Positions 1-64,000 of a DNA stretch of 64,000 nt are shown here, in pieces. How positions within the stretch are numbered: position 1 is the first letter of the stretch; every line of letters begins with the position of its first letter. Origin of the DNA: Albugo candida (taxonomy: Eukaryota); NCBI GenBank assembly GCA_040437565.1, contig JBDOQK010000007.1, positions 248,001 to 312,000 of the forward strand, in the 5' to 3' direction. A program made the position numbers and the translations under genes. The notes beneath the pieces were generated by a model that saw only the letters and a list, made by a program, of their open reading frames with translations, did not search any database and had not been told where the DNA came from.

Positions 1-282
1 ATGTACGTGCAAGGGATAGTAAATCACTGGCGATCAAAAGCGAAGAAGCATACTTTTCACCCAGCCGGAAAATCTTTTGTCAAAACGAAGCTGAAGGCTT
101 TGGCAGAGCGCGCTCGTCTTCGCGTACGGGATCGAAAGCTTCTATTGTCTGGCTCCGATCTGGACGATTTGAGGAATCGATCGATGATACAAGTGTTGTC
201 ACCATCCCATTTCGTAGGTCATTCCGATTCTACGCAGCACCTTGAAATTATATCGGAGTCAACTCCGTTGATTAATCAGTGA
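1..282 (+). CDS. 3' end of an unidentified gene running in from the left edge
   Basis: Open frame from base 1 to TGA at 280-282, convergent with the RGS gene; no recognisable domain. Confidence 0.4.
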   Translation: MYVQGIVNHWRSKAKKHTFHPAGKSFVKTKLKALAERARLRVRDRKLLLSGSDLDDLRNRSMIQVLSPSHFVGHSDSTQHLEIISESTPLINQ

Positions 283-441
283 TTCAAGAATGTATTTGAT
301 GACACATTGCATCTGCCTTTGTCTTTCTATGTATTACGTGGCCTTGACCAAGGGTAGGAATGAATCACAGAATTATTTCAAAGAACAATAGCGCGTTTTC
401 TTCTCGCAATATATTCGGTAAAAACTTTGTAAAAATCGCTG

Positions 442-1602
442 TTACATGGTCATCGCTATCTAAGCAAGAATTCAATCCGGTCAGAAAACTCGTACTTTCG
501 AGAAAAAGCTTGCTTTCTTCCTATTTGTTGGTGGCAACTCTTTCTCGAGCTTTTCCTTCAAAACTTTTTGTCCAAGCTGTGAACAGAATGGCTTTACGTC
601 CTGCTTCAGCACTGCGAGTGTGCTATCTTTGATGGGTTGGAACATAGATCGTTCCGGGCATCCAAGACGTAACTGAGCAAATTTTCGATCCAATGCAGTG
701 CATGAGACCTCAAAAGGTGATCCAGGGGCCAAGAAGTACAGATATATGTTCCATGCATACGCCTTCAAATCATCGCCTATCTTTCGATCCGCTAAATGCT
801 CGAACCGTAAAATATGATGAGTGCACTTGAGATTCTCCGCTTTGAATTCTATCAGAATATGAAAACAACTTTGACAAAACGTTCACGAAAATATGCATTT
901 ACTGTTTTCCAAGTACTCCAGCATTTCTTGAAACAAAATTTTGTCGTTCAAAATCTCGTCCAGTGAGTACTCGCTGGATGAGTTAATGCGCTCTTCTGTT
1001 AAAACTATTTTTGTTGGCAGATCATTATCAAAAGCCGCATCTTCAAGTGTATCCGTGCTCATCTTTTCAAGTGCTGCACGAAATACTGATTCCATATCTT
1101 TGAATTGAGGCGACTTCAAAAATCTGCCCAATGTATCCTTTTGAAGTGTCTTCACAGCATCTTTGACAGCAACTTCAAACAAATTTTGACGATAAACTCC
1201 AGGAAATTTCAAGCGTTCCATTGTGATCAATCGATCTTCCGATGGTAAGCTTACTTCACTAGGGGAATTAGTAGATAGAAATTCGGCCCATATAGTCTCT
1301 GCTAGGTTCTTGCATGTTACGGCGGCTTCGGGATCTCGAAAGTCGAGAATGGCACATTGATCCTTAAATTTATCAACGGCCATAAAGAAATTCAAATTCT
1401 CAGCACAGTACTATCAATACGATAAAAACAATGAGTAGATCGCAGTCAGTAAAATTTATAAGCATACTTGTTTTTGACAAAAGTCTAAGAGATAACCGCA
1501 TGAAATCGGATTTTGCACAATGTCGTCAATGGATAAATCCCGTCCTTTTTCGTCAAGTACACGTAGCAGACTCTCAATCTCATTCTTCCCTGTTCTAGAC
1601 AT
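442..1602 (-). CDS. Tandem RGS (regulator of G-protein signalling) domain protein, multi-exon
   Basis: Spliced reading gives two RGS-like repeats: 'IVQNPISCGYLLDFC..YCAENLNFFMAVDKFK..IWAEFLSTNSPSEVSL..LQKDTLGRFLKS' and 'LDEILND..AWNIYLYFLAPGSPFEVS'. ATG at 1602; 3' end approximate (442-481). Confidence 0.8.
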
Positions 1603-1994
1603 CCCAACTCTGTCTATGCCTTGAGCGATTCAAAACACTACTTCTCAACGAGTTTTATCTCGTGACGGTTCGGCTTGATTGACGTTTCAAAACTTCGATC
1701 AAGTTTTTTTTATGCATTATAAGCGCAATTTTCTCATGGATGGTTAGTGTTGACAGGACTAGGAATGTGGTAGATGAACGATAGTGGTAATGGCCTTTCA
1801 CAAGCTTTTCTAATTGCAGGCCAAGATTTGCTTTGACTTGTGTCAGATTGATATCACTCGTTAGGACTGTTCATTATGAGAACATTAATCTAGGTAATGA
1901 TACTAATTTTGAAACGATTGGGTTGATCGTTAATGTCAGATTAATCGCTCGCGCAACATGAACTTTGATACACCTTTTCTTAGTTTAGGAACCG

Positions 1995-3718
1995 ATGCGT
2001 GGACTGGTAGACCGCACCATATTTGCTCTAAAGAGGTCAGTCACTATGATCGGATTGCTGTTCTTCCCAACTCAGCTTCTGCTGCCAGTCGTTGATGGTC
2101 ATCTCAGTCATTTTTTTACTGATTTTAACCATGACTTCGGAGCGAGTGTTGTTCAAATTTATTGTCGATCGAATGGAATCCTATCGGTACAATTTATTCT
2201 TTACAAATGCGGCGAATTTTATAATGATTGCGAATTCACGCAGCTACTTTCTGAGCCAGTTGATGACGTTCGTATATATCCCTCCCTTGTTTTGTATTGT
2301 TGGCGTCAAAGCTACTCGTGAAGTAAGTTTACAACGCAGAAATTATTATAGAAGCAATCCGTGGATGCTCTACAGGATCTATTAGAGCATGAAATTACCG
2401 ACTTTCCAAAGATTCGATTTTTTTACATGGGACTTCTGGATTTATCGCATGTATTATTCTTGAGATCTCTTTACGATGTACTCTAATCAATATATTCATT
2501 TACTTGTAGTCCGTTCTGATGTTTTTGGCAGGAGGCAACATCGCTCCGACTCTAACCGTTTTATTATTACAAGCGTCATTCCCACTTTCCACAGTCTTTG
2601 CAATGATTATGAATAATCGAATTTGGTACGTACCATTGGAAAGAGGTTCATGATCGGTGTCCAAAGGTTCCTTCACAGGTATTCCCGAGTTCATCTCATT
2701 GGAGCCGCTGTCATCACCTTGGGCATCGGATGCCTTTTCCTCCCGTCGAGTTTAATGTACAGCTAATTACACACATCGATTATGGTATGGCCGGGTAGAA
2801 CTTGCAACGCTACGTTTTTCTAGACTTGACAGCCCGAATTCACTGGAGCAGATAGACTTTACCAACAGGTAGTTTAAGCTTTTTTACCGTCCACCAAGCC
2901 CATGATGTCTTGACATCTAGTATTACAGACTAATCTACTTGGCCGCCATGATACCGGGATCAGCGTCTATTCTTTACAAAGAATACGCCATTCGAGATCA
3001 ACCTATGGATATGGTTTATCTCAACACCTGGGTATCAGTATATCAATTTGTGGGTGGCTTATTGCTTGCCCCGATTATTCTTGATCTAGATGTAAGTGGT
3101 CCAAGGCATCAATGGCTGCTACGTTGACATCGCAAATCTCTTTTTGTTAGATATTGCACTACCACCAAAAGTTGAGTGGGTTAGAGTGTCTCATTAATGA
3201 AGACAGCGAAGGTAGCACCGATAATTGCCGTGTAAGTCTTCCTTGGTCCCCTTTGCAATTTGAACATTGATATAACTGTGTTCCTAGTTTGGCCTGGTGC
3301 TTTTGCTTCTCTTCATAGTTTGTGGAGTCTCCGTGAATTTATTATTAATCAAGCTTGTCAAGCTTACGAGGTAAGAAAATCAAAGCCCAACTTGCTTTGT
3401 ACCTCAATGAGCGAATGCTGAAATGTCATCGCTAGCATTTCTGTAACGAATACGACGACTATAGCTGCATTTATATGTTCCTTCGGTGCACTCTTGACGT
3501 ATGAGATGACTCCGAGAATTATAGAACTCATCCCAACACCATATTGGACAAAAGCAGCAACTGCTGACGTTGTTATAGCGTCTATTGTGATCGCAATTGG
3601 GCGCATTTTGTATCACTGGTACCCAGAACCCGAAGTAGAGGCAATCACCAATTCAGCAGCGGATAAAGAAAGCGAGTTGTTATTACAGGACTCAGAGGCA
3701 GGAATGAAATATATGTGA
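1995..3718 (+). CDS. CRT-like (chloroquine resistance transporter-like) DMT-superfamily membrane transporter, many exons
   Basis: Multiple hydrophobic exons: 'FFYMGLLD', 'LAGGNIAPTLTVLLLQASFPLS', 'SASILYKEYAIRDQPMDMVYLNTWVSVYQF', typical of CRT/CLT proteins. Confidence 0.75.
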
Positions 3719-3791
3719 TCGTATTTTAAGCGTAAGCATTCTATCTTCTTGTCCGCGATTAAAGTGTGACACAAATTTCGGCAGTATTAGG

Positions 3792-5142
3792 ATGTTACGA
3801 CGATCGATTCAATTCTGGCAACGGAATAGTGCGTCATATAATGCTCGGAAAGGAATCATCAACGAAGTAATGATGTTTACATGGCTTCGATACTGTCTCT
3901 TTGATGAATAATTCTTGATACATCAGGAATTTGCGAATGTGCTGCATCAAATACGCAATTTGACACCTATTGAGACCATTCCCGTAACTACTCTCTATCT
4001 TTGACAGAGCGTAGGCTCATGTCATGCAACTACTTTTTAGATGGAACTGGACACGCCAATTATCATGGAAGCGTTACCATCAGCGATCAAGCTTGGCAGT
4101 CTCGGCAACTTGATGTACGAAAACGCCGATAATAATGAACGACGAATTGAGTGGGCTCTATATTTGTGGAAATTAGCAATGGAAAAAGCTAGTCACAATG
4201 TTTATTATCTTAATTGTAGCCTCCTGAAATGTACTGCTTTAGGGTAATGATCATGCCAAGTACAATTATGCCAGTTGCTTGAGAAAGATTCATGGAGGTA
4301 TCTGGTAGAGTATTCTACGATAGGATCAGCTTTTATTGTGACCATTCTTATTCATTTTAGAAAAAAGCAAATCATCAAAAGAGATCGTGAAACATTTCCG
4401 AGAAGTAAGAGTTGAATGGAGTGATTGTGTCCCATGTTTATGGTTGTAATTGTCTCAGCTCGCCAATAAAGGACATCCACTCGGTACCCTTTCCTATGCG
4501 GATGCATTGAGTGAAGGCGATGGCGTAAAAAAAGATGAAGAAGAAGCGTTCACATTGTATCAACGATGCGCAAAACATGGACTGCGTAATGCTTTCTTTA
4601 AACTGGCATCGCTCTATGCAAGAGGCATTGGCACAACCAAGGTTTACACCAGACGGGTTGATGAACTAATGTGCTAACTTGCGTGAAAGGATCTTGGAGC
4701 GGCGCTGCATTGGTACCATAAAGCTGCAGAGATCGGCGATCCGGTGGCCATGTCACGCCTTGGAGACATTTATTCTATGGGAACGGACGTGCAAAAAGAC
4801 ATTAAAAGAGCCATCTCGCATTACGAAGCAGCAGCCAAACTTGACGATATTTCGGCACAGTATAATTATGCAGTGTTGCTTATAACAGGCGGCGAAATTC
4901 CCACAAACTACCGCCTTGCAGAAACCCTATTCTATCGAGCTGCGACAAAAGGCCATGTACCTGCAATGGTTAATTTAGCTCAGCTTTATCGTCAAGGATA
5001 CGGTTCAGTTCCTAAAAGTCTTGAGTTGGCCGTGAAATGGCTCAAACTGGCTGCGCCGTACGATCCGAATGCTAAAGAGCTGCTGAAAAGATCTGAAGAT
5101 ACCTTACTGGCTAAAATGCATACAAATGCTTCCAAGAAGTAA
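3792..5142 (+). CDS. SEL1-repeat protein, possibly mitochondrial
   Basis: Repeats such as 'GDGVKKDEEEAFTLYQRCA', 'AMSRLGDIYSMGTDVQKD', 'AMVNLAQLYRQGYGSVPKS'; Arg-rich N-terminus MLRRSIQFWQR. Confidence 0.85.
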
Positions 5143-5191
5143 CCTGATTGGACATAATAAACTCCAAGATACGCAAAGTCTCACAAAATCT

Positions 5192-8100
5192 ATGTCATCT
5201 GTTGTCTCAATGAACGACGCNNNNNNNNNNNNNNNNNNNNNNNNNNNNNNNNNNNNNNNNNNNNNNNNNNNNNNNNNNNNNNNNNNNNNNNNNNNNNNNN
5301 NNNNNNNNNNNNNNNNNNNNATCACCACAAAATTGTCCTGACATCAAGGATCCAAAGTCTGATACTTTGGAAGACAATTCGGATGAAATTGAGATTGGGA
5401 CGGATGACATTGCAACGAGGAAAAGCTGTGAATTACATAGCAATGAACAATTACTCTATGAAATTAATACAGATTTGAATCGGTTGTACCCAACAGGAAA
5501 CGAGACGTTTTTCCAATGTAACAAAACTTATCTCGATTTATTGCGGAACGTATTATTTATTTGGTGCAGATTACACTCTGACGTTTCCTACCGGCAGGGA
5601 ATGCACGACGTAGCTGCAGTCGTTTTGTATTCATTCTTAATACCTTCTCCGTGCCAAAGGGAATTCGCGGACAAAGTGCATGAGGAACATTTGTCAGGAG
5701 ATTCTGAAAATTCACGGGAAGATAGCTCGATGAATTTCGCGGAAAAAGGAGACAAAGTGTGGACGAGGGAAGCTCTAGACACCTCCCCTATTGATATAAT
5801 CGATTTAGAAGTCAACACATACCTTACATTTGAGTCAATTATGGTATACATGAAACCATTCTACTACATTCAGTCCAAGTCGCATCAACCTCTCCGATCA
5901 AATAATAATGATACCAACCAGAAAACCTCACCGAGTCTTGAAACTGAGGTCGCACATAGCATACAAAGTTTACAAGAAACGGAAACAAATTCAGCAATCT
6001 TTGCGGATGCTCTTTCAGAGGAAGAGAAGGATGAAAATAAGGAGAATCTTTTTGAGACTTCTGAAAAGCCTTTTCCCACGTTTATTGAGAAAGAATCACA
6101 AGCAGGCCAACTTCCATTGCACAAATTATGCAATCATATTCAATACGAATTATTGCAGCGCACAGACCCACAACTCTTTTATCATTTGCGCAATTTGGAG
6201 ATTATTCCGATAACATACTGCTTGCGATGGGTTCGTTTGTTACTGGCGCGCGAATTCACACTAGATCAAGTTCTAAAGATATGGAATGCTTTCATACTAG
6301 ATGACACTCGTCCACCCATACAGTCGTGGCCCGACTCGATTGCTATAGACACCTTGAGGCTAGATGCCTCAAACGATCAAGACACATCCTGGCTTGGATT
6401 TCCTCTGCTTCGATACGTATGCGTTGCAAAATTATTGAAGCTATCTCCTCGACTTCGAGAAAAAGATAATACGGGCTGTCTTCGGCTGCTGATGCATACC
6501 CACGCGGAAGACGATGACATCAGTGCTCATGCGTTGATTAAGCTTGCAAAACGATTACAAAATCCGATGATAGAAGCGAGCCTTACAAATGCGCCACATG
6601 AAGATACGATTGATGTTGTGTGCTTCGATGAAGGAAGCTTGGGAATTATTCTAACGGCTACCCAGAAGCCTCATAGCCACCGACTAGCAGTCAAAGGCTT
6701 CACCGAAGGACACTATCCTCAAAACTTGGGCCAAGCCGAGGCGAGCGGTAAAGTGAAAGTCGGTGACTTGCTCGAATCTGTCAATGGAGTCTCAATGGAA
6801 AACATAAGCACCGAAGAGATCAAGCGCCATTTGGAATTAGTTGGACGTCCAGTTTACATCGCATTTCGCCACCTTGCTGATCCTGAAATCACTTTTTTCG
6901 ACGACCTCGTTATCGAACCAAAAGAAGAAATTTCGATTTTGAGCAGCAATCAACAGGCAACAGCGGAATTAAAGCCGCATCTATTGCCTGGTGAAATGTG
7001 CTACGCGCATGTGAGAGCAGGCATCAAACACTCCACACTCACAAATCAAGGCATATTTCTATCACACTATGAGCCAGGCAAGATTTTCGTTACCAATTAC
7101 CGCTGTTGCTTCCTGCAGGCCATAAGCAATCACCGTGTGGGCTGGCAGGTACCTGTTTTATCGATCATATCACTTAAAAGCGCTGAGAAACCCACGCCGA
7201 CGTCGCGTAGTGGGACCGCTTTCGGACACGCTCAAGCAGTATTGGGATTCAGCACCACAGAGGCCTCCTCTTTGAAAATCATTATTCGCTGCAAAGACAG
7301 TCAAATTGGTCGTTTTTTGCTCGAAGATGAAGCAGAATACTCGAAAATTATGAAATGTCTCAACTATCTGGCTTTCCCATCCAATTTGCTGGATGCATTT
7401 TGTTTCTCATATGTGCCCAAAGTCGCACCATCCGATCTGGCTCCCTTTGATATACGTCACGATTATCAGCGCATTGGACTATTGGACGTACCTGAACGTC
7501 TACGATGCATCGACCAAACAGCACAATACGAGCTATGCAAAACGTACCCACAACATCTTGTCGTACCAGTTGATTTATCGGATCAAAAAATTAAATCGGC
7601 CGCTTCATTTCGATCTCTGAATCGATTACCCGTTGTTTCCTGGATGCATCCTGGCAATAAAGCAACAATATGCCGATCAAGTCAACCGATGGTGGGGCTC
7701 AAATCGACTCGCTGCAATCAAGATGAACAGTTAGTACGCTTATTGTGTTCTACCGATGCCAGCAGCAAATATGTGATAATGGATGCACGAAGTCAGCTGG
7801 CAGCAGTGGGTAATAAAGCAATGGGCAAAGGGACAGAGTTATCCAGTAATTATCGAGGATCAACGATAACATTTATGAATATCGAAAACATTCATACCAT
7901 GCGACAAAGCTTTGATGCATTGGTCTCCATTTTTAATGCCCAAAAGGATACAGGATCTGTCAGTATGTATGGCCAAATTGAGGCTTCAGGATGGCTTCGT
8001 CATGTGCGACTCATTCTTAAAGCTTCATTGGAAATAGCCCAGCACGTTCATGGTGGCGTGTCTGTGCTCACGCACTGCAGTGACGGATGGGATCGAACGT

Positions 8101-8749
8101 CGAAAATGGTCTCTATAGCAGAACTCATGTTGGACCCATTCTATCGCACTTTCAAAGGGTTTCAAGTCTTGATTGAGAAAGAGTGGTGTAGTTTTGGTCA
8201 TCCTTTCGCTACACGCTACGGACATGGACGAAGTGATACCAGTAACGACCAACGCTCTCCTATCTTTCTCATGTTTTTGGATTGTGTATGGCAGCTACTC
8301 CGTCAATATCCAACGTTTTTCGAGTTTACAGACAAATTTCTAGTCGCTCTTGCCGATCACGTGCATTCATGCAAGTATGGGACGTTCCTGATGGATTGTG
8401 AAAAGCAGCGGTGCGCTTTCGTTTGTGTTGTCACTCACAGGATACTTATCTCTACGGTGTATAGGAAGGAGCTCCTGTCTAAATATCGCGTTTGTCCGGT
8501 TTGGAGTGAGCTCAATGGGCACAATGAGCAGTTTGTCAATCCATTATACTCTTCCTCGCAGGAAGCGCCTGGATTTCTCGCGCCCAATACGTTTTCCAAG
8601 AATATCAAGTAACGTATTCGCTTGCTTCAGCGTTAGTGACAAAGGCCAAACGCTGACACTGTTTTCTTCCTTGTAGATTATGGAAAGGATACTTTTGTCG
8701 ATTCGATTCGACTCTCGTGCCACCTGTTCAACCCGTGGTATACTACTGA
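5192..8749 (+). CDS. Rab-GAP TBC + PDZ + PH-GRAM + myotubularin phosphoinositide phosphatase
   Basis: TBC motifs 'INTDLNRLYP', 'YRQGMHD', 'LRWVRLLLAREF'; PDZ 'GSLGIIL..GQAEASGKVKVGDLLESVNG'; GRAM-like 'GKIFVTNYR'; intact myotubularin loop HCSDGWDRT. N-terminus interrupted by gap 5221-5320; last exon LWKGYF...YY*. Confidence 0.9.
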
Positions 8750-9044
8750 CTCAGTAGTAGAAGCGCAGGCGTACGCGTGGGTCGTAGTCACGATGTATAG
8801 AAGATCGCTGGTGTGAGGCTGACGTAGGTAGAGCACGGGACATGCAACAGACATTCCGTGGCATTTCACTTCAAGCAAAACTGTAGGAAACACTCTGCTA
8901 TTTTATGTCTCCCGTAAAGCTATACTATTTGTTTTACNNNNNNNNNNNNNNNNNNNNNNNNNNNNNNNNNNNNNNNNNNNNNNNNNNNNNNNNNNNNNNN
9001 NNNNNNNNNNNNNNNNNNNNNNNNNNNNNNNNNNNNNATTTGTT

Positions 9045-10412
9045 TTACTTCTTTTTGGAAGTACCTTTTCCTCCGAGTGCTTCATACAGAGCTGTTTGCA
9101 GTAAAAGTCGAGCTGTTTCGTTGCTGGGCTGTATACTCAATACTTTAATGGCGCTCGCATAAGCTAGATTCCAACGAGATAGCTTTGCTGCACAAGTTCC
9201 GATACCCAACAACGCGTCCACCATGTATGGTTTTCGTTTCAGCGCACATTGGTAGTGGAGTATAGCCTGTTTGTAATTTCCATCTCGAACTTCCACCATT
9301 CCAAGTTTGCTCCAGACATAGGCGTAATCGGGATATTGCGCCGTAATACGCTTAAGCATCACTCTTGCACTGTGCACGTTACTCGCATTGAGCTGTTGGG
9401 TAGCGTACAAAACTTGCTGCTGGATGTCGCTTCCGTATTCCCCCATCCATTTGCCTTCCAAAATGGCCATCGCATACTGAACTGTAGAAGTGTCTGAGGA
9501 TCGCAAATACTCGAGTAATTGATTCTCATGGGCGCATTGTAAATGTACAATTGAGACAGAAGATGTCGACGATTGCTCCGATGCTTCACTTTCGGTATCG
9601 ATGCTATCCTCTGGATAAATCCGCTTCATTTCCGAGCAGGGAACATGACAGCCATCCTTAAAGCCTTCAAAGAAAAAGAGCATCCATGGATGTTTTACCG
9701 GCTACAACGCTCACAGAATCCAAAATAAGAACGGCGCTGATCTCTACAAAGACAAACTTCATACCGAAACAACTTTGCGTTTTTCTATGTTGCTAAGTTC
9801 ATCTTGTGATGCTCGATAGAATTTCCCTCTATCGATTCTTACAGATACTATCATGAATTCCCTGTATGTTGTACATAGCAGGAAGTATTGAAGAACCTGG
9901 ATTTTTTGCCACTGAGCAACATATGATATACGACTTCTGGCATTTTTTTAGCTCGAAGGCGTCTTGTAAAGGTCCATCCACAGACGACTCCGATACCTTG
10001 ACTACCGACATTCAGAACTTCCCCAACTCGGTATTTCATCTCACTAGTTCGTTTCTTTGCGCCAAAAGATCAATTCCATGCAGCAACAATAACCTGAAAC
10101 GTACCTTTGGAAGGTATGCTTCTTGCTTCTTCAGATTTTCAATCAGAGCAACATGTCTCCCGAGCGATCGTAGGGTGGAAAACGCTTCATCAATCCGTTC
10201 ATTCGTTTGCTGATCCACTAGCAGCGACTTTTCTTTTGTATTATCAAATTTTGATCGTACAAGGCGCCTCACAGTCTTCCCCAATGATTCATTGTTTTTT
10301 TCTAAGGCTTGAATCTGTTGCAAGAGATCACGTTCGCGCTTCCAGTCAGTTTGCAACGAAGGATGGGGACTAAGTGTAGCGGAACGAATTGCATTGTACA
10401 AAGACTTCCCAT
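9045..10412 (-). CDS. YccV/HspQ-like domain + TPR protein
   Basis: 'KYRVGEVL..GIGVVCGW..VYHMLL..YVQ..HPWMLFFFEGF..HVP..RIYPED' fits the YccV fold; C-terminal TPRs ('PDYAYVWSKLGMV', 'PYMVDALLGIG'). Confidence 0.7.
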
Positions 10413-10499
10413 TGTTTAGATTATCTTTCAGCTTGGACGCTGATACACAAAGGTGTCTAGGGTAGTCAAACGGACGAAATCAAAGACGAGTAGATAGCA

Positions 10500-10635
10500 A
10501 AGATTGGACATGACTGACTCACCGAAACAATGTCGGCACCACTGACATGATCTAATTCCTATTAACCAATCATAGAGCGTTGTATCATGTATTGTCCAAT
10601 CAGAGCTATACGAAGCAGTTATTTAACCAATCGCA
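10500..10635. promoter_or_regulatory. Bidirectional promoter with three phased CCAAT boxes plus one reverse box
   Basis: CCAATC at 10566, 10596, 10627 and GATTGG at ~10502 between divergent starts at 10412 and 10661. Confidence 0.6.
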
Positions 10636-10660
10636 CACAATAAAAAGCTCGTAGGAAATC

Positions 10661-12360
10661 ATGCAAGTGGAAAGAGAAGCTTTCTTAGATCATTTTGATC
10701 TTGAGGCGTATGCATCAAAATATGCTGATCGGAACAAGTTACAACGTCTATTATTCATCGCGGACACTATTCCTTCAGTACAAACTGAAGCATTATCGAT
10801 GCTAGAACGTGACGTGAAGAGCGGAACCGACATGGCACTTTATCAACAAGTTTTGAATCGGAAAGCGCAGTTGCAGGCCACAGAGTCTGCTGATTGCTCA
10901 AAAAAACGAGGAAGGGATGAAGTTGAAGATAAGGAAGAGAATGTAGTGATGGAGGATGCATATCGACATAGTAAAACCCACTCCGACATTGGTTTTAGAG
11001 GCCTCACGGCTCAAGACCAGGCACACATTGATAATGTCAAGCGGAATGTTTCACACACTCATGCGCGATTAGAACAAGAACTCAATTCGTACAAGTCAAG
11101 TATGATCAAAGAAAGCATTCGGGTGAGTGCAGTGCAGTCCTTGAAGGATTCGGAACCTGCAAGATGTAAATTGTAGATGGGGCACAATGATCTTGGTGAA
11201 TTCTACTATCATCTTGGTGATCTACCTTCTGCTCTGAAAAGCTTTGCTCAGGCACGTGATTATTGTACTACCGACAAGCATAGTACAGAAATGTGTCTGA
11301 ATGTAATCAAGGTATGCTTCTCCATTATCCAATTGAATTTAAACATTTCTAAGAAGTTTGAATTATTTCAGGTTGCATTACATCTACGGAATTACACCCA
11401 TGTCACGAATTATGTCATCAAACTCAACCAACTTCTTAATCCACAATCGGATAACGTGTATGTACTCCGCCTGTGTGTCCGGTCTGATCCCATGCTGCAT
11501 TTGCAGACTCAAGTCCAAGGTCGCAGCCGTATTTGGTCTAATTGCTTTACATGAGGGGAAATATAAAAATGCAGCAGAAAAGTTTATAAGCTGTCATATC
11601 GACATTGGAGCGTCTTACAACGAAGTCTTACATTCCGAAGATATTGCATTGTACGGTGGTATATGTGCCCTTGCGACCCTCACACGAGATGAACTCCGTG
11701 ATAAGGTTTGTTTCTTTATTTCTCAAAAATGTTCGGTTCTGGATTAGGAACATTGATGAGTTCAGGTGATCAATAACTCTTCATTCAAAGCATTTCTGGA
11801 GCTTGTTCCTTGGCTACGTGAGATGATAGCTGATTTTTACTCGGGGAAGTATGCGGCTTGCTTGGCCTCGCTAGAAAAAAGACAAGTACGTGTATCCCGA
11901 CACAATTTTGTTACAATACTTTTTGATTTGCGCATTACAGGGAGAGCTTCTTTTGGATATGTACTTGTGTCGACATGTGGATAGCATGACAAAGAAAATC
12001 CGTAACAGAGCAATCATCCAATTTTTCTACCCATACACTTCGGTAGATTTAAATCAAATGGCGAAAGCGCTCAATTACGACCCGACATTACTCGAGAAGC
12101 AAGTATGTCAACTGATCTCCTCGGGTTCCATCAGCGCAAGAATTGATGGCTATGAAAAGGTATTTAAGCTTGAACTTCATGTGCGATAATGGCTCAAGTC
12201 ATACATTCTCCAGGTCCTGCACGCATACAATCCTGGTCCAAGTCCAAAAACGTATGAAGAAGCTTTTCGGGTTGGCACTAATTACGCTGAAGAAACACGA
12301 AATCTGCTCTTACGTATGAGCTTGCTTAATAATCGCATATTCGTGAAAGCAAATGAATGA
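10661..12360 (+). CDS. CSN1: COP9 signalosome subunit 1
   Basis: '[35 protein letters not shown]', 'LYGGICALAT..R.EL', 'FKAFLELVP', PCI 'IRNRAIIQFFYPYTSVDL..ISARID'. Confidence 0.95.
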
Positions 12361-12457
12361 CTTTTCATATCTTGAAGTTGAATTTGAAATAACTACATTT
12401 ATACAACTCTTTCACTTAATACCGCTATCTATGAACTTAAACAGCGAACAGTGAAGA

Positions 12458-13911
12458 TTATGGCAATGGCTCCGAAGCATCTCCGACACGCTTCAGATGC
12501 AAATAAGTGTCTGTCCCGTAGCCTTCCATGGAGATGACCTGCAAATCACCGCCAAAATATCGAGCAAATAAACGACTTATCGGCAAACCATATCCTAATC
12601 CTGCAAGCGGTGAATCACCGCCAAAGTCATCAGGAGCTTCCATTCGTTCGAATGCTTTTGCATCGGCAGTTGTGTACAGATACGACCAAATTCGAGGTAG
12701 AGATGAACGAGGTATCCCGCCTCCTTCATCAGATATTTTGATCGACACGTCCTCGTTATCCTCACCATCCGCAATTATTATTCTGATAGGTGGCATGTCG
12801 CTATCCACTCCATGATATTCCACCACAGCGCGCATAGAATTCTAAATTAAATAAAGCAACAATGATACACGTAATCGTTGGACGTAGCATGTAGTACCTT
12901 GATTACTTCGAAGAGCATGTGGTGTAAGTGACTTGGAACATAGGGCATTGAGAAATCTGTGTGACCATGCACCTCAACATCTGGAGCATCCCCATATTGC
13001 CGTATACACATGTTTCTTGCAGTGTCTATTGCTCCCAGTGCAATCTCTGCTGGTGATGTGGTCTCACAGATGCATCCAACCCATCCTTCCTCTTCTTCAT
13101 GAAGCGCGATATGTTGACCCATAAGCATTCGAATTCCAATACGAGACATATAAAATGCATCTAAAAAAGAGTGTATATCGACCAGGTCTGCAAATTGTAC
13201 AGTTCGAGCTGGTTCTTGGTTTTGATCCCCAGCATCAGCTTTTTTATCGAACAGATTCGCGCTTTGGTGTACTTTCAACCATTCCGTTTTCAATTCATAA
13301 ACGCCTCGTGCCATCGTGAACAGCGTACCATTATGTCTCTTCTTGATAGATTCTATCAGATCGGTAAATTTTAACTCTTGATCTGGTGTTTCCACACGTG
13401 GAAATGTAAGTAGTTCTTCGATCGACTGAAGATACCATTCGCGAACCTTTTGTACCGATGGCATGCGATTTAGACCATGAGGTAGATCCTCCAAATTCCG
13501 AATTCGATGCGCATAACGCACCGCCAACTCATGATGAAGGAATTTTGCGGCTAAGATCAATTTGTTTGAGTTTATGTGATGTCCGTAATCGAATAATTCC
13601 TGCAACGAGACTCCAGTTTGTGGTACACGAGCGAGTTGACGGACTCTTTTCATCATTGAATCAGAAGAGAACGACTGATTCAGTGACGATGATATCATCT
13701 TGACATGATTTCGAGATCTTATGCATATTCGATGCAAGTCGGGAATCGCATTCGATCTCGACGAGTAAGTATTGGCCCCGAGCAGTTTAGTGAGATGCCG
13801 TTGATGCAAACAACATCCTCTTGTTGAGTAATGTGTATATCGAGGTGAAAGCACAAGTGATGCATTCGCGGAAGGATACGACAGGCGACAGATCGAACGA
13901 GCAAGTCGCAT
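12458..13911 (-). CDS. PDK: Mitochondrial pyruvate dehydrogenase kinase
   Basis: 'FLDAFYMSRIGIRML', 'HLHHMLFEVIKNSMRA', 'IKISDEGGG', 'PLAGLGYGLPISRLFARYFGGDL'; transit-peptide-like N-terminus; one intron near 12845-12898. Confidence 0.93.
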
Positions 13912-13992
13912 CGCAACTGTAATGTTTCGACCACACGGCGAACTTAATCTGCAAAGCGATCAAGTTCGCATCGTGGCTTAGGCAGTACCATC

Positions 13993-14806
13993 ATGTCGGT
14001 TGAGCAAAAAATGGAACAAGAGCGCAAACGTCTAAACACGTCATTTGTTCTGAATCTGGTATTGTACAAATGGAGTATATACTACATATCGGTCAGAGTG
14101 TGTCAGTGACTTTCAATAATATGCTCAGATTCTGTCAGTCGGTCTATTCGTCACGACTCTCTTTCTTCTGAAAACGCCTATTGTTGGCTTCAATGCATTT
14201 TGCACTGCGGGGATCGAAGTTGTGTACTCACTTCTCTCCATATTAATACTTAATAGGTCGCCTTCTGCATTTTCGGTCAGTGATACCGCCTTATCTGTTG
14301 AAGAGATCTCAACTCAGATTATCGTCAGGTTGGCCTTGTCATGGGCGCTTCACTTTTTATTATTTTTCAGTCCTTCCAAGGGATGATTTTGTGGGTGAGG
14401 TAGTCAATATCTTGTTATGGAAGGAGTCAGTCATAACTAAATTGTCAGGGGTTTGTGTCCGACATACAACAAAATTTCGCTGGCACCATCGCTTCGTGCA
14501 TTAATGCAGCTCTTGTCTCATTACAACTCTGGACTTCATTTCAACTTTGGAAATCAAAAGAAGATGTCATCGATACGTATGCAGGTATTTGTAACATCAC
14601 TTTGCCACACAGGAACAAATGATTGATATAGTGCTCACTTTACAGCGTATGAGTACATTCCAGATAGCAATGGTCCTTCATCAAAGACTTCAGGGTTTGA
14701 ATTTGCACCAGACTCTCTGTTGTCTTACCAGGCATCAGCCCTTACCAGTATGGGGGGTCAAGGCAACATGACACAGTCTAGCTTTCCCCCCACAGCTGAT
14801 ATATAA
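13993..14806 (+). CDS. Hypothetical small multi-exon membrane protein
   Basis: ATG 13993 (MSVEQKMEQERKR), GT-AG-flanked hydrophobic exons, final exon ending FPPTADI*; no family recognised. Confidence 0.55.
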
Positions 14807-15007
14807 TCTAATGTGTGTTTAATGCATCGTACGCCCGCCTTCCATCCGAAACTGAGTATACTCGATTCTAAATATTTTGCTATGTGAGTCAGAAGCATCT
14901 TTAGCTCAATTTCTTGGAAAAATCGTAGTAAATGATAAAAAGACGATTTCATTATAAACTTGTCCTCCCGTTGGCCACACACTATTTATAATCTCCTTGA
15001 TGGCAAC

Positions 15008-16215
15008 ATGAAGGGAGATGCGGCAGCGCTAGCAGTCCTTCAGCGTCAAGTGGAGTCTAAACTCGGCTTCACGCGCTCTTCCACATTTTCAACTAAAATA
15101 TCGGTTCGTTTACGCAGTTGTGCTTCTGTCTTTGCATAAGTTCTCATCGTTTCGCACAGAATCGTTTTTATGCGGATAATTCCCTAGACAAGCATGAGCG
15201 ATTGATTGAACGCAGCAAGCGTGAGAAACTTCGAGTCATAGAAAACAAACTTAGACAAGTAGGTCGTTATCCTTTCTTATGGAATACCAATGGGTGATTG
15301 AAAACATTTGTTTAGTGTCAGCGTTATCGTAAAAAGCAGATCATTTATGAAGAACAGCTATTGAGGTTAGCTATTAGAGAGGAACGTGAAGCGCTTCATA
15401 GGAAACAAGAACGTGCACGTTTTGCAGCTCAGTCTATCCAGCGTATGTGGCGCTTTGTTCGGGTAAAAAGAGAAAAGAAAGATCTACTCGTACGAGCTGG
15501 TTGCATTATTGTGGCTGCTCTTTGCGTGCGAATGAAAAGAAAACATCTTTTACGGATGCAGGCGGTATCAAAGATGCAAAAATGGTGGCGTGGTCGAATA
15601 AAAGACATCCGTCGAGAACGGTGTCTTCGTAGATTCCAAACAGCATACAGAGAACGGCTGATTCGAAGAAAAGAACATGCTTTGCACAATGCGCAACTGA
15701 TTCAGCGATGGTATCGCCAACTATTACGGAGACGTCGCTTGCGTGCAGCGTATACAATATATCGAGCTTGGCGTTCGCATTACGTGAAACGAAAAATCAG
15801 ACACCATTCTAGGGCGTTTCGTCATCTTCAAAAGATGAAGAATATGGAGCAGAGCGCTCGGATTTTACAACACGCGATTGCAGGATACTGTATCCGACGT
15901 CAAGTAGCTTTGGAACCTGAATTCAAATATTATGCAAAAGTGCAGAAGGCTTTTGAGAAGATAAGGAAGATGGAGCAGAAGCGCAAATCACCCTCTCAAG
16001 AATGGATGATAAAAAACACAAAGAAACGACTACAGGAGCTTAAGATCGCTGAGCAGAGTTTGTTAGATCAGGAAATTTTTATTCGGGATCAAATTAAGGC
16101 ACTGAGGGCTAAATGCTCCGCTCTTCGATCGCAACGGACAGAAGCCGTCAATCTGCTTTCACGATCACGAAAGCGCACAAGATCAAAGCGATTTTGGATG
16201 CTTGAGAGGACATAG
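15008..16215 (+). CDS. IQ-motif (calmodulin-binding) coiled-coil protein
   Basis: 'AQSIQRMWR', 'MQKWWRG', 'AQLIQRWYR', 'ARILQHAIAGY'; basic coiled coil. Confidence 0.7.
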
Positions 16216-16436
16216 ATCACACAAAATTTACAACACCGTTTGAGTAGACGAAAGCGTGACCAGTTGTGAGTAGAAGTACTTGACAGGCGAGTCATTATCA
16301 TCTCACTCGATTCGGAGTACACGATTCGCCTTGGAACGGAAGTCATTATCGCAAAAGAGCTCTTGATGCGGTGGCAGCAATTGATCTCGATACATAGTGT
16401 GTCTGCGACCGGACAATCACAGTGTTTTAGGATACA

Positions 16437-18360
16437 ATGAGTAGCAATCGCGAGGCATTGATGCAGCTCTATGAACGGCTGCAAACCGGCCTGTCTAAAG
16501 CAGACGCATATGAATGTCTTTTAGAGATAGCTGAAGGTAATTTTGATAGAGAAATTGTTTCGAGTTGTATTCATGTGAGCAGTGACTTGCTTAATCCAGG
16601 CACGTAAACAGTCCTTGTTTTGGGCAGATACTTTTAGCCTTGCATGGCGCACCATTCATAAATTCACGTGCGAACAAAATCCACTGGTTGATAATGCATG
16701 CAACCTGCAATTTGGAATTTTACGCGCTTGGACACATGCTTTTGTGAAGCCTTTTGTTTCCAATCTTGAAAAATCGAGACATCATATTGCTCCAGCACAG
16801 CGTCAGAATTTCCAACAAAAGGTCAGATTTTCATCACGAGCTTTTAAGCTTCTCATCCAGTACACATTTTGTAGCAAAAAATAGTAGCGGCGTTTTTGCT
16901 CCATTTACTCTCACTGGAGCTGTTCACGATCCAAGCTGTGGGGTCAAGAGATTTCTGTTTGTCGATTTTGGACATCTTAGTAAAGTGTGGTTTGAACTTT
17001 TACACTCTTACCGCAACGATACGATTCCAGAAGCTCATACAGAATAAGCTCGCTTTATTGTCACCACAGTCTGACGGCTCAGATCTCTTTTCCTATGCTG
17101 AAAAAGACGTTCATAATACCGACGATGGAGAAGAGCCCAAGGCAATTCGTCAGATCATCAGAGAGTATAGTGATACGCTACATGTTACTGGTTTCGAAGA
17201 CTCTATGGTTGATTCGGACGACTTTATTACGTGGTCAGCAGTTGGCATTCTTCGGTTTACTTACAGCGTATGGGTCGAGTCTGAAGATGCGCATAAGGCG
17301 AATAATATTGATCCATTAACATGGTTATATGTGACAAGCGCTGTTGTCGAGGTGTATTTGAAGCATGGCGATCTGGAGGTCAGCAATACAAACGTGTGGT
17401 TATAGCGATATAATTCCCTATGTGGACAGATGCGTAAGCGCGGGATCGAGATAGCTCATAAGGTACTGGATGTATGCCCTCTTGATCAGCTAGTAATTCA
17501 TCAAGAGCCAATAGTAGAAGGTACTTGAGTTTGGATGGTCCTATTTCAAAGCCATTACTAACAAATTGTGTGTACGAAGCCAAATTCCATGAGCTGCATC
17601 AAGAGATGTGGCTATCAGACCTTATCCAACACATCACCAGTACAATGATTCAATTTTATGATGTAAGTGATAGGAGCACTTCACTAAAGGCACTTCAGAA
17701 ATTACTCGATACAATACAACTGGAGTCACGGTATAATCGTCTTTTTTCAAAAAAATTGCTGATAAAGATCGCTAGAATGACGCATGTGATCCGTAGCTGC
17801 AAATTGCTTATGAAATTGACGTTAGTCTGCCCGTACGCCAATATTTCAGCTTATTTTATCGACAAGCTTCGCTCCGATACTGTCACTGCCTGGACCACGC
17901 TTTCCTCATTACCTGGTATAGCTCATCCTACATTCTCAGTATTTCTCCCCGATGATCGCTTTGTTTTACAGATATTTGGGTGCGCGAAATTCCACAATTT
18001 TTAAGCGTAGTACTTCATTCCATCAACGAACGTGATCTCAATGAGTGCACGGAATTGGCTTGTAGCTGCCTTAGTCTCGTTCGATTTTTCAAGCTCCGTG
18101 ATCAGGTCATTACAAATGAACATTTGATAAAATGCGTTCTCACAATACGGACATAGGCCAATAAGACCGGGGTCCAGAATGGAGCACTCTGCACCCGACT
18201 GCGCACAGACTTGATTCTCTTCAAAAAAAGGCTGGCAATCTTGATAAAGGAGCTACAGTCTAACTCCCCGACCAAACCCTTTCCAGCAAAAGTGATCCAT
18301 TCGAGACCTTATCTTCTAAATGCAGCTCTGGAGTCGTCTTTAGCATTGTTCCAAACATGA
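16437..18360 (+). CDS. Glomulin/ALF4/YBP-like helical protein (RBX1-binding cullin-RING ligase inhibitor family)
   Basis: C-terminal 'CPYANISAYFIDKLR' and 'LACSCLSLVRFFKLRDQ-ANKTGV' resemble the glomulin C-terminal signature (SLNLLRYLVIKD..NQTG). Confidence 0.6.
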
Positions 18361-18956
18361 TTGACAGAATAGAGGCGCTTTTGTGGATGAATGCAGTCGA
18401 ATAATCGTCGAATATAAAGTAAGCATAAGACTTGAGACCGCTGTTATCAAATTGAAAGCGAAGGTATCCAAAAAAAGGTTTCGGCTCCTCATACTCCTCC
18501 AAGAGCGTATAGTCACTACTGAAGGGATACTTAATTCTGCGGGCTGACTGCTCGCAATTCGCTGATAGCCTTTGACGATATAACTCGATTGAAACTTTCT
18601 GTGAAATGACTGATGCTTTCATTCGTCAGACAAATTGTCCTTCCTCGTCGTCCCCCAATGCTAAAATCACACGCAATTCAGACCGTGATTTGAGCATAAA
18701 ACTCATGACTTCTATGCCTGCTCCGACGCATTGTATTAGCGACATCCGGGCGCGAAATGATGTAGCAGCACGGTTACCGCATACAATTGCAATCTGCACG
18801 CCAAAAGAGAACCCTCGAATACGCTACTTATCCTCCTCGGCATGGAAACATGTGCGAGTGAGAGACGTCCAACCTTGCGACATTGACTTGACTTTATCCT
18901 TACAAGACAAAAAAGTAAACTCAGAATTTGTATCCGCACCGCTGTCGTTTGCAAAT

Positions 18957-20483
18957 ATGGCAACATCCTCCGATGCACTACCGACAATTTCATGGCCTGA
19001 AAATGTGGAAACAGCCTCGGTCTCATCGACGACCTTGCAGCAGGATATAATTTCCCGGATATCAACACTTCGAACACTTGTCGAACAAGGCTTTCTATCA
19101 ACGGAGGAATACGAACGGTACCGTGTCATTTATATACTTCAATTCAAGCACAATGTACTGATGCTCTGATTGTGTGCTAGCCGCAAAACCACAATTGTAG
19201 ATGAGGTCACTTATTCATCCCACTCCATCGTGACAGCAACTCGAGTTCCTATGGTCACGCATCCAGAGACAACTACACGTCGAATGTTTCAGACGCTGGA
19301 AGGTACAGTCTGTCAATTTTGGGAGCGTGGAAATAGATCAAAGTCAGTATTAATGTAGGAGCACCGGCTGTGAGACCACACGCTCCAGACTTTCGGAATG
19401 TCGTGCCAGAAGTAGCAACAAAGCATGTGTTTGATTACGATACACGCCAATGGCATAGTCTCGAGGTCAGGTCATAAGCGTCGTGGAGAATAACCAACAA
19501 ATTGTGTGACGGGTGTACCACTAGGTCTACGTGTGCCTGGATGAGGTTCCATTTGGCAAAGGAAGTCTACGTGTGGTTCACCATCTGTTGGATTTGAATG
19601 ATTTGAACGGACAGGGCCGAACATATGTTGCCAAATTAGCGATCGATCCGAACGAAGACCCGCAAACGTATTTTCGGGACATTGAAACGCAAGCACACTG
19701 TGCATACTATGCACGGTTGTATAATTCTTATAACCCACCAAAACGTGTCGAATTCATCCAAGCGTGGATTTTAGAGTTGGTTGAGAGGTAGGGGCGACCA
19801 AGATTCCATCCGTTTGACAATTGCTTACTCACGTACACATTCAGAAAAGGAGCCTTGTGCGCTGTTGAGCCTTACATCGAAGGGGAGTATCGCAAACACA
19901 ACAACAATTTCGGATGCGTCAGCGAAGAGGAGCGGAATACCCCTCAAGCGTTTTCCCATTTCACATACGAAGCATCGAATCACGAGATCCTTGCTGTGGA
20001 TATACAAGGAGTGGGCGACTTGTATACTGATCCACAAATACACACACTTAACGGGAATGATTTTGGTAAAGGAAATCTGGGCGTATTGGGTTTCCAAAAG
20101 TTTTTGTCTTCCCATCGTTGCAACTCCATTTGTCGATATCTAAAGCTTCCTCCCGTGAATCCAAAGGTTCGCAATATATTGCTCCTCGTTATTTTGTCGT
20201 ATCTGATGACTTCTGCCTTCCCTCGTAGGATCGACAAGCTGATGATGGCACAGTTCCATTGCAGGAATTGATGAACAAAGATTGTGTTCGGACCGCGCGG
20301 TTCGAGTCCAGACATTATTATGAGAATGCTCCGATGCTTCAAAAATATATATCTCAATGCCGCGAACTCGAAAATCGGAATTCGCAGAATGAAACCATCA
20401 CTTGGACTTCTCCAATCACCCCTCCTCTCTCTTCTAGATTCGAATGTGCTCAAATATCGACTTGGTGTTGCTGTATCCAGTGA
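18957..20483 (+). CDS. Alpha-kinase (eEF2K/MHCK type) with N-terminal SHOCT domain and C-terminal CCIQ
   Basis: 'FGKGSLR', 'YVAK', 'EPYIEGEYRKHNNN', 'PQAFSHFTY', 'AVDIQG', 'TDPQIH', 'GKGNLG', 'HRCNSIC'; SHOCT-like 'LRTLVEQGFLSTEEYE'. Start could be further upstream (frame open from 18606). Confidence 0.9.
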
Positions 20484-20636
20484 GATTTTGAATTATATCT
20501 TCTTTATCTTACTATGGAAATGAGCATTCGATACCGCCATCGTCTTGTTCACTCATTGCATTCTGGCAATTCGGCTAGCATCTCGTAAATGTTTCCAGCG
20601 CAAAAAATAATGTAGCAGTATTGCGTCATAATTGTG

Positions 20637-21804
20637 TTATATTGATTCAGTCTCGTATATCTGAAGCAACGCATCATCGCCTCCTGAAACCAAGCGGCTT
20701 CCAGTGGAATTGTAAGCAACACTCCAAACCTATCAGTAAAGGAATTTTCAAGACTGAAAGGCAATCTATTGTGAATCTTACTTGATCCGTATGTGTCTCG
20801 AATGTCGTCATACACTGTCTTGAACCAAGATCCCATATTTTGACTTTTTTGTCGGCACCGCTGCAAATGAAATGATAGTTAGCACCCGGCTATGTCACCA
20901 TACGTATGTGAGTGTTACGCTGAAGCAAATTGAGTCCCACTAGGCGAGTTGGCGACACATGTGACCCAGGATACGTGGCCTGATAGTGACGCCATCATGG
21001 TATGATGTGTGACATCATAGACGTTGACTTGCATGTCGTCTGAAGCTACCATCAGCATTTTTCCATCGGATGTGTATGATAACGAGCGAACGGGTTTTGT
21101 ACGATCTACATAGGTATGCACAAGTTTGCTTGTTTCGGCGTCGTAAATTCCAACGATTCCGTCGTATCCTCCATATGCGATATACTTTCCATCCGGTGAC
21201 TACAAGCAGGTTGTATTCATACAAAGTCCCGATTCGTACTGCTGAATGTTCACGTACATAGACGACGCTCATGACAAATTTCGATTCGGTCGGAATCTCA
21301 GATATGATTTTTTCTGCTTCCAGATCTATAACGTTAATCTTTGCTTTTTGACTCCCAGAGGCAACTTGGGAAGAATTGGGATGTAATGCAATCTTCCACA
21401 ATTCTCCTGAACCCACGTCAAACTTTTTTATTGTGGTCCCATTTTTCAAATCGAGCACACGTATATGGCAATCGAGTGAGCTTGTGATCGCCCTCGAGTT
21501 TTGTGCGCCAGTAATTGAAAGAATTCCAAGATTATGGCCTGAAATCTCGTGTATTGGTGATATTGCATCCAGGTCCGCTTGCCTATAACATTTCTTCAGG
21601 TGAGATATTCACGAGAGATGCTCGTATTACCATGCTTTGGCATTCTCATCCACGGAGCCGGTCAAAATGACGTTATTGCTGGTCCAAAATGTACTCCATA
21701 TACCGTCTGTATGGGCATTTGGTACTGATAGTGATGCCCGTAGCTATAAAAAGACAGAATACATAACTAATACATCCTCAGATGACAACTCGGTGACGTA
21801 CCAT
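20637..21804 (-). CDS. WDR61: WD40 protein WDR61/SKI8
   Basis: '[21 protein letters not shown]', '[12 protein letters not shown]', '[11 protein letters not shown]', '[12 protein letters not shown]', '[19 protein letters not shown]'. Confidence 0.88.
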
Positions 21805-23845
21805 GAATTCCGCAGATAAGTACCAGTACTTATCAGTGGCTATGATAAAGAAAGTAAAAATAGATCAAACGCAAAGATGCGGAAAGAATACTTATTTTGG
21901 CATTCACATACGCAATAAATTAGTCCTACATCTATATCATTCGGCAACATTCTATCATGGATATATCACCTTCTCAATTGCTGAATCGAGAGCTTGAAGC
22001 ACTGTCTGACACAGTCAATCTATGCAATCCAGTTACATTTTATCATACTAATGATTGGTAAGTCACTTGGTCTTTTGATACACTTAATCTAATACCGGAA
22101 ATGTTTAGGAAAAGCTCATCTCAACATGCATTGTCAGTGGCAAAGAAGGAGGATGGGTACATCGCGCGATTGCCCGATACATTCATACTTACAGAAGAAA
22201 TGAAACACGTAGCTAGCAAGAATGCAACTTTCTTGAATATCGAAAAAATGAAACACTCAACTTCAACGCTATTACCAAACAAAGTACCTCCCAGGACCAT
22301 GCAGCGCAGTCATTTGAATGGTATTCTTGCAGGTCTTCCAGGAAGCAAGACTGCTCCCACGAGTAGCTACACAAGAGANNNNNNNNNNNNNNNNNNNNNN
22401 NNNNNNNNNNNNNNNNNNNNNNNNNNNNNNNNNNNNNNNNNNNNNNNNNNNNNNNNNNNNNNNNNNNNNNNNNNNNNNACATCATAGACGTTGACTTGCA
22501 TGTCGTCTGAAGCTACCATCAGCATTTTTCCATCGGATGTGTATGACAACGAGCGAACGGGTTTTGTACGATCTACATAGGTATGCACAAGTTTGCTTGT
22601 TTCGGCGTCGTAAATTCCAACGATTCCGTCGTATCCTCCATATGCGATATACTTTCCATCCGGTGACTACAAGCAGGTTGTATTCATACAAAGTCCCGAT
22701 TCGTACTGCTGAATGTTCACGTACATAGACGACGCTCATGACAAATTTCGATTCGGTCGGAATCTCAGATATGATTTTTTCTGCTTCCAGATCTATAACG
22801 TTAATCTTTGCTTTTTGACTCCCAGAGGCAACTTGGGAAGAATTGGGATGTAATGCAATCTTCCACAATTCTCCTGAACCCACGTCAAACTTTTTTATTG
22901 TGGTCCCATTTTTCAAATCGAGCACACGTATATGGCAATCGAGTGAGCTTGTGATCGCCCTCGAGTTTTGTGCGCCAGTAATTGAAAGAATTCCAAGATT
23001 ATGGCCTGAAATCTCGTGTATTGGTGATATTGCATCCAGGTCCGCTTGCCTATAACATTTCTTCAGGTGAGATATTCACGAGAGATGCTCGTATTACCAT
23101 GCTTTGGCATTCTCATCCACGGAGCCGGTCAAAATGACGTTATTGCTGGTCCAAAATGTACTCCATATACCGTCTGTATGGGCATTTGGTACTGATAGTG
23201 ATGCCCGTAGCTATAAAAAGACAGAATACATAACTAATACATCCTCAGATGACAACTCGGTGACGTACCATGAATTCCGCAGATAAGTACCAGTACTTAT
23301 CAGTGGCTATGATAAAGAAAGTAAAAATAGATCAAACGCAAAGATGCGGAAAGAATACTTATTTTGGCATTCACATACGCAATAAATTAGTCCTACATCT
23401 ATATCATTCGGCAACATTCTATCATGGATATATCACCTTCTCAATTGCTGAATCGAGAGCTTGAAGCACTGTCTGACACAGTCAATCTATGCAATCCAGT
23501 TACATTTTATCATACTAATGATTGGTAAGTCACTTGGTCTTTTGATACACTTAATCTAATACCGGAAATGTTTAGGAAAAGCTCATCTCAACATGCATTG
23601 TCAGTGGCAAAGAAGGAGGATGGGTACATCGCGCGATTGCCCGATACATTCATACTTACAGAAGAAATGAAACACGTAGCTAGCAAGAATGCAACTTTCT
23701 TGAATATCGAAAAAATGAAACACTCAACTTCAACGCTATTACCAAACAAAGTACCTCCCAGGACCATGCAGCGCAGTCATTTGAATGGTATTCTTGCAGG
23801 TCTTCCAGGAAGCAAGACTGCTCCCACGAGTAGCTACACAAGAGA
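21012..23845. repeat. 1367-bp direct duplication across N-gap (21012-22378 = 22479-23845), probable assembly overlap
   Basis: Identical by eye except T21080/C22547; copies abut the 100-N gap. Confidence 0.9.
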
Positions 23846-23975
23846 TTTTGTATACTCAGAACAGATGGGAGAAATGAACGAGAACAAAAACATGGAATTC
23901 TTTCGAAAGAAAGATGCTCACTCGGAGTATGTTGAGGCAAGAGCACGTTTCAGCAAGATGCATAGTGTAACTTAA
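23568..23975 (+). CDS. Hypothetical 135-aa protein (truncated duplicate at 22101-22378)
   Basis: Single-exon ATG-initiated ORF divergent from WDR61; no domain recognised. Confidence 0.6.
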   Translation: MFRKSSSQHALSVAKKEDGYIARLPDTFILTEEMKHVASKNATFLNIEKMKHSTSTLLPNKVPPRTMQRSHLNGILAGLPGSKTAPTSSYTRDFVYSEQMGEMNENKNMEFFRKKDAHSEYVEARARFSKMHSVT

Positions 23976-24218
23976 TGTATTTATATATACTGGAATATAT
24001 TCAAGACTGTATCGCTTTTGTGCGGGAAAAAGAGAGAGCGACATAGTTTACCGGGCAGTGCTCTTCTGAACAACTCTCCCTGCAATTGCAAAATGTTAGC
24101 AAGAATGAACTTGGGCAGCGTCATCGACCTATATTCTTGACTTGAATGTAAGGCACCTCAGTTGATGTGCAATGTGTACCTCAATTTGGGCGACTCATCT
24201 CCCCCACTCGCGACAACA

Positions 24219-25391
24219 ATGACAGAGCGTTTAAGCATTCAGGACGCAAACGATGATAATGATGCAAGTGTGATTCGAATCACTCAGTACGGAAAGTATA
24301 GAAAATATGTCACATACGCGACTGCCTTATTCAATGTAAGCTTTCGTACTTGCTTAGCTCTTCACCGGTAGCTAAAGATCCTTGTACCGTAGGAGAAAAA
24401 CGTCAGACATGTCCAATTAAAAGCCATGGGGTCGGCCATCAGCACGGCAATACAAGTAGCGGAGACTCTAAAGGAATCTGTGATTCATTTACATCAATCG
24501 ACAAAAATTGGATTGGCAGATGTTGCTTCCGATGTTTCTGCAAGAAATGAGTTTGTGAGAAGTGATCGAAAGAGGCAAACGCCATACATGTTCATCCATT
24601 TGTCTTTGGATGTTATTGATTCTTCAGTAAACAATAGAGACTCACAAAATCGTGAAGGAAACNNNNNNNNNNNNNNNNNNNNNNNNNNNNNNNNNNNNNN
24701 NNNNNNNNNNNNNNNNNNNNNNNNNNNNNNNNNNNNNNNNNNNNNNNNNNNNNNNNNNNNNNGGTAGCTAAAGATCCTTGTACCGTAGGAGAAAAACGTC
24801 AGACATGTCCAATTAAAAGCCATGGGGTCGGCCATCAGCACGGCAATACAAGTAGCGGAGACTCTAAAGGAATCTGTGATTCATTTACATCAATCGACAA
24901 AAATTGGATTGGCAGATGTTGCTTCCGATGTTTCTGCAAGAAATGAGTTTGTGAGAAGTGATCGAAAGAGGCAAACGCCATACATGTTCATCCATTTGTC
25001 TTTGGATGTTATTGATTCTTCAGTAAACAATAGAGACTCACAAAATCGTGAAGGAAACAAACGTTTCGGCGATGCAGGATCGCGAGGCACAAATAAAAGA
25101 TATGGTAGAGGTCAAAAAGGCTATGCACCGAATACTGATTCTCCTCGAGAAAATGGAGATTCATCGACTCAAGGAACGAAGTCAAGACGCCCCCGAAACA
25201 ATTCTGACAAAGTAAAACGTGAGAGAAAGCGTGAAGACCCACCTACCTCCGCACCTGAACGAGACCCGAAGGAAAAGGATCAAATCGAAAGTGCCGACGA
25301 TGGACAAGATGCTGTAACTTGGAAACGTGGAGAAAAAGCGTCGGGAAGGAATCGTCGACGTGAAATTCGTGCCAAAGTTCCAAGCAACTGA
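24219..25391 (+). CDS. Alba-domain RNA/DNA-binding protein (Rpp25-like) with Arg/Gly-rich tail
   Basis: 'IRITQYGKYRKYVTYATALF..HVQLKAMGSAISTAIQVAETLK..LHQST'; 24367-24662 is repeated at 24763-25058 across a gap. Confidence 0.85.
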
Positions 25392-25503
25392 TCGAAGAAA
25401 CGAACATAAGATCGAGCTTCGGTCAGTAGCGTCAAAACTAGATTTATGTCCCTGCCATTATTTTGACATTTTTGGACAGGAACAGTATAACAACATAAAC
25501 GTT

Positions 25504-27432
25504 ATGTCTTCCGAAAGAAGCGAGCAATTTGTTGCACCTACGCGTCTGAGCGAAGAACGTTGCATCGAACCTGAGTCATTCACTTCTCAGGACTCTAACA
25601 ATGCTCACTCGGTTCGTCCCTTTCATTCCATTTTTTACACTAAAAAGACTTGTTAATTTGACTGCTTCAAGTGTTGCATTTGTCATGAGGTCGTGCTAGC
25701 TCAACAAGGCTCACTGCCTTCTTGTGATCATATCTTTCACTTTGATTGCATAATGACATGGTCGAAAGTAACAAATCTATGCCCGTTATGTAAACAAAAA
25801 TTTAATCACATTACTGAGCGCGGAAATGCAGAAACTTTAGTGCACACACACGAGATACAAGATTGTAAACAAGTGTATGTACCCGAAGTTTCGTCCGATG
25901 AATTATTGGCGACGCAGTTACAGTTAGCTAATGATATTCGATGTGAGATTTGTGGGCGAGGAGATGATGAAGGTGTGTTGTTAGTCTGTGAGGCAGACGG
26001 ATGTCAGTTGGCAAACCACACGTACTGTATCGAGCTTGGAGCAGTTCCAGAAAGCGCTTGGTATTGTAGGCATCATCAACATGTGAGGGGTCAGCGTGCG
26101 AGTGATGCAATTGTACGACCTGCTGCAACAGTTTTGGCTCGAAGACGAACGCGGAGGTTTGCAACGTTGATGTCGAGATTTCTACAAGAAAGAGCATCCA
26201 ACAGAGATCAGAATTATGGGGTTCCCATACCCCAGAGAAGAAGTCAGGTTTCAAATCGATTGGCTGCCAACTACATCAATCGTATGTCCTTGGAACTCCA
26301 GCAAGTACAAAGGAGAGCTGAAAGAGCACGTCCTCTAGCGGGCGCGACTTTAAATCGCACTATGCGAGTACCAAGAAGAGTCCATGCAGCAAGAGAGACT
26401 AGTGGAGATGTGATCTCAACTCAGACCCCAAGAGAACCTTCAGTGAGGCAGTCCGATGTATTTTCTGCGGTAGTTGTGCGGCGGTACCGCGAGCTGGAAA
26501 AACTAATGACTGATGCGGTCAATAAAGATAACTATGCGTCAACAGTCTCACTCAACATACCAAAGACTGCTCGATTACGGCTTATATCGAGAGTAAAAGA
26601 TTTTTTTACGGCTCTTACGTTAGCAGAGAAGCGTATGGTTGTGAAATGTGGTGCTTTGGTCGCTCTGTTTTCTTGGATTCGCATCGCGACGAACGAGTCC
26701 AATGTTACGAGGACAGAAAATGCCCACCCTCAAGTTTTGGATGGGATTTTGAGCGTGATGGCAATCCTACCCATCGAGAAAGAGGATTTTGATGAGGTAC
26801 TGATATCCAATATCGTGCTCATGCTCTAAGACTTTATCATTAGGTAACTGGATTGCATTTTGCGATGTCTAAAATTGCGGACGACACAAACGCGAATTTG
26901 TCCATCCGATCCAAAGCAAGTGAGCTACGTGATGCGTACCAGAGTTTTAATCCACCCGAGAGAGCTATCATAACAGACACTGTCGTTCCAATTCCCCGTA
27001 TTTCAGACATAACTTCGACTCCGGAGGCATTACCTCCACTACCGTCGATCAAGCGATTTTTACCATCCGCGACACCAAATAGCGCCAAACGAATCAAAAC
27101 AAAGCAGTAAGCCATGATCCATAACTGCTGCAAGTTTGGACTAATCGCATATGATTGACAGAATCGTGAAGGATCCAAGCCAAAGTGCTGCAGAATATGT
27201 AAAAAGAAAATTGTATCCCTATTACAAAGAGAACAATCATAAACTATCCAAAGAACGCTACAAGACAATAGTAAGAAAAACAACAAAGACATTCATCTCC
27301 GAGTTGGAATCAGCAAAGCAAAACACCGAAAGTATGATAGCGTATGATGGACAACTGGTGCAGTCGGCAAAAGCGAGATTGAAAACGTTGTTGAACAGGG
27401 TCTTCCACGATGAAATGAGATCTCAAGTTTAG
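25504..27432 (+). CDS. RING + PHD protein with TFIIS-N-like bundle and PHRF1/SCAF11-like C-terminal domain
   Basis: RING 'CDHIFHFDCIMTWSKVTNLCPLCK'; PHD 'CEICG..LLVCE..C..HTYC..WYC'; 'LFSWI..ILSVMAILPI..RSKASEL'; 'VKRKLYPYYKE..KERYKTIVRK'. Confidence 0.8.
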
Positions 27433-27779
27433 CAGAAAGTATCTGCCAGTGCAACGCACTATGTACTTATTTTTTATAAGCGGAGTAGAAAAAAATAGCA
27501 TGTGGATAGAAATCACCGTAGGAGAACAAATGCAATCTTAACAATTACGCCTGACCGGACGCATACATGCAAGCTTAACGTGCTTGTATATCCTCATACC
27601 ATGATGCATTCAGCGACATCGTCTCCAAGCTCTCATACAGCACTTAAGCTTTAGAGCAGATACTACTTTTTGTTTCCCTTTGCTGCAGTTAGTTCATTCA
27701 GTGTTATCTAATATGCCAGCAGTTAAGTGGTAAAACAACGATATGATTCATTCCAACGGAAATCAAGCTGCTGATCTCA

Positions 27780-30257
27780 ATGAGAGAGACAAAATGGATG
27801 CGAAAAACGGAAACAACACATCAGAGGTAGTGTGTATTCTGTCACGATAGTCTCTCTTCATAAAAAATCACACGTAGAAGGCCACAACGATCACGCATCC
27901 AGCAGAAATAGTTGAAAAATTCAAACGAGTTCATCAATTGGAACGTGCAAAGTTATCGCTGGAATCATATCGTGATGATCCTGTCAACAAGCGAGCAAAG
28001 AAAAGCGGAAATGTTACAAATACGAAGAAGTTGTTACGCTGGCCAAAGACACAATGGCAGTCTTTCGAGAGGATTCCCCAGTATGCAAGAAAAATACCGT
28101 CGGGAATATGTTCTATCTTACCTATTCGTTGCCCTTTATCATCCGTGTATGTCAATGATACTGGCGACGCTGTCTCATTGCTCAGTCATTAACTGCTTTT
28201 TTAGGTATGAAATACATTATCAAAAGGGAATTGCATCCAACTATTCACCCTCAGCACTGATGGAACGGTTTCTTGACGATGCCAAAAATGGTTCAAGCTT
28301 GAATAATCTCGGTCTGGTCATTGATGCGACCGGATGTGATACTTTTCTCCATGACGCAAAGTAGGATTTTGCATCACCAATTGACGAATGAGTCTCTTTA
28401 TACCGTGGCTGATCTCAAGGGAATGGGCAGACTGGGATGTGGAGTACAAAAAACTCAACGGATCTTTTGATCTGACAAGTACGTATAAATGAGGTCACGG
28501 GAGTTTCCTCCAGTCGACAATAACTGCTTTGCTACTATGTTAAAAGGTCCAGATGACGCGAAGAAGAGAGAAGAAGAAGAGACCGTTATGGTTAATGATT
28601 TTAGCGATGTACTCTCAAAGCATTGTGCTGGTGGAAAGAAAGAGTATGATGTTGCTGTATTCGGCTTATGGGGATACAATTTGGTGGGATTCCTCATCGT
28701 AAGGTGGAGATCTTTTATGCTACGAATCGCTGCATTGACTCCCTCATGTGCTACATTTTACAGCTGGATGATTGAGAAAATGAACACAGCGTTAGATGTG
28801 GCACTTCAGCAAATTGCGACTGCTTGTCCACCTGGAATATATTCCATGTATTATCTGAAGGTATATCTGTCGCTCTTTGCCCAAACAAATTTGTAACGCT
28901 GGAAACAGAGGTTGTATCGAAAATACTTCAACGTACTATCCGATCCAACGATCCGTATTGCGTGTGCAGCTAAACCAGAATGGGATACTGTGCTGAATGA
29001 AGACGTCTCTGATGCGGATTTACGAGCTGGTATTGGCCCCGAGATTTTAACTGCGAATGACCGAGAAACGGCTTTCGTTCAAAACAGTACAAATAGCGCA
29101 GAAAGAAGCAAGATTATGACTCCAGTCTCAGAGGCCTCATCTACAAGCTCATTGACAGTCCCAGCCTATAAGCCACCAGTGTACATTCCACCAAGCCATA
29201 CGCAAAAGAAGATCCAAAAACCTCGAAAGATTCGAACTTGGGTCGAGCAAGTCTCAAAATTAGGATTTGGCGAGCATTTGGATTCCGAAGGTGAAGAATA
29301 CAAGCAAGCTATAGCATCTTTGGCAGCACTTGCAGGTATTGCCGGATTTGCTGGCTGTGAGGTAATTGAAAACAAGCGCTGGACATATCTGATGTTTCAC
29401 GATACACTGATGATAGGCAATCTCACTAACGGCAACGCATATCGGCGAAGAGGCGTACAAGCAGCGCGGATGCCTGACAGTGGCTTACCTCGTCACGTGG
29501 CGGGCTCGAGGGTATGTAGAGCACCTTCACATCTTATCAGAGTCTTAATTGTGTCTTTATCAATTATGCAGTCGTCGATGTCTACTCTATTTGGCCGATG
29601 AAGCAACATACGTCGTCTCTCGAGACATGTCGTTGACAAAAGTCAATATGAAATTCCCTCGACGACGTGCTCCAGTAAGTGTTCTCTATGTGCGATCAGT
29701 TTTTAAGCTGACTGATTTGGCCCCTTTCAAGTCAGAATTTTTGACAAATACATTGGTTGACGGCGTCTTAGTCGAGGATCAAGATCATGGCCACAAAGTC
29801 TTGCGCTTTCTTGCTTTTGACATCATCGTAATGGAGGTAATTGAATTAACAGTCTTCACTTGTATCTTCTTACCTACACGACTAGGGAGCTCCAATATGG
29901 CAGCAGAAGCTCGAGAAACGATTACAATGTCTACAAAATGAAGTGATATTACCAAAGAAGAACGACAAAATAGATATCGCTCAAAAGGAACCATTTCGTA
30001 TTCGCATGAAGGATCATTTTCGTCTTAGCAAAACTGAATACTTATTGCAAAGCTTCGTTGAATGTGTGACTCATGAGGTGGACGGGCTGGTGTTCACACC
30101 CACTGAAGCAGCGTACAACTTGGGCGGCTACGAATGTAAAGATCCCGTCTACAAATTCATTTCCAGTGAAAGCGGAGGGTGTGGTATCCCAGGATTGGAC
30201 GGTAGTATCACGAAGCGGCGATTACTGGAATATATAAAGTCCATTCCAACGAAATAG
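27780..30257 (+). CDS. mRNA capping enzyme homologue (triphosphatase-like + guanylyltransferase-like), catalytic residues substituted
   Basis: TPase-like 'LGLVIDAT', 'AVFGLWGYNLVGFLIVSWM', 'PPGIY'; GTase-like 'YLVTWRARGRR', 'TLVDG', 'RFLAFDII', 'EPFRIRMK', 'HEVDGLVFTP'. Confidence 0.8.
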
Positions 30258-30325
30258 CCATAGAACAAGATGAATACGTGTAATCTTACATTTCGATTGG
30301 AATCAAATTTGAAGCGCTTACGAAA

Positions 30326-30754
30326 TTAACGATTTTCAGCTCGATAATGCTTTCGTCCATATCGGTGTATCCGTCGCGGGGAAGAGCTTTTCGGGCTGGG
30401 TCGGGATTCTGTTGAAGACTTGTCCTTCCTCGCTGCCGACGTGGCCTTAGCGCGTGGGCTGGAGGCACTCTCACTATCGTTATTTGGTTTAGAATGGTGC
30501 TTTGTGTTTGTAGAAGCCGAGACGAAAGCTCTGGTCTCGTTTTGTTTGTCAAAATGAGGAGATGAGCGCTTAAAGACTACCGGTGTTACACGTGACTCAT
30601 TGGTGTACATCGATTTATCGTCTTCGTCGTAACGAGCGTATACAAGGGGAGTGCAGTCGTGATCGAACCAGGCAGCCTGATGGTCGATTTCTTTCTTATT
30701 CAGCTCTCTATGACAGCCACAATAACGACGGCAGCATCCCGCCACACTTCCCAT
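30326..30754 (-). CDS. Small protein with N-terminal MG + Cys cluster (predicted dual acylation)
   Basis: MGSVAGCCRRYCGC followed by a Ser/Pro/basic tail; fills the space between two + strand genes. Confidence 0.55.
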   Translation of the reverse strand: MGSVAGCCRRYCGCHRELNKKEIDHQAAWFDHDCTPLVYARYDEDDKSMYTNESRVTPVVFKRSSPHFDKQNETRAFVSASTNTKHHSKPNNDSESASSPRAKATSAARKDKSSTESRPSPKSSSPRRIHRYGRKHYRAENR

Positions 30755-31098
30755 ACTTTACGCTCAATCAATGTGAGACTATTGATACGTTTATGCGGAT
30801 CTGTACCCTCGAGTCTATTTTGCTCGTACTCGACCCTTGCGGAAGAAGGCTGTAGACTTGACGTGATTATAGATTGCTATGTCGACCAACATGAAAGCGA
30901 AGGCACTTCACCGCTTGCGATAGTATCGCTGAGAGAACTTTTTTTATATAAGCCGCTGCTTTGATATGTATCAATTGAAACGCTTGCCTATCACTGAGAC
31001 GATGATAATAGATGCATGTGGAATACACCTCTCATCATCGCGTGTTCGCCGTCCGATATTGACAGTTGTTGCTTGTCTATAAATAAGGTTGCAGGCAT

Positions 31099-33163
31099 CA
31101 TGAGAATCCCTGAGATTGTAGAACAAGATGGGCTCGTAGCGAATCTATTTCACTATCTTTGGAGCAAAGACGACGCTGGTAATGGACCACGGGTGAATCT
31201 TCCGCATACTATTCTATACGCTTCAGGACAACCACTTTCGTGGTATTTCACTTCCTTGAAAACCGGAAGAGTAAAGCGAAAACATTCTGCTCACATGACC
31301 GACGCACATATTGAGCGTTCATTTTTGAAAGATAAGAAATCGGCAAGTGATATCGTTGCCTACTACATTTACACCCTTCACCATGAAGACAATAAAGCCC
31401 ATACTCTCGCATCACATGTTTCAGACTCAGTTCATGACGACAGTAGTTCGATTCAGCCAGCAACGATCGAGTACTTTGACACTTCGGGTCTGCGCGATTT
31501 CTTTAAGCGATGCGAGGAAGGTAGGAATCATTCGGGGGTTCTTCAAAGGTTTATCACACCCAAAACCAACCATAATTCTGGTATTCGAGCAATCTGGTCG
31601 CCTCGGATATGTCTCGTTGATCGTCGTACGAATCGATACAAATTTAATGACTCAAAGTATTCCGTGTATGAACGTGCTGTCACCTTTGACGGCCCGGAAA
31701 GTTTCTCCCGTCATGATCCTGTGCGTGGAACTCTGCTTGCCGGAGAGGTGCAATTTATATGTGAAGAGATTGCGGAACACTTGAATCGAGTCGGCTACAA
31801 AGAGAGGAGTATTTCTACTTTGGTTGTTCATTTGAAATTAGACAGTAAGGAGCGATTGTGGCTTCAGTGGTGTTCGTCCTTGCGAACGATAATGAAAACA
31901 GGGGATTCTCACGGGAATGTTCGCACGCTGAGAGGTACTGCTTCAGCGCCGCAATTGACGAAAGCTCGACCAGTCGACCTTACCACAGATCCAAAGGTTC
32001 CTGCGCACATGCTTCAAGCGGGAGCTTTGAGACGCATGCAGCCTAGTCATTCTCTTATCTCCCTAGCTTTGATACCAGAAAAAGGATTTGGCGACTTGAC
32101 GGCTTGTCCAAGCTGCGGGAACATGGTGGATAGAAATCGTATGGCCTCTACAACATACAGAAATATCATTCAGCACTATCAAAAGTTCCTGATGTATGCA
32201 CGTCTGCATTCGAGTTCCAGCTCGTCCTTTTTGCTCAAATGGCCTCCAGAGCATCAGCTTGTTCAAGCTGCTGGCGGCATTGGATTTGGGATCTTACCAG
32301 CCCTGATGGAGATGCGAAAATCTGCACATATGAATGCCATCGCGCATCACGATTCAAGCAGAGAAGTAAGCAATTTGACTCCAAAATCGACCCGATGCAC
32401 TGTGGGGCTATACTCGGAGCGAGATTGGATGATTCCACCGGTTCTGCAGCATTTACATCCTTCATGGACTATGGAGGACTACGAACGATACCGCCACGAC
32501 CCAATGTGCATGCAAAAACTTATCGCTGTCTGCGAAACTTGCTGCCTGACGTATTTTGACTACGCAACCAATGCCTTGGAGCTCAACAACTCTCTTCACA
32601 CAGAGACACCGATCACATTGCGACCCCGCGAAAATGTAGACTTGCTGTATCCGATGAATCGGAAGATGTGCTCAAAGGCGAAGAAAAGGCTTTTTCCGAT
32701 ACCTCAGAGAAAACTTGGAGTAGGACGACATTGTCAGCAGAGTTTATCTACAAGTCGTAAAGCTGCGAATAAGGAATCCTGGAAACCAATTCCAGCCCCA
32801 GCAAAAAATCCACAAAGCCAGGTAGGTGGACCATCGACTCTGGAAGGGACTACCCAGCGAGAGTTTTCATCACGCGCGGATGGAGCGATCATATCCTCCA
32901 CGAGCATATACGCCCAAACGGTGGTATTTCCTCCGACAGAAGATGATTGCTTCGACTTGCTCGAAGACATGGCTGAGGATTTTTTACCGGCTACGCTCGC
33001 GAGATGCAACATGATGGAAGCTGATCTGCTTTTCAATAAATTTGTCGACATGAAATCGTCAAGCAGTCAGATACGCGAACAATTGGAAGCCGTGAAGGAT
33101 AGCTCATCCAATGCAAATATTTCAAATACATACAAAAAAGTTAGGCATAAAAGAGAACGATGA
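31099..33163 (+). CDS. Uncharacterised ~690-aa intronless protein, possible ATP-grasp-like N-terminal domain
   Basis: Long ORF (31016-33163); globular N-terminal region with 'GVLQRFITPK', 'LKLDSKERLWLQWC'; CPSC and CETC pairs. Confidence 0.7.
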
Positions 33164-33279
33164 CTCTACCAGATTTCTCTCGATATACAAGTGACGAACA
33201 GCACCTCTGCACGTGATTGATCCATGCTTCCAGCAAAATACGTATCCAAGGTAGATGGACGGAGCTGGTATCTACCATG

Positions 33280-33998
33280 TTACATTTTCATCTCTACAAA
33301 ATGAAGCCAAGTTTGGTGGTTTCGATCGTAATAGTCTCTCACAAACTTACTCTCGACGTCTGCTTTGCGTTGAGTGACTTTATGATAGTCATGTTGTAAG
33401 ATGATGATTTTCTGTCGAGTCTGACGCAGTACAAGTTGCAGTCGTTGATGCTCTTCTTCCCTTTTCTTTTCTTCTTTCACAACTTCAACTTGCTCCGCTA
33501 CAAAGCTATCAGCTTTCATCGTAATGTTTTGCCGTCAAATCAGACCTCGAATTCGTTCCAAATCTGCTTTCGCTCTTTGCAATGCTTTCTGCATCGCGCT
33601 ATTTTTTCCACCAATTTCAAGAAGGCGTTTTTGAGCCAAAATGTTTGCAGACACCGCATCTGTTTCTGCTCTATCTACCAGTTCCTCATCCAGACTCAGT
33701 TCCTTCTTTCGAACATGAAGGCCACATGCTTGTACTGTTAATTCTTCGACTGTATTTGATGCTTTTGCTACGTATTCTTTCCACTTTTTCAGTTCAGTGT
33801 TGCATCCCTCAATTTCTTTCTCCGTTTCTTGTACATACGATCGCATCTTGCAATGCCGAGTATTGACAGCTATAAATATGCCACAATCAGAGATTGTGAG
33901 TCTGTAGCGATGTTACACGAATAGCGCCATGTAGAAGCGATAAAGAGTCATCTATTTATCGATAAAATCTATCACGAGATATTCTGTTGCGCTTCCAT
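33280..33998 (-). CDS. Hypothetical coiled-coil protein, multi-exon
   Basis: Adjacent E/K/L-rich heptad ORFs 33535-33846 and 33280-33519; start approximate. Confidence 0.55.
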
Positions 33999-34038
33999 TT
34001 CGACCAATGATTCTTTACACTGCTTTCAATTCCCGAAT

Positions 34039-36115
34039 ATGACTTTCACACTTTTGAACGCATTTGATTCACGTGTACACAATTTGATAGAACAAGCACT
34101 TGGTGATCGTCTTCCATTTCCATCGTATGAAGTGCCCCAAAGTAAGATCAAAAGTACTCATCAGTCGAGCAAGTACGCGCATGAAAGTCGGTCTTTCGAG
34201 GCTTTAAATCCTTCAGAGTGCTTTTGTACGTAACGAATATGCACATTGACTCGTACTCTGTCGTAATTATGTACAAGTGCTCAGCGCAAAGGAATCGCAG
34301 GGAATTCTTATTCGGTCCGATTTTGTCGTGACCGATTTGGCCAAATGCGTATACAATGGCATCCGCTCCACAACTTACGTTGACGATTCAGTGTATCGCA
34401 CTGCCAACATTGGACATGGGCAACGCTCGAGAACGGACCTTAATGCGCGCGGTGATCGCATTCATTGGATTGCTACGCAGAATCACTCCTATTTTCCAGC
34501 TCTGCTGCAGTTGCTGGACGCAATTCGATCGCTGATTTTAGGTACGCGCGGAACGTATAGAGGTCAGCATTGAGCTCATTTTCCTTGTAAGATAACTCTT
34601 TGCTTGTCGAAAAATTCCAACTCGTCAAAGATCGTACCTCTTCACAAATCGCCATCTTTGTATGGAGCTATAGAGTAGCTGATACACGCAAGTACTTATA
34701 TGACGTTATTTTGTGTTCAAGGACGATGGGAGTCGATTCGTACGCCATACGGATGTATGTCATGTGGACCAAGCGACGGAGTTGAATCCTCTTGTACGAA
34801 AAATCACCTGTGTTTATTACGTAAATGCCGTATGGAACCCAGACGATGGAGGATGTTTGCGGCTTTATTACCAAGACAAGTACAGCCTGAGCGAGAAAGC
34901 GTGGGATATAGCTCCAGAGTTGAATACATTAGTGATTTTTCGGAGTGAGGATGTAGAACATGAAGTCTTGCCAACATCGAAGGATCGACTTGCAATCACG
35001 ACGTGGTTTTATGGGCTGAAAGATCCGATTTTGGAGAAAACCTCTCAGACTCCGACAATCTTTGTTGGGATTCCATCGTATCGCGATCCCGAATGCTCCA
35101 AAACAGTCGATGATTTACTGCAAAAGGCAGCTTCCCCGGAAAGTATTTATATTGGTATTTGTATGCAATGCGAGGAAGCCGCACCCGAATATCGCTACCT
35201 TGCTGGGGAGAAATTCAGAGGCCGAGTCCGTATCGACTGGATGGATTACAAAGATGCTGCAGGCCCATGCATTGCTCGACATCGTGTGCAAGCTTTGTGG
35301 AATAAAGAGCAATATTACTTACAAATAGATAGTCACATGCGCTTTGCCGAAAGATGGGATGAATTTCTGCTGGAAGAGTTAGCGAAATGTCCGTCAGAAA
35401 AAGCGATATTGACGTCCTATCCTCCAGAATATCATCTTTCAGCTTATAAAGGCGACGCTCACCCTCACGCTTGCGATGATGGCCAACTTATTTCGCCGAT
35501 CACAAAACCAACGCTTTTATGTGCTTCACATTTCGATGGTAGTGGGATGTTGCGTCAGACGGGAAGACTAGTCCAAAAACCTCACAACGGGTAAGCGACT
35601 TGACTTTTGTATTGATGAAATGACGTATTTGTCCTGGCAGCCCGATCCCGTCTTCATTTTGGGCGGCTGGATTTGCTTTTTCCTCAGCAGCAGTGATTGA
35701 AGAAATCCCATATGATCCTTTCATGCAATTTCTTTTCTTTGGGGAAGAAATTGCAATGGGCAGTCGACTTTGGACGTGGGGTTGGGATTTCTTTGCACCG
35801 ACGAAGAGTGTCATATACCATCGCTGGTCGAGGGCCTATCGGCCTGTGTTTCAAGACTTGGAAGATACACAGACTGGGCGTTATCGTGTAAAGTCACAAG
35901 CTCGAACCCGTTCTTTGATGCAGGGAAAGCTGACTGGGAAATATGCGCTTGGACACGAGCGATCATTTGAAGCATACGAAGCACTCATTGGAGTGAATAT
36001 GGAAACGAAAAAGATCGAGCAGAGAAGTCTTTGGGGCAATCTGGATCCTCGAGAATTCATTGACACATCCGCAGAAGATCGAAGCGATACTGATGCAAGG
36101 AATCAGCACGAATGA
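34039..36115 (+). CDS. Fusion of PHD/EglN-type prolyl 4-hydroxylase and Skp1-hydroxyproline GlcNAc transferase (PhyA-Gnt1-like)
   Basis: 2OG-Fe(II) motifs 'RGDRIHWI', 'FVRHTD', 'RKITCVYYVN..GGCLRLY', 'HEVLPT..RLAITTWF' run in one exon into Gnt1-like 'TIFVGIPSYRDPEC', 'GPCIAR', 'YLQIDSHMRF', 'FWAAGFAF', 'LFFGEE..RLWTWGWDFFAP'. Confidence 0.92.
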
Positions 36116-36165
36116 GAAGTAACATGCGGGTTGACTGAAAACGAGCTTTACTTTGGAAATTGACG

Positions 36166-37998
36166 CTAAACCTCAAGCGTAAGATTCGTATAAATTCGCA
36201 AAATATCATCCACGGGACCCGCCGGCATACTCGATGCCATTCCATAGATTGCACTGCCACCTTTAATTGCTCCATCGGGATCTTTTTTCACCGTGATCAC
36301 AGCTTCCTCTAGATCTCTCAAAAAGTTCTTAGCGGCTCGCAAATGACACATGGTCACACATATATGCAATGAGTGTGGATGTTGCAGAGCATTCAGACTC
36401 CAACCACGCTTTGTCATTTCATCATTGACCTTGAGTATGTTGAATTCATGGCTTGCAAATGCGACAACCATGAGTTGAGGGTCGCCCAGAACGTGCAGTC
36501 CATCGATTTTCTTGATTCCTTCCTTGATCTCTTCTGCGGTCTTGACAATTCCTTCCGCATTTTTGATAAAGCCTGCCTCTCCTAAACGGATTAAAGAGGT
36601 CCAAGCGGTTGCGCTTAATGCTCCTGATCGACTTCCGGCTATTGTTGGTGTAACATACAGTCCACCAGTCCAGTCGGGGAATGTAAAGTACTGATAATTG
36701 CGGATCGCTTTGTTCCGGTAAAGTACGAGGGATGTTCCTTTCGCAGCATAGCCATACTTGTGAGCATCGCAGGACATGCTTGTCACTCCAGGTAATACAA
36801 AATCATACTTTGGAAGATTTGGTCGAATGCGCTTGATAAACGGCAAGATAAATCCTCCCAGGCAGCAGTCCACGTGTAGCCCAATGTCATTATCCTTGGC
36901 AATCCTAGATAGCTTTTCGACGTCGTCAATGATCCCACTGGGAAAGTTTGGAGCGCTCGCATATATCATGATCGTGTTTGCAGTGATGTTCCATTTGACC
37001 GCATTGCAGTCCATTTTCATTGTGACTGGGTTCACTGGGACCTTGATTAGCTTGATTTTGAGTATGCTGCATGCTTTGTCGATGGCGGCATGGGCAGTTT
37101 GGGCGGCGATTATTTCTGGTTTGATTATGCTGTGCTTGTGATAATACCATTCTCGATGCGTTTTGGCGGCCAAGAGGATGCTTTCTGTGCCTCCCGATGA
37201 GAAACATCCACACACATCAGCATTGCCTCCGCTGAATAATTTCGTGGTCATCGCAATCACCTGAGCTTCCATTCTGCATACACTCGGCCACAAATCAGGA
37301 TGCAGCGGATTCGCGACAGAAAACAGCTCGAAGGCTTTGTTCAGTACTGCCAAATGTTCGTCTCCACCGTGGTAAACAGCGCCCGAGACTAGACCTTTTT
37401 TCCATTTTTCGTCCGCATTCCCCGCATACATTTTCAGTTCCTTAATCAGTGCGTCATCAGGCATACCCTGAGCCGGTAGTTCCACATATTCTGTCAATTC
37501 CTGCCCGTCCTGCGATTTTTTCAGAGCCTTTTGTATATCGACTTCAATTGATTTCATCCGCTTTTCCATTTTTGAAGCTATCCATGGAACATTCTTCCCC
37601 GTGTCGATCAATGCGCCACCAAACGTGTTCAAAAGCTGCTTGTAAGACACGTAACGAACTTTTCGAACGACATCAAGCGATTGTCCGAGAGTACGAAATA
37701 TCAAAAGCACAACTATCACATTTCCTATTATTTTTTCAGCGTCCGGAGACTCTTTGATGAGTAATTGCCAGAAATGCGATAATAAGCTTTGACCTTTGAC
37801 AAAATAAAATGAGTAGATCGCTACGGCCAAAAGTATTGTGTCGTGACTCTTGTGCAGTATCCGTTCAACGTTGAATGGGAGAGAAACACACCTTGTACCG
37901 ATGTAGAGCATTATGAGAGTCACAATGGTGCCCCCAATGTATGGTTCTAAAGCCTTCAGCTCGGAAAACGGGCATTCTGTATGCGTCTCTGCGAACAT
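36166..37998 (-). CDS. SGPL1: Sphingosine-1-phosphate lyase (PLP-dependent), intronless
   Basis: 'VSGAVYHG', 'ANPLHPDLWP', 'SGGTESILLA', 'LHVDCCLGGF', PLP lysine 'SCDAHKYG', 'PTIAGSRSG'; N-terminal TM segments. Confidence 0.95.
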   Translation of the reverse strand: MFAETHTECPFSELKALEPYIGGTIVTLIMLYIGTRCVSLPFNVERILHKSHDTILLAVAIYSFYFVKGQSLLSHFWQLLIKESPDAEKIIGNVIVVLLIFRTLGQSLDVVRKVRYVSYKQLLNTFGGALIDTGKNVPWIASKMEKRMKSIEVDIQKALKKSQDGQELTEYVELPAQGMPDDALIKELKMYAGNADEKWKKGLVSGAVYHGGDEHLAVLNKAFELFSVANPLHPDLWPSVCRMEAQVIAMTTKLFSGGNADVCGCFSSGGTESILLAAKTHREWYYHKHSIIKPEIIAAQTAHAAIDKACSILKIKLIKVPVNPVTMKMDCNAVKWNITANTIMIYASAPNFPSGIIDDVEKLSRIAKDNDIGLHVDCCLGGFILPFIKRIRPNLPKYDFVLPGVTSMSCDAHKYGYAAKGTSLVLYRNKAIRNYQYFTFPDWTGGLYVTPTIAGSRSGALSATAWTSLIRLGEAGFIKNAEGIVKTAEEIKEGIKKIDGLHVLGDPQLMVVAFASHEFNILKVNDEMTKRGWSLNALQHPHSLHICVTMCHLRAAKNFLRDLEEAVITVKKDPDGAIKGGSAIYGMASSMPAGPVDDILRIYTNLTLEV

Positions 37999-38486
37999 GA
38001 TCTTTCGAAGGGTACCGTTCCGCCTCCAATTGTACTCTTTTATTTTTTAGGATCGAATGGATTTATGCACTACTTAGTGTTTCNNNNNNNNNNNNNNNNN
38101 NNNNNNNNNNNNNNNNNNNNNNNNNNNNNNNNNNNNNNNNNNNNNNNNNNNNNNNNNNNNNNNNNNNNNNNNNNNNNNNNNNNGGATCGAATGGATTTAT
38201 GCACTACTTAGTGTTTCACATAGAGTTTTATAGCTCCACACAAAATTCCAGTCAGGGTGAAATCTCTTTTGACTCCATGCGCTCAAATATCGAAGTACGA
38301 TAACAATTATCTACTCTTGCATAAGCAAACGATCCAGACCTCGAAGGATGCCTTGATTTACATAGTTGTCGAGTCAATGGCAATTCGGCGATCACGCTGC
38401 TTTATAGATATCACCAGTTATATCTCGTCGAGGAATAACCGATAAACTGCGGCCAATTGAATCAGGTCAATACCATCTGCATCCGG

Positions 38487-39157
38487 CTAACTAATGACAA
38501 TGTTTGGATTGCTGTATCGCATGTCATGCATCATCAAGAGCTTTTCACCATTGTCTACTGCTAAACAGCAAACCGTAAATCGTAGGGAACGTTTACCATC
38601 TTCACGTTGTATAAAATGCACGCCGGGATGAATTGCTGAATAAAACTGGAAATGACAGGGGCTCGATTCTCCACTGCTTTCTGTAATATCAATCAACTGA
38701 GTTATCAGCAGTCGATCAAATATTCTCGTTGAGATGCATTGATACTCACTAGCGATCACTACAAGCATCTTTGGCTTAAAAGACCTTGAAATACACTGAC
38801 AGGGCATGTACATACGAGGACACCCGACCTGCACAGTATACCCTCTAATCAGTAGAGATAAGTGACTTGATATAGAATTTCCGCAATGTGAGAGAAGACA
38901 CGGTACATACAGCTTTGTATTAGCCTGCCCAATTGTTGAAAAAGTCATAGTAATAAAATGAGTGGTAATCGTGCAGTACTGCACTGGTGTCATAAATGGA
39001 GGTCGTGACTTGGGCACGGTACCAATGCTTGAACAGCCTCTGTAGCTTATCTGCAGCATAGTACCACCAAGCTCGCTTAAATGGCAAGCGACACGTGCGT
39101 ATGGCTGTTGTTACAAGAAGTATTAATATCAAAGAACAGCCGAAACAATCTACTCAT
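38487..39157 (-). pseudogene. Probable frameshifted secreted CCG-type (CxxCxxxxxG) effector
   Basis: ATG 39157 MSRLFRLF / LILILLVTTAIRTCR / xCHLSELGGTMLQ..., needing two frame corrections, followed by a 190-codon ORF. Confidence 0.45.
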
Positions 39158-39778
39158 GCTCTGCCTTCCTTAATTGCATAGATCAAGGCTATTCTGTACA
39201 CAAGACTCCAAGGCTGAAGATGGTATCGATGATAGTTTGTCTGTAGACGTTCAGCCCTTTACGCGAATTTCTCTGTCCAATTCTTAAACCTTACGCTGCT
39301 GCTTGAAATTTCAAAGCCAATATCTACCTCGTTTGGAGCCCTTAGGCCGCATCCAGTACTCAAGCCTTGTCCTAGCGTAAGAAGCACTTCGACTTGACTA
39401 TTTGGTCGAAGGTCGGACTTACTCGAGGAGTACAGTTAAATGTTCTCCAGTCACAAGCTTATCACACATTCTAATGAAATGTTATTGTGTATTCGTTCGA
39501 GATGTATGCCTGGAGCGAGACCACGTGAGCCGTCAGCGTTTGTCGCATGATTGATGACGCTTAATAGATAAGCAATGTTTTGCATAGTCTCATCAGGAAA
39601 ACTTCACCATTTTGATATTTGCATTCTATAAGCACCTGTCGTTGTTCTACACCTTTTTCTGTACCATGGAAACGGCATTTATAAAAAGCAAGCTTTGATC
39701 AGCTTCTCCACCTGATTCATCAAAAACGATACGTCACTCAACATGCATCGTCGTACATAATTCTAGTTCAAAACCGGT

Positions 39779-40998
39779 ATGCAAAGTTTCTCAATGCGTT
39801 CCAATGCAAGATTTCGCCATGGACAGCGTGATAAACGCAATCTTCTTGTATTGTATATGCTAATTCAAAAGATCCTGCAAATGGACCAGAAACCTCCACT
39901 GACAATCGCCTTGATCGGTACCCGAATTTCTACATACATCATACAATGACGCCGTAATGCTCTCTGCAGCTCTCATGAGCAATCTACATTTCCGCATTTT
40001 TGACATTGGTGTCACACTAAGTCCAGAATCTTACATGCTGTAATCAATTCTCATCGCTCCGCAAGTTAATCTCTCTAATCTAACGCAAATGATCAGATGT
40101 CCCAATCTTATCGCTCGTCGGCGCGAGTGGGAGCGTCTAATTGGAGCTGCCTTTTTCCATGGCGATGATATTCATCTATACCATAACATGTACCATTTCA
40201 TCGACTTCGTAGCAAAGGATTCTCATCTCGAAGCGATAGGGTCTCGTTTCTTTGGAAAGGTTATCAATTGGAATCCAAAATGGGGTCTTATCGATTCGCT
40301 TGTGTGCTCGCATACCTGCTCCTTGTATCACACGGCTTGATCGTTCTATCTTCATACTTGATTTTCAAGTATCAGCACAATCCGGTATGATTAATAAGTA
40401 TTTGATTCAAACCTGCGTCTCATTTGCTCTCCATGGTAGCATGCATGGACACAATGTAGCTTGGGCTTTTCAGCTGTTTTGTTCGGACTGAAGGCATGTG
40501 ACTAAATAATACCCCGTGTAGTCTCTCTGATTATCATGCAGGTTGTTCTTAATTCAAAATCGCCAAATACGACCAATATCTATGGATTTCATGTTCCGAC
40601 AAAATACGCCGCTTGGTTGGAGCTTGTATTGATCCATATCCTCGTTCCGAATGCCTCATTTCTGGGTCATTTATGTGGAATCGTTGCAGGTACTAAAGCG
40701 TTGTTGTAGCGCATCCTGTATTAATACCACTTCCATCATCTTAGGCTATTCGTGGATTTTACATTCAGCATTAGGGAAAAAGGGGAAGACATTGTATCAA
40801 GCATGGGTGTCGTTGGTTCGAAAACTGTGCTATATGCCAGCAACTAGTCGACCAAGTAAAAATGCCACTCAACGTTTATACGAAGAGGATGAAAAGCTCG
40901 CTAGAAAATTCCAAGAGGAGGAAGCCGCTGCAGAAAGAGAAGCAATTCGGCGTCAACGACTCGAGCGGCTATCACATTTCCGTACACGATATTCATAA
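39779..40998 (+). CDS. Rhomboid protease, RHBDD1/RHBDL4-like
   Basis: 'AFFHGDDIHLYHNM', catalytic 'GFSAVLFGLK', 'SFLGHLCGIVAG'; tail 'DEKLARKFQEEE..IRRQRLERL' resembles ubiquitin- and VCP-binding motifs. Confidence 0.88.
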
Positions 40999-41052
40999 TA
41001 GAATTCATCTTACTGTATTTAGACAACGCGGAGGTACACTGAGCAGTGTCGA

Positions 41053-42300
41053 TTAGTGATACAAAAAAGACTTTGCGTCAATATGGAACGTTTCTTCCGC
41101 GGACTGTTGAAGGATGAAACTGACAACTCCGCTATTGCCAAGCTTTGATCGTTTCGCGGGATGATCGAGGTCTTTGGGCAAGTAACACTCACAAAACTGT
41201 TGAAACCAAAGCGAATGGCCATAGACGACAATCACATTTTCAGAACGCTGAGTTGCCCACATAGCAAAGTGCTTGAGTCGATCGTACGCGGAACCTAAAA
41301 TGGCTTTATTTCCGTGGTTCTCGCTTGAATCGAACATGGTTTTATGGAAATTACTTGACTCTCTTTTAGACTTTAGCATTACTTCAACACCGTTGGAGGC
41401 TGGAGGCTTTCGTCGCATTGATATTTTTGGAGCAACAACGCATTTTGCTTGACTCAGCGCCAAGGTATCCACGTTTTCTCCAATTTCCTGCAAACACGAT
41501 AATACGTGAAGTCGTTCTCCGGAAACTGCGAGCCGAGACGCCGATGTGATAGCGGCTGTGTTTATTGCTCGGCGCAGATTGGAAGATACGACGATGCTTT
41601 TGGGGATTGCACAACACAAATACCGCAATAAATATTGAGCATCTTTTCGACTACAAAACGCTTTCTTGGGATTCAATCCATCGACGGGAAGCTGCATGTC
41701 CTGCAGTCCTCTTCCCTCACTCAAAAAAGCTCTTTGTGTTGCCAGTATTTTGCATCGAAGCTTCTGTGCTTGTTCAGTCCCTTCCGTGCTCAGTGGAGAA
41801 TCCAGAAATACGGAGTCCATAACTGGAAACAAAAGCCATTCTCGCAGAACCGCTTGAATCAGTCGGAAGAGAAATAATACTTTCGATCCCTTCCTGTTGA
41901 ATAAAACATTCCACTGAGATTCTGCGTGGCGGACGAATATGATGCGCTTACTACTCAGGACTTCAGGCTCGCTGGCACCATTCAACTTCTTTCGTAGAGT
42001 TTGTTCGTCCAAGTTGTGCATTTGCTTATCCGTGGACAGCCACAAATGAAGCAATGCGAGAGCATACAATTGTAATTTTCTCCAAACACATCGCACCATT
42101 TCGAAAAAGTCTTCAAAGGCCGGTATCATCGGATCCGTGAAGCGCCAAAGAATATGAAAGAGCTTTGTTATAGCCGAAACTTTGATAGCCAGGAATGCCG
42201 AGGATGAAGATCTCAAAGGAAGTGTGTCTGCACCAAAAGCGGACACATTGAGCGCAATGTGTGGCGAAATACTCGCACGAGGTTGTGACGTATCCGTCAT
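41053..42300 (-). CDS. Histidine phosphatase / phosphoglycerate mutase superfamily protein
   Basis: 'IIFVRHAESQWN', 'DSPLSTEG', 'SSNLRRA', 'LQEI', 'VYGHSLWF'. Confidence 0.88.
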   Translation of the reverse strand: MTDTSQPRASISPHIALNVSAFGADTLPLRSSSSAFLAIKVSAITKLFHILWRFTDPMIPAFEDFFEMVRCVWRKLQLYALALLHLWLSTDKQMHNLDEQTLRKKLNGASEPEVLSSKRIIFVRHAESQWNVLFNRKGSKVLFLFRLIQAVLREWLLFPVMDSVFLDSPLSTEGTEQAQKLRCKILATQRAFLSEGRGLQDMQLPVDGLNPKKAFCSRKDAQYLLRYLCCAIPKSIVVSSNLRRAINTAAITSASRLAVSGERLHVLSCLQEIGENVDTLALSQAKCVVAPKISMRRKPPASNGVEVMLKSKRESSNFHKTMFDSSENHGNKAILGSAYDRLKHFAMWATQRSENVIVVYGHSLWFQQFCECYLPKDLDHPAKRSKLGNSGVVSFILQQSAEETFHIDAKSFLYH

Positions 42301-42930
42301 GAGGTGACGCTATAGATTTCGAAAATAAATCAAACCGACTTGTGAGCAAATTCGACGCGATCAGCCACAGGAGAAGGGACTCATCGACTGAAGGTCGACG
42401 AACGATCGATAGGTTCAGTCAGAGTACGAGCACGGCTCATTCCCCAATCGGCTTGTATACAATTACAAGTCATTCGTGAATGTCGCGGCTTTGACCAAAA
42501 CCACTTGTATGAGTAATAGTGGATCCTTTGATCCTCCATGTTTCCAGTAAAACAGTGTTATTAGGCCCACGCGATCTCATTCATGGCAGTTAGGTAGAAT
42601 GAATGGATCGAATGTGACGTGTCATCACGTACACAATCGCAATTATTGACTTTACACTCAACTACGGGGTAGCCAGGTCGCTTAGCATGTCTATAATAGC
42701 GCACGAATCACAAGTACTAAATTGATACAATAAAACTTCTGTTGTGTGACTTTGGTCACATCCAAACACTTTACACGCTGCACGATGCTATATAAAAGTC
42801 ATTGGATAATATAATGTGTATTTATATCGTATCGACGGGGTAGCCTTCTCTTCCGAATTTTATTTGGAACCCTTCCACTTTTCGCACATTTTCTTGCCCG
42901 CTTCAATAAGTAACGACAGAAAGCGACTCC

Positions 42931-45900
42931 ATGTTATTTGGGCATCAGTATGAGGATGAGAGTCCTAGAAAAGAAGTGGATGGAAACTGCACTGGGACTT
43001 TGGGAGCCACTACAAGCAAGAAGAAAAAGTCACGTCTGCGCCAATCTCCTATGCAGCTACGCGAGCTAAAACATCCCGGCACCGCATTTTCCTTGAAAGA
43101 CAATGCACAATCTGTACATAATGCATATGCTAATGTAACCAATATACATAACAATGAGCGTCAGGAAGCGAGACATGGATCACCAGCTATTGCACCAAGG
43201 GTGTCCAGCTCGTATCTGTCTTCTTCGCATGGAATGATTCGAAATTCCACGCTGCATTCGGATCACAATAGTGAAGTAGTTTGTCGAAGAGAGAATAAGA
43301 GCACTAATTTTGTCAATGGAAGAGCTTCTCAGAGAGCGGACGCATTTGTCGCACAGCCACAACATTTGTATCGTAAGATGAATGGGCACGCAAACAATGG
43401 AAGCACCAATATGACAGATACAATGTACCCAAGCGTGTGGAAGCATCTTCGTTTTCGGAAAAAAATGGTTCCACTGGCTTCCAGTGCAGACGTAAAGCCC
43501 ATTTGTGTGACAGGTGTGGATACCTTTCTGTCCTCGTGGATAGTAGCAGAATTATTGGAAAAAGGATACCGTGTACGTGGGACCCTTCAAAGCTCGTCTG
43601 ATGATATTTCTGGTATTCTTCGATTGCCGTTGTCAAAAAACTTTTCCGTTGTCGAGACCTCCTTATTGACTCCCGAAGCTTGCGATTTGGCTGTACAAGG
43701 TTAGTGATAGGTTATAAGTTTTCGACATTCTAAGTGTCTCTGGTCGTAGGCTGCGACTTTGTGATACATACTGGAACTCCGACTTCTTGCTCCGTCCGAG
43801 ATCCCGTCTCCGAGCAGCAGGTCAGTGCTTATGAGACTTTCAATTATTTTTACTCAAATGATTCTGGCAGGAACCAGCGGTGCATAGTATTGGAAGTCGA
43901 ATGCACTGTATCATTCCCATGATGTCAAATTTCATCCAAGCTTGTGCAAGAGCAAGAGTGAAACGCGTAAGTGAGAAAGGTGTTTCATGGAACGTCAAAT
44001 GATGATACTTTGGTGTGCTTTCTAGGTCGTTTTGACATCGTCTATAGCAGCAATGGCCGACACAGTCACGCCGGATTCAATCATCAATGACAGTTGCTGG
44101 AACATAGTGTCCTCACTCGATCGGAATCCTCATTTCTTAAGTCTCAAGCTGGCGGAAGAGGCTGCCTGGCAACTGGTGGATCAATTACCACGTGAATGTC
44201 GGATCGATCTGGTTACAATTAACGTACGCGACGAGTCCGATAATCTAGAAAAGCTTGTTCTGACATTGTATTCTCCCTCAGCCAGGGACACTGTTTGGTC
44301 CATCTCTTAGCAAGTCTAGACTCGCACCCGGGAACCAAGTCATCTTCGATCTGGTCACTGGGCAGTATCCCGCTCTTGTAGATTTGAGTAAGTGCACCGT
44401 ATGGCTGGCAAGTGAATTGAAGGACAATTATTTCTACAATCAGACTGGAGCATGGTTGATGTACGCGATTGTGCTCGAGCCCACATTGCTGCCCTCGAAA
44501 ATGTTGAAGCTCGAGGTCGCTACATTTGCGTGAATCGAACTGTTTGGATGAAAGAGATTGTTGACATTTTGGCAGGGAATGGATTCAGTGGTCGTGATCT
44601 GCCTTGGAGAGTATGTTCATCCGTACAATCGGAACATTTTTCAAATGCTGTAAATGCTGTATTATAGGTTGGACTGCCGAATTGGGCTGCACGCTTACCC
44701 GCATACTCAACTCATCTTGGTCAAGTGGGAGCGTCTTTGTACCGCTACGATCCTACTAATCCGCATGGGTGTCCTTACATTACCGACAAGATATTGGATT
44801 CGTTGCATGTGAGCTTCCGCGACGTTCGGACCACACTTGTCGAAGCCACCAATGATCTGCTTAAATGGGGCTTTATCAAACCATGGGCTGAGGATCATGA
44901 AGCCATCAATTGTGCTTGTTGCAAAATGGCGTTTACGTTCTATCGTCGTCGACATCATTGCCGAGTAAGACAGAAACTTATTTCCAACCGCGCACTTTTC
45001 TAACTGGAAATGTACATTAGGAATGCGGAGTCATTATATGTGCCGATTGCTCGATGTCACGTGCGGTAATCGATGGAGCTGAACGAAAAGCTCGATTATG
45101 TGATAAATGCGTCAAGAACTCTGTTCCAGGATTATTGACTCTTTTACGAAGTCCTATTCTTACAAACAAGCGCAAAGCTGTTATTGCTTTGAAAAGTTTG
45201 ATGGAAAATGAATCCAATCATGAATATTTAACTCGACTTGGTGGCCTACCGCATCTATTCGCGGCAATGCATTGCGGGGATGAGACGATTGCCACAGACG
45301 CTGCTGGAGCAATTTGTGCGCTTTCAACGAGTGTTCCCAGTACGCTACAAATGGTTTTGGAAGGTGCGGTATTGCAGCTCCTCGAGGTCTCTGAGAACTC
45401 TTCCACATGGCCGTGTTGCTTGCGGGCCCTCCGGAATATATGGAAGCAAGTCAATCGTCCCAGCTTTCGCCGTATGCTGTATGCGGTCGCTCGTATCACG
45501 TCGTATACGTCCGTCGGTATGTAAAATGACCCAATATTGGGAATGCTCTTATCGCTCTGTACCAATAGGAGAATTACGCAGCAATGTGTTGCTGACGTTT
45601 GTTCATATGACGGATACCGATGAAGTTAGCACGCTGTTGGAAGAAGGCTTGTTGGTTGTACTGTATCTGATGCTGCAATCAGAACATATATTTCCTCGCT
45701 GTGCTGCAGCACACGCAATCAAGCACTTGATTCCGTCATCCTACAACCCGAAGCTGACGATAGAAATTCCGCCGTATGTTGTGGATGACCATGAAGAATT
45801 ATTCGCAAATGTGTCACTGTCCGACCTCCAGTTTCTCGTGAAAGGGCATATTGCACCGATCAACGCTCATAAAGTCGTATTGTTCTTCCGGAATGCGTAT

Positions 45901-46733
45901 TTCAAAGAAATGGTAGCTGAATTCTGCACCGATTGACAAAATCTTATTTTTTCATGTAGTTTGGATCCGCAACAAGCCAAAAAGAGATGATCGAAATCGA
46001 CAATTGCAGTTATGAAGTTTTTTCAATGCTCCTGCGGTTTTTGGTGCGTTTTCCAGAGCTGTATTTTGCGTGAGCTAAAGTATTTTAATCTGCTCAGTAC
46101 ACCGGCAAAGTTGACATTACTCGCGACGTTGCTGAAGAATTACTCCAAGCTGCTTCGACATATCGCGTGTATGAACTTCAGAAACGAGCCGAGTATTTCC
46201 TGAGTGGTGAAATACGGGTCGAAAATGTTGTCAATCTTTTGTGTCTGGCTGAAGAGTGCCAAGCAACTGATCTAAAAAGAAATTGTGTGCCTTATCTGAT
46301 GCAGCACATCCATGATGTGGTTCGATTACCGGCGTACGCGGAAAATCGAATCCGAACAACCGATGAGATCTTTAAGGCTTTATCAGAAACGCTCGGGGAA
46401 GAATGGAAGCAGCATTATGATTTGCTGAAAGAGGAATTAGATCAGTCTTTATTTTCTACCAAGAGCACTTCTCAAGTGTATAGTAGCCAAAGCTCTATTT
46501 CAGCAATGCAAACATCGTCTTCCTCAACTTCCGGTCCAAATCCACGGGGCATGTGGATCCCAATGTCACAAGAAAAGGCCCTACTTGCTCGTGAACCTAC
46601 TTCTCGATCGCTTGTTCCTCAGTCATCGGCGGATTATACTTACTTGAAGCAATTTGGATACGAAGATCTTCAATTCCGAAGACGGGGATTGTCGGATGAA
46701 TTATCTGAGAGTATCTCTGAAGGTGTATGTTGA
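42931..46733 (+). CDS. Extended-SDR (dihydroflavonol reductase-like) + FYVE + ARM + BTB/POZ protein
   Basis: SDR 'ICVTGVDTFLSSWIVAELLEKGYRVRGT', 'VDVRDCARAH'; FYVE 'WAEDHEAINC..C..F..RRRHHCRECG..C..CS..RLCDKC'; ARM repeats; BTB 'SDLQFLVKG..INAHKVVL..NAYFKEM'. Confidence 0.88.
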
Positions 46734-47070
46734 TGTTTATAGTTTAAATGAATGAATTTCTGTAATGATTTTCCGTAAGACAGTTGAAGTGTTTGACTTT
46801 AGNNNNNNNNNNNNNNNNNNNNNNNNNNNNNNNNNNNNNNNNNNNNNNNNNNNNNNNNNNNNNNNNNNNNNNNNNNNNNNNNNNNNNNNNNNNNNNNNNN
46901 NNGACAGTTGAAGTGTTTGACTTTAGAGGGTACTTACCATATTTATACGAGAGAAATGAAGTATACTAATTCTTTATACAGTACACACTTTGGTAGTCGT
47001 ACCTAGCCAGAGTATATCCTGCTCTAAACGTAGAGCGTGTTAAGAGAATTCGTACAAGCGGCGTTCGTTG

Positions 47071-64000: not shown

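Follow-up and report, generated by a model that had tools for sequence, protein, structure and literature searches.

Gene structure and transcript

The window analysed here is a stretch of 64,000 nucleotides from the white rust plant parasite Albugo candida (contig JBDOQK010000007.1, positions 248,001 to 312,000 of the forward strand). It carries, at positions 27743-30257 of the plus strand, a gene that our sequence-derived model divides into 11 exons, with a coding sequence of 1950 nt and a predicted product of 649 amino acids. The 10 introns are short (48-68 nt) and all of them run from GT to AG. An initial annotation, which had recognised a catalytically dead relative of the mRNA capping enzyme without an OB fold, let the gene begin at 27780; the ATG at that position is out of frame, and the true start codon lies at 27743. 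The gene is laid out as follows.

27743..30257, plus strand: whole gene, exons 1-6 at 27743-27826, 27878-28146, 28205-28360, 28420-28478, 28547-28703 and 28764-28860
27743..30257, plus strand: whole gene, exons 7-11 at 28909-29361, 29417-29511, 29572-29674, 29732-29836 and 29886-30257 (including the stop codon)
30255..30257, plus strand: stop codon, retained in the mature transcript

P0001, a database protein named Albugo candida, equals the model in length and differs from it at three residues, and the last exon shows 99% identity with this protein. Each of the 10 predicted introns is represented by a GT..AG joint in contigs from the public runs X1, X3 and X10, whose RNA nature is presumed and of which X1 and X10 seem to be duplicate deposits of the same data; by comparison, the contigs of the DNA-like run X6 contain no intron joints. 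The splicing on which the initial annotation relied is therefore borne out in the X1/X10 and X3 contigs for every intron, and its claim of an intact frame with many introns holds as well, the frame being open across all 11 exons. At the 3' end, unbroken contig pieces cover 29884-30313 in X1 and X10 and 29884-30500 in X3, so that the stop codon stays in the mature transcript. Neither KxDG nor Cx5R(S/T) can be read between 27700 and 30300 in any of the three forward frames, in agreement with the initial view that both sites are lost.

Two enzyme folds, their active-site motifs and the missing OB fold

A fused phosphatase-guanylyltransferase architecture is usually seen as the animal and plant type of capping enzyme. 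The profile of the family built around the Albugo protein matches human RNGTT with an E-value of 2.7e-52, in two stretches, and a structure model made from 150 sequences (mean pLDDT 83.2) has RNGTT and Mce1 as its best Foldseek matches; an earlier model from 14 sequences was discarded, its guanylyltransferase half having a pLDDT of only about 30. The profile match and the recognition of both folds by VIA-align (Z-scores of 27-28 and 21) uphold the bifunctional layout that had been claimed for this locus. Its elements are listed here in their order along the gene.

27975..28983, plus strand: phosphatase-like domain (RNA triphosphatase fold), about residues 79-300, exons 2-7, from profile, VIA-align and pLDDT
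28660..28689, plus strand: P-loop remnant FGLWGYNLVG, residues 228-237, aligned column by column with human HCTHGFNRTG
29218..29235, plus strand: basic KPRKIR stretch, residues 378-383, with K378, R380, K381, I382 and R383 invariant in 14 oomycete sequences
29272..30254, plus strand: guanylyltransferase-like nucleotidyltransferase domain with C-terminal helix, about residues 396-649, exons 7-11, from PF01331 and VIA-align
29498-29511 plus base 29572, plus strand: motif I remnant WRARG, residues 453-457, split by a 60-nt intron and aligned with human WKADG
29759..29767, plus strand: motif III remnant DGV, residues 501-503, with Glu replaced by Val relative to human LLDGEM
30081..30086, plus strand: motif IV Asp592-Gly593, kept, in EVDGLVF aligned with human EMDGLIF
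30213..30242, plus strand: C-terminal helix of the predicted model, residues 636-645, counterpart of the post-OB helix in canonical enzymes

The phosphatase-like half is recognised by profile and by structure alike: the family profile finds the human and mouse RNA triphosphatase domains with E-values of 1.3e-19 (2c46_A) and 5.5e-19, and the model, whose pLDDT lies mostly between 80 and 97 in this domain, superposes on 2c46_B with a Z-score of 21.3 (rmsd 2.5, 194 residues aligned) and on 1i9s with a Z-score of 20.7. In the alignment to the human enzyme, the Cys nucleophile of the P-loop is replaced by Gly229 and the Arg by Leu235, so that the initial annotation of this loop as lacking both residues stands in position and in letters. 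Not one of the 30 aligned oomycete orthologues has a P-loop with both the Cys and the Arg, and two positions of the loop vary freely across orthologues.

The guanylyltransferase-like half shows the same combination of a well-preserved fold and replaced catalytic residues. P0001 matches PF01331 with an E-value of 2.9e-35 (122 bits, cut-off 29.6), and the model, with a pLDDT above 90 over most of the domain, reaches VIA-align Z-scores of 27-28 to Pce1, Cgt1 and the human and mouse guanylyltransferases, the best structures being 4pz6_B (Z 28.0) and 3s24_G (Z 27.3). Alignment to human WKADG places Arg454 at the position of the GMP-accepting Lys, confirming the initial reading of motif I as WRARG after splicing, and Arg456 at that of the Asp. 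The sequence TWRARG is present in all 27 aligned oomycete orthologues, and 11 of the 12 columns of the motif I block (residues 449-460) are invariant, which places the conservation peak of the protein at the dead strand; over the nucleotidyltransferase-like domain, 73 of the 173 columns of the oomycete alignment are invariant. The human alignment likewise confirms DGV in place of DGE in motif III, where V, I or L comes after DG in all 31 oomycete matches and none has DGE. In the region of motif V, K616 (in YKFIS/FKFV) is invariant and the second Lys two residues on is absent; HMMER alignments to the solved enzymes stop before this point.

Where the OB fold would lie, the predicted structure contains only a strand and a helix. 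Motif IV is followed by 57 residues, where 62 canonical enzymes have a median of 150.5, and P0001 gives no match to PF03919, the OB fold with motif VI, whereas the canonical controls P0127, P0134 and P0043 do. Along with the retained stop codon, these results substantiate the earlier claim that the OB fold is absent and the protein ends early. In canonical enzymes, a C-terminal helix packs back on the nucleotidyltransferase domain after the OB fold (the available text of PMC4066402 describes that of Pce1), and the helix at residues 636-645 is its predicted counterpart. The VIA-align match extends over model residues 389..647 and human residues 229..566, yet comprises 238 aligned residues. A profile of the tail matches canonical enzymes 114-133 residues past motif IV in 18 of its best 40 rows, single matches that are not significant (best i-E 0.0056) and are informative solely in the position they share. 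Taken together, the OB fold and motif VI have been cut out cleanly between motif V and the retained returning helix. This end is common to the family: 27 of 31 orthologues, from more than 10 genera, stop 30-33 residues past the conserved KF, and the four exceptions, with tails of 58, 112 and 68 residues and, for P0040, a fragment, of 17, seem to reflect differences between gene models.

Conservation, age and the search for an active enzyme

Every oomycete group sampled (Albuginales, Peronosporales, Pythiales, Lagenidium and Saprolegniales) yielded orthologues, with identities to the Albugo candida protein of 79% in A. laibachii, 50-54% in 10 sequences from Peronosporales, Pythiales and Lagenidium, and 43% in three from Saprolegniales. 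They share the substitutions, as had been anticipated: WRARG is found in 27 of 27, the complete P-loop pair of Cys and Arg in none of 30, and DGV, DGI or DGL in 31 of 31. Within the species, seven synonymous codon changes stand against three non-synonymous ones (pN/pS about 0.12; binomial P 0.0017, on small counts).

The oomycete proteins and a set of diatom-type proteins form one clade in the guanylyltransferase-domain tree (SH-like support 0.936) and in the phosphatase-domain tree (0.927), both of them FastTree trees of fast-evolving sequences in which long-branch attraction is possible. None of the 52 proteins of the diatom sister clade has KxDG; the position of the motif I Lys is occupied there by L, R, K, N, H or I, a basic residue stands at the former motif I Asp position in only 33 of the 52, and most sequences have other residues in place of the Arg in the oomycete SRD block and of the aromatic residue in motif IIIa. 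The existence of this dead sister clade indicates that the family is old, whereas a function of the cleft common to the whole family is not supported, since the diatom clade has not preserved the residues that would hold a guanine nucleotide. A deeper group of nine proteins (P0117, P0130, P0153, P0071, P0064, P0122, P0143, P0149 and P0126) was not counted as part of the family because the domain trees disagree about it: the guanylyltransferase-domain tree places the group with the dead clade (SH 0.961), whereas in the phosphatase-domain tree P0117, P0130, P0153, P0064, P0122, P0143 and P0149 lie outside it, P0071 and P0126 not being among the outliers listed for that tree. The spliced transcript, the orthologues with their invariant WRARG, the low pN/pS and the diatom sister clade all favour the original view that the gene has been retained and is no pseudogene.

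Word-based searches, evaluated for the best 150 of 1792 matches, brought up no canonical enzyme with KxDG from Albugo or another oomycete. P0127, which lies within these 150 and has both KxDG and an OB fold, was rejected as an oomycete enzyme: it comes from Balamuthia, and no stramenopile is among its relatives. An Atlas search with P0127 likewise returned no Oomycota cluster. As a separate observation, Atlas holds a second Oomycota cluster with PF01331 (605 aa, 51 members), which we regard as a lead only. We infer that the Albugo protein is, as initially annotated, a 'paralogue' of an active capping enzyme. Our literature search, which took in few subscription journals, turned up no publication about a dead relative of the capping enzyme from either oomycetes or diatoms.

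Possible roles and comparison with known systems

We hold it to be very probable that the gene encodes a retained pseudoenzyme. Judged by its residues, the protein would neither form an enzyme-GMP adduct nor hydrolyse RNA triphosphate ends, and its role would be one of binding. In oomycetes, constraint on the protein is strongest in the former nucleotide cleft; acidic residues have been lost from it, and basic ones have been kept or gained (R454, R456, R459, R474, K568 and K616), a combination most likely to mean that the cleft is a basic pocket in which an anionic ligand is bound. On balance, we thus favour a non-catalytic descendant of a bifunctional capping enzyme that binds such a ligand through this pocket. 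The ligand might be the phosphorylated CTD of Pol II, or else a 5' triphosphate, a cap or a guanine nucleotide, and the conserved KPRKIR stretch, whose composition looks like that of a nuclear localisation signal, would put the protein in the nucleus. That it serves as a nuclear reader or scaffold by means of the former GTP cleft is a more tentative proposal, which we consider possible rather than probable.

The other readings differ in how much of the ancestral activity, or of the gene itself, they take to be left. The loss of all catalytic residues and the short C-terminus might have been expected of a decaying pseudogene, or of a gene-model artefact with overlooked OB-fold exons; an open frame of 11 exons, spliced transcripts that continue past the stop codon, the common end point of 27 of the 31 orthologues and a pN/pS of about 0.12 make either extremely unlikely. 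It is also very improbable that the protein is still an active capping enzyme that employs other residues, or even the sole capping enzyme of oomycetes. Motif IV and a putative Lys of motif V are kept, and no canonical oomycete enzyme appeared among the best 150 of 1792 matches; however, the guanylyltransferase half is without its nucleophilic Lys, the Asp of motif I, the Glu of motif III and the entire OB fold including motif VI, the phosphatase half is without its Cys and Arg, and we put a missed canonical enzyme down to the limits of this word-based search.

Two further readings agree with ours that the protein is non-catalytic. Regulation of active enzymes by their inactive paralogues is a known pattern, and the Albugo protein could be an activating or inhibitory subunit of a true capping enzyme or RNA triphosphatase; its two folded domains and highly conserved surface would suit such a partner, and the second Oomycota PF01331 cluster is a lead in this direction, but our searches found no candidate partner sequence, and we rate this as rather improbable. 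Somewhat less remote, though still unlikely, is that the unreactive former guanylyltransferase fold binds a cap or guanine nucleotide in the manner of snurportin-1, for instance as a transport adaptor or cap reader. The model superposes on snurportin-1 (1xk5) with a Z-score of 16.5 (rmsd 2.8, 183 residues; Foldseek E 9.1e-8), P0001 has a weak match to PF21974 (E 0.0042), a family that is also precomputed for the Achlya and Thraustotheca orthologues, and R474 (after motif I), F/Y520 (the motif IIIa aromatic), K568 and K616, which we take to have roles in GTP binding, are invariant or nearly so in oomycetes. Against this, the PF21974 match reaches 17.6 bits where the cut-off is 27, the structural match is far weaker than that to true capping enzymes (Z 27-28), and the diatom clade has not preserved the pocket residues.

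For the anionic-ligand binder that we prefer, the loss of the OB domain also bears on its contacts. The available text of PMC4066402 reports that the OB domain binds the Spt5 CTD in fission yeast, and that of PMC11139899 that the OB fold anchors human RNGTT to the Pol II stalk; by analogy, docking of the Albugo protein on Spt5 or the stalk in the canonical style is unlikely, since it has no such domain. The CTD contacts of capping enzymes are, according to the available portion of PMC4066402, not conserved between taxa, and because docking sites on the CTD differ in this way, the sequence cannot predict one in the Albugo protein. A farther-reaching scenario, speculative and in our judgement unlikely, is that the common ancestor of oomycetes and diatoms already possessed the fused phosphatase-guanylyltransferase, of which these lineages keep no more than a 'ghost', OB-less and catalytically empty, with the cleft rebuilt as a basic pocket that would read the phosphorylated CTD or nascent 5' ends, acting as a non-enzymatic capping checkpoint or adaptor beside a separate true apparatus.

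A bifunctional layout without either active site or the OB fold, older than the split between oomycetes and diatoms, suggests an unstudied non-catalytic scaffold job in a family of enzymes that are among the best studied in RNA processing and whose domain make-up has been used in arguments about deep eukaryotic relationships. Database names need correcting (a Skeletonema member is called 'mRNA-capping enzyme subunit alpha'), as such names would mislead surveys of oomycete plant pathogens for metabolism or drug targets. Mutations in the invariant WRARG strand and in the basic cleft, together with the tractable genetics of diatoms, provide an experimental handle.

Compared with RNGTT and Mce1 (8p4b, 8w8f, 3s24, 3rtx, 2c46 and 1i9s), the Albugo protein has the phosphatase fold, the basic linker, the nucleotidyltransferase domain and the C-terminal helix in the same order, and shares motif IV and many scaffold residues; unlike them, it lacks the P-loop Cys and Arg, has RARG for KxDG and DGV for DGE, and is devoid of the OB fold and motif VI. 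With these defining catalytic features missing, it does not qualify functionally as a capping enzyme. STYX-type pseudophosphatases have a PTP/DUSP fold with a replaced nucleophile, and the Albugo protein resembles them in combining a cysteine-phosphatase fold kept under selection with the replacement of this residue, here Cys by Gly. In contrast to them, it has also lost the P-loop Arg and leaves two loop positions free to vary, which makes phosphate trapping in the style of STYX doubtful.

The m3G-cap domain of snurportin-1, which binds a cap dinucleotide, shares with the Albugo protein a guanylyltransferase-like fold without the catalytic Lys; however, the Albugo protein has no importin-beta-binding region, stays under the PF21974 cut-off and is far closer in sequence to true capping enzymes. 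The GTase-like domain of CMTR1 is again a guanylyltransferase-derived fold without guanylyltransferase chemistry. The model superposes on 8p4e_O with a Z-score of 16.9 (rmsd 3.5, 215 residues, chain range 552..835), a chain that we infer to be CMTR1 from its residue range and from PMC11139899, the available text of which describes CMTR1 as held on the Pol II stalk by this very domain. The similarity is much weaker than that to RNGTT, sequence searches with the Albugo family did not recover CMTR1, and CMTR1 is a methyltransferase fusion without a phosphatase-like domain. Both the snurportin m3G-cap domain and the CMTR1 GTase-like domain are nevertheless precedents for dead guanylyltransferase folds that bind instead of catalysing.

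Gene model, transcript and neighbourhood

From the sequence read over 27300-30800 and its stop-to-stop frames, we modelled the capping-like gene as 11 exons encoding 649 amino acids (1950 nt), with ten introns of 48-68 nt, all of them GT..AG. The start codon lies at 27743 rather than at 27780, where the initial annotation had put it. P0001, a database protein named Albugo candida, has the same length (649 aa) and 99% identity over the last exon, and it differs from the window translation at 3 residues.

Features of the window, with Pfam E-values where a domain was matched
27743-27826, 27878-28146, 28205-28360, 28420-28478, 28547-28703, 28764-28860, forward: exons 1-6 of the capping-like gene (sequence model)
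28909-29361, 29417-29511, 29572-29674, 29732-29836, 29886-30257, forward: exons 7-11 of the same gene (sequence model)
25657-27432, forward: upstream gene with RING (6.4e-8) and PHD (2.9e-5) domains
27145-27432, forward: SRI (Set2 Rpb1-interacting) domain (3e-6) in a last exon-like frame of the upstream gene
24789-25388, forward: Alba-domain frame (6.8e-7)
21018-21608 and 22485-23075, reverse: two copies of a WD40-repeat fragment, 590 of 591 bases identical
30326-30757, reverse: 143-aa frame in convergent orientation to the capping-like gene, without a Pfam domain at E 0.001
30998-33163, forward: 721-aa uninterrupted frame, no Pfam match at E 0.001
34704-35591, forward: single open frame with 2OG-Fe(II) oxygenase (5.5e-19) and GlcNAc-transferase PF11397 (4.7e-32)
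36169-38046, reverse: pyridoxal-dependent decarboxylase frame (3.8e-18)

The gene with the RING, PHD and SRI domains ends 311 nt ahead of the start codon; SRI, a module that binds the Pol II CTD, thus adjoins a capping-enzyme relative; in a eukaryote, such adjacency is weak evidence. The WD40-repeat copies, spaced 1467 nt apart, flank a 100-N gap (22379-22478), one of ten such gaps in the 64-kb window, and the pair probably arose by duplication during scaffolding, not as a true tandem repeat. The fused frame at 34704-35591 resembles a hydroxylase joined to a glycosyltransferase of the Skp1-modification type. The Alba and decarboxylase frames look ordinary.

Splicing was examined in contigs of four public sequencing runs over 27500-30500. 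Several runs contain about 0.6 of the sampled words, the value expected of a spliced copy; no run is recorded as RNA, and the RNA nature of X1, X3 and X10 is an automated guess. Each of these three gave one contig omitting exactly the ten predicted introns, all GT..AG, while a fourth run, X6, gave a single unspliced 67-kb contig. X1 and X10 probably represent one data set, as they share contig size, depth and differences. The spliced contigs continue unbroken from 29884 to 30313 or further, across the stop at 30255-30257, so that this stop belongs to the mature transcript, with no extra exon adding an OB fold, rare isoforms aside. The X3 contig extends several kb past 30500, and neighbouring transcripts therefore either overlap or were joined by the assembler. 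The compared contigs differ from the window at 10 codons, 7 synonymously and 3 non-synonymously (C106, D207, V524), giving a within-species pN/pS of about 0.12 (432 synonymous and 1515 non-synonymous sites; binomial P 0.0017, on small numbers). The gene is clearly under purifying selection.

Loss of both active sites and of the OB fold

A profile of 14 aligned oomycete orthologues matched human RNGTT chains (E 2.7e-52) over two separate segments that correspond to the two domains. Human HCTHGFNRTG aligns over FGLWGYNLVG of the Albugo protein (residues 228-237; 28660-28689), in which the nucleophilic Cys is Gly and the Arg is Leu. Similarly, human WKADG, whose Lys, the nucleophile, is position 294 counted along the printed sequence, aligns over WRARG (residues 453-457; 29498-29511 plus 29572), LLDGEM over LVDGVL, and DGLIF over DGLVF. 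One deposited human chain reads HSTHG, presumably a Cys-to-Ser substitution at the nucleophile position that may have been made to inactivate the enzyme. Neither KxDG nor Cx5R(S/T) occurs in any forward frame of 27700-30300. The initial annotation had described the P-loop, the spliced motif I and the DGV of motif III in just these terms, and apart from the start codon its observation is confirmed in every detail.

The catalytic residues are likewise lost in the oomycete orthologues sampled. With the last exon as query, 32 of 144 candidates matched at E below 1e-3, of which P0001-P0031 reached 1.1e-27 or better and the 32nd, P0032, is a metagenome protein; the organism names among the 31 cover Albugo, Pythium, Globisporangium, Lagenidium, Phytophthora, Peronospora, Bremia, Hyaloperonospora, Peronosclerospora, Plasmopara, Achlya, Thraustotheca and Saprolegnia. 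TWRARG is present in all 27 orthologues that cover the motif I region, DG followed by V, I or L at motif III in 31/31, and P-loop Cys and Arg together in 0/30; only Achlya has the Cys, with Thr at the Arg position. Full-length identity to the Albugo protein is 79% in A. laibachii, 50-54% in 10 sequences of Peronosporales, Pythiales and Lagenidium, and 43% in 3 Saprolegniales. Together with the splicing and the codon differences, this conservation bears out the earlier view that the gene is not a pseudogene.

Column conservation in 14 oomycete sequences
Nucleotidyltransferase-like domain: 73 of 173 columns invariant
Motif I block, residues 449-460: 11 of 12 invariant, higher conservation than anywhere else in the protein
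Phosphatase-like domain: 41 of 222 invariant
Linker: mean column identity 0.49

A first structure model from 14 sequences was discarded for its poor C-terminal half; its replacement, from 150 sequences, has a mean pLDDT of 83.2 and exceeds 90 over most of residues 390-620. Foldseek placed human RNGTT on Pol II (8w8f, 8p4c) and Mce1 (3rtx; TM 0.79-0.82 by target) in its top ranks. In VIA-align, residues 388-649 matched Pce1 (4pz6_B; Z 28.0, rmsd 2.5, 248 aligned), Cgt1 (Z 27.9), human 3s24_G (27.3) and mouse 3rtx_A (27.2), and residues 77-302 matched the human triphosphatase domain 2c46_B (Z 21.3, rmsd 2.5, 194 aligned) and, at Z about 18, PIR1/DUSP11 and baculovirus BVP. Both halves of the model have capping-enzyme folds.

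The OB fold, already reported as missing, is indeed absent: PF03919 has no match in P0001 but does in 3 canonical controls, and 57 residues follow the motif IV Gly, where 62 canonical enzymes have a median of 150.5. They are modelled as one strand (614-618) and one helix (636-645). Model residues 389..647 map onto human 229..566 through only 238 positions, and 388..649 onto Pce1 9..368, so that the C-terminus falls on the segment downstream of the OB fold in canonical enzymes. In Pce1 this segment is described as an alpha helix at the C-terminus (Gly350-Lys372) which spans the cleft and joins the nucleotidyltransferase domain (PMC4066402). When a small profile of the oomycete tail was searched against 110 canonical sequences, single matches were insignificant (best i-E 0.0056), and 18 of the 40 best lay 114-133 residues past motif IV and were mutually alike (ITEKMLLQYIH in P0081). 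From the range ends and this motif position we infer that about 80 residues of OB fold may have been cleanly deleted and the returning helix kept.

A family shared by oomycetes and diatoms

Searched with a profile, 1.84 billion representatives yielded 1792 matches at E < 1e-3. Both motifs could be aligned in 129 proteins drawn from the best 150 of the 1792 and the last-exon matches: 66 have the canonical Cys..Arg and KxDG, 58 have lost both sites, 3 are dead in motif I with an intact P-loop, and 2 are dead in the P-loop with KxDG. In a FastTree phylogeny of the GTase domain (184 sequences), the short-tailed proteins dead at both sites (32-94 residues past motif IV) cluster together; one clade (SH-like support 0.936) joins the 27 oomycete sequences to a sister group of 19, within a wider one uniting the oomycetes with 28 of 29 short-tailed dead sequences (0.961). 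An alignment of non-oomycete members, used as query, retrieved 57 proteins at E < 1e-5 among 8000 scored, and all those bearing organism names are diatoms: Skeletonema marinoi (twice), Thalassiosira sp., T. oceanica, Cyclotella cryptica, Conticribra weissflogii and Cyclostephanos tholiformis. The nearest neighbour in the Atlas is likewise a Bacillariophyta cluster. None of the 52 proteins new from this search has KxDG; their P-loop reads FDSRGxGAAA or similar, and their tails measure 32-70 residues. The oomycete (29) and diatom-type (42) proteins again group together, with support 0.927, in an independent tree built on 148 sequences of the phosphatase-like domain; long-branch attraction is a caveat on both trees. 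A third group (P0117, P0130, P0153, P0064, P0122, P0143, P0149) falls outside, so that our claim for the family is limited to oomycetes and diatoms. By these sequence comparisons, the dead family is older than the oomycetes.

One member of the dead clade, P0251 of Skeletonema marinoi, carries the source name 'mRNA-capping enzyme subunit alpha', which its residues (TWLSKGR in the motif I region, P-loop LFDSRGLGAAA) do not fit. Twelve further relatives, in which motif I and in many cases also the P-loop are degenerate, keep a long C-terminal part of 126-273 residues past motif IV (P0065, P0086, P0095, P0096, P0102, P0111, P0112, P0118, P0131, P0136, P0141, P0152). They lie outside the oomycete/diatom clade in the GTase-domain tree, and catalytic residues seem to have been lost more than once among capping-enzyme relatives.

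The initial finding is real and its description accurate: the protein derives from the bifunctional capping enzyme, is conserved and expressed, is dead at both sites and lacks the OB fold, and it is common to oomycetes and diatoms. We found no paper on such a relative in either group, most subscription journals being outside the search scope, which is weak evidence that the family is unpublished.

Possible roles of a protein without capping chemistry

Phosphatase activity requires the P-loop Cys and Arg, and guanylyltransferase activity the motif I Lys. According to PMC4066402, the OB fold must also close over the triphosphate before the Lys attacks. With all of these absent, catalysis of either capping step would be very unlikely, and the protein is very probably a retained pseudoenzyme. 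In oomycetes, constraint is strongest on the strand that once formed the active site. In the cleft, the acidic residues of motif I (Asp) and motif III (Glu) are gone and basic ones are kept or gained (R454, R456, R459, R474, R487, R489, K568 and K616, invariant in the 14 orthologues), a pattern that fits a pocket for an anionic ligand, which might be a phosphorylated peptide, a nucleotide or an RNA 5' end. A KPRKIR stretch conserved in the same alignment, and KRxK in the diatom consensus, suggest a nuclear protein. Our leading, though tentative, proposal is that it would act in the nucleus as a reader or scaffold by means of the basic cleft.

Alternatively, the protein could bind a cap or GTP in the manner of snurportin, whose m3G-cap-binding domain matches the model (Z 16.5); against a nucleotide pocket throughout the family, the diatom clade keeps neither R474 nor the motif IIIa aromatic and has a basic residue at the former motif I Asp position in only 33 of 52 proteins. 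It could also be a regulatory partner of the true capping enzyme. Homologue and Atlas searches found no active capping enzyme of any oomycete; a second Oomycota cluster in the Atlas with PF01331 (605 aa, 51 members) is a lead, not a result.

A simple picture of RNGTT without chemistry has the missing OB fold against it: RNGTT uses its OB fold as the anchor on Pol II (PMC11139899), and in yeast Pce1 the OB domain is what binds the Spt5 CTD (PMC4066402), whereas the Albugo protein has none. Docking of the CTD on the nucleotidyltransferase domain is possible; PMC4066402 states that CTD docking sites on capping enzymes are not conserved between taxa, and sequence therefore provides no test. Besides snurportin, the GTase-like domain of CMTR1 (Z 16.9) is a structural match with a reused guanylyltransferase fold, and according to PMC11139899 it keeps CMTR1 on the Pol II stalk. 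These two proteins show that a guanylyltransferase fold can be reused for such binding.
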